A stretch of 64,000 nucleotides of DNA from Gemmatimonadota bacterium. GTDB lineage: Bacteria > Gemmatimonadota > Gemmatimonadetes > Gemmatimonadales > GWC2-71-9. Made by a program: the position numbers and the translations under genes. Under the pieces are notes generated by a model, which was not told where the DNA came from, did not search any database, and saw only the letters and a list, made by a program, of their open reading frames with translations. Shown here in pieces: positions 1 through 64,000 of this stretch. The stretch lies in NCBI GenBank assembly GCA_039591615.1, contig JBDHDH010000011.1:860-64859 (forward strand), given 5' to 3'. Each line of letters begins with the position of its first letter. Position 1 is the first letter of the stretch.

Positions 1-284
1 GTAGCGCGCGATGGTGACACTGAGGGTGTTGGCCAGGGGAACCGGAGCAACTCACACACATAGCAAACCGCGTGCCAAGCGTCGATGCTTCGCCGCGACC
101 TCCGTCTCTGGAACTCCTGAGGCGGCGCGTCCCTGTTTTCGGCCAGCAAACCTGAGCCGGCATGATAGCCGGGTCCAGCGCGAAGAGTATCCCGAGATCG
201 TCACGCTCCCGTGCGCGTCCCATGGGTGTTACCATATCGATGTAGCCCCCCATCCCGTCGAACCGGCAGCCAGCCAGGTACCCC

Positions 285-1310
285 ATGAAAGCACACAAAC
301 CCTGGACCCTCACCAGCCTCGCCGTCCTTTTCCCACTCCTCGGATGTAGCAAAGAGAACGTCATCGATCTCGTGCCCAGCCGTTTCGGTACCGTTACCAT
401 CAGCTCCTCGGAGATCGACTTCAACGTCGACGGACCCGGAAGCAACGTTGACGGCATCGCCTTCTGGGAGGCGCCGACCCCGGAAGACCGATTGATGTTC
501 GTCTCGTCAAAGAACGTCGCGCTCGTAGAGGTGTGGCGATACCCGTTTCAAACCATGTCGAACGCGCTTCCGTCGCTCACCAATACATGCATAAGCAACG
601 GCACGAACGGGGTTCTCATCGATCAAGTGCGTGATCTGCTCTACGTGACGGTGCGGTTCGAGCCCAAGGTCTGCGTGTTCAGCGTGCCGAGCCTTGCATT
701 TCAGTTGGAGATCACGACTGGCGGTACCTCCCGGAACTCAGAGCCGAACCTTGGCATCCTCGAACTCCCAAGCAGCCGACGCCAGCTCTATATCTCCTAC
801 GACGACGAGGTGTTCATCCACGATGCCATCACTGGCGAGGAGCTCGGCCGCTTCAATCCCGAGAGGGGTCTCGAGGAATTGGCGGGTGACGACTTCAACC
901 AAGTCCTGTATATCCCGGACGAGAACGACAGGACCGGAATCTACGTCTACGATCCCGTGGGGAAACTTCGAGGGAGCTTCGCCGGTGGGGGAATCTTTGC
1001 GTCAGATGCGGAGGGGACCGTCATCTACACGTGTCCGTCCGACGGCATGACTGATAATGGTCGTGGGTTCATTGTAGTCTCAGATCAGCGGAATCCTCTC
1101 ACCGACTTCGAGTTCTTCGATCGCGAGACCCGGGAGTATCTGGGCTCGGTCCAGATCGACGGGGTCAACAACACCGACGGCATCGGCTCCACTCAACAGA
1201 CGTCTCCCGCTTATCCCATGGGCCTCTTCGCCGCCATCGACGACGATAAGAGTGCCGTTGGAGTCCAGTGGAGTATCGTTCTCCAGAAGACGGGGCTGAG
1301 CTGCGACTGA
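285..1310 (+). CDS. Secreted beta-propeller phytase-like (BPP fold) lipoprotein
   Basis: 341-aa ORF with a signal peptide and lipobox (LFPLLGC). Motifs recalled from BPP phytases: DGIAFWE, DAEGTVIY, GFIVVSDQ, NTDGIG, GLFAAIDD. Confidence 0.55.
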   Translation: MKAHKPWTLTSLAVLFPLLGCSKENVIDLVPSRFGTVTISSSEIDFNVDGPGSNVDGIAFWEAPTPEDRLMFVSSKNVALVEVWRYPFQTMSNALPSLTNTCISNGTNGVLIDQVRDLLYVTVRFEPKVCVFSVPSLAFQLEITTGGTSRNSEPNLGILELPSSRRQLYISYDDEVFIHDAITGEELGRFNPERGLEELAGDDFNQVLYIPDENDRTGIYVYDPVGKLRGSFAGGGIFASDAEGTVIYTCPSDGMTDNGRGFIVVSDQRNPLTDFEFFDRETREYLGSVQIDGVNNTDGIGSTQQTSPAYPMGLFAAIDDDKSAVGVQWSIVLQKTGLSCD

Positions 1311-1604
1311 CTCCCGTGGCCGATACCGTCCGGTGGGTGGATGACGGTCTCGGCAGCTGACGACTCCCCAGAAACGATCGATGCTCGCCGTTGGTGGAAT
1401 CCCCCATGTGTCCCATCTGGCGGATCAACCCTGCCGCTCTCGGAATACGGTCGTCCGGTTTTCGTGGCGAGCAGCGCCTTGCGAAGGCCGACAAACTCTG
1501 CACGATGAGTTCCCCGCTGGCGCTTTGGTGCACAGAATGCACGCCTCACCCGACGGATCCGCTTCGCGGGCGGCTCGCGCGTGAAGGCAGGTCAGACCCC
1601 ACGC

Positions 1605-2927
1605 TCAGCGGATGTTCCATCCGTTCACGGGCCCTCCGTGAAAGAACGCTTCCGGCGTCATCACACCACCCTGCTTGAACACAACGCCGTCCCTCATCAC
1701 AAACCGTACGTTGCGGAGGGCGTCGATGTTCTCGAGAGGATTGCCCACGACTGCGATCAGGTCTGCGGCGAGTCCGGGCTCGATGGGGCCGCGTGTGCGT
1801 TCGGTCTCGCTGACCCGGTACCCGTTGACGGTCATGGCCCGCAGAATGTCCACCGGAGGGATGCCTGCCGCCTTCCACGTTTCGATGAACTCGATGGCCA
1901 CCTCCCCTCGGGTCTTCCCCGGAACGTAGTAGTCAGCGTCGGTGGAAAAGGTGAGGGGGACTCCGTTCTCATAGGCGTTCCGTAGTCCAGCGACTGTCCG
2001 CTCGAACCGCGCTTGGTTGGTATGTCCGGTCAGCGAGATTGGCGTCTCGGTGCCGGCGCGGAAGATCCCCTTCTGTGCCATCAGCTTGTGCATCTCATCC
2101 GTGAGGCCCCGATCGTGCGCGATGGACCAGAGGCCCGCCTCGATGGCCCGCCGCGCGCCATCGACCGTCTGCACGTGGCCCTCGACCTTGAGCCCGGCTT
2201 TCGCCGCTTCACCGATGAAGAGCCGGATCTCGTCGGTCGTGTACCCCCACGGCTTACAGTCCACGCAGATCTTGATCACGCGGGCGCCAAACAGCGCGTT
2301 CCGCCGGACCGCCCGTACGATCTCATCCGGCGTATCAGCGTCGAGATACTCAGGGTAGACGATGTTCTTATCGATGGCCATCTCGGGTGTCGGCCAGAAC
2401 TGCCCCCCCATGCCGCCGATGATGATACCGGAGTTGATGATCGTGGGCCCCGGAATCCAACCCTGCTCAATCGCTTTCCGCAGCGCCGCATCCGCGTAAT
2501 TACCCGCGTTCCCCATATCCCGGACGATGGTGAAACCCGCATTCAACATTTGGATCCCGTTGGAAACCGCCTGGATTGCACGGAGCGGCGTGCCGTCCAA
2601 CACATAGGTCAAGTAATAGACGTTGTGCTCGGGCACTTCCTTATAAGTGAGGGCCAGGTGGTTGTGGGCATCTACCAAACCCGGTAGAACCGTGAGGTCT
2701 AAGAGATCGATGACCTCGGCATCTTGCGGTACCGCGACGTCTGCGCCGATGGCAGTGAACTTCCCTTCCTCAACGAGGATCACCTGGTTGGCGGTGAGTG
2801 TGCCGGCCTCGGGATCGACGAGACCGCCCGCGCGAACGGCTGTCACCTGCGCCGCTGCGACGGACGTCTCGACGACGAGTAGACCTATACCAACGAAGGC
2901 TGCCACACTTGTGGTGCGTGCACGCAT
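1605..2927 (-). CDS. Secreted amidohydrolase family protein (metal-dependent hydrolase)
   Basis: Metal-binding motif VDAHNHL and a typical amidohydrolase C-terminal half. I place the start at MRARTTS (ATG 2927), which follows AAGGAG at 2936-2941 (minus) and opens a signal peptide. The track ORF extends to 3053. Confidence 0.8.
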   Translation of the reverse strand: MRARTTSVAAFVGIGLLVVETSVAAAQVTAVRAGGLVDPEAGTLTANQVILVEEGKFTAIGADVAVPQDAEVIDLLDLTVLPGLVDAHNHLALTYKEVPEHNVYYLTYVLDGTPLRAIQAVSNGIQMLNAGFTIVRDMGNAGNYADAALRKAIEQGWIPGPTIINSGIIIGGMGGQFWPTPEMAIDKNIVYPEYLDADTPDEIVRAVRRNALFGARVIKICVDCKPWGYTTDEIRLFIGEAAKAGLKVEGHVQTVDGARRAIEAGLWSIAHDRGLTDEMHKLMAQKGIFRAGTETPISLTGHTNQARFERTVAGLRNAYENGVPLTFSTDADYYVPGKTRGEVAIEFIETWKAAGIPPVDILRAMTVNGYRVSETERTRGPIEPGLAADLIAVVGNPLENIDALRNVRFVMRDGVVFKQGGVMTPEAFFHGGPVNGWNIR

Positions 2928-3278
2928 AGAGACAACTCCTTGCCAAGAATATGGGACTGAGCCGCGGCCACGCGGGAACGTCACCACGGGGACGCCGTTC
3001 ATCTGCGCGCCGTAGCGCACTCTGTCAAGGTTCGGACACTCGTAACGCGTCACCGCATGGAGCGTTGAGCATGAAGGACCGTTCCGAGTATCAGGGGTCG
3101 CAATCCTGGAATCGTATCATGAAGAGTGACGTGAGCGGGTGGTTTGACACCGCTAACGATGCCCAACATCGGCCGTTGGAAAACAGAGCGCGGTGGTCGG
3201 AGTTCGGAATTCAGGCAATTTTCTCTGTTTCTTCACCCAACCTGGTTTAAAATGTTTGTTAGAGTACGGCCGTCGCGG

Positions 3279-3360
3279 GACAGGCGATAGCTCGCCGACG
3301 AAACGATTGCAGCATTGAACTCACCTTCGGCAATCACGGTGTCGACTAGCTATCGCCGTC
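3279..3360. repeat. Long imperfect inverted repeat (rod-like hairpin) in a lower-GC divergent intergenic region
   Basis: GAC-A-GGCGATAGCT (3279-3292) pairs with AGCTATCGCC-GTC (3348-3360). Nested inner arms are CCGAC/GTCGA and GATTGC/GCAATC. Confidence 0.5.
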
Positions 3361-3562
3361 TATTTGTGGCTGCGGCGGTCTTCCCCCGTTCTCGGACTCG
3401 TAAACTTACGGTCTCGGTTCCACGTCGGTAACGCTTCATCGAAGCCACCATCTTGGCGGGTGAAGACCCAGAGACCGGGTGCCGTCCCCCATTGCTTCCA
3501 GCACTCCACGCGGACATCTTCTGTCGGCCCGATCGAGTTCGTCATTGGAACCCAGGGAGACT

Positions 3563-3829
3563 ATGTGTAGAAACATCCGCGCACTGTACAACTTCGATCC
3601 GCCCGTCACAGACGGTGAGATCCGCGCGGCCTCCCTCCAGTTCGTCCGCAAGGTGAGCGGATTCACCCGACCCTCCAAGGCCAACGAGGATGCCTTCGCT
3701 CGGGCCGTGGAGGAAGTCGCGGGAGTCGTGGAGCGACTGTTGGAATGCCTCGTGACGAGCGCTCCGCCCCGCGACCGAGAGGTCGAGGCGGCGAAAGCGC
3801 GGGCACGGGCCGCCAAGCGGTTCGCATGA
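3563..3829 (+). CDS. DUF2277 family protein
   Basis: MCRNIRALYNFDPPVTDGEIRAASLQFVRKVSGFTRPSKANEDAF matches my recollection of the DUF2277 N-terminus. GGGAGA lies 5 nt upstream of ATG 3563. Confidence 0.7.
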   Translation: MCRNIRALYNFDPPVTDGEIRAASLQFVRKVSGFTRPSKANEDAFARAVEEVAGVVERLLECLVTSAPPRDREVEAAKARARAAKRFA

Positions 3830-4043
3830 ACTCCCAGGCCTGACAACATGGGCGCGGCAGAGGAGTCGCACGTGAGGTGCGGGGGGAGGTTGCGCCCCGC
3901 GAGCCATCCAGATGCTCCGCCGCGCGATCCCGGCACGGCCTGTTTCTTGCTTTCCGCACCGATGCCGAAGCTGTGACGGAGCGCATCGCTGGGTGGCCCT
4001 CGGGAGCCCAGATTCCGTCGATCTGACAAGACAAGGAGCGAGC

Positions 4044-5627
4044 ATGAAGCTGAAGCAGATTGCACTCTCGTTGGTGCCACTGGCTCTGGTCGCATGCCAG
4101 GACGCCACCGAGCCATTGAGCGGTCCCAACCCCAAGGGGCCATCCCTGCTGATGCAGGCACCTTCACAAGCCGCGCCCGAGCGGGTCGTCCCCGGGATGG
4201 TGGTGGTGAAGCTCGAAGTCGGCGCGTTGGCCAGCGAAGTCGCGGCCGCACACGGGCTTTCGGTGGAACGCCGGGGACCACGGAACGCATTCGTGCTTCT
4301 CCGGGGCGTCGCCGGGAACGAGCGGGCGCTGGCCGCCCGGCTCCGCGACGATCCACGCGTCGTCTACGCGGAGCCGGACTACCTACGCCAACCCACAGCC
4401 ATCGATCCCAGGCTGTGGGCGTTTTACAATCCAGGCGGGCTGACGGTCGACTTCACCCGCGGCCGGAACAAAGGGTCACCGGTCACCTCCTACCAGTCTG
4501 TGGCGGACGCTGACGAAGACAACATCGAGGGCTACGCCACAGGTGGGAGCGCCGTCGTCATCGGCAGCATCGACACGGGGGTGGATTTCAATCATCCCGA
4601 GTTCCTCTCGGATCAGCTCATCGCCGGGAGGGACTGGTACAGCAACGACGCCGATCCCAGCGACGAGAACGGCCACGGCACGCACACCACGGGCACGATG
4701 GCGGGACAGTCCGTGGGGATAGCCGGCGTGGCCGGAGCCGGCGCCAACGTCAAGGTCTACGTGCAGCGCGTCTGCGGACCGCTGGGATGCCCGTTGTCCG
4801 CGATCGCCAGCGCCATCATGGAGGCAGCCGACTTCGGCGTGGTGGCCATGAACCTGAGCCTCGGCGGCAGCTCCGAGTCACAGGCCGAGAAGGATGCCAT
4901 CGCCTACGCGGTGACCAAAGGCGCTCTCGTGATCGCGTCGGCGGGGAATGATGGCACCAGCACCGTGAGCTGCCCGGCGTGCGACCCAATGGCCATCTCT
5001 GTAGCAGCAAGCAATTGGCAGGACGAGCTGTCCTACTACTCGAACTGGGGGTCGGGCCTCGACATCACAGCACCGGGCGGTGAGCTCTACTCCAACACGA
5101 CGGACGAGGCCGGTATCTACAGCGCGTACGTCGGCGGCGGGTATGAGTACTTGCAGGGCACGTCGATGGCGGCACCGCAGGTCACGGGGACCGCCGGCAT
5201 CGTGGCGTCGGTAACCGGTTTCACGGGATCGGCGCTTCGCACTCAGATCGAAGGCACCACGGACAACCTGGGCCCGGCGGGATACTTCGGCCATGGCCGC
5301 GTCAACAGCTACCGGGCGGTGACCAACACTACGCTCGATGAAGGCAGCGGCAGTGGTGGTGGCGGCGGCACGCTCACCGCGTCCTTCGGCTACTCCTGCG
5401 GCGGCAGCGCGACCTGCGACTTCGACGGCAGCGGCTCGACGGGCGCCACAACGTACGCCTGGACGTTCGGCGACGGCGCGAGCGACACCGGGGTGACCGT
5501 AGGCCATACGTTTGGGGGCGCTGGTGATTACGTGGTAACCCTCACGATCGGTGACGGCAGCGGAACCGATTCCCAGAACCAGACGGTCAGCTGCAGCGTG
5601 AGAGGACGCAAGCTGCGCTGCAGTTAG
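4044..5627 (+). CDS. Subtilisin-like S8 serine protease with C-terminal PKD domain, lipoprotein
   Basis: Catalytic triad motifs SIDTGVD, HGTHTTG and GTSMAAP. A Gly-rich linker precedes a PKD-like domain (YAWTFGDG...DYVVTLTIGDG). AAGGAG lies before ATG 4044, and the signal ends LVACQD. Confidence 0.9.
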   Translation: MKLKQIALSLVPLALVACQDATEPLSGPNPKGPSLLMQAPSQAAPERVVPGMVVVKLEVGALASEVAAAHGLSVERRGPRNAFVLLRGVAGNERALAARLRDDPRVVYAEPDYLRQPTAIDPRLWAFYNPGGLTVDFTRGRNKGSPVTSYQSVADADEDNIEGYATGGSAVVIGSIDTGVDFNHPEFLSDQLIAGRDWYSNDADPSDENGHGTHTTGTMAGQSVGIAGVAGAGANVKVYVQRVCGPLGCPLSAIASAIMEAADFGVVAMNLSLGGSSESQAEKDAIAYAVTKGALVIASAGNDGTSTVSCPACDPMAISVAASNWQDELSYYSNWGSGLDITAPGGELYSNTTDEAGIYSAYVGGGYEYLQGTSMAAPQVTGTAGIVASVTGFTGSALRTQIEGTTDNLGPAGYFGHGRVNSYRAVTNTTLDEGSGSGGGGGTLTASFGYSCGGSATCDFDGSGSTGATTYAWTFGDGASDTGVTVGHTFGGAGDYVVTLTIGDGSGTDSQNQTVSCSVRGRKLRCS

Positions 5628-5665
5628 AATAAGCGTACGCTATCGGTCTCCAGTGCAGGGACCTG

Positions 5666-5710
5666 AGCGCGGAGCTCGGAATCCTTTCCGGCTCCGCGCT
5701 TTCGGTGTTT
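5666..5710 (+). terminator. Rho-independent terminator of the S8 protease gene
   Basis: A perfect 10-bp stem AGCGCGGAGC/GCTCCGCGCT with a 15-nt loop, followed by TTTCGGTGTTT, 40 nt after the stop codon. Confidence 0.7.
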
Positions 5711-5866
5711 CCGGACCTGTGCCCCAGCCATCATACGAACGACCACCTGATGAGCTACCCGACGGCACGACGATCGCTCCAGCGCACGCGTGGTGAGTGC
5801 GGGATTGCTGCGCCGGAAAGCCCCGCCACTGCTTCGGTCACGCGGGGACGCCGATCGATTTCCCAT

Positions 5867-6247
5867 TCAGGTTCGCTCACCTTCCCTGTCATTGCCTCTG
5901 TAGGGCCGGTCACTCAGCTGGGCCTCACGCAGCGCACGCTCGCGCGCTGCGGCTCGCTGACGCTTCGCCGCCAGCACGACAAAGCCGACCAGCCAGACAG
6001 CGACGAGCCCGATCAAGGTGGGAACCGGGAATCGCGTAAAGGCCCAGAGAACCCCGGCGAGGACGATGAGAAAGCCCACCGCCGCACCGGCTCCCAACGA
6101 GAGCTCGACGAGACGCTCGCGTCGGCTCCTCTGCTCACGCTGGCCGTAGTGTCGCAGCCAGGGACCTCGAAACCTAGGCCTTTCGCACGGCCGCGAACAG
6201 CGCCTGGGTCTCGCCGGCGGCTTGCGGCTGACGTCGGCCTCGCACAT
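5867..6247 (-). CDS. Hypothetical small membrane protein (start uncertain)
   Basis: Two clear hydrophobic helices (GAAVGFLIVLAGVLWAF and LIGLVAVWLVGFVVLAA) and a basic C-terminal tail. No recognisable family and no clear RBS. Confidence 0.3.
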   Translation of the reverse strand: MCEADVSRKPPARPRRCSRPCERPRFRGPWLRHYGQREQRSRRERLVELSLGAGAAVGFLIVLAGVLWAFTRFPVPTLIGLVAVWLVGFVVLAAKRQRAAARERALREAQLSDRPYRGNDREGERT

Positions 6248-6420
6248 CTTGATGTCTAGGCGGAGATCCACGCCCAACCTCGTCAGCCCTTCCCCAGCGA
6301 GGGTTCTGGTGAGGCAAAGGGGGGCATACCCCCGGATCGGCATCGACCAAGCCTCTGTGTCGCCGCAGAGCGCCGTTGCTGGGGAGCGTGCTCTTGTGGC
6401 CTGACCAAGGGAGATTGGTG

Positions 6421-7097
6421 ATGCCGAAGGACAAGGACCTGAAGCGCCTGGTCCGCGACCGCATGCGGAAGACGGGCGAAGCCTACACGACGGCCCGCTC
6501 CCGGCTCCTCAGAAGAAGCATCCCCTCCCTGCCGACTACGCAAAGCTCGCCGGCATGAGCGACACCGCAGTGCGCGCGAAGACGGGCAAGACCTGGAAGC
6601 AATGGGTGCGCGCGCTCGATGGGGTCGATGCAACCGCGATGCCTCATCGGGACATCGCGCATCACGTCTACGAGCACCACGATGTCTCCGACTGGTGGGC
6701 GCAGACGGTCACGGTGGGATACGAGCGTATTCGTGGGTTGCGCGACGTCGGTCAGCGGCGGGATGGGACGTACGAGGCCAACAAGAGCAAGACCGTCACC
6801 GTGCCTGTGCCCACGCTCTACCGCGCGTGGAGCGACAAACGCATGCGTACCCGGTGGCTCCCCAACGCCGATCTCACCATTCACACGGCGAGGCGCGAGC
6901 AATCGATGCGCATCATGTGGGAAGACGGGACGGTGGTCGACGTGTATTTCACGGCGAAAGGCACCGCCAAGAGTCAGGTGGCGCTGCAGCATCGGAAGCT
7001 GCCGAGCAAGGCCGTGGGTACGCTGATGAAGGGGTTTTGGACTGAGCGCCTCGCTGCGCTCGAGCGGCTGCTACTTCGCAGCCGCGGAGACCAGTAA
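6421..7097 (+). pseudogene. SRPBCC/AHSA1-like protein with helical N-terminal domain, apparently split by a frameshift near 6505-6520
   Basis: ORF 6421-6558 (MPKDKDLKRLVRDRMRKTGEAYTTARSRLL...) stops. The neighbouring frame reads ...KKHPLPADYAKLAGMSDTAVRAKTGKTW..., running continuously into ORF 6555-7097. The joined product looks like one protein. Confidence 0.5.
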
Positions 7098-7184
7098 CCA
7101 ACGGTCCGACAGCGGCAGCGAGAGCGCGATCCGACCTGCACACGCAGGCATTCCCGGTTTCAACCGCGGAGCAGCGGGCACGGT

Positions 7185-8951
7185 CTACCGATATTCCAAC
7201 TCCTTTCTGGTGTAGATCTCGCCCCGTCGAACCACCAGGGCCGTTCGTCGCACGTTGGCGATATCGGACAGCGGATCATCATCGAGCACGACGAGGTCTG
7301 CCACAGCACCCGGCGTGACGGTTCCCACGCTATCGAGGCCCATGGCAAGGGCGCCGTTGCGCGTCGCGGCTACTAGAACCTCCATCGGCGTCAGACCGGT
7401 GGCCTGCATCGCTTCGAGCTCCATGAAGACCGAGGCCCCGTGCAACGTGAGTGGGTTCCCCGCATCAGTGCCGAGTACCACAGCGATGCCGGCATCGTGC
7501 ACGCGCTTCAGGTTCGCCTGCGCTTGTGCCAGCCGGCGAGCAGTCCGCTCCGTTCTCAGCTGCAGCTGCTCTGCCGGTACGCGCCGGTCGGACGCGACGG
7601 TGTCGGTGGCCAGCGCCTTCGTCCGCGTGCTCGGATCCACACAGCTGAGGGGCTGGAGATCCCGCTCGAACTTGCGTCCTGCGACCTGCCGGTACCCGTC
7701 GGGGACGAGGAGCGTCGGTGTGTAGACAGTACCAGCCGCCCGGGCAAGCTCGAGAAACTCGTCGTCCACCGGCTCCCTGCTTACCGAATGCACCAGGAGT
7801 GTGGCACCGGCTCGAACCGCATCCTTGGCTTCCCACAGGCCGGTGGCGTGCACAATGAGGGGAATGCCGGCCTTGCGCGCTTCGTCGCCGGCGGCGTGGA
7901 CCAGGACTGAGATACGCGTCGTGTCCGGCGGTTGTGGCGGCATGATGTACCACACTTTGACGGCTGCCGCACCCCATGCGGCGTGCGCTCGAACCGTCTG
8001 CCGCACTGTTCGCTCGTCCGCCATATAAATGAATTGCCGTTGCCCGGGAAGGTTGAGCCAGAAGTCGACGGTGGAGAGAAGCGGGCCCGCGGCGCGGACC
8101 GTCGGCGCTCCCGTACTGGTCGCGGTACGGGCCTCGAGCTGCCAGGTCCACGGGTATCCGCCCACATCGAAGACGCTCGTGACCCCGGCGCAGAGGTACG
8201 ACCGGAAGAACCGATCAGGATGGGCCGCGAGGTTCGCGACGGTTCGCTCATACGGGTGGTGGTTACGGAGATCGAGGGCATCCGGCCGGCCGTCTACCCA
8301 ACCGGTCTGTGAGAAATGCACGTGGGCGTCGATGAGTCCCGGAATGATCCATTTGCCCTTTGCGTCCACGCGGTGTGCATCGAGTGGAACGGGACACGCG
8401 CCCCTCGCCCCCGCGCATTCGACGCGGCCGCCACGCATGATCACCACCGCGTCTGGCACGGGTGGCGAGCCAGTGCCGTCCACCAGTGTCGCCCCCACGA
8501 GGGCCATGGGTGGCGGCGCGGCGCCCGGCGTGGAGAACGCCGTGGTCACCGCCACCTTCCAACCGTCCTCCGTCCGCACCAACACGCGCTCGCTGACGCC
8601 GCGATCGCTGGCGCCATCCGTGACCACGCGATAGCGATACGCGCCGTACGCGACGTCCGGTGTGATTGGAACCATCTCCATATGTGTCGCCACCAGCGTG
8701 TCGGGCCAGCTCTCCCCGGCGGCACGCGCGAAGCGATCGTAGCCCCGGATGAGCCCTGCCGGACCGACGCGTGCGAACGCGGGGGTTTGGACGTAACTCG
8801 AGAGGTACGCGGCCCGGTCGCGGGCGTGAATCGCCGCGATATTGGCGCGGAAGGCCTCGAGCGGTGTCTCTTGCGCTGGGAGGGGGGCAGCGCCGGTTGC
8901 GAGCAGACCGACGATCGCCGCGGGATGCAGCCGAGCAATACGGTGTGCCAT
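7185..8951 (-). CDS. Secreted amidohydrolase with N-terminal NTF2/SnoaL-like domain
   Basis: Signal peptide ending LPAQE, then about 130 aa of NTF2-like sequence, then an amidohydrolase core (IDAHVHF, VHATG, LGTDAGN). Confidence 0.8.
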   Translation of the reverse strand: MAHRIARLHPAAIVGLLATGAAPLPAQETPLEAFRANIAAIHARDRAAYLSSYVQTPAFARVGPAGLIRGYDRFARAAGESWPDTLVATHMEMVPITPDVAYGAYRYRVVTDGASDRGVSERVLVRTEDGWKVAVTTAFSTPGAAPPPMALVGATLVDGTGSPPVPDAVVIMRGGRVECAGARGACPVPLDAHRVDAKGKWIIPGLIDAHVHFSQTGWVDGRPDALDLRNHHPYERTVANLAAHPDRFFRSYLCAGVTSVFDVGGYPWTWQLEARTATSTGAPTVRAAGPLLSTVDFWLNLPGQRQFIYMADERTVRQTVRAHAAWGAAAVKVWYIMPPQPPDTTRISVLVHAAGDEARKAGIPLIVHATGLWEAKDAVRAGATLLVHSVSREPVDDEFLELARAAGTVYTPTLLVPDGYRQVAGRKFERDLQPLSCVDPSTRTKALATDTVASDRRVPAEQLQLRTERTARRLAQAQANLKRVHDAGIAVVLGTDAGNPLTLHGASVFMELEAMQATGLTPMEVLVAATRNGALAMGLDSVGTVTPGAVADLVVLDDDPLSDIANVRRTALVVRRGEIYTRKELEYR

Positions 8952-9010
8952 GGCTATGTATCCCGGTTTCGCATGTGGAAAGCCGGAACCTATGATACCC
9001 GTAACACCGC

Positions 9011-9544
9011 TTAGAAAAACCCGAACCCCGGAGGTGCCATCCCGTGCTTGCGGAAGTTGGCCACCACCTGCCCCGCAGTCCAGATCGTGTGCTGGTGAAT
9101 CTCATCCCACACCTGCCAGCGGGGGATCTCTTGCCCGAAGAACTGCACCGTCTGAGCGCGCTCCTCATCCGTCTCTTCGCGCAGGAGGTCGGCGACGTAG
9201 TCGTAGGCCTGGTTGATCATACGTTCGAGACCCTCACGGCTGTTCAGGGCCGTCGCCGTATCTGGGGGCTGGGGCCGCCGTCCGCCACCGACGAATCGCG
9301 CGGCGATGCGTGCCGCACCACCCGCCGCGTGACCAATCTGCTGGGCAAAGTCCCGCTGCTCGGGGGTCGCCCTATCGCGGTAGAGTCGTTCCGGCATCGA
9401 ATCCGCCATCGCCAGGAGCATCGATCGCTGGAGCTCTACCATCTTGAGCTGAGCCTCGCGGTGCGTGTCGGGCAGTTGGCCCGCCAGGGGTGATGCCAGC
9501 ACCGCCGGCACCGCCAGGAGAACGACGAATCGCAGTATGCGCAT
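9011..9544 (-). CDS. DinB family protein (secreted)
   Basis: I place the start at MRILRFVVLL (GGGAGG upstream). The four-helix DinB-like pattern has conserved His residues (IGHAAG, HQHTIWTAGQ). Confidence 0.6.
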   Translation of the reverse strand: MRILRFVVLLAVPAVLASPLAGQLPDTHREAQLKMVELQRSMLLAMADSMPERLYRDRATPEQRDFAQQIGHAAGGAARIAARFVGGGRRPQPPDTATALNSREGLERMINQAYDYVADLLREETDEERAQTVQFFGQEIPRWQVWDEIHQHTIWTAGQVVANFRKHGMAPPGFGFF

Positions 9545-9668
9545 GAGCGGAGCCTCCCAGTGAGTTCCGGTGTAGCTCAGGGATCGACCATCACCGTCAC
9601 GCGCTACACGGAGCCATGGCTGGCCGGGACGGTCGAACTCACCATTAGAGTGAGCCGCCACGTACGTG

Positions 9669-10694
9669 TCAAGGGTGATCGAGGAACTCCAGGATCTCTC
9701 GATTCACCATCTCCGCCTGCACAAACGTCAGGTCATGGCCGGCATCGGGAATGATCGCCGTGTTGATGTGGGGCGCGACCTCATTCAAGCGTTGGATGGC
9801 ACGCTCCGCGGAATAGATCTTTTCGTTTTCGCCCACCAAGAAGAGCGCAGGCACAGCCAGGCTTCGTAATTGCGAATCCGTGAGAACGGTGGGATTGACC
9901 AAGCGCTTCAGCTTGAAGCTCCGTACGGCGAGGTACACGGCATCCGCCTCTTCCTCCAACAGCGTTCGGCTCGCTTCATCCTTTCCGGCGAAGTCCTCGA
10001 GGAGCCAAAACAGAAAGGCTCTCGTGAAGTGGCGATGCGGCACCACGCTGAGTGAGGCGCGCAGAATCCAATCCGCTGACAACGGCAACACCGTCCCCGC
10101 AGGTGCTAGCAACACGATCCGATCGAGGCGACCCGGGAAGCGGAGCGCGTATTGGCTCGTCAGCCACCCTCCGTAGGACAGGCCGATGAGAGTAATGTCG
10201 TCTCCGAGATCGAGAGCAGTGAACGACTCGTCGAGCCATCTTGCGAAATCATCTGCGCTTTCGATGGTTCGCGTATACACGCTGCGCCCATAATCATAGA
10301 TGCCATCCACTGCGAACGTCCGGTACTGCTGGGACAGCGCTTCGATGTTTGGGACCCAATGGAGCGAATTCCCCCCGGCTCCGTGGAGCAATACGAGCGG
10401 TCGTCCACCGGTTGGTCCGCTGATCCTCACGAACGTCCGGCCAAACGACGTCTGCACCGTCGTGGTCTCCGCCGGGAGCGGCCACCTTTCGGCTCTCCCA
10501 TCGTAGAAGCTCAGATATCGCGCTTTGGCCCTTGTTGACCGGAAGGGGTGATATGCCGACTCTATGCCCCCGAATCCCGGAAAGAGCGAGATGCCGATCC
10601 AGGCGGCGACGAGAACCACGGCGACGATCATGGTTCCGCAGCCGAAGAGAACGAATCTCAGAATCGGCCTCTTTCTCAATGGGTCCCTCTCCAC
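9669..10694 (-). CDS. Membrane-anchored alpha/beta hydrolase
   Basis: N-terminal TM helix, then HGAGGNS oxyanion region, nucleophile elbow GLSYGG, and C-terminal DAGH. Confidence 0.8.
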   Translation of the reverse strand: MERDPLRKRPILRFVLFGCGTMIVAVVLVAAWIGISLFPGFGGIESAYHPFRSTRAKARYLSFYDGRAERWPLPAETTTVQTSFGRTFVRISGPTGGRPLVLLHGAGGNSLHWVPNIEALSQQYRTFAVDGIYDYGRSVYTRTIESADDFARWLDESFTALDLGDDITLIGLSYGGWLTSQYALRFPGRLDRIVLLAPAGTVLPLSADWILRASLSVVPHRHFTRAFLFWLLEDFAGKDEASRTLLEEEADAVYLAVRSFKLKRLVNPTVLTDSQLRSLAVPALFLVGENEKIYSAERAIQRLNEVAPHINTAIIPDAGHDLTFVQAEMVNREILEFLDHP

Positions 10695-10870
10695 ACCGTC
10701 CCCTTCAGTGCACGCGGTTTGACATGGTCGTGTGCCTGGCTTGCTGGCGTTCGAGGAGTATGGGTTGGGTCAACCAGATCGTCCAGCGGGTCCCGGCATC
10801 GCGGTGCGCCCCGGTGGCCGCTTGCAGTGCGGCGCCAGGCGATCGATCGGAGAGCCGGACCCGCCACGTC

Positions 10871-12124
10871 TCAAAGAAGCACGCCAGATGACTGATCGAC
10901 GTCGAGCGATGGCGGTCGTGAGGGGCGCGAGAGGACGACCGCCACCGTCATGTCCGCGGTGACATTCGCCGTCGTGATGAACATGTCCGGGATGAGATCA
11001 AGGGCGATGAGCAGCCCGATGCCCTCGATGGGAAGGTTGAACGCCATGTAGATCGGTGCCATGATGAACAGCCCGCCGCTGGGAATGCCCGGGGAGTAGA
11101 AGCTCAGTGCCGCAATGGCCGCGGCGATGGCGGCAACCTCCACCGCATCAAGCTGAATCCCATAGAGTTGCGCCACGAAGAGCGTGCCCGTGAGCCGGGC
11201 GACGGGCGAGGAATACTTGAACACCGAGACGGCCAGAGGCAGAGCGATACCGGACACACGCTCGGGGAGCCCGAGGTCCCGCTCGGCACCCTCGAGCATG
11301 GCGGGGAGCGACGCCAGCGACGAACGCGTGCTGAAGGCCACTGCCTGCGCCGGCGCGCACGCCCGTGCGAACCGCCGGAGAGGTATGCCTCCGGCGAGCG
11401 TGGCAATGGGATACAGGACGACGAGGGCGACGACCAGTAACCCGCAGACTATGACAAGGAAAAGCCCAAGTGCACCGATGAGGCCCGCCCCGGTACGGGC
11501 GGCGAGTGGGAGGACCAGGAAGAACACGCCTATCGGTGCGACAACCAGGATCCATTCGACGATCACGAACATGGCCTTCGCCACCGCGTCGAAGAACTCT
11601 AACAGCACCTGCCGGCGCTTCATTTCCAGGCGGGTAATGGCCAATGCAACGATCGAGGTGAACACGATCAGTGGCAGCATGGCACCGTCGGCCGCGGCTC
11701 TTACGGGATTGGCCGGCACGAGGCCCACGAGCCAGTCCCGAAACGGTGGCAGTTCGATCTGGGCGCTGGGTCCCGGTTGGAGAGCGGGGACGATCGCCGT
11801 CGCATCGAATCGGGCTGCGGCGAGGAGCAGTGGGGCGGCGAGGGTGGCGAGGAGGGCACCCCCCGCAACGAGTGCCACGAACCAGAAGAGGGCGCGGCCG
11901 CCGATCTTGCCCACGCTCCTTGCGGTGTCCGAGGCGATGCCAGTAATCAGTAGCGACACCACCAGCGGGATCACCGTCATACGGATGGCGTTGACCCAGA
12001 GCGTGCCGATCGGTTCGACCACCGACACAGCCGTGAGCAACGTGGGTTGCCGGAGCCAGGAAACGCCGGTTCCGATGGCGAGACCGGCTACGAGGCCAAG
12101 AAGGACACGAGTCGTCAGGGACAT
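10871..12124 (-). CDS. Dicarboxylate/amino acid:cation symporter (DAACS family)
   Basis: 417-aa polytopic protein with DAACS-like segments (FDAVAKAMF, SSLASLP, NVTADM). Confidence 0.8.
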   Translation of the reverse strand: MSLTTRVLLGLVAGLAIGTGVSWLRQPTLLTAVSVVEPIGTLWVNAIRMTVIPLVVSLLITGIASDTARSVGKIGGRALFWFVALVAGGALLATLAAPLLLAAARFDATAIVPALQPGPSAQIELPPFRDWLVGLVPANPVRAAADGAMLPLIVFTSIVALAITRLEMKRRQVLLEFFDAVAKAMFVIVEWILVVAPIGVFFLVLPLAARTGAGLIGALGLFLVIVCGLLVVALVVLYPIATLAGGIPLRRFARACAPAQAVAFSTRSSLASLPAMLEGAERDLGLPERVSGIALPLAVSVFKYSSPVARLTGTLFVAQLYGIQLDAVEVAAIAAAIAALSFYSPGIPSGGLFIMAPIYMAFNLPIEGIGLLIALDLIPDMFITTANVTADMTVAVVLSRPSRPPSLDVDQSSGVLL

Positions 12125-12348
12125 AGGTGGCCAATCTACCGCCCTGAGCGTCGAGCGGCTCGTGGATTACCCGGTCATATCGAGGGACTAAACGACTCGC
12201 GACCGGCCAAGGGGCGCGGCGGCCGACCGCCCGCGCCATCGGACCCTAACGGGCCGGGCCTTCAGAATTCTCGACACCCGTGCATTATTCAGGCTGTTCG
12301 AAATCCGATTCGTGCCCGGCGTTACCCTCACCTCTCGGAATCAGATCC

Positions 12349-12918
12349 ATGAAGCTGCCCAGAATCACCGGTACGGTCATTGCCCTCGGTCTGTTCTGCC
12401 CGCTCTCCTTGCGTCCCTCACCGGTCTCCGCACAAGGTGACCGACTCGTGGTCCTCGTCCGTCACGCCGAGGCCAACGGCGAGCCCCGGAATGATCCTCC
12501 GCTGACGGAGCGGGGGCGGCAGCGAGCGGAGGCTCTCGCCGAAGCGCTTCAGGGTACGGGGATCGGCACCGTGATCGTGAGTCCGCTCGCGAGGACGCAG
12601 CTCACGGCGGAGCCGCTCGCGAGTGCCAGAGGGATCACGCCCGAGGTGGTCGACGTAGGAGGCGGTCTGGAGCGGCACGTCGAAGCCGTCGCCAAGGCGG
12701 TGCGAGCACAGCCGGCCGGTGACGCGATTCTCGTGGTCGGGCATAGCAACACCATACCGCGCATCATCGCAGCGCTCGGCGGGCCGACGATGTCTGACCT
12801 GTGTCACTGGGAGTTTGCGCGACTCTTCATCCTGGCGTTGCCGCCGGATCGGACGCCACGACTCATCGCGGCATCCTACGGGGCACCGGACGAAGACGGA
12901 GAGGAGGAGTGCCCGTAA
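12349..12918 (+). CDS. Histidine phosphatase (phosphoglycerate mutase-like) family protein, secreted
   Basis: RHAE catalytic motif (LVVLVRHAEANG) and VVGHSNTI. Signal peptide from MKLPRITG. Confidence 0.75.
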   Translation: MKLPRITGTVIALGLFCPLSLRPSPVSAQGDRLVVLVRHAEANGEPRNDPPLTERGRQRAEALAEALQGTGIGTVIVSPLARTQLTAEPLASARGITPEVVDVGGGLERHVEAVAKAVRAQPAGDAILVVGHSNTIPRIIAALGGPTMSDLCHWEFARLFILALPPDRTPRLIAASYGAPDEDGEEECP

Positions 12919-12988
12919 GATTCCCCTGGCCGTGCAACCAGTCACGGCACCGTGGGCAGCGCATCGCGTCCCGCTGAACGCCGATGCT

Positions 12989-14146
12989 CTAGTCTTGCGC
13001 TCCTCTCATCCGGAACGCGACCGACGCCCGGGTACGCTCCCAGGCCATTGTGAGGCGCCCCCCCATCTCGTCAGGTTCCACCGCAATGGTGAAGCGCTCG
13101 GTGAATTCCGCAGTCTGTTCGACCTTCATGGGGATTCGGGCGACGTCATGCGCCTCGTCGTACGGCAGGGCGGCCTGCCCGGTGCGGCCGTTCAGGATCA
13201 GGGTCCAGCCGCGCGGTGAGGGGATGGTCCACAGGGTGTAGGTTCCGGCGGCAACACGAGTCTCTTCGAAGACCAGATCCCCTTCCGTGCTCAGGTGGGT
13301 CGCTTCGTTGGCCCCTGTGCGCCACACCCGGTTCCACGGGACAACGCCGCCAAAGATCTGCCGCCCGCGTGTGGAGGGTCGGCCGTAGCGAACGGTGATC
13401 GCGGCGCCGGCCACCCCGGCCCGGACCGTGTCGGTGGGCGACAGCACTCCGAGGCCCCGCCCTGCGGCATCGCGGGCGGCCCACTCGCGGGCGAGGGCAC
13501 GAACGTCGAGGGTGGCCACGCGCTCCGCCTGCACGTTCAGCACGCCACCGATGCCATTGACGCCGAGGATACGCCCGGTTGAATCGAGGGCGATCCTGAG
13601 CGGCCCGATGGTGCCGAGGGTGGCGACCAACGAGTCCCCAGGGCCCGGCTCGAGTCGGATGAGCACGGTGCTGGCGCCGCCAACGAACAGCCCGAGCGGT
13701 TCGATCGCGCCTATGGTGGGACGGTGCCGCCGCGTGACGAGCTCGAGAAGGGCGTACGAGTTGAGGACCACTGGGGTCGTACCGGCGGAAGCCACGACCT
13801 TGCGTACGTCGGAGCTGTCACCGATGGTGGTTTCCACCGTCGCAGTCTCAACGCCGAAGTCGATCCGCACCCGTTCCACCGGCTCGCCGGAGATCCAGTC
13901 ACCCCAGTACGTCCCTAGCTCGAACCTTCGCACCGTTCCATCGGGAGCGAGCTTGGCGGAGTATTGCTGCAGGCGGGTCTTCGGTGCGCGAGTGACGAAG
14001 GTGCCTTCCAGCTGCCCGCCGCGTAGGGTGAACCGTTCGACCGCAACGGTATCGGTACCCAACCGAACGACGAAGGCACCCTCCACCGCGCGCTGCTGCA
14101 GGGTAATGGTCGGGAGGACGATGACGATCGCAGCGAGCCGGCGCAT
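12989..14146 (-). CDS. DUF2911 domain-containing secreted protein
   Basis: The C-terminal half matches DUF2911 as I recall it (VRYGRPSTRGRQIFGGVVPWNRVWRTGANEAT...GTYTLWTIP). I place the start at MRRLAAIVIV. Confidence 0.6.
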   Translation of the reverse strand: MRRLAAIVIVLPTITLQQRAVEGAFVVRLGTDTVAVERFTLRGGQLEGTFVTRAPKTRLQQYSAKLAPDGTVRRFELGTYWGDWISGEPVERVRIDFGVETATVETTIGDSSDVRKVVASAGTTPVVLNSYALLELVTRRHRPTIGAIEPLGLFVGGASTVLIRLEPGPGDSLVATLGTIGPLRIALDSTGRILGVNGIGGVLNVQAERVATLDVRALAREWAARDAAGRGLGVLSPTDTVRAGVAGAAITVRYGRPSTRGRQIFGGVVPWNRVWRTGANEATHLSTEGDLVFEETRVAAGTYTLWTIPSPRGWTLILNGRTGQAALPYDEAHDVARIPMKVEQTAEFTERFTIAVEPDEMGGRLTMAWERTRASVAFRMRGAQD

Positions 14147-14343
14147 TGGCGAATTCCGGATCGACGAGGATGAAGTGCAATGTGCCGCGAGGCTCACGGG
14201 ACAGCAAGGCGGGGCTGCCGCGGGACGGGAGAGCTTGTGACCACCCGGCTACCGCTTTTCCCAGCCGCTTTGAAATCCGCAGTCGGCAAGCGGCTCCATA
14301 TCGACGCACCGGACTCAAGCCGAGGGACGGTAAGAGCTCCTTC

Positions 14344-15939
14344 TCAGGCCTCACTTTTCCCGAGCAGCCGGTCTACCTCGCGCTCCGCCACGAGCCTCCG
14401 GTCCACCGCTTCCCCAATCGCTTTGGCCCGCTCCAGATAGAGGGTCAGGTCCTCCACGGAACCGAGGCCGGCTTGGAGTTTGAGCATGGCGAGGCGTAGG
14501 TTCTCCAACGCTGCCATGGTCTGGTTGAGGGGATCCCCGGTCTCCCCCTCGGCCCGGAGACGCTCGGCACGCGCTTCGAGCCGCCCCACCACGTCGGGCA
14601 CCTCGCGGGCGTGACGGCGGGCCTCGCCAGGTAGCGCTTCGTAGACCGCCAGCGTCGAACGACCCAGTACGAACTCGGTGGCGTCGATCGAGGGAAGGAC
14701 CGGCCGTTCGCGCGCCGTGAGCCGCCAGCCCGCCACTCGGAAGAACCGGCGGCCGAATCCTCCCGCCCAGAGTCGGTGCCACTGACCGTTGAGGCGGCGG
14801 AGCCAGCGCCACTGCTGTAACTCCTCCGCCTCTTCCTCTTGAAGCCGCGCCTCCGCCAGGAGCGCTTGCCGGATGTCGCCGAAGGCGTAGCCCTCGCGGA
14901 GGAGACGACGGGCGGTGGCCACCAGTTGGGCGAGGAGGATAGTGCCGATGATGCCCGGGCCCGCGTTGATGATCTGCACACCGGTATCACCAATACTGAT
15001 GCTCTGGCCCGCAACCAGGACAGCCAAGATCACCATCGTAGTGACCTGGGCGTTGCGAACGAAGCTCCTGACGATCGGCGGTGCCCGGAAATCGCGGCCT
15101 CGGGCCTCACCCACGGCGCGAGCGACATCGTCCCCCGACTGCCACCGGTCCGGCGGTGCCTTCGCGAGGCAGCGATCGACGATCTGGGCCAGCTTCGGCG
15201 GGACCGCGGCTCGCACCGTCCGGACCTCGGGGGCCGACTCGGCGACCTGTCTGGCCAGGATCGCCGGGAGGTTACGCCCCTCGAAGGGCGCGCGACCCGT
15301 GAGGGCGAAGAAGAAGGTGGCGCCCAAGGCATACAAGTCGCTCCGGGCGTCCACCGCCTCGCCACAGGCCTGCTCGGGACTCATGTAGCGCGCGGTGCCG
15401 ATTACCTCCCCTTCACCCCGTACGACGTCACGCCTGCCGAGCGCGATGCCGAAATCGGTGACTAAGGCGCGCTCGGTTCCCTGTTCGATCATGATGTTGT
15501 CGGGTTTGACATCGCGGTGGATCACCCCTCGCTGATGGGCGTAGGCAAGGGCCCAGGCGACGTCCTGTAGCAGCTTCATGGCAACTCGGGGCGCGAGCGG
15601 CCCGGCTCGCCCGACCCGTTCGCGCAGCGTCTCGCCATCGACATACCCCATGACGAAGAACACCAACTCGCCGTGCTCCTCGACCGTATGAATGGGCACG
15701 ATGTTGGGGTGCGACAGGCCAGCCGCCGTGCGGGCCTCGCGCAGAAATCGATCCCGGTACTCGGGATCCGCTGCCAAGAGGGGTGGAAGGAGCTTGATCG
15801 CAACCAACCGGTCGAGCGCCACGTCTCGGGCCAAGAGCACGACGCCCATCCCACCGCGACCCAGCTCGCATTCGATGGAGTAGCGTCCTGACAGAAGCTC
15901 CTGGAGGGCGAGGAAAGCGGGTCTGATCGGAGTGGTCAT
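14344..15939 (-). CDS. Hanks-type Ser/Thr protein kinase with TM segment and C-terminal helical domain
   Basis: GRGGMGVV, AIK, HRDVKPDN, DFG and SPEQ motifs, followed by a hydrophobic stretch. Confidence 0.9.
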   Translation of the reverse strand: MTTPIRPAFLALQELLSGRYSIECELGRGGMGVVLLARDVALDRLVAIKLLPPLLAADPEYRDRFLREARTAAGLSHPNIVPIHTVEEHGELVFFVMGYVDGETLRERVGRAGPLAPRVAMKLLQDVAWALAYAHQRGVIHRDVKPDNIMIEQGTERALVTDFGIALGRRDVVRGEGEVIGTARYMSPEQACGEAVDARSDLYALGATFFFALTGRAPFEGRNLPAILARQVAESAPEVRTVRAAVPPKLAQIVDRCLAKAPPDRWQSGDDVARAVGEARGRDFRAPPIVRSFVRNAQVTTMVILAVLVAGQSISIGDTGVQIINAGPGIIGTILLAQLVATARRLLREGYAFGDIRQALLAEARLQEEEAEELQQWRWLRRLNGQWHRLWAGGFGRRFFRVAGWRLTARERPVLPSIDATEFVLGRSTLAVYEALPGEARRHAREVPDVVGRLEARAERLRAEGETGDPLNQTMAALENLRLAMLKLQAGLGSVEDLTLYLERAKAIGEAVDRRLVAEREVDRLLGKSEA

Positions 15940-16197
15940 TTGTGTCCTATCTACGGGCGAATCGATGGCGGCGTTTCAGAACACCGGAGCCACAGACTCA
16001 CCAGGTCAAAACCCCCGCTGCCACGCTCACGCTGGGATAATCCGCGGCCTCCGTTCAGTGCGGTAATGTAGCGCTCAGCACGCATTCAGCGTGCAGCATC
16101 GGCGCGAGAGTTCGGGGTTCGAGGGTGCCGTCCCGAAACCTCAGCCCGGTCCCGAGCGTAGAAGTGCAGTGAGAACTCCCCTCCCAAGAGGCGCCCC

Positions 16198-18594
16198 ATG
16201 GACACCTTCCGCCAGGATCTCCGCTTCGCGCTCCGCGCGCTCCGGTCTCGACCCGGGATGACCGTGCTGGCCGTCTTGTGCCTGAGCATCGGGATCGGCG
16301 CCAACACGGCCATCTTCTCGCCCGTGGACGTGTTCATGCTCCGGTCGCTGCCCTACGACGAGCCCCACCAGCTCGTCGTCGCGTGGAACACCAACGAAGA
16401 GCGAGGCTGGACCGAAGTCAGCCTCTCGGTGCCGGACTTCCTGGATTACCGGGAGCAGGCCCAATCCGTGGACCTGTCGGCCTACACCGGCCAGAGCTTC
16501 AACGTCTCAGGCGACGGCACACCCGAACGCCTGTCCGGGGAGGGGGTCGCCTACAACTTCTTCCGGGTGATGGGCACGACACCGCTCATCGGCCGGGCGT
16601 TCGCGGAAGAGGACGAGCGGCCCGGCGCTCCCCGGGTGGCCATCCTGAGCTACCAGCTGTGGCAACGGCGATTCGGGGGCGGTGACGACATCATCGGATC
16701 GACGCTGCGGCTGGACGGCGACATCTACACGGTCGTCGGCGTCATGCCCAATCGGTTCGACTTCCCGGACGCCCAGACCGAGATCTTCACCCCCCTTACA
16801 TTCGACGGCACCGAGCCACGAGCCAGCCATTATCTGGAAACAGTCGGGCGCGTCGTGGCGGGCAGCAGCATCGAGCAGGCACGCGCCGAACTCTCCGCGA
16901 TCGCCCGGCGGCTGGAGGCGACCTATCCCGAAAGCAACGCCGGTAACGGGATCCGCGTGCTGAAGCTGAGGGACGAGCTGTTCGGACCCGAGTTCCGGGA
17001 AGCAACGACGATCGCCACGCTGGCCGTCGCCCTTCTCCTGCTCATCGCGGCCGCCAACGTCGCGAACCTGCTCCTCGCTCAGACGGCCGTCCGCGAGCGG
17101 GAGATCGCCGTCCGTGCGGCGCTGGGCGCCGGCCGGTCGCGCATCGTGCGCCAGCTCCTCACCGAGAGCCTGATCCTTGGCCTCACCGGCGGGGCACTGG
17201 GGCTTGCTCTCGCCTACCCCGGCGTGAAGGGTCTGGTGGCGCTCATGCCCGACTGGTTCCCCCGCTTGGACGAGATCGGGATCGATGGCCGGGTGGTCGC
17301 GTACGGATTCGCCGTCACGCTGATCACGGGTCTCCTCGCCGGTCTGGCCCCCGCGCTCCAGACCGCGCGACAGGATCTGCGGTCTTCGCTCCACGAAGGC
17401 GGCCGCGGCTCGTCCTTTGGGCGCCGAGGCAACAAGCTCCGCAATGTGTTCGTCACCGGCCAGCTTGCGCTGGCGGTGACGCTCCTCGTCACGTCCGGTC
17501 TCCTGATCAAGGGATTCCGACGGCTCAGCCACGTAGACCTGGGATACGATCCGGCCGGCGTCCTCACGTTCCGCACGACGCTCCCGGAAACGAAGTATCC
17601 GGAGGACACTGATCAATGGCGGTTCACAGGCCTCTTGCTGGATCGCTTGGCGGCACTTCCGGGCGTGGAGGTGGCAGCGGCGACCAGCCGCCTCCCCATG
17701 ACGGGGAACTCCGGGACCTACTACCAGATCGAAGGCGAAGACGTGCCGGAAGGCCGGCGCCCGGTGGTGGGCTACCGTTCGGTGAGTCCTGAGTACTTCC
17801 GAGCGCTGGGAACCAGCGTCGTGCAGGGACGGAATCTGGCCTATGCCGACGGCAAAGATGCACCGCTGGTCATCGTCGTGAACGAGGCCTTCGTGCGGCG
17901 GCACTGGCCGGATGATGATCCTCTTGACCGAAGGGTCGCGTTCTCCTCGGGAACGCGTGTGATCGTGGGCGTCGTGCCGGACATCCGAGAGTCAGACCTG
18001 GACCAGGATGGACCGGCGCCTATGGTGTATTTCCCGGCCGCGCAGTCGCCCTTCCGCTTCGCGGGGTTCGTTATCCGCACCGACGCTGATCCGCTGGCCC
18101 TGGTTGGGCCGGTGCGCCGCACCGTGACAGGCGCCGACGCCGACCAACCCATCTACGACGTACAGACTCTCCAGCAGCGCATGCAGGAGAACGTTCAGGC
18201 CAACGGCGTGCTGTCCAAGATCATGCTCGTGCTGGGCGGGATCGCGCTGGTGCTCGCTGTGATCGGAGTCTATGGCGTCGTGTCGTATGCGGTGAGCCAG
18301 CGCACGCAGGAGATCGGCGTGCGCATGGCTCTCGGAGCCCGCGGTCGCGACGTCGTGCGGATGGTCGTGGGCCACGGCGGGCGCACCACCCTTATCGGAG
18401 CCGCTATCGGCCTGATGCTCGCGGCAGGTCTCAGCCGCGTGATGAGCTTCTTTTTGTTCGGCGTAAACGCGCTGGATCCGGTCACATTCGGCGGCGCGGC
18501 CCTGGCGCTGGCGGTGGCGGCGCTGATCGCCAGCTATCTACCCGCACGACGAGCATCACGGGTGGATCCGCTCATTGCGCTCAGGGCGGACTAA
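16198..18594 (+). CDS. ADOP-type ABC transporter permease (MacB-like periplasmic domain plus duplicated FtsX), with no adjacent ATPase
   Basis: The N-terminus MDTFRQDLRFALRALRSRPGMT is characteristic of this family. The protein is 798 aa with two FtsX-like four-helix blocks. Confidence 0.85.
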   Translation: MDTFRQDLRFALRALRSRPGMTVLAVLCLSIGIGANTAIFSPVDVFMLRSLPYDEPHQLVVAWNTNEERGWTEVSLSVPDFLDYREQAQSVDLSAYTGQSFNVSGDGTPERLSGEGVAYNFFRVMGTTPLIGRAFAEEDERPGAPRVAILSYQLWQRRFGGGDDIIGSTLRLDGDIYTVVGVMPNRFDFPDAQTEIFTPLTFDGTEPRASHYLETVGRVVAGSSIEQARAELSAIARRLEATYPESNAGNGIRVLKLRDELFGPEFREATTIATLAVALLLLIAAANVANLLLAQTAVREREIAVRAALGAGRSRIVRQLLTESLILGLTGGALGLALAYPGVKGLVALMPDWFPRLDEIGIDGRVVAYGFAVTLITGLLAGLAPALQTARQDLRSSLHEGGRGSSFGRRGNKLRNVFVTGQLALAVTLLVTSGLLIKGFRRLSHVDLGYDPAGVLTFRTTLPETKYPEDTDQWRFTGLLLDRLAALPGVEVAAATSRLPMTGNSGTYYQIEGEDVPEGRRPVVGYRSVSPEYFRALGTSVVQGRNLAYADGKDAPLVIVVNEAFVRRHWPDDDPLDRRVAFSSGTRVIVGVVPDIRESDLDQDGPAPMVYFPAAQSPFRFAGFVIRTDADPLALVGPVRRTVTGADADQPIYDVQTLQQRMQENVQANGVLSKIMLVLGGIALVLAVIGVYGVVSYAVSQRTQEIGVRMALGARGRDVVRMVVGHGGRTTLIGAAIGLMLAAGLSRVMSFFLFGVNALDPVTFGGAALALAVAALIASYLPARRASRVDPLIALRAD

Positions 18595-18604
18595 CGGCTT
18601 TCTC

Positions 18605-19162
18605 TCATGGCATCGTCAGCTCATCGCCGCCCCCGGTGATGGTGAACTCCGACCGACGGTTCCGTGCCCACGCGCTCTCGTCATGACCTGGATCGACGGG
18701 CTGCTGTTCACCCATGGACCGAACGGTAAGTCGGCCCTCTGCGATGCCACGGTCGGTGAGGAACTTCCTCGCGGAGCGAGCCCGCCGCTCTCCTAACGCC
18801 ATGTTGTAGCTGTTCGAGCCTCGTTCGTCGCAATGGCCCGTGATCTGGATGGTGAGATTGGAATTCGCCTCCAGAATCCCGAGCTTCTGCTCGAGAGCCT
18901 CTGTGTCCGGGCCCGGCCGAATGATCGCTCTGTCAAAGTCGTACTGTACAGTCTCCTCGATCATGCGCCTCACCTCCTCGGTTTCGGCGCGGAGCCGCGC
19001 CAGCGAGTCCGCTCGGGCCGCGTCGGCTGCGGTGTCCACGGCGCCTCCTGCCGCGATCGCCTCACCTGCGGGTATTTCACCACCCGTCTCGCCCGGCCGA
19101 CACTGGCTGCACCCTCCCACGAGTATTGTGGCACCGATCAACAGGCTCGTAGCTCGGTTCAT
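18605..19162 (-). CDS. OmpA-family (Pal-like) peptidoglycan-binding lipoprotein
   Basis: Lipobox LVGGCS. OmpA_C motifs: TGHCDERGSNSYNMALGERRA and NRRSEF. GAGGAG RBS. Confidence 0.85.
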   Translation of the reverse strand: MNRATSLLIGATILVGGCSQCRPGETGGEIPAGEAIAAGGAVDTAADAARADSLARLRAETEEVRRMIEETVQYDFDRAIIRPGPDTEALEQKLGILEANSNLTIQITGHCDERGSNSYNMALGERRARSARKFLTDRGIAEGRLTVRSMGEQQPVDPGHDESAWARNRRSEFTITGGGDELTMP

Positions 19163-19335
19163 GGCTCACTCCTCGGTCGCCTAACCCACCTAGAATCTCG
19201 TCATCATGCGCGCACTTCCATAATGTCGCATATTCACAGGCCCGTCCAGAAGAGGCGGAAAGCACATCGAGGTCTTCCATCTGCCACTTCACTGGCGGCA
19301 GAGCCATACACTGGCAGCGGCACCCGGCTGCCGGC

Positions 19336-19878
19336 TCAGCGCCCCAGTTCCGTCGGCACCGGATGATCGGGATCCGGTATGTCGTTCATCACGGACGCAA
19401 TCAGCCAACGACCACCCTGCCTGATCAGCTGAAAGCTGTCGATACCCTGTTGGGGCGGTCTTGGAGAGCCAGGAATACTCGCCTCGTACAACACGAGGAC
19501 GTGGGCAATATCCTTGAAGACCATCGTCTTCATCCGGACGATGTGCTCGACGAACCCCGTCTGTTCGACGTTTGCTCGCTCAATGAACGAAATGAAATCC
19601 TGGACGAAGCCGTCGACCGAGAACACGGAGGAACTGTCCCGGCTCGTGCGCAGCACGACGACCGCCTCGTCGATGAAGAGCGCTCGCACGACATTCCAAT
19701 CCGGCGTCGTCCCAGCCTCGAAGGTGACCAGGTCGTAGAGGTGGCGCACGACACCCTCTGCCGTCTGGGCGGATCGGTCGCGCTTTTCTGGCGCTTCCTG
19801 CGCTGGCAGCTCGAGGGTCAGTACGGCAGCAAAGAGCACCGCTTGGGCGACGGGGGTCCATCGGTACCAGTACATCAT
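19336..19878 (-). CDS. NTF2-like (DUF4440/SnoaL-like) secreted protein
   Basis: Signal peptide ending LPAQE, followed by a length and pattern typical of the NTF2 fold (GGRWLIASVMND). Confidence 0.5.
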   Translation of the reverse strand: MMYWYRWTPVAQAVLFAAVLTLELPAQEAPEKRDRSAQTAEGVVRHLYDLVTFEAGTTPDWNVVRALFIDEAVVVLRTSRDSSSVFSVDGFVQDFISFIERANVEQTGFVEHIVRMKTMVFKDIAHVLVLYEASIPGSPRPPQQGIDSFQLIRQGGRWLIASVMNDIPDPDHPVPTELGR

Positions 19879-19996
19879 GGTGATCTCCGAGACAGGAGAC
19901 TTCTCAAGGAGAAGAGACGATACTTCAGCCGTCAGCCTTCTCCCTTCTGCCTCCTGCGTTCTGCGTTCTACCTACGAGTCTCGCTCGACGGCTGTC

Positions 19997-20818
19997 TCAC
20001 TTCAGAGAACGCATCCGCAGGTGTGTGAGACTGGGGAGGCGTTTTCTCGCATCAGCCAGGACATCGAAGTCGAGATCACAGACGACGAGTCCCGGGCCGT
20101 CCTGGCACTGGGCCAAGACCTGCCCCCACGGTCCGACGATCATCGTGCGACCGAAGCTCACCCGCCCCGCACCATGCTCCCCCGACTGGGCCGGTGCCAC
20201 AACGTAGCACAAGTTTTCGATCGCGCGTGCCCGGAGCAGCACTTCCCAGTGGTCGCGGCCGGTCTCACGGGTGAACGCGGATGGAACGAAGAGTACCTCC
20301 GCACCTCGGAGTGCGAGGGCGCGATAGAGCTCTGGGAAGCGCAGGTCATAGCAGATCGTAATACCCATCGTATGACCCAGCAGGTCGGCCGTCACGAGGT
20401 CCGTCCCGCTCTCGACGTACCGGGATTCCCGAAATGTGTTCTCTTGGTCGATCTCGACGTCGAAGAGATGCATCTTGTCGTATCGGGCGACCAAGCCCCC
20501 AGCGCCGCCGAACACGACGCAGCTATTAGTGACCTTGGTCCCGCCGGCGCACCTTAGTGGCACGCTCCCTCCCACGACCGCGACGCCGTGTCGTGCAGCG
20601 AACGATTTCAGAAACCGAATGCTGGGCCCGGAATCCGCTTCCTCGGCGTATTTCACCTTGTCGCCGTCGCGGCCGAGGAAGGAAAAGTTCTCCGGAAGCG
20701 CGAGAAGCTGCGCTCCACGCTCCACCGCCTGCGTCATGAGTCGGTCGGCGCACGCCAGATTTCGTTCGCGATCCTGTGTCGAGGAGAGCTGGATGGCAGC
20801 GGTGCGGACGGAGTTCAT
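19997..20818 (-). CDS. Carbon-nitrogen hydrolase (nitrilase superfamily, omega-amidase-like)
   Basis: Glu-Lys-Cys triad context: LPENF, YDKMHLF, ICYDLRFPE. Confidence 0.85.
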   Translation of the reverse strand: MNSVRTAAIQLSSTQDRERNLACADRLMTQAVERGAQLLALPENFSFLGRDGDKVKYAEEADSGPSIRFLKSFAARHGVAVVGGSVPLRCAGGTKVTNSCVVFGGAGGLVARYDKMHLFDVEIDQENTFRESRYVESGTDLVTADLLGHTMGITICYDLRFPELYRALALRGAEVLFVPSAFTRETGRDHWEVLLRARAIENLCYVVAPAQSGEHGAGRVSFGRTMIVGPWGQVLAQCQDGPGLVVCDLDFDVLADARKRLPSLTHLRMRSLK

Positions 20819-21024
20819 GGCGAAAGGATACTACTGCACCGACGGTCGGCAAGCAGGGTCGATTCAGTGCGTCCGTCCGGAATGCCAATCAGCGCGGGAC
20901 CAGGAATACGATCACCTGTGAGGCATCAATCGGCGGAAGTTGTGATCGCCGCTCGAGCATGCGAGAGAGGTTGGCCTCCCCCCTCCATGTGCGGAGAGGG
21001 GAAACCGCTGCTGAATGAGGTGTG

Positions 21025-21744
21025 TTATCGCTTCGGCGTGATCACCAGTGATTCGATTGCCGAATCGCCCATCGTCGCGTGGTCGTGCGCTTCTGTGGCT
21101 TCGACCCAGAAGACTTGCCCGTCCTCATAGATCACGCGGGTTTCCTCACCGGCCTCGCGATACACGGTGGTGCCACCGTTCAAGATGACACCGAGCTGGC
21201 TGCCCGTGTGGGAATGCTCTCCTACCCACTGACCAGGCGTGCCGACGAGGCGCTGGACGATCACGTGATCGTTCTCGAACACCACGCTGGCCGGCGCGGC
21301 CGGATACGCCTGAGGAGTGGCCATCCCCCCGGCGAGTTGCTTCATCGTGACGAGGACTACCTCCACGGGGCCACCCTTGGCGGCATGATCGTGGGCGGCA
21401 GCGGCGTCGACCCAGTAGACCTGACCATCCTCGTAGGTGACGTCACGGTCAGCACCATCTTCGCGGTAGGTCAGCGTGCCACCCTTCAACGCGATCGCCA
21501 GCTGATTCCCGGCATGGGAGTGCTCGCCCGCCCACTGCGCCGGTTCTGCGACGACCGTCTGGACAACCATCCGATCGTTCTCCAACACCGTGGGGGCGGC
21601 CGCATTCGGGTATTCCTGGGCAACACCCATCGCGATGTCTCCTGCGGCCCGCGATGTCTCCTCCGCTGCTCGCTCGCCCTGGCCACACGCGCCTCCTGCA
21701 AGGACGAGTGCGACGAGCGCGGGCATGAATCGCCGAGTGGTCAT
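21025..21744 (-). CDS. Bicupin lipoprotein (two tandem cupin domains)
   Basis: Lipobox LAGGACG. Two about 90-aa repeats each carry W.GEHSH.G.QL....G and AHDH. GGAGG RBS. Confidence 0.65.
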   Translation of the reverse strand: MTTRRFMPALVALVLAGGACGQGERAAEETSRAAGDIAMGVAQEYPNAAAPTVLENDRMVVQTVVAEPAQWAGEHSHAGNQLAIALKGGTLTYREDGADRDVTYEDGQVYWVDAAAAHDHAAKGGPVEVVLVTMKQLAGGMATPQAYPAAPASVVFENDHVIVQRLVGTPGQWVGEHSHTGSQLGVILNGGTTVYREAGEETRVIYEDGQVFWVEATEAHDHATMGDSAIESLVITPKR

Positions 21745-21989
21745 GGGAAAGCCTCCACGTAGAAGATCTGTTGACGGAATGCTCCGTGTGGACAACTTCT
21801 GGTTTCAACCCTGAAACATACCGCTCGGAAACGTCAGGCCGCAATCTCCCCTGCCCGCGTGCGCCGCGCATTCATGAACAGACTGAAAGGGGATGAACAG
21901 ACCTCGCACCCGACCACCGTGGATCCGGCAGCCTGCGGTTCCCCGAGACGTCGCATAACTTCGCCATTAGCGATATTGTAGCACCCTCA

Positions 21990-23561
21990 ATGGTATCCCG
22001 ATCCCCCGACCAGACATTACGGGCACATGGGCTCCCAGCTCGTCCAGACCTGGCCACTGGGCTCATCCTGAGTCTGGTCGCAGTGAAGCTCGGCCTGCAT
22101 ATCGTGACGAGCCTCGTCACCCCGTACGAGATCCATCGCGACGCGTTTCTCTATTTCGCAATGGGCGAGCACCTCTCCCTCTTCCAGATGGACTTCCCCC
22201 CCGCCATCGCCCTGCTCGCCGAACTCGTCCGCGGGTTGCTGGGCGACTCGTTGTTCGCCATCCGCCTGGTGCCCGCAACGTTCGGCACGGCAACGGTGGT
22301 GCTCGCCGTCCTCATCGCCCGTGAGTTGGGTGGAGGTCGTTTCGCACAGGGGATGGCCGCCGTATGCGTGCTCGCCAACCCCCTCTTTCTCCGGAGCAGC
22401 GTGCTCTTCCAACCCGTGGTGCTGGATCAATTCGCTTGGACGTTGGGCTTCTACGCGCTCGCACGCCTCTCGCGCACGGACGACGTCCGATGGTGGATCG
22501 CGCTAGGGGTAGCCACAGGGTTCGGACTGCTGGCCAAGTTCACCATTGGCGTGTTCGGCGTGGCCGTGGTGGTAGCCCTCGTGCTGACCCGTGGCTTCAC
22601 ATGGTTACGTGACCGCGGCCCGTGGCTGGCGCTCGCGCTCGCTGTCATCATCGGAAGTCCGAGCATCATAGGACAGATCGGGTTGGAGCTCCCGGTCTTG
22701 AGCTACATGGCCGACCTACGGGAAGCACAGTTGGTGCGGGTATCGGCCGTGGACTTCATCACGGGGCAAGTCACGCTCGGGCCCACCAGTCTCCTCGCCG
22801 CAGCGGGCGTGATCTTTCTTCTGATCGGTCGCGTAATGCGGCCGTTCCGTTCGCTCGGCTGGGCAGCAACTTTCGCCTTTGTTCTCTTTCTGGTGCTCGG
22901 TGCCAAAGACTATTACCTGGCTCCAGTCTACCCCATGGCGTACGCTGGAGGTACGGTGCTGCTCCAGCAGTGGTCGCGCCCACGTCTTGCAACCGCTTTT
23001 CGCTGGGCGGCACTCGCTCTCGTGGTGGCGTTCGGCATCGTCACGCTGCCGCTCGGCCTACCGATACTCTCTCCCCCGGCGATGGCGACCTACACCGCGC
23101 GGATCGCCGGGGAGTCGGCCGTCACTACCAACGTGGGAGCCGTCGAGCGTCTCCCCCAAGACTATGCGGATATGTTGGGATGGCGGGACATGGTCGAAGC
23201 GGTGAGCGACGTGTACCATGCCCTGCCACCGAACGACCGGGCGCGCGCGGTGTTGTGGGCCTCCAACTATGGCGAGGCGGGAGCCATCGACTTCTATGGT
23301 CCCCGTTACGACCTCCCGCGGGCCATCGCTTTCGTCGGGACCTACTGGTACTACGGACCCGGCGACGAGCCGGGAGACGTCACCATCGCCATCGGGTTCA
23401 CGCGTGAGTCCGTGGCCCGACGGTTCGCGGTCGTCGACTCCGCGATGACAGTGGGTCACGCATACGCCGTTGAAGAGCAACGCGACCAGACGATCTTCGT
23501 CGCCCGCGGACCCCATCGCACGTTCCAGGAGCTGTGGCCTGAATGGAAGGGTAGAAACTAA
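21990..23561 (+). CDS. GT39/ArnT-like glycosyltransferase (PMT_2 family)
   Basis: Polytopic N-terminal half with about 10 or more TM segments and a soluble C-terminal domain ending ...ELWPEWKGRN, as in family-39 glycosyltransferases. Confidence 0.7.
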   Translation: MVSRSPDQTLRAHGLPARPDLATGLILSLVAVKLGLHIVTSLVTPYEIHRDAFLYFAMGEHLSLFQMDFPPAIALLAELVRGLLGDSLFAIRLVPATFGTATVVLAVLIARELGGGRFAQGMAAVCVLANPLFLRSSVLFQPVVLDQFAWTLGFYALARLSRTDDVRWWIALGVATGFGLLAKFTIGVFGVAVVVALVLTRGFTWLRDRGPWLALALAVIIGSPSIIGQIGLELPVLSYMADLREAQLVRVSAVDFITGQVTLGPTSLLAAAGVIFLLIGRVMRPFRSLGWAATFAFVLFLVLGAKDYYLAPVYPMAYAGGTVLLQQWSRPRLATAFRWAALALVVAFGIVTLPLGLPILSPPAMATYTARIAGESAVTTNVGAVERLPQDYADMLGWRDMVEAVSDVYHALPPNDRARAVLWASNYGEAGAIDFYGPRYDLPRAIAFVGTYWYYGPGDEPGDVTIAIGFTRESVARRFAVVDSAMTVGHAYAVEEQRDQTIFVARGPHRTFQELWPEWKGRN

Positions 23562-23596
23562 GAAAGGGAACCAGACCGGGCCGAAAGACCAGCGCG

Positions 23597-24310
23597 ATGG
23601 GCGATTGCGCCGACAGCGACACCATTCGTCGCGACATTCTCTCCAAGGAAGAAATGGGGAAACTGCTTCCCGCATCCGGTGCGGACGAGAACTCCATCAT
23701 CGTGCTCTATGGCGACAGCAACAATTGTTCGCTGCCTGGGCCTTCTGGCAACTCAAGGTCTACGGCCACAAGGACGTCAGGCTGATGGACGGCGGCCGCA
23801 AGAAGTGGGAACAGGAAGGCCGCCCTATGACCACGGCAAAACCTTTCCGTCGCCAAAAAGCAGTATCGGGCACAACAAGCAGACCTCTCGCTGCGGGCGT
23901 TTCTCCCGGAGATTCAGGAACTAGCTGCGAGGAAGCAGATTGAGCTCGTGGACGTGCGCAGTCCTCAGGAGTATTCGGGCGAAATTCTGGCGCCGCCGGG
24001 ACTGCCAGAGACGTGTCAGCGAGGTGGCCACATCCCCGGCGCATCCAACATCCCGTGGGCGAAGGCGGTCAACGACGCTGACGGGACATTCAAGAACGCC
24101 GACAAGTTGCGGGAGATTTATGCAGAAGCTGGGATCACCGGAAACAAGCCCATCATTGCGTACTGCCGGATCGGTGAACGAAGCAGCCCTTCGTGGTTCG
24201 TACTCAAGTATCTTCTCGGGTATGAGAGCGTGAAGAACTACGATGGCTCGTGGACGGAGTGGGGCAACCTCGTAGGCGCTCCCATTGCCACGGGCCCCAA
24301 CCCCGACTAG
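23597..24310 (+). pseudogene. Thiosulfate sulfurtransferase (two-domain rhodanese, CysA/SseA-like) pseudogene: 5' truncated with two frameshifts
   Basis: The sequence follows mycobacterial CysA-type rhodanese across three frame segments. Segment 1: RRDILSKEEMGKLL..IIVLYGDSNN. Segment 2 (shift at 23723-23727): [36 protein letters not shown]. Segment 3 (shift near 23841-23850): ...[21 protein letters not shown]...[10 protein letters not shown]...DGSWTEWG. About 50 N-terminal residues are missing. Confidence 0.75.
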
Positions 24311-24391
24311 CACCCTCACAGGCTACTCCACCCGCCGCACAACGGCTGCCGGCGCAGCCAAGCAGCCAAGACCGAATCGGGAGATCTCGGG

Positions 24392-24934
24392 ATGGTCGAT
24401 CTCGTGAATGTACCTCTGGCAGACGGCAGCGACCCAGCGACTCCCGAAGATCTCCTCCATCGGTTGAAACACCTCGGTATCGAGACCCAAACCGTCTCGC
24501 ACCAACCGGTCTTCACCGTTCAGGAGGCCAGACTCCTCCGAGGCGACATCGCCGGCGCCCACACCAAGAACCTGTTTCTCAGGGACAAGAAAGGCGCCAT
24601 GTGGCTGGTGGTATGCTTGGAGGACCGAGCGGTCGATCTGAAAGATCTCGCTCACCGGCTGGGCAGCGGACGCCTTTCGTTCGGCAGCGCGGAACGTCTG
24701 CGGAAGTACCTGGGCGTTCGACCCGGCGCCGTCACGCCGTTCGCCATCGTCAATGACCATGAGAACGCCGTGCGCGTCGCGATCGACAAGGACGTCCTCG
24801 CGCGGCATCCACTGAACTTCCACCCGTTAGACAACGCGATGACGACTTCGATCCGTGCCGGTGACCTGCTGCGGTTCCTAGTGGAAGAACATCACGCGCC
24901 GGAGGTGATTGATTTCGAAAAGCGAACGAGCTGA
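24392..24934 (+). CDS. Prolyl-tRNA synthetase-associated (YbaK/ProX-type) trans-editing domain protein
   Basis: HTKNLFLRDKKG, GVRPGAVTPFA and NFHPL motifs typical of ProX/YbaK-like deacylases. Confidence 0.75.
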   Translation: MVDLVNVPLADGSDPATPEDLLHRLKHLGIETQTVSHQPVFTVQEARLLRGDIAGAHTKNLFLRDKKGAMWLVVCLEDRAVDLKDLAHRLGSGRLSFGSAERLRKYLGVRPGAVTPFAIVNDHENAVRVAIDKDVLARHPLNFHPLDNAMTTSIRAGDLLRFLVEEHHAPEVIDFEKRTS

Positions 24935-24997
24935 CGAACCAGCGGAAGGTCACTCGACAATGTGCCGAGGCGATACGACGCCCGGGAAGAGCCCATG

Positions 24998-25420
24998 CTA
25001 CCCTGGCGCTTTGCTCCCCCGCGCGTTCGTCAGATGCTCCTTGAGCGTTGACGACGACATGTGCCGGAAGTCGAGCATGTTCCGACTGTAACACACCTCG
25101 CCGGATTCCGCACGAAACCTGGTGTGCAGCCCGCCCTGCACCCGTCCTGAGCGTCCGACGCTGCGCTTGCGATAACCCACGTACCACACGTCGCCGTCGT
25201 CCACGAGCACGCGCTCGGCGTCGCAAAAAGCGTCCTTGAGATTATCCACGGTCATCGCCCGGGGGCGACCGATCACGGGCTCGGAGCTGCGGAGCCGAAC
25301 GTCTCCGCTGGTGAAGATGAGGCGCCACGCCCCATCGGGCAGCGGCAGAGCCTTGATACGCCACGCGTGGCCGAACCGATCCGTGTAACTGAGGGGGCCC
25401 GGCCCTCCGTTGCGTGGCAT
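24998..25420 (-). CDS. Hypothetical protein
   Basis: ORF with coding-like composition from MPRNGGPGPLSY. No recognisable family or clear RBS. Confidence 0.35.
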   Translation of the reverse strand: MPRNGGPGPLSYTDRFGHAWRIKALPLPDGAWRLIFTSGDVRLRSSEPVIGRPRAMTVDNLKDAFCDAERVLVDDGDVWYVGYRKRSVGRSGRVQGGLHTRFRAESGEVCYSRNMLDFRHMSSSTLKEHLTNARGSKAPG

Positions 25421-25648
25421 TAGGGCCCGTACCGCAAGGTGACCAGGCCTCGGATACGACCATAGGACAAAACCACCGCGCTCACGTGATCTCCGGCCCG
25501 TACTGTGATTCCGGACGCACCGCATCTTCGCCGCCGAACGGAAGCAGCACGGTGTGCCAGCTCTCGAAGAACATTCGGAACGGAGTGGTCGGCAGAACAT
25601 CGCACCGTTCTCCGCGGCCGATGGCATCATGAGTACCCACGTGCGTAC

Positions 25649-25843
25649 CTACTGCCGTCGCCGACCGAATCGGCGGCGGCGGCGCGCAGCGGCTTGGGCC
25701 TTCTTTCGCTTCGCCTCGCTGGGCTTCATGTAGAAGCGCTTGCGACGCAGATCCTTGAGGACCCCAGACCGCTGGACCTTGCGGCGGAACGTCTTGATAG
25801 CCCATTCCACGCGATCATTCTCACCGAGGATGATCTCGGTCAT
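25649..25843 (-). CDS. rpsU: 30S ribosomal protein S21 (copy 1)
   Basis: MTEIILGENDRVEWAIKTFRRKVQRSGVLKDLRRKRFYMKPSEAKRKK with a basic tail. GGAGG RBS. Confidence 0.9.
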   Translation of the reverse strand: MTEIILGENDRVEWAIKTFRRKVQRSGVLKDLRRKRFYMKPSEAKRKKAQAAARRRRRFGRRRQ

Positions 25844-25881
25844 CGTTCCTCCAATCGGTTTGTTGCATTTCAAATGCAAAC

Positions 25882-25908
25882 GGGGCCACCCCGGAAGGGG
25901 CTGACCCC
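25882..25908 (-). terminator. GC-rich hairpin between csp and rpsU (copy 1), a terminator or processing site
   Basis: Sense RNA is GGGGUCAGCCCCUUCCGGGGUGGCCCC followed by GUUUGCAUUU. An analogous hairpin sits at 32538-32566 in copy 2. Confidence 0.4.
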
Positions 25909-25939
25909 GCCTTGCACTCAGTGTTTGGGCGTGATCGGC

Positions 25940-26152
25940 TTACGCAGAAACCACACTGACGTTTTGGGCTGCCGGGCCTTTCTGGCCCTGCACGACGTCA
26001 AACTCCACCTGCTCCCCCTCGCGCAGCGACTTGAAGCCTGCGCCGCTGATGGCGGAGTGATGCACGAAGACGTCCTTCTCACCGTCCTCCCGCGTGATGA
26101 AGCCGAAGCCCTTCTGATCGTTGAACCACTTCACGGTTCCTCGGGTACGCAT
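25940..26152 (-). CDS. csp: Cold-shock protein, CspA family (copy 1)
   Basis: [35 protein letters not shown] contains the RNP1/RNP2 motifs. AAGGAG RBS. Confidence 0.95.
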
Positions 26153-26345
26153 TCCGTACTCCTTTTGGTGTTGTGATGTTCGTCGGAGTCCGGTCGTACC
26201 GTACAAGCCGATCGCCCATCGTTTTCCGCGGTATCGTGGCCCCCGCGTCGGGCTGCCGCCTCAGGCGGCGTTTGAGGCATAAAAAAGAAGGCCCGCGTCG
26301 CTGCCAGGCCCTCTCGCCATATCACTGGTACTGTGGCGCGCCTAG
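26153..26345 (-). promoter_or_regulatory. Conserved structured 5' leader of csp (copy 1)
   Basis: Blocks identical to copy 2 (sense): CCGACGAACAUCAC and CAGCCCGACGCGGGGGC. It also has a GCCGCC/GGCGGC hairpin and a hairpin plus U6 tract at 26279-26315. Confidence 0.6.
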
Positions 26346-26569
26346 CGGGGCGCACCGAAACGCTGGTCCAATATAGCCGCGAGCCGCGCCTGGCGGTAGC
26401 CTGTTGGGGAGATCGGGATTGAACCACGTTATCGCCGACCCTGGACCACTGGGCTCGCCTCGACCGGACCTCGCGTGTGGGGCGACATCCACGTCCAGCG
26501 GGACCTCCGCGTGATCCACCAACACCCGGTCCCCGCGCCCAGAGCTCCGGATACCCCCGAACCAAACCC

Positions 26570-26609
26570 CGAAACCCGCGAGCCGACTTGGGGCTCGGGA
26601 CGGTGGCCG
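26570..26609 (-). terminator. Putative terminator of the coiled-coil gene
   Basis: Sense CCCGAGCC-CCAAGUC-GGCUCG(C)GGG followed by UUUCGGGGUUUGGUU, about 35 nt after the stop. Confidence 0.45.
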
Positions 26610-26642
26610 CCGAGATGCGCGTTCGCTGCGTTTGGGCGACCT

Positions 26643-29303
26643 TCAGCTCGCGTTCGCGATCGTTGCCTGTTGCTGCTGCACGTCGCCTTCTTCCCGGAGC
26701 TCGGCAAGCGCCGAACGGAGTCGTCCCGTCACTTCCCGCTCTTCCCGCAACGTCTCGATGAGCGCTTCCGACTGCTTGAGGAGGAACTTGAGCGAACCAG
26801 CTTTCTCCACCGCGTGGTCCACGATCACTTTCTGGCCCTGCAGCGTCTCGAGGGTCGACCGGATATCGATGAGCACTGCTTCTGCACGAGCAAGCCGATG
26901 CTCGGCCTGTTCCATCTGCCGCTTCCGGTGGTCCAGCGTGTCGGCTGCAGCTTCCGCCTCGTGGAACCGTTCCAGCACCGAATCCAGGATCGTGCGAGTC
27001 TCCGCGACCTCGTTCTGCGCCTCGGTGGTCCTGCGTACGTCACTCGCGGTACGTTCTGCCACTGCGGACAGGCGGTCGATCTCCGCCTGGATCGCCTCCA
27101 CCGTCGCTTGCCGGCGGGCGATCTGGTCCAGAGAATGCACGACCCCCGGCTCTGCCAGCTCCCACTTGGCGAGACGCTCTTCGAAGTTCTCGATCCGCTT
27201 CTCGACAAACCGTAAGGCGCTCGCACGCTCCTCGAGCTGCGACGAGACCGAGGCCATCCGGATCGCCTGTTTGTCGGCGGAGGCCAGCGCCCCCGAGAGC
27301 CTGTTCACCCGTTCGTCCAGGTCCTGAACCGCTGCCGCCGCTTCCTGCCGCAGTGCAGACGCGCGCCCCAGATCCTCCATTCCCTCGTCGAGGGCCTGCT
27401 GCCGCTGCTCCACCTCCTCGCGGAGGCGGCGCATCCGTGTGGCCAGCCCCTCGACTTGCTCGCAACGCCCCTCGACGGCGGCGACGGCCTCCCCCACCTC
27501 GGTCACGCCTCGTTCTGCCTCCTCCACGGAGGCCGCGACCCCCGACATCGTCTTGGCGAGCCGCTCCGCCTCTTCCGCCTGGACGGAGAGCGACCCAAAC
27601 TGCTGCTCCACGGACTCCATGCGAGAAAGCAACCGCTGACTCCGCTCGTCCAGTGTGCCCCCCAACGCCGTGAGTTCCGTGAGCCGCTTGTGGATCTCCT
27701 TCACGAAGCCCCTCCGGGCATCGATGGCCGACAGCGCCTCGTTTATCCGGTGCACTTGCCTCTGCGCGAAGTCGATGGTCGGACGCATCTTGTTCAATGC
27801 GGCCACCTGCCCGCGCAGCCCGTCCAGCGACTGCTGCACGCCGGCCAACCAGCTCTGCGTCTCGCTCTGACTCTCCCGCATCCGCCCGATATCGCTCTGC
27901 GCCACCCGCACTTGCTCGAGACCGTCCATCACTAGGGCGTGACTCCGGCTCAAGCTCTCGAAGTCACGGAGCGCGGTCTCCAACGCCGGACGGACTTCTT
28001 CGATCCGCCCGACCCCGTCACGGGCCTCCGTCACGAGGTCGTCGAGATCCGCCAACTCGCGACGCACGGTTCGAGCCTTCCTCGCCTCATCCTCCAGACC
28101 CACGATGTCCTGATGGAGCGACTCCACTTGCATCGCGAGGGATTCCGCCTGGGACTGCACCGCACCGAGCGTCTGGCTCGATTCGTTGAGCGCACGGAAG
28201 CGGTGCTCGAAGTCGGCCAGGCCGCTCCGGAGATCCACCATACGCTGGCTCACCGTGTCGACCCCTTGCTTCTCGGACTCGAGCCGGTCGACACTCCTCC
28301 GCGCCTCTTCGCGCAGCGCGGCCAGGGCCCGACCGGTGGTTTCCTGCCGCTCGTCGATCTCCCGCTGCCGCGCCGCGATCTCCTCGGAACGTTCGACCAC
28401 GCTGGTGTGCAGGCGCTTGATCTCTGCGAGCCGGGTCTGCAGACCGCCCATGGTCTTCGCCTGTTCTTGCTGCTGCCGAAGACCGGCATTCACCCGTCGC
28501 ACGAGCCCGTCGAGGGTCTCCGCCCGATCGATGGCTTGGTCCGCGACGGTACGCTGCTCCTCGAGCGTTGCCACCTTCTGCGTGATGTACTCGGCCAGGG
28601 CCTCGAGCGTGCTCAGCTCCTGCTTCGTGTCGCGCACGCTCGCGGCGAGCTCGCTCAGCCGCGCGAGCGACTCCTCGAGCTTTGCCACGCGGCGCTCCCC
28701 ATGCTCCAGGACCCGGTCGAGCCGCGCACGCCGTTGTTCGAAGGCGCCGAGCTGCGAGGTCGCTTGCTCCTGGCCGCGTACGATCTTGTCGTGCTGCGTC
28801 CGGATGCGGCCGACCTCGTCGAACAACCCCCTCACCGTGCCAGACAGGTTGTCGGCATCCACCCGCACTCGCTCGAACGGATCCTTCATCTCGAGAAACG
28901 TTGAGAGCTCGTCCTTGAGGCAGAGGGCCAGGTCCGCCTTGTGTGCAATCTCCTCGATCTGCAAACGGATGCGCTCTGCGTCCTCGACCGTGTGAGCCAC
29001 GCGCGCCTCGGTGCGCCTGTGGCTCTTGGTGAGTTCGTCAGTCTGGGCTGTCAGCTCCCTGGCGCGCGTCGCGAGCTGCCCGAACCCGGACAGGCTTTGC
29101 TCGAGACTTTCCACACGCGCTGCCAGGGCGGAGACTCTCCCTTCCGCTTTGGCAATGGGCTCCGCGAAGTTCTGGAGCCGAGCGGCGAGGGCCTCGAAGC
29201 TCGCCCGCTCCAGTTGCATCTCGGCTAGGATGGCTCGGAGCTCCTGGGGAAGCTCCTCCATCTTCGATGAGTTGCCTAGCAAGGTCTTGAGAATATGGGA
29301 CAT
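26643..29303 (-). CDS. Very large all-alpha coiled-coil protein with no recognisable enzymatic domain
   Basis: 886 aa, rich in E/R/L/A/Q with heptad-like periodicity throughout. I saw no Walker A motif, TM segment or signal peptide. Confidence 0.7.
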   Translation of the reverse strand: MSHILKTLLGNSSKMEELPQELRAILAEMQLERASFEALAARLQNFAEPIAKAEGRVSALAARVESLEQSLSGFGQLATRARELTAQTDELTKSHRRTEARVAHTVEDAERIRLQIEEIAHKADLALCLKDELSTFLEMKDPFERVRVDADNLSGTVRGLFDEVGRIRTQHDKIVRGQEQATSQLGAFEQRRARLDRVLEHGERRVAKLEESLARLSELAASVRDTKQELSTLEALAEYITQKVATLEEQRTVADQAIDRAETLDGLVRRVNAGLRQQQEQAKTMGGLQTRLAEIKRLHTSVVERSEEIAARQREIDERQETTGRALAALREEARRSVDRLESEKQGVDTVSQRMVDLRSGLADFEHRFRALNESSQTLGAVQSQAESLAMQVESLHQDIVGLEDEARKARTVRRELADLDDLVTEARDGVGRIEEVRPALETALRDFESLSRSHALVMDGLEQVRVAQSDIGRMRESQSETQSWLAGVQQSLDGLRGQVAALNKMRPTIDFAQRQVHRINEALSAIDARRGFVKEIHKRLTELTALGGTLDERSQRLLSRMESVEQQFGSLSVQAEEAERLAKTMSGVAASVEEAERGVTEVGEAVAAVEGRCEQVEGLATRMRRLREEVEQRQQALDEGMEDLGRASALRQEAAAAVQDLDERVNRLSGALASADKQAIRMASVSSQLEERASALRFVEKRIENFEERLAKWELAEPGVVHSLDQIARRQATVEAIQAEIDRLSAVAERTASDVRRTTEAQNEVAETRTILDSVLERFHEAEAAADTLDHRKRQMEQAEHRLARAEAVLIDIRSTLETLQGQKVIVDHAVEKAGSLKFLLKQSEALIETLREEREVTGRLRSALAELREEGDVQQQQATIANAS

Positions 29304-29654
29304 GACCGGGTTCTCCTCGGGAGCCTCTGCTCATGTGGACGCCGGTCGATTTCGGTGCCCGCGGTGTTGCGGGACCGCGAACCAACCCGCGTCCGCATAA
29401 GATTGGAAGAAAGGTGCACCCGTCTCCGTACGACCCTACCAAGCCGATATGTGACGAATCTCACTAAACCCACCCGTCTGGAGCCACGACCCCGACCCTG
29501 ACTAGCCACAGCCCACGCCCCGGGGGTGAGACCGCCCTGGCATCCGACGCCGAGGGCGACCGGGATACGTGCGACGCGCGGGGAGGCTTACGGCAACCGC
29601 GAGGGATGGGTGGGGGGGGATACGGGACCGGCCCCCCCACTCTCCCTCCCATGC

Positions 29655-31769
29655 TCATGGCCGAATCAGCTCCGTACCCACCGCGTTCTGGAGGAACTCC
29701 AGCACGGCATCCGGCGAGACGGTTCCGTAATAATGGCTCCCCGCCTCTCGTGCCTCCGCGGCGACGTACCGGTAGATGTCGAGTCCGCTGCGGTCGCCGC
29801 TCACGGCGTTCAGTACCTCGAAGGCCATCAGCGGGTGGAGCCCACGGACACCCCCGATGTCACCACGCTTCTCGTGGAACTCCTGGGGTCCACCCACCAG
29901 CACCGGGCGCATGCCCGCGAGCCGACGCTCCACCTCCGACAGCTGCCGCCGCGGCGACGGTCTCCCTCCCGTTGCGCGCTGATACGCTCCTTCGACTTCC
30001 CGCAGGATCCCGCGTTCGCGAGTCGCCAGTTCTTCCATGAGAGCGGGGACGAGCCGGCTACCGCTTTCGCCGATCTCACCCAGCGAACGGACGGCCGCCC
30101 GCTCGCGCTCTGCAGCGAACCGGACCTGGTCCACCGCCTTGAGGTACGCGGCCGCCTTGTCATCGGCAGTTGCGATCCACGACAGGCCAAGGCGCAGGTT
30201 GCGGCCCAGGCGCTCCACGCCCCGGCCAACCGTCTCGGCGGCCAGCACCGACATGCTCCCGCTATCAGCTATGGCCATGGCATAGCCGATCAGCGCCGCT
30301 GCCGCTGCATTCCGGCCCAATTGGGTCGGGTCCACGTTCCACAGATCGTCATCGCTGGAGTGGACGAATCGGTCGGGCATGTTGGTGAACGTGACTCCGG
30401 GCACACCAATGGGTGTCTCGGTGAACGTCATGTGGTCGGTGTTGTTGTGGAAGAAGACGACGTCTGCGTTGTAACGATGATCGCTGCCGCGATGCGCTAG
30501 GTGTGGCTTGGGGTAGAACGGAACTCCCGCCTGGAGCTGGGCCAGTTCGAACGTGTTTGCTGCCACCATGTACTCGACCACCGCCTCCACCACGTCGTTG
30601 AAGAAGTGAAACCGGGTTGCCGGCAGGCGGGTGATGTTTTGCTTGCGCATCACGTCCTGCGCCTGATTGGCGCCCACCATATCCTGGTTGATGTTCACCC
30701 AGATCTCGTCTGGTGCATCCGGGTGATCCGCAAAGTACTGTCGCTGACTCGAGATTTCGGTAACCCACCAGAATCGGAGGTTGCGACGGGGCCGAGGAAC
30801 GCGGCCCTCCTCGATCAACCGGTTCAGGGCCCTCGCAACCTCGAGCGTGCTGGCCGTGCCGCTGGCATCATCGTTGGCGGAGGTTCCCTCTTCCTGGAGG
30901 TGTCCGGTGAAGACGATGTCCTGCCCCACCCCTGGATCAGCGCCGCGGATGTACCCCTCGACCATGACCTGCCACGGCTCGGGGCCGTGCTTGGACGCGA
31001 ACGCCGCATCCACGAAAGCCCGAACCCTCACCGGCTCATCTGCACCCTGGAGCAGCGCTCGCAGATCCGCTCCGCCGTCCAACGAGAGACCGAAGGCGAA
31101 CGTCGGCTCGCAGTCTCCCAATCCCACACTCGGCAGACCGATCCAGCGCAGCTGGTCGGGACGGGCTCTCCCGCCCCCGTTGATTCCGTTGTCCGATGCA
31201 AAAGGGCTGGGATACCAGATGACGCCGAGCGCTCCCCGCGCACAGACTGCCTCTTCCATGGCGCCAAACAGTGAGCCGAAGGTGAGGACCACCTTTCCCG
31301 AGACGTCCCTGCCCTCGTAGTCGGCATCCGAGCCCGCTCCGATATCCACCAACTCCGCCGTCACGTCGGCGCTATGGCTGTAGTCCGCGAGGTGCAGCGC
31401 CGACTGCAGCGTGCTGGCAATCCGCATCGGCTCCGGTTCCACGATCCAGAGATCGGCAAAGCGTGCGTTCCAGGGGCGCGTGGTAGACGTCTGCCTGATG
31501 AGCGTGACGTCACTGAGGCCGTACTCCCTCGCCTTTCGCTCATAGTATTCCGCCACCCGCCACAGGTTGTCGTGGCCGCCTCGAGGCCTGTGGAATTGCG
31601 TCATGAAGCGAATGTGCTCGTAGGCTGCGTCACCCGAGACCTCCTGGGTGATGAGCTGGATGGCACGATGGTCGAGGACAGATAGCTCCTGTCCATCGGC
31701 GTTGCCGATGACAGCACCAGTCAGCAGAGTCACGAACGTCGCAGTGCGGCAGGGTGTCGATGGTTTCAT
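29655..31769 (-). CDS. Secreted M28 family metallopeptidase with PA-like insert and C-terminal helical domain
   Basis: Signal peptide. M28 zinc-ligand contexts: FTGHLQEEGTSANDDASGTAS and HSSDD. Confidence 0.75.
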   Translation of the reverse strand: MKPSTPCRTATFVTLLTGAVIGNADGQELSVLDHRAIQLITQEVSGDAAYEHIRFMTQFHRPRGGHDNLWRVAEYYERKAREYGLSDVTLIRQTSTTRPWNARFADLWIVEPEPMRIASTLQSALHLADYSHSADVTAELVDIGAGSDADYEGRDVSGKVVLTFGSLFGAMEEAVCARGALGVIWYPSPFASDNGINGGGRARPDQLRWIGLPSVGLGDCEPTFAFGLSLDGGADLRALLQGADEPVRVRAFVDAAFASKHGPEPWQVMVEGYIRGADPGVGQDIVFTGHLQEEGTSANDDASGTASTLEVARALNRLIEEGRVPRPRRNLRFWWVTEISSQRQYFADHPDAPDEIWVNINQDMVGANQAQDVMRKQNITRLPATRFHFFNDVVEAVVEYMVAANTFELAQLQAGVPFYPKPHLAHRGSDHRYNADVVFFHNNTDHMTFTETPIGVPGVTFTNMPDRFVHSSDDDLWNVDPTQLGRNAAAAALIGYAMAIADSGSMSVLAAETVGRGVERLGRNLRLGLSWIATADDKAAAYLKAVDQVRFAAERERAAVRSLGEIGESGSRLVPALMEELATRERGILREVEGAYQRATGGRPSPRRQLSEVERRLAGMRPVLVGGPQEFHEKRGDIGGVRGLHPLMAFEVLNAVSGDRSGLDIYRYVAAEAREAGSHYYGTVSPDAVLEFLQNAVGTELIRP

Positions 31770-32079
31770 CGTTCCGTTCCGGCGTGTGGGTTTGGATCGG
31801 TGCGTGTGGGGCGGTCGCCGAGGCCCCCGTACCTGGCAAGTACGACAATCGCATGACCTCTCGAAGACCTTGCGGAGCCAGCCCGTGGAAGCAGCGATGA
31901 AATCTATTTGAGGCGAGAACCCGGGTGGGGAGAGTGACCCTTCATAAGGGGATCATCCCGTCCCCCTGAACGCCGGGGCTTCATCGCGCGATCCGAACAT
32001 GGGTGGAGGATGAGGTTTGGGGGCGCCGCCCCGCGCCTCGGCGTGAAGCAGGGTTGACTTCCGGCGACAACGCCGGCAA

Positions 32080-32301
32080 TCAGCCCTTGTGTCGATAGGT
32101 GATTCGCCCGCGGCTGAGGTCATACGGGGAGACCTCCACCGTCACCCGGTCTCCCGTGAGCACCCGGATGCGGAATCGTCTCATCTTGCCAGCGAGGGTG
32201 CAGAGCACGGTGTGGTCGTTCTCGAGGAGCACGCGGAACATCGCATTGGGGAGTACCTCGGTTACGGTGCCCTCGAGCTGAATCGCGTCGCGAGACGGCA
32301 C
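32080..32301 (-). CDS. infA: Translation initiation factor IF-1
   Basis: [69 protein letters not shown] start lies 9 nt after the rpsU copy 2 stop. Confidence 0.95.
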
Positions 32302-32310
32302 GGCGACGCC

Positions 32311-32499
32311 CTAGCGGCGGCGTTGGCGGAGTCGGCGGCGCCTGGCGGCGGCCGCTTTCTTCCGCTTCGCCTCACTAGGCTTCACATAAAAGCGCTTCTG
32401 GCGCAGATCCTTCAGGACCCCTGAACGCTGGACCTTGCGGCGGAACACCTTGATGGCCCATTCTACCCCGTCGTTCTCACTAAGAATGATCTCGGTCAT
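32311..32499 (-). CDS. rpsU: 30S ribosomal protein S21 (copy 2)
   Basis: MTEIILSENDGVEWAIKVFRRKVQRSGVLKDLRQKRFYVKPSEAKRKK. AGGAGA RBS. Confidence 0.9.
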   Translation of the reverse strand: MTEIILSENDGVEWAIKVFRRKVQRSGVLKDLRQKRFYVKPSEAKRKKAAAARRRRLRQRRR

Positions 32500-32597
32500 C
32501 GACTCTCCTGTACAAGTGCGAATCTCCACACGACAACGGGGCCGCCCCGACGAGCGGGTTGGCCCCGTGAACCATGGACTCTCAAGAGGTGGTCAGA

Positions 32598-32807
32598 TCA
32601 GGCCACCACGTCGACGTTCTGCGCCGCCGGGCCCTTTTGGCCCTGCACAACGTCGAACTCCACCTGCTGCCCCTCGCGGAGGGACTTGAAACCGGTGCCG
32701 TTGATGGCGGTGTGATGGACGAAGACGTCTTTCTCGCCGTCCTCACGTGTGATGAATCCAAAGCCTTTTTGGTCGTTGAACCACTTCACGGTTCCTCGGA
32801 CACGCAT
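32598..32807 (-). CDS. csp: Cold-shock protein, CspA family (copy 2)
   Basis: [35 protein letters not shown]. The track ORF extends upstream to 33263, but the conserved Csp N-terminus and RBS fix the start at 32807. Confidence 0.95.
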
Positions 32808-33000
32808 ACCCTGCTCCTGATTGATGTTGGTGATGTTCGTCGGTGTCCGGTGAGACCGTCCTGACCGGCGTCCATCTTCTCCCGCGGCACGATCGCCCCC
32901 GCGTCGGGCTGCCGCCATCGCGGCGCTAATTAACAACAAAAAAGAGGACCGGCCTCGCTGCCAGGTCCCCTGAAGTGTCACTGGCGTCGTGGCGCCATGA
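32808..33000 (-). promoter_or_regulatory. Conserved structured 5' leader of csp (copy 2)
   Basis: It has the same conserved blocks as 26153-26345. The hairpin plus U6 tract lies at 32935-32974 and carries a compensatory change. Confidence 0.6.
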
Positions 33001-33428
33001 GCCGAGTGCGCCGAACGCACCCCAAAAGTAGTAAGGGAGTGGCTCCTGCGCCACCCTCGGTGCCCCCGCTCCACTGGGGGCGGCCTCTGACGGCCCCTTC
33101 GGGACCGGGGCAGCAAGTCCTCGCCTCGCGAGTGCCCTTTGGAGGGGGTTCCTCTCTCCCACCGCGGGGGGCATGCAACGCCGTGGGGTCCATTGCCGCC
33201 ATCATGCAACATCACGGGCGTCTGGGGCACCTCCACGGCCTCGTACCGGGGCTTGTCGGGCACACGGGACTAGCCCCGACACGCTGGGAGAGCCCTCGGA
33301 GAGCATCGAGGCGAACCTCTGGGCGGGAGTGACGATTTCGCTCCAAGCCTGCTCAGAAGGAGGAGAGGCTCACCGTCGCAGCAGGCGTGGGCAAGCGGGT
33401 GGCGTCAAGGGGCGCGTCATCACAGGCG

Positions 33429-34616
33429 TCATGCGAGCTCGAGCTGGTCGGGGTCTCTCGAATCGTCATCATCGACGTCGCCCAACGACTCGTTGTCCTG
33501 GCGCGCACTGTCAAGCCGCTCCAGCATGGCATCCCGGAGGCCGTGCCTGCCCTGGTCACTGTACAGAATCGCCAGATTGAGAAGGGTTACCTCGTCCCAC
33601 AACGTGTGGTCCCACGTACCGGCGTCGCGCAGGGCGACGGCACGGAGGTACATTGCCTCTGCCTCTTCGTCTCGTCCTTGGATCTGGCATACTAGTCCGA
33701 TTCGGTCGCAGGCATACGCCACCTTCGGGTGCATCTCGCCGACCGTAGAGATCAGCAAGCTCAACGCATCACGAAAACACTCCTCCGCCAACGCCACCGA
33801 GTCTTCGACGGATTTCTTCGACAACAGAATCATGCCCCGTCGCAAGCTCCCATCGGCATCCCGCAGCGCAGCGGCTCCGGTCCCAGAAGCACCGGGAGGA
33901 TCGGGTGGCCCGGTCAGGCGGGTCACCACCCCCCACGGCCCACGCTGAGCCGGTGCGAGCAGGAGGTCCGATCGATCCTCCTCACCCTCATCGGCCCCCG
34001 ACTGGCCGTCTTCGGACTCTACCGTATGGCCTGCCCGATCACCGCACGCACCCGTGACCTGGCCTTCCTCGGTTCGACTGGTTCCGTAGAATGGATTGCC
34101 GACGAACAGTCTGAACACCGCCGCCTGCTCGCTGCGCTCCTCGAGCAGCTCACGGAAACTCGCTGTCCCCAACTCCCCCACCGCCGCGCGCTCCGCGACT
34201 TGGGACGCACGCCGAGCTCGACCGAATGGTGAGGCCCCTGCGGTGGAGAACCATCCGCGGGACGTCTCAACGAGGGGACCATCAGGGGCGCGGAAGGGCT
34301 GTAGATCGAGCCCCGCGTTCGCCACACACCAGCCGACGAACCGCTCGAGCGCATCCAACGGCCCTTCCCGGTCCTCGAGGTAGTCTTGTCGGACCGCGTG
34401 GCCCAGCAGGAAGATCAGAAACTCCGGGTTCCGTGAGGCACGCCAGACCTCGTGCAGCGTCTCGTACCGCGCCGCCCAAGCGGTCCACTCGGGAAGGAGG
34501 GGAACGTCACCGCGACGCGTCAACCTCTCCGCTTCCGCGATGAAGTCACTCACCCGCCTCGGCACAGAGCGCGTTTCACGCCCTGGCTCGGTATCGGGAA
34601 CTCGGCGTGAAGACAT
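33429..34616 (-). CDS. Orphan protein with novel N-terminal domain, acidic linker and C-terminal TPR (TPR_10/12-like) region: paralog 1
   Basis: 395 aa. The C-terminus (AEECFRDAL...MHPKVAYACDRIGLVCQIQGRDEEAEAMYLRAVALRD) is TPR-like. It is paralogous to 37611-38810. Confidence 0.7.
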   Translation of the reverse strand: MSSRRVPDTEPGRETRSVPRRVSDFIAEAERLTRRGDVPLLPEWTAWAARYETLHEVWRASRNPEFLIFLLGHAVRQDYLEDREGPLDALERFVGWCVANAGLDLQPFRAPDGPLVETSRGWFSTAGASPFGRARRASQVAERAAVGELGTASFRELLEERSEQAAVFRLFVGNPFYGTSRTEEGQVTGACGDRAGHTVESEDGQSGADEGEEDRSDLLLAPAQRGPWGVVTRLTGPPDPPGASGTGAAALRDADGSLRRGMILLSKKSVEDSVALAEECFRDALSLLISTVGEMHPKVAYACDRIGLVCQIQGRDEEAEAMYLRAVALRDAGTWDHTLWDEVTLLNLAILYSDQGRHGLRDAMLERLDSARQDNESLGDVDDDDSRDPDQLELA

Positions 34617-34809
34617 CGTCTGCCCCCGCGTTGGCCGATTCCGCCTGCTCGCTCATGACTCCGAAGGCAGGGCATCGGCCGGTTGCGCTACCCGTTGGAT
34701 GACATCGGGTAGCGGGCCAGCGTACCGCTCGTCTTACTAGCACCCTCCATGCCGCCCGGCCGAGACGGCCGCGGCCCCTTTCGAGTCATGGGCGTGCCGG
34801 CGGGAAAAG

Positions 34810-34825
34810 TGTGACGGATCTCACA
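34810..34825. promoter_or_regulatory. Perfect CRP/FNR-type palindrome TGTGA-CGGATC-TCACA
   Basis: The sequence was read directly. It lies 194 nt upstream of the paralog 1 start codon, matching the position of the site at 38998-39013. Confidence 0.6.
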
Positions 34826-35169
34826 AGAAAAGGCCCCCGGGGGAAACCAGGAGCATCGCATTCTGCGAATCGAAAGGTGGTCTCGCCGATCCCCCGTGAG
34901 GGCGATCGACGATTCGCCTTTGTCCGCCGTCTTCCGCTTCCTGAAGTTCGGCTCCCCGAAGCAGTGAATCAGGCGTCGCGAGGTGTCGGGTTCGGGTGTC
35001 AGATGTCGGACGGGACCGGGTCCGCTCAGCGCACGGACGGTCTCCTCGCTGCGCCTGTGGAGGCGAGGGCGCGGCCGCGCCCGGCCGTTCTACCCCCTGC
35101 GCAGCTGTCTCAGCGTGCTCCCACCGACGACGAGCCGCCCCCGTCGGAGCTCGGAGGTGAACGGCTCCG

Positions 35170-35789
35170 TTACCGTGACGCCCCGTGCGCGGCAGCCGTG
35201 CGCGCCTTTAGATCGCGGAGCATCAGCAGCTCACGCTCGGACACGCTCCCGGTCGTGCGCACGGGGTCGGCAACCCGGAGCGGCCAACCGGTTGCCCCTC
35301 GCACGCGGTCCACGTCGACCCCGGAATGCGTCGCCGTCAGCACCAATTCCCGCGTCACGGAATCGGGCTCCAGCACGCCTGGATCGGTGACCACCTTCGT
35401 AAGGCCTCCGCCGGTGAACCCCGCACGTTGCCGAGCGTCCCTGCCTCCCAAGTACCCCGCCGTGGTCAGAAAGTCCAGACGCTCGACGAACGCCTGGGGC
35501 CGGTGGCGCAGCATCACGAGGACCTCCTTCGCCGCCGCAGCGATCTCGGGCGCGCCGCCCGCCCCACGAGAAGACCAGCTTGCGTGCCGCACCCACACCG
35601 ATGAGCTGATCGTACAGGATGTCCGGTGTCATCCGGATGAGAGTGAGGTCCTTCCGTTCCTGCCGGATTACCTCGAGACCGGCCGCGTGGGGAATGAGGT
35701 GGGTGAATCCCCCCATGGCGACGGCGTCGCGTCGTGGATCAACTCAGCGACGCCCACGCGCAAGGTGCAGATGGTAGTCACCAGTGTTG
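35170..35789 (-). pseudogene. CoA-transferase remnant: the N-terminus of subunit A fused by deletion and frameshifts to the C-terminus of subunit B
   Basis: A-like segment: (AELIHDA / frameshift) DAVAMGGFTHLIPHAAGLEVIRQERKDLTLIRMTPDILYDQLIGVGAARKLVFSWGG. The frame then changes to a B-like segment: EIAAAAKEVLVMLRHRPQAFVERLDFLTTAGY...VDRVRGATGWPLRVADPV. About 1 kb of expected coding sequence is missing. Confidence 0.6.
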
Positions 35790-36434
35790 CTACCGTGGGT
35801 CGGCGAGAACACGACCCATCAGCTCGCGCGCGAACTGGATCTCGTCCTCGTTCACGAGGTGTCCCATGCCCGGGTAGATGCGCTTGGTTATGGCACCGCC
35901 CATCCGGGCGGCGACCGCGGCACTCTCCTCGACCCGGTCCAGCGGAACATGCGAGTCGACGTCACTGCACCCGAAGAACACGGGCGTCCCGCCGAACGAG
36001 CCGTCGTACTTCCAGGCTGTGCCCGGCGGGCCGATCAAGCCGCCACTGTACACGATGACGCCCCCGTAGCGATCCGCGTGCCGCACGGCGAATTCGGCGG
36101 CGAGGCAAGCCCCCTGGGAGAACCCCAACAGCACGACACGCTGCTTTCGGATCCCCCGCGTCACGAGATCACGCACCAGTGCGTCGAGGACCTGCAGCCC
36201 AGACGTGATGCCCGGCTCGTTCTGCTCGGTCTCCGCCATGAAGCTGTATGGGTACCACGAATTGTCCGCCGCGGCGGGCGCCAGGTAGGTAAAGCTGGGT
36301 TGGTTAAGGAGCGCGACGAGGTCGAGGATGTTCTTGGGCGCCGCGTTTCGGCCATGGACCATGATCATCGCCGCGTGACTCTCTCCCAACGGCGTTCCCA
36401 CGGTGACGACGGGTTGTCCGCCGTGCGGTTTCAT
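35790..36434 (-). CDS. Phospholipase/carboxylesterase family hydrolase (MhqD-like)
   Basis: Nucleophile elbow GFSQGA, then CSDVDSHVP and GMGH. The start at MKPHGG lies 7 nt after the dioxygenase stop. Confidence 0.75.
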   Translation of the reverse strand: MKPHGGQPVVTVGTPLGESHAAMIMVHGRNAAPKNILDLVALLNQPSFTYLAPAAADNSWYPYSFMAETEQNEPGITSGLQVLDALVRDLVTRGIRKQRVVLLGFSQGACLAAEFAVRHADRYGGVIVYSGGLIGPPGTAWKYDGSFGGTPVFFGCSDVDSHVPLDRVEESAAVAARMGGAITKRIYPGMGHLVNEDEIQFARELMGRVLADPR

Positions 36435-36441
36435 TCCCGCA

Positions 36442-37386
36442 CTACGCGTACGTGACCTTCGGGAGACCGACCTCGATTGTCGGCCGGTTGGCCTCTTCCC
36501 ACCGCGGGAGTTTGAGATCCTGACCCAAGCAGGGAAGTTCCTCATCGATGGTGAATCCGGGCTGTAGCGTCGCAACCTCGAACAGGACGCCACCCGGCTC
36601 TCGGAAATAGATCGAGCGAAAATAATTTCGGTCCAATACCTGGGTCGGCTGGTAACCAAGCCCCACCAGCTCCCGCCGCAGACGGAGTTGCTCCTCGCCA
36701 TCGGAGATGGCCATGGCGACGTGGTGTACGGTGCCGAGTCCGTTGCTGGCAGGTCCCGCCTCGGGAGCGTCCACTATGTCGATCGTCTTGCCCGGCTCGT
36801 CACCGTTCACGGCAACGCGGATCCGACCCTCTGCCTCGTTCACCACCTCGAAGCCGAGGAGATCCGTCATGAGCTCGAGCGTCTTGGCGGGCGATCGGAT
36901 GACCATTGTCACGCTGTGGAGTCCGCGGATGGCAGCTTCCGCACCGACACCACCGCCCGTCCACGGCGGGCGATCGTCCCGCTCGGTGACCACCAGCTCG
37001 AACACGAGCCCGGAAGGATCTTGGAACACGATAGACTCCTCTCCGAAACGTGGCCCCGCCTCTCGCACGGCGACACCACGCTCTGTGAGCCGCGTCTTCC
37101 AGAAACCGAGCGAACCGGCAGGAACCGAAAAGGACGTCACCGTGATCTGCCCTGCGCCCTTCTCACCCACGGGCACGCCCCAGCCCTTGTATGGGAACGT
37201 GGTCCAGATGGTACTGGGCGTTCCGCGCTCGTTGCCGTAGTAGAAGTGATAGACGTTGTGGTTGTCGAAGTTGACAGTCTTTTTCACGAGCCGGAGGCCC
37301 AGGGCGTCAATACAAAAGTCGAGGTCTTCCTGCGCGTCATCGACCGTCGCTGTAACATGGTGCAAACTGCGGATCGGTTGCTCCAT
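36442..37386 (-). CDS. Ring-cleaving extradiol dioxygenase, VOC/glyoxalase family (MhqO/MhqE-like)
   Basis: Four VOC modules (LHHVTATV..., GLHSVTMV..., VHHVAMA...). GGAGGGAG lies upstream of ATG 37386. Confidence 0.75.
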   Translation of the reverse strand: MEQPIRSLHHVTATVDDAQEDLDFCIDALGLRLVKKTVNFDNHNVYHFYYGNERGTPSTIWTTFPYKGWGVPVGEKGAGQITVTSFSVPAGSLGFWKTRLTERGVAVREAGPRFGEESIVFQDPSGLVFELVVTERDDRPPWTGGGVGAEAAIRGLHSVTMVIRSPAKTLELMTDLLGFEVVNEAEGRIRVAVNGDEPGKTIDIVDAPEAGPASNGLGTVHHVAMAISDGEEQLRLRRELVGLGYQPTQVLDRNYFRSIYFREPGGVLFEVATLQPGFTIDEELPCLGQDLKLPRWEEANRPTIEVGLPKVTYA

Positions 37387-37610
37387 GATGACTCCCTCCA
37401 CATCGGTTCGACTGTCCGGACGTAGAAGCTAGCGGGACGCCACGGGTGCATGCCACTACGGCACAGGTGCGCTGGCTCGCCCCACCGGCGGCCGGGCGGC
37501 GGGCAGCCGGCACGTGCGTGGAGGTGGTCGGCGGCCCGCTGCCAAAAAAGAAAGCCGTCGCGGACGCGACGGCTTTGCGAGCTGGTGGAAGGACGGTTAT
37601 CCCGAAGCAA

Positions 37611-38810
37611 TCACGAAAACTCCAGTTGGTCCGGGTCCTCCGGGCTGCTATCGCCCGGCCCCTCATCCCTGAGGCGCGTTTCCTCGAGGCGCTCCAACAT
37701 GGCGTCCCGCAATCCGTACCTACCCTGATCGGCATACAGAATGGCCAGATTGAGCAGCGTCACCTCGTCCCACAACGTGCGCTCCCACGCTCCAGCGTCC
37801 CGCAGCGCGATAGCGCGCAGGTACATCGCTTCCGCTTCTTCCTCTCTGCCCTGGATCTGGCAAACGAGGCCAACGCGGTCACAGGCGTACGCCATCTTCG
37901 GGTGCATTTCCCCGACGGTTGACAGCACCGTACTCAAGGCGTCGCGAAAACATTCCTCGGCCACCGCCACGTAGTCATCTGCAGACTTCTTCGCCAAGAG
38001 AATCATGCCCCGGCGCAGGCTGCAGTCCGCCTGATGCAGCGCTGCGGCGGCGGCTCCGGTGGCGCCAGGGGGATCCGGCGGTCCCCCGAGACGGGTTACC
38101 ACACCCCACGATCCGCGATGTGCCGGTGCGAGCAGCAGCTCGGGCCGCGCTGTCACGTCGTCGTCCTGATCGCCATCGTCGGCACCCCACCCGTGGTCGG
38201 CGGAATCCTCGGATTGCGTCAGAGCGGGAACGGGATCGTGGGTCGCATCAGCGACAGAACACTCCACGACCTGCATCCCATAGAACGGATTGCCCACGAA
38301 CAGTTTGAGCAACCCTGCTTGCTCCGTGCGTTCCCGGAGCAGCTCGTGCAGGGGGGCCTCTTCCCCGTCCCCAGCTGCCGCACACTCCGCGGCGCGGGCC
38401 GCTCGCCGGGCTCGGCCGTACAGCGAGTTGCCAGTGAGCGAGAACCATTCGGGTGAAGCGCTCTCGAGCCCGCGATCAGGAGTGCGGAAGTCCTCCAGGT
38501 CGAGACGGGCAAAGCCCACGCACCATGTGACGAAACGCTCCAGGGCACTGAGCATCCTCTCAGGATACTCGACGTACTGCAACCGGACCGCATGGCCCAG
38601 CATGAAGATCAGGAACTCGGGATTCCGGGAAGCGCGCCAGGCGTCGTCCAGCGTTTCGTACTGGGTCGCCCAGTCGGTCCACTCCCGAAGAAAGGGAGCA
38701 TCTCCGCTGCGCGTGAGCGTTGCTGCCTCATCAAAGAAGTCGCTGACCCTTGCGGGCGCCCGTCGCGGTGCGCCGGCGCGCCGGGTCTCGGGAACTCTGT
38801 GTGAAGACAT
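37611..38810 (-). CDS. Orphan N-terminal-domain plus TPR protein: paralog 2
   Basis: Colinear with 33429-34616 along its whole length, with roughly two thirds of residues identical by eye. Both end in an acidic tail ...DPDQLE(L/F). Confidence 0.7.
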   Translation of the reverse strand: MSSHRVPETRRAGAPRRAPARVSDFFDEAATLTRSGDAPFLREWTDWATQYETLDDAWRASRNPEFLIFMLGHAVRLQYVEYPERMLSALERFVTWCVGFARLDLEDFRTPDRGLESASPEWFSLTGNSLYGRARRAARAAECAAAGDGEEAPLHELLRERTEQAGLLKLFVGNPFYGMQVVECSVADATHDPVPALTQSEDSADHGWGADDGDQDDDVTARPELLLAPAHRGSWGVVTRLGGPPDPPGATGAAAAALHQADCSLRRGMILLAKKSADDYVAVAEECFRDALSTVLSTVGEMHPKMAYACDRVGLVCQIQGREEEAEAMYLRAIALRDAGAWERTLWDEVTLLNLAILYADQGRYGLRDAMLERLEETRLRDEGPGDSSPEDPDQLEFS

Positions 38811-38997
38811 CGTCTGCCCTTTCGTTGGCGGATTCCGTCTTACTCGAATGACTCCGGTCGTGTTTGCTACGGCTGTTCGGCCACCGTTTGGACGGTTGGC
38901 AACTTGTCGCGGAGTCGGTGCTCTTACCTGCACTCTCCATGCCGGGTGGTCGAGGCCGCCATGACGCCCGCGCCAGAACCTGCGTATCGGAGGGGAG

Positions 38998-39013
38998 TGT
39001 GATAAACCTCACA
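38998..39013. promoter_or_regulatory. Perfect CRP/FNR-type palindrome TGTGA-TAAACC-TCACA
   Basis: The sequence was read directly. It lies 188 nt upstream of the paralog 2 start. The half-sites are identical to site 1, while 4 of 6 spacer bases differ. Confidence 0.6.
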
Positions 39014-39353
39014 CCAGAAACGGCTCCACGCAGAACCGCGGTCATCGCATTCCGCGATGTTGTTGGCAGTCTGTGGTGGACTCCATTCGCTCGTAACCTC
39101 CGCATTCCCCACGTCCGCTGTCTTCGTAAATCACCAGCACGAGATGGGAATCCGCGACGAAGGTGTCTCGTGGCACGCAGCACTCGTATTTCCGTGCAAC
39201 CAGGTGATAACGCCGCTGCCGTCGACCTCACGACCCCGCAGGCATCGGCGCAAACAGCGCAAGAGTGAGATCGAGGTCGTGAGGTTCACGGCGTCGTCAG
39301 GGGTTCGACCAGCAAGCCAGCTGTGCAATCTGGCTCGGGGGCCGTAGCTTGCG

Positions 39354-40253
39354 ATGACGGCGGGCCCACAACACGAGTCCGCCGTCACTCATAACGACAC
39401 CTGGCCATGGTCCCCCGATGAGCGCCCGCACGTGACCGTCCACGACACTCGGGCACCCGCATCCGATCCATCCGGCCCATCCATCCCGCCGGCGGTGTGG
39501 TTCTTTCTCCTGACCGCGTTTGGGATCTCATGGGGTGCGATCTTTCTCAGGCGAGCCGCGGACGAGGGCTTGCGTCTGACGACGAAGTTCGGACCGAGCA
39601 TCGCCGGCCTGATCGCGGCCTTTCGCGTGGGCCGAATGGTGGGCGTCCGCGACATTACGCGCCGGCTATTAACCGTGCGCGTTCGCATCGCCTGGTTCGC
39701 ACTCTGCCTGTTCCTGCCGGTAATCATCTCGATGGGCTCCCTCGCCATCCGAAGCATCTTTGGCAGCGACGTGTGGAGAGCGAGCGAGGTCAATCTGATG
39801 AGTGGACTGGGATTGTACCTCTCGCTCCTGGCCACACGGCTCTTTGCCGGAGGTGGCTTGGGCGAGGAGTTGGGCTGGCGGGGATTCATGTTACCGCACC
39901 TTCAGGCTCGAATTGGCGCCCTCCACGCCAGCATCGTGATTGGCCTGTTCCACGGAGCCTGGCATCTCCCCGCGTACGGGATTGCCACCCTCTTTCTCAC
40001 GGTGTTCACCGTTTCAGGTGCCATCGTCTTCCCGTGAATGTACAATCGGACAGACGGGAATCTGCTGTTGCCAGCGCTGATGCACGCCTGTGCCAACGCT
40101 AGCCTCCCCGTCCTCGAAACGGTGTTTCCCATCATCGACGGAGAGCTCGCGTTCCCGCTCATCGTGTTCGGAGCGTGGGGGACCCTGGCGGTCCTTCTGG
40201 TGCTGGTGGCCGGGCCGTCGGGCCTCGGACCACCGCCAGCCGGGAGACGATAA
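39354..40253 (+). pseudogene. CPBP family intramembrane glutamic endopeptidase (CAAX protease/Abi) interrupted by one in-frame TGA at 40035-40037
   Basis: Motif 1 EELGWRG and motif 2 FHGAWH lie before the stop. Motif 3 (LLLPALMHACAN) is in the same frame immediately after it: ...GAIVFP-TGA-MYNRTDGNLL. Confidence 0.7.
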
Positions 40254-40349
40254 CATCGAGTAGTCATCCCAATCGACCTGCGGGCTCTCGAACGCAAAGC
40301 TCGGCGACCTGTCTACTCTGACGACCTGCTCGATCTCTTCCTAGGGTGG

Positions 40350-40919
40350 TTGCTGCTTGCGGGCTGGCTGCGCGCCGAGGCTCAGGGACGTGCCGGCGTT
40401 GGCGCCCGTACCGAGCGCGGCGTGAACGTGACGGCCCAGACCCGGACGACTCTCGACATAGTGCTGCCACACGCCGCCAACGAGTTCCTTCGCATCGAAG
40501 GCCCGTCCGTCCTCGCCGTCGGTCAGACGGCGAGGTTCCCGGCGGTAGTGGGCGATCCGCTCGGGCAACCGGTTGAAAATCCCGGCGTCCGCTGGCTCAG
40601 CACCGACACGATCGTAGCCGCCGCGCCGACAGTGGGCGTTCGCTGGGGTCCCCGAGCCGTGGCCTCGGTGACCCTCCAGCCCGGCACCGCAACGATACCG
40701 GTGGGGGACAGCCTCGCCATCGCCGCGCTCCTGCTCGATTCCTCCGGCATGGTTCTCACCGGCCGTGCCATCGCGTGGGGGAGCAGCGATTCGTCGGTCG
40801 TCGGGTTCTTGAGCGGGTGGCCCGTTGGTGGTACTGGGAGGAATGGCACCTGGTACGTCGACGATCACGGCAACAAGCGAGGGACAAGGCGGCAGCGCGA
40901 GGGTTACGGTGACCCCCTA
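40350..40919 (+). pseudogene. Bacterial Ig-like (Big_2) repeat protein, frameshifted near 40800-40815 and lacking a convincing N-terminus
   Basis: Two Big_2-like repeats are present. The canonical repeat end APGTSTITATSEGQGGSARVTVTP-stop is in a different frame from the preceding AIAWGSSDSSVV. There is no ATG start or signal peptide. Confidence 0.35.
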
Positions 40920-41096
40920 AGGCGGCGGATCAGCGCCCAGCGTTCCAGAGCCGATCCGGCCACTCGTGGCCTCTCACGCGCGGATGGGCGCGAGTTCTGC
41001 GGGTGAGATGGCACCCCGATTGGACGCCCTCATGAGGAGGGCGGCGGAAGCTGTCCGCCGCCCTCCTCGTTTTGACTCCAGCCGTCACTCTCCCCC

Positions 41097-42353
41097 TCAC
41101 GTGCGAGCCATCACGCTGACCTCCCCGGTGCCTGCCACGCCTTCCGTGCCTTCCCTCTTCGGGACCGACCGCACGAACTCCCCGAAGTGCAGACACTCTT
41201 CGAGACGGCACGACCATGCGAGCTGTCCCTTCCACACCGTCATGTCCGGACACCCGTCACACATGTTCTGCCGGCCGTCCGCCAGTACGTCAATGGGCTG
41301 GATGATCATGATGGATTGGACGTGGAGCCGGCGGAACAAGAGTCTCGGATCGAATGCCGCCTGCGCCAAGGTGCTCCTGAGACCACGGTCGAACGGAGAC
41401 AACAACAGCATGGTCCGTCCACGTCGCAGCGCCGACGGGGATGCGTACGCCATATAGCGACCGGTCCGGAGATGGTGAAAGGTCTGGACCATCTCCGCCA
41501 TCTTGGGACCCACGTACCCGTAAGTTCGATCACGGGTGCCGAGACGGAGCGTCAGTAACCATTTGAACGAGTCTGGCGTCTCGGTGCCATTGAGGTAGGC
41601 GCACGGCGCGAAGTCCGGGAAACGCCGGCGTATCGTCTCCAGCACGTCCGGTGCGGAGATGTCGATGCGGTGCTGTGGGGTCTCCTCCCCATAGGTCACA
41701 GCGCTCATGTCCACCCGCCGGTCGCCCGCGTAGTACGCGAACTCGCCTTCGAGGGCCGCCGCTCGAAAACAGATGAACACCATCACGTGCACCAGGTCGA
41801 TATGACGCTGCGCCCATTCCACTAGGCCGGGGACGTCGTCCAGGGTGTCTTCGTAGACCGTAGAGTTGAAGGCGCACGACAGATTTCCTGCGTCCGCCAC
41901 CATCCTCGCGTAGTGGAGGCGCAGGGCGTTCAAGTCCATCTCACTCGCTTTCTTCCACTTCGGCCTCCCCTGCTTGCTATCGATATGGAACGTGAGACCG
42001 GCGAGCCCGGCCCGCTTCAGTTCTCCGAGAAGCTTCTCGGTCAGGGCGAGACCGTTCGTGTTGAGGATCGGCTTCCACCCTCGCCTCGCGACCAGTTGCA
42101 CGATGTCGACGATCTGCGGGTGCGTCAGCGGATCGCCTCCAGCGATCGAGATCCCGTCGACCGTTCGATAGCGCTCGAACACGTCCAAGTCCGCCGCCAC
42201 ACCCTCCAACGACTTGTGTTCGTTCAGGTTCGCACGATAGCAACCTTCGCAGGCGAGGTTGCACTTAGCGGTCGGCTCGAGCCACGCGATCGCGTTGTCG
42301 GGCAAGCTCCAGGGCAGCCGATAGAGCGAACGATGATCGAGTCCTTGGGTCAT
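41097..42353 (-). CDS. Radical SAM enzyme of unassigned subfamily with a Cys-rich C-terminus
   Basis: CNLACEGCY (CxxxCxxC), then GGDPLTHP, and C-terminal CDGCPD...WSCRLEEC. GGAGGAG RBS before ATG 42353. Confidence 0.8.
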   Translation of the reverse strand: MTQGLDHRSLYRLPWSLPDNAIAWLEPTAKCNLACEGCYRANLNEHKSLEGVAADLDVFERYRTVDGISIAGGDPLTHPQIVDIVQLVARRGWKPILNTNGLALTEKLLGELKRAGLAGLTFHIDSKQGRPKWKKASEMDLNALRLHYARMVADAGNLSCAFNSTVYEDTLDDVPGLVEWAQRHIDLVHVMVFICFRAAALEGEFAYYAGDRRVDMSAVTYGEETPQHRIDISAPDVLETIRRRFPDFAPCAYLNGTETPDSFKWLLTLRLGTRDRTYGYVGPKMAEMVQTFHHLRTGRYMAYASPSALRRGRTMLLLSPFDRGLRSTLAQAAFDPRLLFRRLHVQSIMIIQPIDVLADGRQNMCDGCPDMTVWKGQLAWSCRLEECLHFGEFVRSVPKREGTEGVAGTGEVSVMART

Positions 42354-42564
42354 GGCTCCTCCGGACGTAGCGCGTTGCGGATGAGAGGGGTAGACCCCCG
42401 AGGTCATCGGGGATCGCTTCACCTAGACTTCGGTGCGGTAAGAAACCATGAAATGCGCATGAAGTCCCTTTGCAACGGGAGCATTCGGCTTTCACATGAT
42501 CGAGCGGGGTCACTCCGTTGCTCCCCCGCCGAGCCCCTCACAGCCTCCCGCTCACAGCCGGCTC

Positions 42565-43611
42565 TCACTGCTCAGTTGCAAGCACCACCTTGCCGAGGTT
42601 GCCTCTGGCGTGGAGGTAGGCATGCGCCCCGACAGCGCCGGCACGATCGAACGAAAACACTCGGTCCACGATCGGCCGGAGCTCCCCGTTCGCCACACCA
42701 CGAAAGATTTCTTCGAGCGCCGGCCGCAGGATGGCCTCTTTGGACCCCAGATGGAGGAGATGCACGCCGAACACCCCGATGTTCGGCTCGATGAGCGAGA
42801 GCGGGTGGAAGCGGGGCGTCCGGAGCCACGCCCGCGCCGCCTGGATCCAGTCACGCTTTCGCTTGGGCATGGCATCACTCAGACCGTAGAAGACCAGCCG
42901 ACCCAATGGCGCCAGCAACCGACGGCAGGCTAGCGTGGCGCGACCACCCACCGGATCCAGTGCCAAATCGATCCCCCGGTATCCAACGAACTCCCGGACG
43001 CCATCCTCCCACTCGCTGCGGGAGTCGAAGCAGGCTTCGGCGCCGAGTTCTTCCGTGACGAACTTCCGCTTGCGCTGGTCGCCTGCGGTGCCGATCACGC
43101 GGAGGCCACGCCGTACCGCCAGTTGCACCGCCGCGGTGCCCACACCGCCTCCGGCCCCCAAAACGAGACCCGTCTCGCCCGCTCGCGCGTTCCCTACCTC
43201 GAACAGACAGACCCAAGCGGTCAGAAAGACTACCGGGATCGCCGCCGCCTGCACGGCCGTGAGGGAGGGCGGGTAACGAAAGATCTGTGCGGCCGGCACA
43301 ACGAGGTCCCGGGCATATCCGCCGTAGCGCAGGAGGGCAACCGCCCGATCGCCCACCCGCCAGCCGTCGACCTGGGGACCGACCTCGATCACCTCGCCTG
43401 CAACCTCGAAGCCTGGGGAGTAGGGGCGTGGGGGGACGGTGTCGTACAATCCGGCTCGCATGAACAGGTCGGCGAAGTTGACGCCGGCTGCCTTCACCCT
43501 CAGTCGCACGTCGGTGGCGCCCAATTCGCGCAACGGGACCTCACGCTCAACGAGTACTTCGGGTGCGCCGTGGCGCTCGATGAGGACGGCGCGTGTCACG
43601 TCAGGATTCAT
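42565..43611 (-). CDS. MDR-superfamily NAD(P)H-dependent oxidoreductase (quinone oxidoreductase/VAT-1-like)
   Basis: GAPEVL, GVNFAD, and the Rossmann motif [16 protein letters not shown]. Confidence 0.8.
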
Positions 43612-43683
43612 CGGCAGTGCCTCCGAAGGACCGTCCCCGACTGACCCGGCGTCACGAGGAATGTCCGTTGCGGCAGGTGGTGC

Positions 43684-46600
43684 TCAACTGGCGGTGGGTG
43701 GAGCGGAATCCACTCCCTTCAACACCTCATCCAGCACGGATAAGAACAAGGTACAGTGCTCCTCTCGCATGCGCATCGGCGGCTTGATCTTGAGCACGTT
43801 GCGGTGGAGCCCGTCGATTGCGAGCAGCACGCCGAGGTCCTTCGCCCGTTCGATCACGGCCGTGGCCTCGGCGTCCGCCGGCTCCTGGGTCACCCGATCC
43901 CTGACCAGTTCGACGCCGATGAACAGGCCGAGGCCCCGGACGTCGCCAATCAGGGGATACCGACGACCGAGCGCTCGAAGCCCGTCCATCAGGCATCTAC
44001 CCATCCGCGAGGCGTTGTGCCGGAGACGCTCGTCCCGGATCACGTCCAGCACCGCCAGCCCGATCGCGGCGGAGACGGGGTTTCCGCCAAAGGTGTTGAA
44101 GTACTCCATCCCGTTGGCGAAGGACGCGGCGATCTCGGGCGTCGTGATGACGGCCGCCAAGGGATGACCGTTCCCGAGCGGTTTCCCCAGCGTCACGATG
44201 TCCGGCACCACGCCCTGGGTCTCGAAGGCCCACATGTGGGTGCCCACCCGTCCCAACCCCACTTGGACCTCGTCGGCCACGCACACACCGCCGCAGTCCC
44301 GGACGTGTGCGTACGTCTCCGCGAGGAACCGCGGCGGCAGAATGATTTGCCCACCGCAACTGATGGCGGACTCTGCGAAGAACGCGGCCAGTCCCCATCC
44401 ATCAGCCCTCAACGATTCGATCTCACCGGCAACAGCTCGGGCGTAACGCTCGCCGCACTGCGGATCGGCGTACTTGAACGGCCCACGATAGCCGTCGGGC
44501 ATGACAGACACCCCGACGTGCGGTGGCCGGCCCGAGCCGCCCGGACCGTTGAATTTGTATGGGCTGATCTCGACGAGTGACGTCAGGTGTCCGTGATAGG
44601 CCTGATCGAGGACCACCACACCACGTTGCCCGCTGTGCGCCCGTGCCATCCTGAGGGCAAGATCGTTTGCCTCGCTGCCCGAGTTCACCACATAGCATAC
44701 CGCGAGCGGCTCGGGAAACGTGGCAACCAGGCGGCGTGCGTATTCGATGAGGGCATCGGACAGATACCGCGTATTGGTGTTCAGTCTCGCCATCTGCTCC
44801 TGGCCGGCCCGTACCACCCGGGGATGGCAGTGACCGACGTGACAGACGTTGTTGACCATGTCCAAGTAGGCGCGGCCGTCCGCGTCGTAGAGGAACTGCC
44901 CCTCCCCTCGCACGATCGCGAGAGGCTCGGCATAGGAGAGGCTGAGGGACGGCCCGAGGAATTGCCGGCGGCGGAGAAGATGGTATTCCCGCTCCCGTGG
45001 CACGCTCGCACGACAACCTTCGGGGATTCGCAGCATCAAGTTCGGGTCGGGGCTCACGCTCTGCCACACGTCGATGGCGCTCGGGGCGGCGACCCCGTCG
45101 ACGTCGCATCCGAGATCTAGCGTGTGCGTGAGCACCTGAAAGTGGAGATGCGGCGCCCAGTTGCCGTTGACGGAAGAATCTCCGATGTGGCCGATCGTGT
45201 CTCCTGCCTCGACGCGGCTTCCCGGCGAGAGCCCGTCCAAGGAGTCGAGACTCAGATGCCCATAGAGCGTCCAGAAAACACCGTCGTCGGTGGCGTGCTC
45301 GAGCACGATTACCGGCCCGTAGTCACCTTCCCTCGCATTGTTGGCGCAAGCGTGGACCACGCCGTCGAGAGGTGCATAGATCGGCTCACCAACCGGTAGA
45401 AAGAGATCGACACCCAGATGCACCATGCGCCGCTCGCTCGACCTCGGGACAGCGAACTGCGGTGCCCGATACCACGCCCGATTCTCGAGGTATCGGCCGA
45501 TGCCGATCACCGCGCCTTTCTCTTGCATGCGATCGAAGAGGGCTTCCGTGATTGCCGCGACATCCGGCAGCACCTCCAGGCGCGCCGCTTCCTCGCTGCC
45601 CGCGGTAAAGTCAAAGGTGAGTCGCGGAACCGTTGCGAGATCGTGACGAGTGACCCCAGCAAACACGTCACTGTGGACTTCCATCCAGTTCACGATCGCC
45701 CTGCTGCTCGGATTCGGTTCCCGCCCACACACGTCGCGAAACCGGAAGTGAGCGAGATGGCGATTCTCCCCTCGCAGCCGCTGCAGCAGTTCCCACACCG
45801 ACTGCTGACTGACCAGGAGATACTCGTTCTCGGGCGCCCGTTGCGACTGCCATGCCGCCATGCACATGCTCATGGCGAGGCGGGTCTCGACCAAATCGAA
45901 CAGCAACTCGAGCTCCGTGTCGGTGAGGCGAATGACCTCGTCGTAGGCGGCAACCAGCGGGAGGATCCCCTCCACAGGCAACTCCGAGCCGAGCATCGCG
46001 TAGGCACAGCCCACCGCGACACCGCACACCGTTGGACTGTACATGAGGTCGCCGAAGTCGATGAGTCCGACGACCGTTCGTTCCGGCCCAACCAGGATGT
46101 TGCGCTCACTGGCGTCGTTGTGGATCACCTGGGCGCGGCAGGCGGCGAGGCGCGGCCCGATGTCGTGCGCGAACCGCGCCAGCAGATCAGCAGCCATCGC
46201 GCGGCGGACCCCGTCATCAATCAAGGGGAGCAACTCCCGGCACTCCGCAGCGAACTGCATCCCCCATCGGTAAGGCCGCTGCATCGCGGGATGCTCGAAA
46301 TCCGCAAGGGCTCGGTCGACCCGAGCCACGAACGTGCCGAGGGACGCGACCAGCGATGGTTCGTACGGGCCGGCCTCCGCCCACACGGTACCCGGAATCC
46401 ACGTGAGAAGCCGAGCCCACCGGTGCGAGCCATCGTCTACACAAACACGCGGGGTCTCGTCACCATTCCGCGACGGTACCACGCGTTGCACCGGGAGCGA
46501 TCGGTCGCTCCTGGCGATGTGCTCGAGGGCGCGGTTTTGGAGATCGAGGACCCGTGGATCGGCATACGCGCCATGAACTTTCAGAACGAAGCTGCCCGTG

Positions 46601-46734
46601 GGCGCCGTGATGCGAAAATTGCGATCCCGCTCCCCGGGTAGGGCCTCGACGGCGCCGGTGAGACCGTAGAGGCGCTCGAGCAGCTCAGCGGCGGTGGCGG
46701 CTGTGACCGGCCCGGTCTTGGGAGGTGAGCTCAT
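43684..46734 (-). CDS. Tri-domain protein: APH-type kinase (hydroxylysine-kinase-like), M23 peptidase domain and class-III PLP aminotransferase/phospho-lyase-like domain
   Basis: Kinase motifs [11 protein letters not shown] and IDFGD. M23 motifs HLGVD...YGHL...APHLHFQ. PLP domain [11 protein letters not shown]...[12 protein letters not shown]. The protein is 1016 aa. Confidence 0.85.
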
Positions 46735-46913
46735 GGTCCAACTGAAAATATAGGAACAAAGAAAGGAACAGTGAGGCCACTAGCACCAGCTGGACGTTGA
46801 AACTGGGAGGCTCCTGTCGAACGAAGGGATTCTGGTGGTGGGCTGGGCGACAGGCTCGGCAGCATCGCCCCAGGAAAGGTCGCAGAAGCCGACCCCCGAG
46901 GGGGACCATCACA

Positions 46914-47126
46914 CTACTGCTGCTGCATCCGCTCCCCGAGCAACACTAGCACGAGTCCCGGCATCACCGCAGTGAACCACAGCGCCAGATAAGTGGTGAT
47001 GCTGACAGAGCTCACGAAGTCACGCAGTTGCGGAAAGACCGCGCTGGTGATGAGCGTGAGCAGGACGGCACCTGGCCAGCAAACACCGATGGCGGTGAGG
47101 ATGCTTCCGGCAGACGAGGATGCCAT
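46914..47126 (-). CDS. Small two-TM membrane protein, coupled to the upstream radical SAM gene
   Basis: 70 aa with two hydrophobic helices. It starts 4 nt after the B12-rSAM stop and is followed by a GC hairpin at 46891-46906. Confidence 0.45.
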   Translation of the reverse strand: MASSSAGSILTAIGVCWPGAVLLTLITSAVFPQLRDFVSSVSITTYLALWFTAVMPGLVLVLLGERMQQQ

Positions 47127-47130
47127 GACT

Positions 47131-49008
47131 TCACTCCCGCGCTTCGAACGTCAGGTTGAACACCGACGAGTCGACCTCTACGACCTCACGCAGCTTGTCG
47201 TGTACCGTGATACGGATGCGATCACCGTACCGGGAGAGGCGCTTGAGCAACCGATGGAAGTGCCGGACCTGCGTTTCGTGGAGGTGGTCGATATGGAGCG
47301 TCACCGAAGAGCGGCTGTCTCTCAAGACTCTCTCTAGGTGACGAGCCGCCCGTGCAAAGAAGCGCCGATCCAGCCATCCCCGCAACCGGAGAGAGAGGTC
47401 CGCCGCTGCGTGTCTCACCTCCCCGAGAGAGACCTCTAACGACCCGGCATCCCGGTACCGCTGCAGAGCCTTCTCGAGCCTGCGCAGATACCCGTCTGCT
47501 GCGTGCCGTGCGGGTTCTTCCACCAAGTGGAAGTGCCGGTCGATGTAGTCCCGCATCGAGAGCCCAACCACCCAGTCCTCGACGACCCGTTGGAGCAGGC
47601 GCATCCTCAGCCACGGTAGCGACCGCGCGAAATGCACGACCCGACCGATCCCCCCCGGCAGCAATCCATGTACGACGAAGCGCCACGACATGGTCAGCAG
47701 CTGTCTCGGGGAATACGGAACTTGGCCGGCGGGCACCCGAAGATGGCTGAGCTTGTTCCGAATCCGGGCCGAGATACCGGAGTCGCTGAACAGCCGCCAG
47801 TGTAACGCGCGATACCCTTCCACCATCTGATCGTAGCTCATGCCTTTGGGAATGACATTGGTCCCGAGCTTGGAGTTGTCGGAGTGACTGGCATCGGGGA
47901 TCAGGCGGCCTTCCTTGTGAAGCCGCGCATGGAGCGGCGTCTTTGGCGTAGCCTGGAGCAACCCGATCATCGACGCCTGGATACCGGAGTTCACGATGAA
48001 CTTGTACTGTCGGTCGAACGTGGACATCGTGTCGTTGTCGAACCCGATGATGAAGCCTGCCAGGATGTCCAGGCCGTTCGCGTAGATCCTCCGCACAGAC
48101 GTCAGGAGGTCCTGGCGCGTATTCTGAAACTTGAGCGTCTCCTTCAAGCTCTCTTCGTCCGGTGACTCGATCCCGATGAAGACCCACTGGAAGTTGGCCT
48201 CGCGGAACAACCGGAGGAGCTCCTCGTCTTGCGCCAGGTTCAAAGACGCCTCTGTCCCGAAGCTGAAGCGGTATCGGTACCGCCGCTGATATTCCCCCAG
48301 AAATCGCAGCAGCTCTTTCGCAACGGGCTTGTTGCCGATCAGGTTATCGTCCACGAAGAATACGTTCCTCACACCGCGCGTGCGCAGCTCATCCAGCTCA
48401 CGCTCTACTTGCGCCAGCGGCTTCGTCCGTGGCTTTCGACCGAACATCACGATGATGTCGCAAAACTCACAGCGAAACGGACAGCCGCGGGAAAACTGGA
48501 GGCTCGTCGCCTGGTACTTGTCGAGCTGCAAGAGATCGAATCGCGGAACGGGAGAGTCGGCCAGATTCACCTCGCCCTGCTCCGTGTACAGCTTCCTCTG
48601 GATTCCCTCTTCGAGGTCGCGACAGAACTCGGGCCAGATGTACTCGGCCTCTCCAGAGATCACGGTGTCCGCCACCGAGGCGTACTCTTCGGGACAGAGC
48701 GACGCGTAGCTCCCCCCGGCGACGACGTAGTACCCGTTCGTCCGGTAGTAGGCGAGGAGCTCCTTCTGCCGACCAAACTGCACACCCATCCCGCAGACCC
48801 CGATGATGTCCGCCGCGGGTGCCAGCGGAAGCGATTCGATATTCTCGTCGACGATCTGGACGTCCCAGTCTTCCGGACAGAGGGCCGCGAGTGTGGCGAG
48901 GCCTAGTGGAGGATTGATGGTCCGCTTCCCCGACAGGACGGTGTCGACGGCCCACTTGAAACTCCAAAAGCTCTCGGGAAACCGCGGATTGATCAGCAAG
49001 AGTCGCAT
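47131..49008 (-). CDS. B12-binding-domain radical SAM protein (class B, DUF4070-type C-terminus) with an extra ~150-aa C-terminal extension
   Basis: MRLLLINPRF...PPLGLATLAA is the cobalamin-binding N-terminal domain. The radical SAM motif is CPFRCEFCD. The long C-terminal helical region resembles HpnR/DUF4070-type enzymes. Confidence 0.8.
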   Translation of the reverse strand: MRLLLINPRFPESFWSFKWAVDTVLSGKRTINPPLGLATLAALCPEDWDVQIVDENIESLPLAPAADIIGVCGMGVQFGRQKELLAYYRTNGYYVVAGGSYASLCPEEYASVADTVISGEAEYIWPEFCRDLEEGIQRKLYTEQGEVNLADSPVPRFDLLQLDKYQATSLQFSRGCPFRCEFCDIIVMFGRKPRTKPLAQVERELDELRTRGVRNVFFVDDNLIGNKPVAKELLRFLGEYQRRYRYRFSFGTEASLNLAQDEELLRLFREANFQWVFIGIESPDEESLKETLKFQNTRQDLLTSVRRIYANGLDILAGFIIGFDNDTMSTFDRQYKFIVNSGIQASMIGLLQATPKTPLHARLHKEGRLIPDASHSDNSKLGTNVIPKGMSYDQMVEGYRALHWRLFSDSGISARIRNKLSHLRVPAGQVPYSPRQLLTMSWRFVVHGLLPGGIGRVVHFARSLPWLRMRLLQRVVEDWVVGLSMRDYIDRHFHLVEEPARHAADGYLRRLEKALQRYRDAGSLEVSLGEVRHAAADLSLRLRGWLDRRFFARAARHLERVLRDSRSSVTLHIDHLHETQVRHFHRLLKRLSRYGDRIRITVHDKLREVVEVDSSVFNLTFEARE

Positions 49009-49180
49009 GAAGCTGGTTCCCCCTCGCCCGGTCGGGGAATGGTTGCGCGGCGCCGCCGGCTCGGATCACTCGAAACTGACCGTGCGGCCAACGTGAAAGA
49101 GCCTTCAAAGAGACAGCCATGGCCGATGGCTGTCAAGGGCAGAAAGTGACGAATGGAGAAGGGGTTAGGACCGGGTGTGC

Positions 49181-49209
49181 AAAGGGCAGCCCGCTGGGGC
49201 TGCCCTTTT
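49181..49209 (-). terminator. Bidirectional intrinsic terminator
   Basis: AAAGGGCAGCCC-GCTG-GGGCTGCCCTTTT has a perfect 9-bp stem flanked by A/T tracts, 27 nt after the stop of 49236-50039. A second perfect 9-bp hairpin lies at 49112-49134. Confidence 0.75.
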
Positions 49210-49235
49210 GGAGATGATCCCGGCGATGCCAGGAG

Positions 49236-50039
49236 TTAGCGCGAGCCTACTTGCTGCTCCATCATGGGAAACGACAGGTCCGGACGAATCCACGCGTCGT
49301 TTTCCTCGATTCGCCGGGCGAACTGTCTCGCTTTGGCTGCGAGTCGTTGGCCGGCTTCACCGAGCATTTGCTCGGTATGCTGCTGCTCCGCGTGGAATGC
49401 GGCAGGATCGCTGGCGGTCTGGACGACGAGGTACATGGGGGCGTCGGGGCCGACGATCCCTTTGTAAACCAGCCAGCCGGTCTCGATGCCCTTCGACCGG
49501 TAGAGCTCGACGTATTCCTTGGCAACGGCTTCGATTGCCTGCTCCTTGCCAGGAATCACGTACCACCAATTGTAGTGCCGGTACGGACGATCGGTGCTGA
49601 CCGTGAGCACCGTCGTCTCGGGCAGATACGACAGATCGGGCCGTAACACGATCATCGACGTCGCCGAGCGATCCAGCATGCCGGCCGAGCGAGACATGTG
49701 AGCGGCCCACTTCTCCTGTCCCATGGCCTTTCCGGCTGCGTCCCAGTTCTGGAACGCGTTGCCAAGGTCGGCCCAGCTCGACACCGGTACCACGTAGATG
49801 TAGCCCGTTTCCAATCCGCTCAGCGCGGTGTATCGGATGGTTTCTTTGGCATTCGGCGTGGCGGCAAGATCCTTCAGGAAGGACTTCCCGGCCATCTCGT
49901 AGTCCTGGATCATCCCGGGCTTCACGAAGTCTTGGACGACGAACATCATCTGCGGCGGGCCTTGCTGCTGCGCGGCCGCCGCCGTTGGTGCGCCGAGCGC
50001 GAGCCCGGCGACGAGAAGGAAGAGCGCGATTCTCCTCAT
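49236..50039 (-). CDS. Hypothetical secreted protein
   Basis: AAGGAGG RBS and signal peptide MRRIALFLLVAGLALGAPTAAAA. I recognise no family. Confidence 0.6.
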   Translation of the reverse strand: MRRIALFLLVAGLALGAPTAAAAQQQGPPQMMFVVQDFVKPGMIQDYEMAGKSFLKDLAATPNAKETIRYTALSGLETGYIYVVPVSSWADLGNAFQNWDAAGKAMGQEKWAAHMSRSAGMLDRSATSMIVLRPDLSYLPETTVLTVSTDRPYRHYNWWYVIPGKEQAIEAVAKEYVELYRSKGIETGWLVYKGIVGPDAPMYLVVQTASDPAAFHAEQQHTEQMLGEAGQRLAAKARQFARRIEENDAWIRPDLSFPMMEQQVGSR

Positions 50040-50247
50040 TCGGTTGCCTCCTTGGACTATGGCAGTGTACGGATCCCCAGGCCACTTCGCTAAGCGGGCG
50101 TGGACGGGCAGGCTGGTGAGCCTGACAGACCCCAGTATACGTAGAAGTACTAGAGATTGGCATGCCCGACGCGCGAGCGCCAAGCCCACGCTGGGGTTCC
50201 AGAGGTTGGGACGAAAGCTCCACCGCCCCCTCCCCCTGGCGCTCCCG

Positions 50248-52536
50248 ATGAGCGTTGCGATTATTCACTCTGTGACATCAGACTCGCCGTTCGCATCACT
50301 CAAGCACCCGCTCGGCCTCGTGCTGGGAGCTGTGTTCCTCACGCCCCTCCTGCTCGTGCTGGCTGCGCCAACGCTTTCGGCCCAGGCTCCGGATGAACCA
50401 ATGGTGCTGCAACGGCTCTCCGGGACCATCGTGCTCGACGGGATGCCCGACGAGGCCGCCTGGGCCGAAGTGTCACCGCTCCCTATGGTCATGTTCACAC
50501 CCACCTTTGGCGGCGACGTTACCGAACAGACGGAGATTCGGGTGGCCCATGACGACACCCACCTATACGTGAGTGGCCGGATGTACGACTCCGATCCTGC
50601 GGGCGTGCGCACCAACACCCTGTACCGCGATCAGTACAGCGGCGATGACTTACTCGCCATCATTCTCGACACCTTTAACGACTACGAAACCGGCTCGTGG
50701 TTCGTGGTGAACCCCGCTGGCGTGCGAACCGACCGTTCGTTGTCAAACGACGCGGAGTTTCGAAACGGTAGTCCCATGAACTCGGACTGGAACGCCTTCT
50801 GGGACGCCGCCACCGTCGTCAACGACGAGGGCTGGTTCGCGGAGATGCGGATTCCGTTCTCGAGCCTCGGTTTCGTCGACGCGGGCGGGCAGGTCGAGAT
50901 GGGGATGATCTCGTACCGGTTCATCGCCCGGAAGAACGAGCGTCAGCTCTTCCCCGCCATCCCACCCAACTGGGGGATGGCTTTCGCGAAGCCCTCCCGG
51001 GCCAAGCGGATCGTGTTGGGTGGCGTGTATCGCCGCCAACCCGTCTACGTGACGCCCTACGCGCTAGGAGGATTCAACCGCACGGCTGAGCTCCCCGAAG
51101 GGGCACCCACCTATCGTTTCGAGCGTGACATGACGCGGGAGGTCGGGCTCGACTTCCGCTACAGCCCCAGCAGCAATCTCTCATTGGATCTGACCGCGAA
51201 CACGGATTTCGCTCAGGTCGAAGTGGACGACCAACAGGTGAACCTCACCCGCTTCTCCCTGTTCTTCCCCGAGAAGCGTCAGTTCTTTCAGGAACGGGCG
51301 TCCATCTTCGAATTCAACACCGGCGGGCGGAGTCGTCTGTTCCACAGCCGCCGTATCGGCCTGGTGGATGAGGAGCCGGTCCGGATTCTGGGCGGCGCAC
51401 GGTTGGTCGGTCGTGTCGGCAAGGCCGACCTCGGTTTCATCAACATGCAGACCGCCGCGGAGCAGGGACTCCCATCGGAGAACTTCGGCGTGCTCCGACT
51501 GCGGCGAGAGATCTTCAATCCCAACTCGTTCATCGGGGGCATGGTAACTACCCGCGTTTCGGAGACCGGTGACTACAACATTGCCGCCGGCCTGGATGGG
51601 ATCGTTCGGGTGGTAGGCGACGAGTATCTCACGATGAAGTACGCCCAGACCTTCGAGAATGGCGGCCCTGGCACCCCGGGTCATCCGGACGGTTCACTGA
51701 TTCTGGCCCGCTGGGAGCGGCGCGACCAAAACGGGTTTGGCTATGCGGCCGAGTTCATACGGTCGGGATCAGACTACAACCCAGCGGTGGGCTTCGAGCG
51801 CCGCGATGATTTCACGTCCTTCCAGAACGGGCTCCAGTATCAATGGTTCTTCGGCGCCGGCTCGTTATTCCGGTCACTGTCCATCGAGAACGAGCTGCGG
51901 TCTTATCTGCGGAACACGGATGGTACCGTAGAGTCCGTATCCATCCAGCCACAACTCCAGCTGGAGCTGAAGGGGGGCACCGAGATCCAGGTGAGGATGA
52001 ACGGCAGCTACGAGAGCGTACTGGACACCTTTGAGGTGGCCGACGGCGCACCGGTCACTCCGGGCGACTACTGGTTTCATGAAGCGCAACTGCAGTATAG
52101 GGCTTCGCGCGCCAGTCGCATTCGCCCGAACATCACGCTGACCGCAGGAAGTTTTTACGATGGTACGCGAGTGGGTATCTCGGCTCGCCCGTCGTGGAAT
52201 CTGTCGCGGTATCTCGAGGTGGGAGCCGAGTACGATTTCAACGCCATTCGCTTCCCGCATCGCAACGAGTCCCTCGACGTCCATCTGGCACGATTGCGGG
52301 TGCAAACGGCCCTCAACATCCACCTCTCCCTCGCCACGTTCTTCCAGTTCAACAGCACTCACGATGCGGCCAACGTCAACGCGCGTCTGCGGTACAACTT
52401 CCGGGAGGGCCAGGACCTCTGGATAGTGTACACCGAGACGGTCAATACGGAGCGATTCATGGCGGACGGCCCGCCATTGCCACTGTCGCAAGACCGCGTG
52501 TTGCTCGTCAAATACTCGCATACACTGGTCTGGTAG
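50248..52536 (+). CDS. CBM9-like/DUF5916 family outer-membrane-associated protein
   Basis: Signal peptide ending LSAQA. N-terminal VLDGMPDEAAWAEV...IRVAHDDTHLYVSGRMYD resembles CBM9. The long beta-rich C-terminus ends in an aromatic residue (LVW). Confidence 0.6.
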   Translation: MSVAIIHSVTSDSPFASLKHPLGLVLGAVFLTPLLLVLAAPTLSAQAPDEPMVLQRLSGTIVLDGMPDEAAWAEVSPLPMVMFTPTFGGDVTEQTEIRVAHDDTHLYVSGRMYDSDPAGVRTNTLYRDQYSGDDLLAIILDTFNDYETGSWFVVNPAGVRTDRSLSNDAEFRNGSPMNSDWNAFWDAATVVNDEGWFAEMRIPFSSLGFVDAGGQVEMGMISYRFIARKNERQLFPAIPPNWGMAFAKPSRAKRIVLGGVYRRQPVYVTPYALGGFNRTAELPEGAPTYRFERDMTREVGLDFRYSPSSNLSLDLTANTDFAQVEVDDQQVNLTRFSLFFPEKRQFFQERASIFEFNTGGRSRLFHSRRIGLVDEEPVRILGGARLVGRVGKADLGFINMQTAAEQGLPSENFGVLRLRREIFNPNSFIGGMVTTRVSETGDYNIAAGLDGIVRVVGDEYLTMKYAQTFENGGPGTPGHPDGSLILARWERRDQNGFGYAAEFIRSGSDYNPAVGFERRDDFTSFQNGLQYQWFFGAGSLFRSLSIENELRSYLRNTDGTVESVSIQPQLQLELKGGTEIQVRMNGSYESVLDTFEVADGAPVTPGDYWFHEAQLQYRASRASRIRPNITLTAGSFYDGTRVGISARPSWNLSRYLEVGAEYDFNAIRFPHRNESLDVHLARLRVQTALNIHLSLATFFQFNSTHDAANVNARLRYNFREGQDLWIVYTETVNTERFMADGPPLPLSQDRVLLVKYSHTLVW

Positions 52537-52677
52537 GGGGCGAAGACGAGAGGAAGTGGGGAGTCGCGTACTGGCAGCCCGAGCGGGATAAAGACACCAA
52601 TTCGAAGCGTCAAGCCAACCTCACCCGATTCTCAAGATCGCTCACACCATGCGAGCCCGCCTCACGTCGTCGTTCTC

Positions 52678-53463
52678 ATGATCGTCACCCTCACCTGCTT
52701 CGCATGCGGACGGCATTCGACCGACGGCCCAGCACCGGGAACCGTTTTCATTCCCAGCGGCACCTACCGGCTCGGCAGTGACTCGACCGAGCGCGCTCGC
52801 GGTTATGAACTATCACCTCCGGCAGTCCGGCAAGCCGGCTGGTATGAAGCCTGGGAGCTCGCCCCATACGAGGTGCGTCTCGAGGGATTCTGGATCGACA
52901 GCACCCCCGTGACCCACCGCTCCTACGCCGAGTTCGTGGCGGCAACGAGACACCGTGTGCCGCAGATTAGCGAAAGCGAATACTCGGAACAGGGATTCCT
53001 AGTGCATGCCTATGAAGAAGTGCTCCCATTCCTGTGGACGGACGGTGCGCCGAACCCGACCATGCACAACCATCCTGTGGCGCTGGTGAGCCGGGAGGAT
53101 GCTGCGGCGTATTGCGAGTGGAGGGGAGGACGGCTGCCGACAGAACACGAATGGGAAGCGGCCTGTCGCGGACAGGAGGGTCGCACCTTCCCCTGGGGAA
53201 CCACGTGGCGCGGAGGGATTGCCCACATGGATACCACGTTCACCGCACCGGTGTCTGCCCACACCCAGGAAGGGACGCCCAACGGCATCCTCGATCTCAT
53301 CGGAAACGTCTTCGAATGGACAGACTCTCCATTCGGGGAGGGCCGGACGGTCCTCAAGGGATGCTCCTGGGACGACGCGCCCGGTACATGCCGATGCGCG
53401 TTTCGCCACGGCCGCCTCTCACACTCTCGGCACATCCTAATCGGGTTCCGGTGCGTCCGCTGA
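52678..53463 (+). CDS. Formylglycine-generating enzyme (SUMF1/EgtB/PvdO) family protein
   Basis: HPVALVSREDAAAYCEWRGGRLPTEHEWEAACRG, GNVFEWT, LKGCSWDD and IGFRCV. Confidence 0.8.
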   Translation: MIVTLTCFACGRHSTDGPAPGTVFIPSGTYRLGSDSTERARGYELSPPAVRQAGWYEAWELAPYEVRLEGFWIDSTPVTHRSYAEFVAATRHRVPQISESEYSEQGFLVHAYEEVLPFLWTDGAPNPTMHNHPVALVSREDAAAYCEWRGGRLPTEHEWEAACRGQEGRTFPWGTTWRGGIAHMDTTFTAPVSAHTQEGTPNGILDLIGNVFEWTDSPFGEGRTVLKGCSWDDAPGTCRCAFRHGRLSHSRHILIGFRCVR

Positions 53464-53597
53464 CCTGCACTCCGCGGCGTCGAAAGCGAGGGCGATCACT
53501 CCGGTCCTAGGCCGTCGTCGCGCCCTTCGGGACTCGACCTTGGTGGTAGCGCGCGAGCACAACCAACGCCAATACGAGCGTGACCGATAACCCGTCT

Positions 53598-54644
53598 CTA
53601 CGGCCTCGGCCGCGGGGTCTCGGGACCGCTCGGTGGCAAGAAGGGATATGTTATCTCGGGCTGCCTGCCGCTCAGCGAGTGCAGGAACGCGACGATCTTG
53701 TCCACCTCGGCGGCGCTGAGCGACGCCCCCAGCTGCGCCGTTCCCATGACCGCCACTGCCTGCCGGAGATCCCACGCCTTCCCGCTATGGAAATAGGGCG
53801 GGGTCAGGACCACATTGCGAAGCGTCGGGACTTTGAACACGTACTCGTCCGTGGCCGTCTTCGTGACTTCGAACCGGCCCTTGTCAGTGGGCGGAAGAAG
53901 CTCGGCTCCCGGCTGCTCGACCACACCGAACGGAGCGTACATGCCACCGCCCACGTTGATGCCGTTGTGACAGTTCGCGCAGCCCTTCCGTATGAACACT
54001 TCAAGCCCATCCCGCTCCTCTCGGGTCATGGCATTCTCTTGACCCCGAAGCCAACGGTCGAAGGGCGCATCGGGCGTGATCAGCGTGGCCTCGAACAGCG
54101 CAATGAGATTCTGGACGTTCTCGAATCTGATGGGGTCATCCTGGCCCGGAAACGCTTCCCGGAACCGCCCCAGGTAACCGGAAACTCCCTTGATCTGCTC
54201 CACGACATGCTCCCTGGTCGAGCCCATCGCTGAGTGGTCGACCAGCCGCCCACCAGCCTGCTCTTCGAGATCCGTCGCCCGACCGTCCCAGAATTGGGCC
54301 GTGTTGAACACCGCGTTCAGCACGGTGGGGACGTTGCGAGCGCCCCGCTGCCAGCGGTGCCCGATGGAATTCTCCAGAACGTCCACCCCGCCCAGCCCGA
54401 CGATGTGACACGAATTGCAGCTGATGGTGTGGCTCTCCGAGAGACGCGGGTCGAAGTAGAGCATCTTGCCCAGCTCGACCCGGGAGGGCGTGCTCTCGAT
54501 CCCCTTGATGGCGGGGGGCGCCAGCGGGATCGGCTGGAAGAGGCGCCTCGCCTCGTCCCAGAGACCATCCTGGGCCACGGCGGGAACGCTCACGAACCAA
54601 GAGAGAGCCACGGCGACGAACGCTACACGTTTGCTCATTTCCAT
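53598..54644 (-). CDS. Di-haem cytochrome c peroxidase (CCP/MauG family)
   Basis: Signal peptide, two CxxCH motifs (CNSCH and CANCH), and a PTLRNV motif. Confidence 0.9.
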   Translation of the reverse strand: MEMSKRVAFVAVALSWFVSVPAVAQDGLWDEARRLFQPIPLAPPAIKGIESTPSRVELGKMLYFDPRLSESHTISCNSCHIVGLGGVDVLENSIGHRWQRGARNVPTVLNAVFNTAQFWDGRATDLEEQAGGRLVDHSAMGSTREHVVEQIKGVSGYLGRFREAFPGQDDPIRFENVQNLIALFEATLITPDAPFDRWLRGQENAMTREERDGLEVFIRKGCANCHNGINVGGGMYAPFGVVEQPGAELLPPTDKGRFEVTKTATDEYVFKVPTLRNVVLTPPYFHSGKAWDLRQAVAVMGTAQLGASLSAAEVDKIVAFLHSLSGRQPEITYPFLPPSGPETPRPRP

Positions 54645-54853
54645 ACCTCGACCTCGATGGGTATCGACGGGCCGTCTAGACGATCGGCGCCGGCGGCAGC
54701 CGTGAACCGCAACAGCACAGGGACACCTGCCGGAATCTCACTACGAACACCCTCGCCCACGAACCGTGAAGCAATCATGAAGGTGTGGTGACCAATGGTT
54801 GACTCGCCGGGTGAAACGAATGGCACTGGTGACGCGTCTTATCTCCCAGGGGC

Positions 54854-57800
54854 ATGCTCGCTCTGGCAGCCCCGAGCCCGACTTTCTATCCTACGGTGGC
54901 GCCGTTGGTACCTGCAATCCCTGGAAGCTTGGAGGACGCTCGGGTGTTCGACCACCTCGAACAGCTAAAGGCGGCCCTGGCCGACCGCTACGTCATCGAG
55001 CGGGAGCTCGGGATTGGTGGGATGGCCACCGTCTATTGTGCCCAAGACGTGAGGCACGATCGCAAGGTGGCCATCAAGGTGCTGCGCCCGGAACTGGCCG
55101 CTTCGGTGGGAAGCGAGCGCTTCCTTCGGGAGATCCGGATCGCGGCAAAGCTCACCCACCCTCACATCCTGCCGCTCCACGATTCGGGGCAAGTGAACGG
55201 CCTCCTCTACTACGTGATGCCCTATGTCGAGGGTGAGTCGCTGCGGGATCGGGTGGAGCGTGAGGGCGAGCTGCCGGTGTCCGACGCGGCCACGCTCCTC
55301 CGGGAGGTAGCCGACGCCCTGGCGTACGCGCACAAGCAGGGAATCGTGCACCGGGATATCAAACCGGACAACGTGATGCTCACCGAGGGGCACGCGCTCG
55401 TCACCGATTTCGGAGTGGCCAAGGCCGTCACCGAGGCCGCGGCTGGCCAGCAGGTCACGAGCTTCGGAGTGGCCGTGGGCACGCCGGCCTACATGGCACC
55501 GGAACAAGCGGCCGCCGACGCCAACATCGATCACCGCGCCGATATCTACTCACTGGGCATCATGGCCTACGAGCTCCTCGCAGGCCGACCGCCGTTCAAG
55601 GGCAAGACCACCCAGACCGTCATGATGGCGCACGTGACGGAACAGCCTGAACCGGTGACGCATCGGCGGCCTGCCGTCCCCGATGGGCTCGCCGACATGG
55701 TCATGCGTTGCCTCGAAAAGAATCCGTCCGACCGATGGCAGAGCGCAGCGGATCTCCGCGCGCATCTCGACGCGTACGCCTCACTGGGCAACGTCACGCC
55801 GGCGGGCACCGCCAGCACGGAGAGGATGTTGCGCCGGAACCACCCGGCGCGCGTCGTCGCTCTGTTCACCCTCGCCGCGGTTGCGGTGCTGGCGATGGTG
55901 TACGCCCTCATGATCCAACTCGGCCTTCCGGGTTGGATGTTCGGCGTGGCACTGATTCTCGCGGTCGCCGGTCTCCCGATCGCTCTCCTCACGGGCCGGG
56001 CCGAGCGGCGCCGCGCGCGGTACGGCACCGGCTCGACTGCGACGGCCGCCGTGGACCAGGGCATCACGGGCTGGCTCACCTGGGGCAGGGCCATGGCCGG
56101 CGGTGGGGCCGCGCTTGGGGCACTTGGCGTGGCAGTCGCCGCGTACATGGCGATGCGGCTCTTGGGCATCGGACCGGTGGGGACGCTGGTGGCCTCGGGT
56201 GTCCTGGAAAAACGAGAGCGCATCGTGCTGGCGCAGTTTGCCAACCGAACCACCGATACCACGCTGGGCGAAACCGTGACGGAGCTGTTCCGTATCGATC
56301 TCGCCCAGTCCCCGACAGTCACCGTCCTGGAGCCAGCCCAGGTGGCGCAAGTGTTAGCGAGAATGGAACGGGACCCCGGCTCGCCGATTACACCGGATCT
56401 GGCACAAGAGGTCGCACAGCGGCGGGGGCTCAAGGCAGTCGTGACCGGTGAGATCCTTCCTGTGGGAACCGGCTACGTCGTGTCGAGTACGCTCGTGTCG
56501 GCGAGCATCGGTGACGTGCTATGGGCAGGACGCGAGTCTGCGAAGAACCCCGGCGAGTTGATCGAAGCGGTGGACCGCTTGTCAGCCGGCCTGAGAGAGC
56601 GCATCGGCGAGTCGTTGCGCACCATCCGCGCCGACGCGCCCCTCGCAGAGGTCACGACTCGATCCACCAGTGCGCTTGAGAAATACGCACAAGCCGACCG
56701 TGCCAACGATCAGGGCGAGTATCAACGCGCCATTCGCCTGTTGGACGAGGCCATCGCCGAAGACTCGACCTTCGCGATGGCACACCGCAAGCTGGCCATC
56801 ATACTCGAAAACCAGAACCAGGAGCCCGAGCGAGCAAGAGAGGCTTTCACACAAGCGTACGAGCTACGGCACCGGCTCACCGAGCGTGAGCGGTATCTGG
56901 CAGAGGCCGCCTACCACAACTACGTGGAAGACGACAGACAGGCCTCCATCGACGCGTACCGGACTCTCCTCGAGAAGTATCCCACCGACCGCATCGCGCT
57001 GAACAATCTCGCCGTCGACTACACGTCCCTGGGCCGGACGGAGGAAGCGGCCGAGCTCCACCTCCGTTCGCTGGCCCTCGGAGCTGCGCCAGCAGTTACC
57101 TATGGGAACGCAGTCGAGATCCTGTACAACTTGGGCCGGACGGATACGGCCAAGGCAGCTCTCCGGCAGTTTGCCGCGGAATATCAGAACCACCCGCAGG
57201 TGCTGCGGTACCAAGCCGCCATGGCGGCCTCGCAATTCGACTACGGGACCGCGGAACGATTCGCTCGTGAGCTCAAAGCGGCGCAACGAGGCGCCGTGTT
57301 CGAGGCGGTGGCGACCGCGGAGCTCGCGAGCTACTCGCTCTTGCAGGGCCACCTGAGCGAGTCGGGTCGCCTCCTCAAGGAGGCCTACGACCTCCAGTCG
57401 AATCTCGGCCTCGGGTTCTTCGACCAACCCTGGGAGGTGTTCGAGCCTCTAGTCGACGCCGTCGTGCGGATTCGGCTCGTGGGCGACACGGACGGCGCCG
57501 TCGCTACCCTGGATCGGGGGATGGCGACGACCGCGTACCGAGAGGCCGCGGCCAAGGATCGAGGCTATCTGGATTACGCTGCGCTCTACGCCACAGCCGG
57601 TCGGGTGGACCGCGCCACCGCATTGATCACCGAGTATCGGTCCAGCGTCGACGCGGGGACGCAGGCGGGCGACGCCACCGACATGCACAACGCGCTCGGA
57701 GCAATCGCGATGGCAGAGGGTAGGCCGGAGGACGCAATTCGGGAGTACCAGGCGATCCGTGACTCCTTCCCCGGCTGCGCGCTCTGTGGGTTGGAAGAGC

Positions 57801-58081
57801 TCGGCCGAGCCTATGAGGCCGCTGGACAGCTGGATTCGGCCGTGGCGGTGTACGAACGCTACCTCAGCACGCCGTGGCTCTTTCGAGCCAATCAGGACAA
57901 TGTGAATCTCGTGCCGGTGCTCCGGCGCGTCGCCGCGGTGCACGAGCAACTCGGGAATCGTGACAAGACCATCGAGAATCTCAATCGAATAATAGAACTC
58001 TGGAAGGGCGCCGATCCTGAGCTCCAGCCGATCGTCGAGGAGGCGAGGACGAGGATTGCGGAGTTGTTGGGCGAGGGTTGA
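54854..58081 (+). CDS. Hanks-type Ser/Thr kinase with TM region and long extracytoplasmic/TPR C-terminal region
   Basis: GIGGMATVY, AIKVL, HRDIKPDN, DFG and APEQ motifs. Two TM helices precede about 600 aa containing TPR-like repeats. Confidence 0.9.
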   Translation: MLALAAPSPTFYPTVAPLVPAIPGSLEDARVFDHLEQLKAALADRYVIERELGIGGMATVYCAQDVRHDRKVAIKVLRPELAASVGSERFLREIRIAAKLTHPHILPLHDSGQVNGLLYYVMPYVEGESLRDRVEREGELPVSDAATLLREVADALAYAHKQGIVHRDIKPDNVMLTEGHALVTDFGVAKAVTEAAAGQQVTSFGVAVGTPAYMAPEQAAADANIDHRADIYSLGIMAYELLAGRPPFKGKTTQTVMMAHVTEQPEPVTHRRPAVPDGLADMVMRCLEKNPSDRWQSAADLRAHLDAYASLGNVTPAGTASTERMLRRNHPARVVALFTLAAVAVLAMVYALMIQLGLPGWMFGVALILAVAGLPIALLTGRAERRRARYGTGSTATAAVDQGITGWLTWGRAMAGGGAALGALGVAVAAYMAMRLLGIGPVGTLVASGVLEKRERIVLAQFANRTTDTTLGETVTELFRIDLAQSPTVTVLEPAQVAQVLARMERDPGSPITPDLAQEVAQRRGLKAVVTGEILPVGTGYVVSSTLVSASIGDVLWAGRESAKNPGELIEAVDRLSAGLRERIGESLRTIRADAPLAEVTTRSTSALEKYAQADRANDQGEYQRAIRLLDEAIAEDSTFAMAHRKLAIILENQNQEPERAREAFTQAYELRHRLTERERYLAEAAYHNYVEDDRQASIDAYRTLLEKYPTDRIALNNLAVDYTSLGRTEEAAELHLRSLALGAAPAVTYGNAVEILYNLGRTDTAKAALRQFAAEYQNHPQVLRYQAAMAASQFDYGTAERFARELKAAQRGAVFEAVATAELASYSLLQGHLSESGRLLKEAYDLQSNLGLGFFDQPWEVFEPLVDAVVRIRLVGDTDGAVATLDRGMATTAYREAAAKDRGYLDYAALYATAGRVDRATALITEYRSSVDAGTQAGDATDMHNALGAIAMAEGRPEDAIREYQAIRDSFPGCALCGLEELGRAYEAAGQLDSAVAVYERYLSTPWLFRANQDNVNLVPVLRRVAAVHEQLGNRDKTIENLNRIIELWKGADPELQPIVEEARTRIAELLGEG

Positions 58082-58153
58082 TGAACCTCAACAACCCTCC
58101 ACGCCCGGTACGGATTCACGAATGAGTTCGGGAACGCTGCGTCGTTGCCCTCC

Positions 58154-58171
58154 GAACCGATTCGTCGGTTC
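58154..58171. terminator. Hairpin between convergent genes (kinase and add)
   Basis: GAACCGA-TTCG-TCGGTTC is a perfect 7-bp stem with no strong U tract. Confidence 0.4.
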
Positions 58172-58178
58172 CTAGTCC

Positions 58179-59267
58179 TCAGCAACCGTCAGCGGGCAGA
58201 TCACCGGGCAAAGCGCGACTACTATCGCGTGCCGAATGCAAGGTACGAGCGCGCAACCGCAGGAACTCGCGCTCGAACTCTTCCGCCATGCGCTGCCGAT
58301 CGGCGGCTGGAAGCAGGCTTGCCCACACGGCATTCAGCACCAGCTCCTCGATACGATCCGCACCGAAGCCGAATGCGGCCGCGACGGCCACATACTCGTT
58401 GCTGAGGCTGGTATTGAACATTGGGGGATCGTCGGAGTTCAACGTGACATAGAGTCCCTCTGCCAGGAGCCTCGGCAACTGGTGCTCTTCGATGCTCGGC
58501 GCCACACCCAGACACACATTGCTCGCAAGGCACACTTCGAGCGGGATCCGTCGGCTCCGTAATTCCGCTACCAGATCGGCATCCTCGAGACACCGCACTC
58601 CATGACCGATCCGCACCGCGTTCAGCGTGCGGAGTGCCCCCCAAATGCTCGGTGCTCCGTCAGTCTCACCCGCGTGCGGCACGCTTGGGAGACCCGCGGC
58701 ATGCGCACGCGCAAAGGCAGCGGCGAACTTCTCGGGGGGATTGCCCACCTCTGGCCCACCGAGACCAAGCGCCACGACACCGTCGCTCATACCCGAGATG
58801 GCCCAATCGGCGATCATCGGACCGTACCGAGCATCGATGTTTCTCGGGATGTCGATCACCAGACCCATGCTGACCCCGAGTTCCTCTTCAGCCCAGATTC
58901 GCGAGCGGTTCAGTGCCGCGAGCTGCTCATCGAACGGCAACCCTTTCTGCACGTAATGTGTGAACGCCGTGTACGTGACTTCGCTGTACCGAACGTTCTG
59001 CGAGGCTTGGCCTGCGAGAAACTCGCGGGCGATCAACTCGACATCTTCGCCGGTGCGCACGCACTCCGACAGCTTCAGATAGACCTCGACGAAGTGGTCG
59101 AAGCCCGTGAACCGGTACCATTCCCTGATCCCCTCGATGGAATCGGCCGGAAGCGGCACCCGGTGGCGCCGGGCGAGTTCGAGGAGGGTCTTGGGCTGGA
59201 TCGAGCCCTCCAGATGCACGTGGAGCTCGACCTTTGGGATTGCCGCGATGTGGTCCGCAAGGGGCAT
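58179..59267 (-). CDS. add: Adenosine deaminase
   Basis: ELHVHLEGS, HAGE and NSDDPPMF motifs. Confidence 0.9.
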   Translation of the reverse strand: MPLADHIAAIPKVELHVHLEGSIQPKTLLELARRHRVPLPADSIEGIREWYRFTGFDHFVEVYLKLSECVRTGEDVELIAREFLAGQASQNVRYSEVTYTAFTHYVQKGLPFDEQLAALNRSRIWAEEELGVSMGLVIDIPRNIDARYGPMIADWAISGMSDGVVALGLGGPEVGNPPEKFAAAFARAHAAGLPSVPHAGETDGAPSIWGALRTLNAVRIGHGVRCLEDADLVAELRSRRIPLEVCLASNVCLGVAPSIEEHQLPRLLAEGLYVTLNSDDPPMFNTSLSNEYVAVAAAFGFGADRIEELVLNAVWASLLPAADRQRMAEEFEREFLRLRARTLHSARDSSRALPGDLPADGC

Positions 59268-59410
59268 GGGCGCAAGATAGTCGCGGTCGGCTAGGGTGGT
59301 GAGTTGCGCAGCGCGGTCGCAGTGGGAACGGTCCGTTCTCGAGAGAATGACCTGTCCTCAACCACTCCCTCCTCCCCACTCTCCGCTCCCCACCGACGTA
59401 TCTTTCCCCG

Positions 59411-60136
59411 ATGCCGGGCCTCGACTTCCTCACAGCAGTCCAGAGCCTCTCGGAGTCGTTGAACCACCGCCCTCTGGTGGCCATGGTCAGTCTGTTCGGC
59501 GCCGGTCTGGTCACCAGCCTCACGCCGTGCGTCTACCCCATGATCCCTATCACGGCAGGCATCCTAGCGGGGAGCGCCGGAGCGAACGCCTCTCGCCTGC
59601 GAACGCTGGGGCTCACGCTGACGTACGTGTTGGGCCTTGCTCTCCTCTACGCGACGCTCGGGCTCATCGCCGGGCTGAGCGGTTCACTCTTCGGCACCGT
59701 CTCCGCCAACCCGTGGGCGCGGTTCGCCATCGGCAACCTGCTCCTCGTTTTCGGCCTTGCCATGTTGGACGTGTTTCCCGTCTCCGCGCCCCGGCGGCTG
59801 GTCGCTTGGGCCGCAAACCTCGGCGGAGGCTCATATCCGGCGGTGTTCCTGTTGGGAGCCACGTCGGGCATCGTCGCCGCGCCCTGCGGGGCGCCAGCGT
59901 TCGCCGCCGTGCTCACCTGGGTGGGCACCACCGGGAGCACCACGCTCGGCTTTACCTACCTCTTCGTGTTCTCGCTGGGGATGATGGCCTTGCTGGTGGC
60001 GGTGGGACTCTCGTCGGGCCTGCTGGCGGCCCTCCCCAAGTCCGGTCCCTGGATGACGTGGATCAAGAAGGTGGCCGGGATCGCACTGCTGGCGATGGCT
60101 GAATACTATTTCATACAGATGGGGATGGTGCTATGA
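59411..60136 (+). CDS. ccdA: Cytochrome c biogenesis/thiol-disulfide transporter CcdA (DsbD-family core)
   Basis: Six-TM protein with the two conserved Cys contexts LTPCVYPMIP and APCGAP. Confidence 0.85.
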   Translation: MPGLDFLTAVQSLSESLNHRPLVAMVSLFGAGLVTSLTPCVYPMIPITAGILAGSAGANASRLRTLGLTLTYVLGLALLYATLGLIAGLSGSLFGTVSANPWARFAIGNLLLVFGLAMLDVFPVSAPRRLVAWAANLGGGSYPAVFLLGATSGIVAAPCGAPAFAAVLTWVGTTGSTTLGFTYLFVFSLGMMALLVAVGLSSGLLAALPKSGPWMTWIKKVAGIALLAMAEYYFIQMGMVL

Positions 60137-60669
60137 CGCGTCTCCGCGTTTCGATTGTGTCGGTCGTGGTCACGACCCTCTTGGCCTCGTCCCCCCTCCC
60201 CTCTGCGGCTCAGATGGACGAGGTCGGCCTCCCCTTGGGATCGGCGCCGGACGCCGTCATCATCGAGGATCTCGACGGCAATCCGGTCGACCTGGGCCGG
60301 TGGGTGGGAAAAGCCCTCCTGTTACTGGAGTTCTGGGCCAGGTGGTGCGAGCAATGTGAGGCGCTCGAGCCTCGCATGCGGATCGCACACGAGCGTTACG
60401 GTGATCGGGTCGAGTTCCTGGCCGTGGGCGTGGGGGTCAACCAGAACCCGCGTTCGATCCGCCGCCATCTCACGAGGCACCCCATGCCGTTTCCGGTACT
60501 CTGGGATGGCGAGGGCAAAGCGACACGGGCGTTCAGGGCACCCACCACCTCGTACGTGGTGATTCTCGATGTGAACGGGAAGGTCGCGTACACCGGGGTC
60601 GGACCCGACCAGGATATCGAGGCGGCCGTGAGACGTGTGCTCGATGACCCTGCGACGGAGGAGCGATAA
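60133..60669 (+). CDS. Exported TlpA/ResA-like thioredoxin-fold thiol:disulfide oxidoreductase
   Basis: Its start overlaps the ccdA stop (ATGA). It has a signal peptide and the motif FWARWCEQC (CxxC). Confidence 0.8.
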   Translation: MTRLRVSIVSVVVTTLLASSPLPSAAQMDEVGLPLGSAPDAVIIEDLDGNPVDLGRWVGKALLLLEFWARWCEQCEALEPRMRIAHERYGDRVEFLAVGVGVNQNPRSIRRHLTRHPMPFPVLWDGEGKATRAFRAPTTSYVVILDVNGKVAYTGVGPDQDIEAAVRRVLDDPATEER

Positions 60670-60752
60670 CCGACCGATTAGAGCGGCTCGGTTCCGTGAA
60701 TTGAAGAGAGGCCCGACTTCCGGGCCCCTCTGACGTTCCGGCACGGGACGGT

Positions 60753-61355
60753 TCAGTCTGCCGGTTCCTCTTCGTCCTCCGCCCGCTGCGCGATTCGGTC
60801 CAGAGCCTCGCCCAACTCCACGTACGCCTGCGGATCGACCTCACGGAACGGAGCAGCCACCCAAGCGATCCGCCCCTCGTTGTCGACAACAAAGAGTGTT
60901 CGGTTATCGATCAGCCCCTGTTCCCCCCGATCCCTGAACGCCCCGTACAGCTGACCAACTTCCGACCCCTCATCACTGGCAAACAAGAACGGGAACTCGT
61001 CGTCCCGCGCCCACGAAGACAGCTCCTCTGGGGTATCGGTGCTGATGCCGATGAGGACGATGTCGCGTCCACCGCGAAAGAGCGTTGCGTACTGATCACG
61101 GTACGCATGCATTTGGATCGTTCAGCCGCGTGTCCTTGCCCGGAAAAAGAATGCGAGGACAACCGTCTTGCCGCGAAAGTCACTGAGCTTCACGGGGTCC
61201 CGGAGGACGCCGTAGCGAGTGGCCCCCGGGACCGCAAAGTCCGGCGCCAGAGTGCCCACTTCGAGCGGTGTGGCTGTTGTCTGGGCAAGGAGAGTCGATG
61301 GCACGATGGCCAGCACCGCCACACCCATCAGCAGACTACCTATGCCGAGTCGCAT
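60753..61355 (-). CDS. Exported peroxiredoxin (AhpC/TSA-redoxin fold) with in-frame UGA at the peroxidatic-Cys position: candidate selenoprotein, or a nonsense pseudogene
   Basis: Track ORFs 61122-61355 and 60753-61112 share one frame. The joined sequence reads ...KTVVLAFFFRARTRG-[TGA 61124-61122]-TIQMHAYRDQY...DNRTLFVVDNEGRIAWV. The N-terminus is a signal peptide. Confidence 0.6.
61086..61107 (-). other. Candidate bacterial SECIS-like hairpin 14 nt downstream of the in-frame UGA
   Basis: mRNA UGCGUAC-CGUGAUCA-GUACGCA forms a perfect 7-bp stem with an 8-nt loop containing GU. Confidence 0.35.
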
Positions 61356-61516
61356 GCGAAGTGCTCCAGAGGTCTGAAGGAAGAGTTGTCACAATATAGA
61401 TGGAGAGTGCTCCAGCGGTCAGCAGCTCCGGCTTGGGGAACTTTGCAGCTCAGTCCAATTACCACTGGACGACAACTGGCGCGCAACCAGCACCCCGCGC
61501 ATCTTCACGGGGCCCT

Positions 61517-61837
61517 TTAGCCCATGCCCAGGAAACCTCCACCCTTCTTGGTCGATCGGACCAACTCCAGCTGGATGAAGTGCGGTTCCTCCTCGCAGTT
61601 CGAGTACAGGAGCTCGACGAATCTCCTGGTGTGCGCAGCGGACCGGTGACGCTTCGCGGCCTGTTCATCGGGAAACGCCATCGCATGAAAGAACGAACGA
61701 CCATCTGCGGCGACGAACGCCCCATAGATGGTGTTCGGTTCGTTCGCCCGAATGTCGTCGACGAACTGGGTCACCACCTGCTGCACTTGGTCTACGGCGT
61801 CGGCCTTGACGCGGTATTGAACGAGCAGTCGGATCAT
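61517..61837 (-). CDS. ABM (antibiotic biosynthesis monooxygenase-like, dimeric alpha-beta barrel) domain protein
   Basis: GGAGG RBS. MIRLLVQYRVKADAVDQV...FFHAMAFPDEQAAKRH is typical of the ABM fold. Confidence 0.55.
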   Translation of the reverse strand: MIRLLVQYRVKADAVDQVQQVVTQFVDDIRANEPNTIYGAFVAADGRSFFHAMAFPDEQAAKRHRSAAHTRRFVELLYSNCEEEPHFIQLELVRSTKKGGGFLGMG

Positions 61838-62141
61838 CGGTCGCCTCCAAGAATGGCTCAGACCTCCTCGTCGCCGGGTCCCCACGGCCGGCTTCATATG
61901 ACCAACCTGGCCGCGGTCAGCCCAAGACCGACGTGGGTGTCGAGCCTCACCACGGGGCGGAAAGTGGACGTGCCGCCAAACGCAAGCTACGGTGGCGCGG
62001 GACGATGGCAACGGCTTCTCGCCCGTCCAGCGAAGTCACCTTACTTTACGCAGGCATGCCTCGGGCGCCACCAGCCAAGCCGCGCCGGGCGCATGCCACT
62101 AGCCCTGCTCGGGTTTTGTCGGATCGGGTTGGAGGAACCTC

Positions 62142-62870
62142 ATGGTTTACGACGAAGGGTGTTATGGAGAGGTCACCTTGGGATCGCTTCCCGGCGACGT
62201 ACAACAACGGCTCTTGGCTCTGCCAGGCGAATGGCTCGAGTACGACGGCACCAGCGGCCGCATTGTTGTGCGACACACAGAGCCCACATCGCCGAACCTC
62301 CCCACCATCGTCTTCGAGCTGGTCCAAATGCTGTCAACGATTCCGGCGGGTCTGCAGTCAGTCATCGCCGGCGGTGACTTTTTCGTGCACGTGGAGCACA
62401 CGGGCGAATTCGTTCGCCTCCATGTTGAGTCAGGTGGTGGATTGCACATCAACTGGGCCCATCCCAGCTTCACCCGTGCCAAGAAGCGCGCGTACTCCGG
62501 TGGGCAGGTGACCCCCATCGAACCCTACGTGCAGCGGTTGAACGGCCGCGTGACGCTGGCCGTGCACGATCCAGCTTCCGCGGCTCGCGAGCTCCAGGCC
62601 CTGGCCGACACGTTCGAAGGCCTCTATCCGGAAGGCGAATACCGGACCACTGCGGACGAATCGGCCGGCACGGTGAGGGTCGAGATGCAGGATGTGAACC
62701 TCGATAGTCAGGTTCTGGTAGACCGGCTGGAGCGATTGGCCAAGCCTCGGAGCCTCAGTGGAAGTGTGGTGGTGAGTGCGTTCGGCGAGCCGCAACCGGA
62801 ACACGGCATTCGCTTTCTGTTCGAGAACGGCGAGATCTGGTTGCAGCGACCCCTGATGTGGCAGGAATAG
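62142..62870 (+). CDS. Hypothetical protein
   Basis: GGAGGA RBS 6 nt upstream. A 242-aa ORF with coding-like composition and no family that I recognise. Confidence 0.55.
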   Translation: MVYDEGCYGEVTLGSLPGDVQQRLLALPGEWLEYDGTSGRIVVRHTEPTSPNLPTIVFELVQMLSTIPAGLQSVIAGGDFFVHVEHTGEFVRLHVESGGGLHINWAHPSFTRAKKRAYSGGQVTPIEPYVQRLNGRVTLAVHDPASAARELQALADTFEGLYPEGEYRTTADESAGTVRVEMQDVNLDSQVLVDRLERLAKPRSLSGSVVVSAFGEPQPEHGIRFLFENGEIWLQRPLMWQE

Positions 62871-62921
62871 TGGCTCTTCGGCGACCCGTCGTCGACCGGC
62901 CCGAGCTAGAGGAGCATTGAG

Positions 62922-64000
62922 GTGCTGAACCATTTTCTCACCGAGGAGCAAGAGACGATTCGCGATCTCGCACGGACGATCGCCCACAACGAGATCCGCC
63001 CAGTGGCCGCGCAGTACGACATCAGCGGGGACTTTCCCTGGCCCGTTGTAGAGAAGCTGGCCGCCGCCGATCTCTTTCGCGTATTCGTCGACGACGAATA
63101 CGACGGCATCGCAGGCAACAGCCGAACACTGAACATGGTCCTCGTCACCGAGGAGCTCTCCAAGGCCTGCGGGGGGATCGCCCTCAGTTTCGCGGGCACT
63201 GCGCTTGGTGCCATCCCCATCATCCTGAGCGGGAACAAGGAGCAGAAGCAGCGGTTCCTCCCGGATATCGCTGCCGGCAAACGACTTGCGGCCTTCGCTC
63301 TCACCGAGCCCCAGGCAGGATCCGACGCGGCCGGAATCCGCACGACCGCGCGGCGGGACGGACGTTACTATGTGCTGAACGGAACCAAGCAATGGGTGAC
63401 CAACGGCGGCGAAGCAGAGGTCTACACCGTCATTCTGTTGACGAATCCCGCGAAGGGCCCCAGGGGAGCCAGCGCCATCATTGTCGAGAGTGGCACACCC
63501 GGATTCGGATTCGGAAAGAAGGAAGACAAGATGGGGATCCGAGCCTCGGCGACGCGCGAGTTGGTGTTCGAGGACTGTCAGGTCCCGGTCGAGAACCTCA
63601 TTGGCAAGGAGGGCACGGGATTCATTACCGCCATGCGCACGTTCGATGCGTCCCGTCCAGGCGTCGGCGCGCAGGCCCTCGGTATCGCCCAGGGCGCGCT
63701 GGATCTGGCGATCGACTACGCCTGTTCACGCCGGCAGTTCGGCTCGCCCGTCTCCGCGTTTCAGGGACTGCGGTTCCTCCTCGCCGACATGGCGATGAAG
63801 GTCGAGGCAGCCCGCACGCTCATCTACGCGACGGCACGGCACATTGACGCGAATCCGAAAGAGCGCCCCACCATGTACTCGGCCATGGCGAAGTGCTTTC
63901 CCGCCGATGTGGCGATGCAGGTGACCACCGACGCAGTTCAGGTCTTTGGTGGCTACGGCTACATGCGAGACTATCCAATCGAGAAGTACATGCGGGACGC
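62922..64000 (+). CDS. Acyl-CoA dehydrogenase (3' end beyond the window)
   Basis: My own translation from GTG 62922 (GAGGAG 7 nt upstream) reads LTEEQETIRDLAR...FALTEPQAGSDAAG...QWVTNGG...GYGYMRDYPIEKYMRDA. It is absent from the ORF track because the window contains no stop. Confidence 0.85.
   Translation, partial: MLNHFLTEEQETIRDLARTIAHNEIRPVAAQYDISGDFPWPVVEKLAAADLFRVFVDDEYDGIAGNSRTLNMVLVTEELSKACGGIALSFAGTALGAIPIILSGNKEQKQRFLPDIAAGKRLAAFALTEPQAGSDAAGIRTTARRDGRYYVLNGTKQWVTNGGEAEVYTVILLTNPAKGPRGASAIIVESGTPGFGFGKKEDKMGIRASATRELVFEDCQVPVENLIGKEGTGFITAMRTFDASRPGVGAQALGIAQGALDLAIDYACSRRQFGSPVSAFQGLRFLLADMAMKVEAARTLIYATARHIDANPKERPTMYSAMAKCFPADVAMQVTTDAVQVFGGYGYMRDYPIEKYMRD

Follow-up and report, generated by a model that had tools for sequence, protein, structure and literature searches.

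Does the minus-strand locus at the end of this Gemmatimonadota window (the whole stretch of DNA analysed, 64,000 nucleotides) hold a peroxidase gene that has been broken, or a single gene in which an in-frame UGA is read as selenocysteine (Sec)? As the original prediction had it, two minus-strand open reading frames share one frame and are parted only by a TGA and three codons (ACG ATC CAA), in the following arrangement:

60753..61355, minus strand: candidate complete selenoprotein gene of 200 codons, from the ATG at 61355-61353 to the terminal TGA at 60755-60753
61355..61122, minus strand: upstream open reading frame of 77 aa, ending at the TGA at 61124-61122
61112..60753, minus strand: downstream open reading frame of 119 aa, in the same frame as the upstream one
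61364..61367, minus strand: putative Shine-Dalgarno-like GGAG, read from the sequence, 8 nt 5' of the ATG
61393..61422, minus strand: sigma-70-like promoter, a match at the level of the consensus (CTGACC, 18-nt spacer, TATATT)

We conclude that this apparently broken peroxidase gene is very probably one intact gene with an in-frame UGA for Sec at the catalytic site. At the column of the peroxidatic cysteine (Cp), TGA stands in 79 of 80 species-representative Gemmatimonadota genomes from GTDB, those with TGA belonging to the Gemmatimonadales and Longimicrobiales, and in 75 of 80 metagenome loci; the remainder carry TGC. Counted as distinct sequences, 151 have TGA (Sec forms) versus 4 with TGC (Cys forms), so that scoring orthologues for Cys, Sec or stop comes out clearly for Sec. 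Every relative without TGA has Cys at this column, with 109 Cys-form relatives aligned, and the UGA thus stands opposite a conserved Cys of its homologues, the Sec/Cys pair that serves as a criterion for bacterial selenoprotein genes. The nearest relatives in the protein databases are without exception truncated where the window gene is interrupted.

What protein does the joined frame encode? A complete fold had been claimed for it, and the Pfam AhpC-TSA domain (PF00578) indeed spans the TGA (residues 33-165, model positions 1-123 of 124, E = 1.3e-25), while the PDB matches are BCP structures (best E = 2.5e-15). The stop lies where the peroxidatic Cys was expected, as the TGA aligns exactly with Cp of PDB entries 2ywn and 2cx3 and a Thr is found at position -3, and the Arg anticipated later in the fold, in DNRTLF, is present as Arg152. 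The features concerned are:

61122..61124, minus strand: in-frame UGA at the peroxidatic (Cp) position, putatively read as Sec
61122..61145, minus strand: F-R-A-R-T-R-G-U at the active site, an F/YxxxTxxU motif that corresponds to PxxxTxxC
60900..60902, minus strand: codon of the catalytic Arg, R152, a residue unchanged across 124 Sec and 109 Cys forms
61284..61355, minus strand: predicted signal peptide (MRLGIGSLLMGVAVLAIVPSTLLA, residues 1-24); signal peptidase I would probably cleave ahead of QT

Position -3 relative to Sec is Thr in 115, Ser in 7 and Gly in 2 of the 124 Sec forms. At position -7 the Sec forms carry Phe (88), Tyr (34) or Ile (2), which places Phe or Tyr at the Pro of the motif in 122 of 124, whereas the Cys forms have Pro in 107 cases and Tyr and Phe in one each; judged from these alignments, the residue at -7 is coupled almost perfectly to Sec or Cys. 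P0048 and P0089, Cys forms that have Tyr or Phe there, are candidate intermediates. The "absolutely conserved" active-site Pro of peroxiredoxins is found neither in the window protein nor in any Sec form (n = 124). The Phe in its place, raised as a caveat in the original prediction, is borne out in the window, and Phe/Tyr appears as a hallmark of the Sec forms, not as a sign of decay. There is no Cys in any of 141 complete Sec-form sequences, hence no resolving Cys as in a 2-Cys mechanism, and a protein devoid of Cys would act as a 1-Sec enzyme that needs an external thiol. Judged by eye, the N-terminus, MRLGIGSLLMGVAVLAIVPSTLLA followed by QT, shows the n-, h- and c-regions typical of a Sec-type signal peptide, and the N-termini of relatives hold equivalent hydrophobic stretches, mostly ending in A-Q, in agreement with the signal peptide originally proposed. 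Taken together, the sequence features point to an exported 1-Sec peroxiredoxin of the BCP/PrxQ type.

Where might the external thiol come from? Two plus-strand genes lie beside the peroxiredoxin gene:

60133..60669, plus strand: convergent neighbour, an exported TlpA-like thioredoxin that carries the motif WCEQC and matches Pfam Redoxin, AhpC-TSA and Thioredoxin_8
59411..60136, plus strand: CcdA/DsbD_TM membrane electron transporter (Pfam DsbD_TM, E = 1.1e-45)

This neighbourhood is conserved, with CcdA and TlpA-like genes 0.35-4.5 kb from the peroxiredoxin gene in 48 of 58 loci. The gene set of a PprX-type pathway (peroxiredoxin, TlpA-like thioredoxin and DsbD-superfamily transporter) is encoded in full, with export predicted, and the envelope pathway from ScsB through TlpA to PprX provides an experimental precedent (PMC3322552). 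We propose that the TlpA-like thioredoxin is the direct reductant of the Sec-peroxiredoxin and that CcdA carries the reducing equivalents from the cytoplasm. As the peroxiredoxin gene is convergent with ccdA and tlpA and not in an operon with them, the reductant link is one of guilt by association.

The same neighbours could suggest that the Sec enzyme is not a peroxidase, and instead acts as a thiol-disulfide or selenosulfide oxidoreductase in a CcdA/TlpA pathway for the maturation of cytochromes or copper proteins. TlpA-like and CcdA proteins are classically tied to cytochrome maturation (PMC3322552), the "absolutely conserved" Pro is missing, and PrxL of Caulobacter is a Prx-like protein without detectable peroxidase activity (PMC3322552). 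However, the catalytic triad of Thr-x-x-U and Arg that is specific to peroxidatic peroxiredoxins is intact, its closest matches are genuine BCP/PrxQ peroxidases, and the protein has no CxxC or UxxC motif, which makes an oxidoreductase role unlikely in our view.

What would direct Sec to the UGA? A hairpin with a 7-bp stem and an 8-nt loop had been proposed to begin 14 nt past the UGA, and it is found there:

61086..61107, minus strand: putative bacterial SECIS hairpin, stem 61107-61101 with 61092-61086, loop CGUGAUCA at 61100-61093

The bacterial SECIS model allows a loop of 3-9 nt, a stem of 4-16 bp, a G in loop positions 1-2, a distance of 16-37 nt from UGA to loop and a minimum free energy (MFE) of at most -7.5 kcal/mol (PMC13188914). 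All four criteria of its Fig. 2A agree with the window hairpin, which has a loop of 8 nt, a stem of 7 bp, a G at loop position 2 and a spacing of 21 nt, and its MFE is -8.6 kcal/mol when folded alone, within the -7.8 to -11.8 kcal/mol of all 151 Sec forms. The equivalent segments of the Cys forms fold at -2.3 to -7.0 kcal/mol, and they lack the hairpin because their synonymous codons differ (gcc tat cgc gac). The window loop opens C-G-U, and it does not fit the commonest SECIS sub-pattern, N-G-[G/U]-N-N.

Is the hairpin itself under selection? Folded as a single sequence, the segment 61060-61130 shows no gain in stability over shuffled controls (z = +0.48); it is the comparison across species, and not thermodynamics, that shows the hairpin to be real. 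RNAalifold recovers it, and on the question of conservation raised in the original prediction, it is kept at the nucleotide level with one covarying pair. This closing pair is UA in 34, CG in 29 and GC in 4 sequences without one-sided changes, and mismatched in 15 of 82 sequences; its covariation score is reached by 0 of 500 shuffles, and the covariation rests on this one pair, as the remaining six pairs of the stem are constant. The hairpin core is invariant at synonymous sites, with GCG TAC CGT GAT CAG TAC as the fixed reading of codons +6 to +11, and across the 12 codons that follow the TGA (+1 to +12) dS drops from ~1.0 to 0.38. Searches for known or further elements returned little: no Rfam family reached the gathering threshold across the whole window, a permissive search of 60950-61250 yielded noise only, and a scan of both strands of 3.4 Mb for the loop motif closed by 5 or more base pairs gave peroxiredoxin sites and chance matches only. 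Two of these chance hairpin matches lie inside ccdA, with a TGA out of frame.

Could the UGA be decoded by other means than Sec? Near-cognate read-through that inserts Trp, Cys or Arg, perhaps stimulated by the hairpin, or re-initiation at Met +4, giving two polypeptides that assemble, would be favoured by the absence of Sec machinery genes from the window and ~1.6 Mb of related loci and by the codon at +4, which could serve as a start almost throughout (ATG in 150 of 151). Downstream hairpins are also able to stimulate read-through in other systems. However, Met +4 is equally conserved in the Cys forms (GCTIQM) and is therefore a structural residue, and position +4 is CTG in one Sec form (L088) and GTG in another (L153). 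A split product, or one with Trp at Cp, would be without a nucleophile, yet the Thr and Arg are under selection, and Cys as the residue of all non-TGA relatives is the classical signature of a Sec/Cys pair. Given further that the hairpin geometry fits the bacterial SECIS model (PMC13188914), we hold decoding without Sec to be very improbable.

For the coding sequence as a whole, dN/dS is 0.195 upstream of the TGA and 0.33 downstream, at a dS of ~1; both halves are under purifying selection, and the TGA orthologues thus show coding constraint on either side of the TGA, a further criterion for selenoprotein genes. TGA is also the terminal stop in 40 of 141 Sec-form genes, the window gene included, and it is therefore not reassigned. 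These data bear on a pseudogene, in which a TGC or TGT codon of an ordinary Cys peroxiredoxin has mutated to TGA and the gene is decaying. One transition or transversion would suffice for this, and other broken genes had been noted in the window: searching it for reading frames split by a TGA within one frame gave antisense open reading frames, frame-sharing adjacent genes and one possible case, a CPBP protease-like open reading frame with an in-frame TGA at 40035-40037. However, the TGA recurs in 151 distinct sequences from at least two orders, relatives whose identities of 55-80% exclude contamination from one clone, and dN/dS stays at 0.2-0.33 on both sides of the stop although dS is ~1. 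The catalytic Thr and Arg are conserved, and a covarying hairpin is not expected to persist in a pseudogene. We thus give almost no credence to the nonsense mutation that the original prediction had kept as a real alternative. The last possibility, a one-base sequencing or assembly error, is practically nil: metagenome assemblies do contain errors, and the L174 and L176 re-assemblies have deletions in the signal-peptide region, but TGA stands in all five assemblies of the window gene, which are independent and from different samples and include three others with 100% identity over 603 nt, and in ~150 diverged relatives. The selenoprotein reading is strongly supported by the conservation of the TGA, selection on both halves and a conserved hairpin that is absent from the Cys forms.

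How would this gene work? It is highly likely, in our judgement, that it encodes an exported Sec-containing peroxiredoxin whose UGA is recoded via the downstream SECIS. In translation, the UGA at 61124-61122 would be recoded as Sec, with the SECIS 14 nt downstream recruiting SelB and Sec-tRNA(Sec) to the ribosome, and the product would be a 200-residue precursor that its signal peptide directs to the cell envelope, with an expected mass of about 19 kDa for the mature protein. There the selenolate, set by the conserved Thr and Arg of the F/YxxxTxxU site, may reduce peroxides and be converted to selenenic acid. The most likely route of recycling would lead from cytoplasmic thioredoxin through CcdA and the exported TlpA-like thioredoxin to the Sec-peroxiredoxin.

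Gemmatimonadota are largely aerobic. Aerobes, by the account of PMC13188914, rarely retain selenoproteins, a prior expectation that speaks against the Sec reading. Neither the window nor 56 related loci yielded a tRNA-Sec in ARAGORN, and with the E. coli proteins SelA, SelB and SelD as queries, tblastn against the window and 1.1, then 1.6 Mb of loci returned only a weak GTPase-domain match, in locus L060; selA, selB, selD and the gene for tRNA-Sec are thus not linked to the peroxiredoxin gene. The accessible portions of the selenoproteome reviews and surveys searched do not mention the phylum under either spelling of its name. The sole name from the phylum found in the accessible survey supplements is Gemmatimonas aurantiaca T-27, as a genome analysed.

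The finding implies Sec decoding across Gemmatimonadota, a phylum unmentioned in what was accessible of the selenoproteome literature searched, and in bacteria that live mostly in oxic soil, a setting in which selenoproteins are regarded as rare (PMC13188914). Gene callers split the gene into fragments of ~60-92 aa and 116-119 aa, and the protein collection holds these fragments, so that hundreds of Gemmatimonadota genomes are likely annotated without an envelope peroxidase; the split annotation could be mended by a model built for this family and provided with a Sec column. Some fragments are named "peroxiredoxin" by their sources, and complete Gemmatimonadota genomes bearing the gene include CP070716.1 and CP070812.1. 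The near-perfect pairing of Phe/Tyr with Sec and of Pro with Cys amounts to a natural experiment on how an active site is retuned from sulfur to selenium, and a SECIS that hardly varies over ~150 diverged sequences is a good starting point for work on SelB recognition in the phylum. More tentatively, Gemmatimonadota might depend on selenium for their envelope peroxidase almost phylum-wide, and the change from Pro to Phe/Tyr might be a specific adaptation for a selenolate in the oxidising periplasm, a proposal that we find possible but doubtful. If it held, the Phe/Tyr might shield the selenolate or tune the recycling of selenenic acid by TlpA, the F/YxxxTxxU peroxiredoxins would form a distinct subclass, and the phylum would be a counter-example to the shedding of selenoproteins by aerobes.

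How does the window protein compare with known systems? Sec-for-Cys peroxiredoxins are, as had been pointed out, a known family, and the present case adds a new variant and lineage, not a new principle. PrxU of Eubacterium acidaminophilum is named as the founding member (Sohling et al. 2001, as cited in PMC13188914), Sec-peroxiredoxins (PF00578, TxxU) are predicted in 78 organisms (PMC5029168), and the Sargasso Sea data hold 43 such genes (PMC1088965). Like these, the window protein has the AhpC/TSA fold, Sec for the peroxidatic Cys three residues after a Thr, a SECIS within the coding sequence just after the UGA, and widespread Cys homologues. In contrast to PrxU, it scores 52.9 bits against the 270-bit cutoff of the equivalog model NF040737, and no NCBIfam model reaches its cutoff with the window protein. 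PxxxTxxU is highly conserved in the Sec-peroxiredoxin family (PMC13188914), whereas the window family has Phe/Tyr for the Pro; the window protein further differs in its predicted signal peptide, its lack of Cys, its location beside ccdA and tlpA, and a family found in Gemmatimonadota.

The Prx-like thiol:disulfide oxidoreductase selenoproteins (PMC13188914, PMC1088965) likewise have a thioredoxin fold, belong to PF00578 and are probably active in the envelope, but carry UxxC, whereas the window protein has TxxU and the catalytic Arg without a second redox residue. Closer in setting is PprX of Caulobacter crescentus, a periplasmic peroxiredoxin of the PrxQ type (PMC3322552): both are, as far as sequence predicts, exported and of the BCP/PrxQ type, and both come with a TlpA-like thioredoxin and a DsbD-superfamily transporter. 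However, PprX is Cys-based, keeps PxxxTxxC and has a resolving Cys (PMC3322552), its transporter is ScsB where the window has a minimal CcdA, and its pathway is established by experiment while ours is drawn from the gene neighbourhood only.

A further comparison is with Cys forms from Gemmatimonadota themselves, paralogues or orthologues such as P0002, P0003, P0068, L080 and L100, which are 50-61% identical in alignment A4. The contrast comprises 4 distinct Cys-form DNA sequences and 109 Cys-form proteins, as a metagenome scan with a Cys-form profile returned mostly Sec forms. Genomic homologues number at least 359. A quick neighbour-joining tree does not separate Sec and Cys forms cleanly, its best split grouping 87 of the 109 Cys forms with 3 Sec forms. 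The Cys forms differ in having TGC at Cp, Pro at -7 and no hairpin, and they are called full-length by gene callers. They share with the Sec forms their length, the signal peptide, the GxTIQMxAYRD core and the Arg, and the CcdA/TlpA neighbourhood is common to at least the Cys form L100.

The candidate peroxiredoxin gene (60753-61355, minus strand, 200 codons) is made up of two reading frames divided by an in-frame TGA, and lies next to two genes for redox proteins.

61355-61122, minus strand: upstream open reading frame, 77 codons, terminated by the TGA at 61124-61122
61112-60753, minus strand: downstream open reading frame, 119 codons, opening with ATG, in the same frame as the upstream one
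61107-61086, minus strand: hairpin beginning 14 nt past the UGA, with a 7-bp stem and the 8-nt loop CGUGAUCA
60133-60669, convergent with the peroxiredoxin gene: TlpA-like exported thioredoxin with a WCEQC motif
59411-60136, convergent with the peroxiredoxin gene: CcdA/DsbD_TM transporter (DsbD_TM, E = 1.1e-45)

Three codons, ACG ATC CAA, lie between the TGA and the downstream ATG. Reading through yields a product of 200 residues, in which a Pfam AhpC-TSA match (residues 33-165, E = 1.3e-25) spans model positions 1-123 of 124, and the domain is therefore uninterrupted across the TGA. In phmmer alignments with the solved BCP/PrxQ peroxiredoxins 2ywn and 2cx3, the TGA column coincides with the peroxidatic Cys (Cp) of T-x-x-C; the motif around the UGA is F-R-A-R-T-R-G-U-T-I-Q-M, and the later catalytic Arg is found within DNRTLF. 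The protein is thus, judged by its sequence, a BCP/PrxQ-type peroxiredoxin. The original prediction of two same-frame minus-strand frames split by TGA plus three codons, a complete peroxidase fold in the joined product, UGA at the peroxidatic position three residues past a Thr, the later Arg and the hairpin is confirmed on all these points.

How widespread is the TGA at this column? A protein-database search returned two classes of hits: the closest relatives, ~80% identical, are truncated, all 116-117 aa long and starting at one shared Met, whereas the full-length relatives (190-200 aa) share no more than 55-68% identity and have the motif FFP[RK]ARTxGC. The DNA of the truncated relatives is split at the identical TGA as in the window gene. 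Scanning one genome per GTDB species gave 359 stretches encoding relatives; the best 80 of these 359 span Gemmatimonadales and Longimicrobiales, include two complete chromosomes, and are Gemmatimonadota MAGs wherever they are taxonomically labelled. Scoring of the Cp column in orthologues, as the original prediction had proposed, gave TGA in 79 of these best 80 and TGC in one (L080). Even with Cys forms, the relatives with Cys at this column, as the seed, a scan of metagenomes gave 75 TGA against 5 TGC loci, and overall 151 distinct sequences carry TGA (Sec forms) versus 4 with TGC. One Gemmatimonadota MAG from Salar de Ascotan soil (L088, JAXHMG010000003.1) contains two tandem copies with TGAs at 10235-10237 and 10920-10922, each with the hairpin, and in one copy CTG replaces the ATG at codon +4 after the TGA.

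A TGY-to-TGA nonsense mutation had been put forward as the main alternative, with other broken genes in the window speaking for it. Synonymous divergence among Sec forms is saturated (median dS ~1.0 upstream of the TGA and 0.92 downstream), at which dN/dS values of 0.195 over the 42 codons preceding the TGA and 0.33 over codons +13 to +60 show that translation and selection extend over both halves. In addition, the catalytic Arg is invariant in 124 Sec forms and Thr or Ser is retained in 122 of them, which together with the low dN/dS on both sides rules out a pseudogene and leaves the nonsense mutation without support. A sequencing or assembly error is likewise ruled out, as independent assemblies of the gene exist from five JGI samples, three of them identical across all 603 nt, and positions 61122-61124 read TGA rather than TGC or TGT in all five. 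Genome-wide reassignment of UGA is dismissed because 40 of 141 complete Sec-form genes, the window's own among them (60755-60753), also end normally in TGA.

Two of the five assemblies (L174 and L176, from samples 3300041086 and 3300041080) have deletions restricted to the signal-peptide region, in L174 a 51-nt in-frame loss of AIVPSTLLAQTTATPLE and in L176 a frameshifting one, with the TGA and the remainder of the gene intact; strain variation or faulty assembly may explain them. Elsewhere in the window, an in-frame TGA (40035-40037, plus strand) lies within a CPBP/CAAX-type intramembrane protease-like frame (...EELGWRGF...HGAWH...FP*MYNRTDGNLLLPALMHACANAS). An aromatic residue is usual at the matching site of this family, and the frame, probably one of the broken genes referred to in the original prediction, may be truly broken (TGG to TGA) or an error.

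Does the hairpin act as a SECIS element? Folded as a single sequence, the region is no stabler than dinucleotide shuffles (z = +0.48), and the window sequence by itself therefore cannot settle the question. When 82 distinct Sec-form segments are aligned without gaps, however, RNAalifold predicts exactly the proposed hairpin. Six of its pairs are invariant, and the closing pair, formed between the third positions of a His/Asn codon (CAY/AAY) and an Ala codon (GCN), is UA in 34, CG in 29, GC in 4 and mismatched in 15 of the 82, with no one-sided changes; both the covariation score and the paired fraction exceed those of all 500 column shuffles, and pairing is lost when the partner is shifted. 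Codons +6 to +11 are GCG TAC CGT GAT CAG TAC in 146-151 of 151 Sec sequences, with CGT and GAT fixed in the hairpin although Arg and Asp are mostly encoded by different codons at flanking positions. Third-position entropy is 0-0.21 bits in these codons versus 0.3-1.8 bits in the flanks, and dS drops to 0.38 over codons +1 to +12. In the four Cys-form DNAs, AYRDQY is likewise encoded, but by different codons (gcc tat cgc gac), and the folds reach only -2.3 to -7.0 kcal/mol (n=4), compared with -7.8 to -11.8 kcal/mol in all 151 Sec forms. The hairpin is thus a conserved RNA element, and its size and spacing agree throughout with the bacterial SECIS model, as had been anticipated.

Window hairpin compared with the bSECIS model (PMC13188914, Fig. 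2A)
Apical loop: model 3-9 nt; window 8 nt
Upper stem: model 4-16 bp; window 7 bp
G in the first two loop positions: model at least one; window C-G
UGA-to-loop spacing: model 16-37 nt; window 21 nt
MFE: model <= -7.5 kcal/mol; window -8.6 for the hairpin alone, -10.7 including two further pairs

Rfam holds no family matching the hairpin region. Hairpins with a GTGAT-type loop also follow an out-of-frame TGA in the ccdA genes of two relatives (L019, minus strand, near 1767; L023, minus strand, near 8818; ...PMIPITAGVI...), a superficial likeness that is accounted for by the CcdA coding sequence.

The original prediction held against itself that the Pro of PxxxTxxC, described as absolutely conserved in peroxiredoxins (PMC3322552), is Phe here. 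The Phe is present, but it does not speak against a Sec peroxiredoxin, since no other column tells the two forms apart as well as this site, position -7 from Cp: it is F in 88, Y in 34 and I in 2 of the Sec forms, but P in 107 and Y or F in one each of the Cys forms. This coupling of Pro with Cys and of Phe/Tyr with Sec is broken only by the Cys-form proteins P0048 (FFYKARTRGC) and P0089 (FFFRVRTTGC), which may be evolutionary intermediates or Sec-to-Cys revertants. In a quick NJ tree, Sec and Cys forms did not fall into cleanly separate groups. We speculate that shielding of the selenolate, or altered local unfolding for recycling, may underlie the pairing of Se with an aromatic residue.

Because selA, selB, selD and tRNA-Sec were found neither within the 64-kb window nor in ~1.6 Mb of related loci, and the literature searched made no mention of Sec use in Gemmatimonadota, the inserted residue is judged from the Sec/Cys pair, the SECIS geometry, the conservation pattern and the lack of an alternative: we know of no other mechanism that keeps a catalytic-site UGA under selection. 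These predict selenocysteine, short of proof, and such features are the field's criteria for a high-confidence prediction (PMC13188914). Conservation of the TGA, selection on both halves and the conserved hairpin support the selenoprotein interpretation, and we consider it very probable that the gene is functional, encodes Sec and carries a genuine SECIS.

The protein is probably exported: its N-terminus is laid out like a signal peptide, its n-region positively charged, its core hydrophobic and its cleavage context A|Q, and relatives have equivalent N-termini, mostly ending in A-Q. All 141 complete Sec forms lack Cys entirely, implying a 1-Sec peroxiredoxin that requires an external thiol, which would resolve the selenenic acid formed in the peroxidase cycle. 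The TlpA-like and CcdA genes both lie 0.35-4.5 kb from the peroxiredoxin gene in 48 of the 58 loci with at least 4 kb on either side. Electrons might pass from cytoplasmic thioredoxin via CcdA and the TlpA-like protein to the Sec peroxiredoxin, a route that the neighbourhood and analogy make moderately likely; the corresponding ScsB -> TlpA -> PprX pathway of Caulobacter has been established by experiment (PMC3322552), whereas ours is drawn by analogy with it. In L001 (10567-13735) and L008 (2380-8935), genes for a 557-aa HEAT-repeat and a 497-aa HD-domain protein, as a pair tandemly duplicated in L008, are inserted between the Sec peroxiredoxin and TlpA/CcdA genes; the window does not have this insertion. 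In the window, the genes upstream of the peroxiredoxin gene encode a protein with an ABM (antibiotic biosynthesis monooxygenase-like) domain (61517-62011, minus strand) and one of 242 aa without a Pfam match (62142-62870, plus strand); both also flank the peroxiredoxin gene in re-assemblies L174-L176.

The principle and mechanism of Sec peroxiredoxins are already known: PrxU of Eubacterium acidaminophilum was the first, and the family ranks with the more frequently predicted selenoproteins of bacteria (PMC13188914, PMC5029168, PMC1088965). New, as far as we could establish, are the lineage, with near-universal occurrence in Gemmatimonadota species representatives (TGA in 79 of the best 80 of 359), the F/YxxxTxxU motif, the apparent export signal, the Cys-free 1-Sec design, the conserved CcdA/TlpA neighbourhood, and the storage of the gene as two fragments in the protein collection, below every NCBIfam cutoff. 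The surprise is the Pro swap, and the ecological twist an oxic-soil phylum that would rely on a selenoprotein. Against the NCBIfam PrxU model the window protein scores 52.9 bits, where the cutoff is 270, and whereas the known Sec peroxiredoxin family is described by PxxxTxxU (PMC13188914), the Sec forms of Gemmatimonadota have Phe or Tyr (Ile in two) at position -7, which makes this clade a motif variant.
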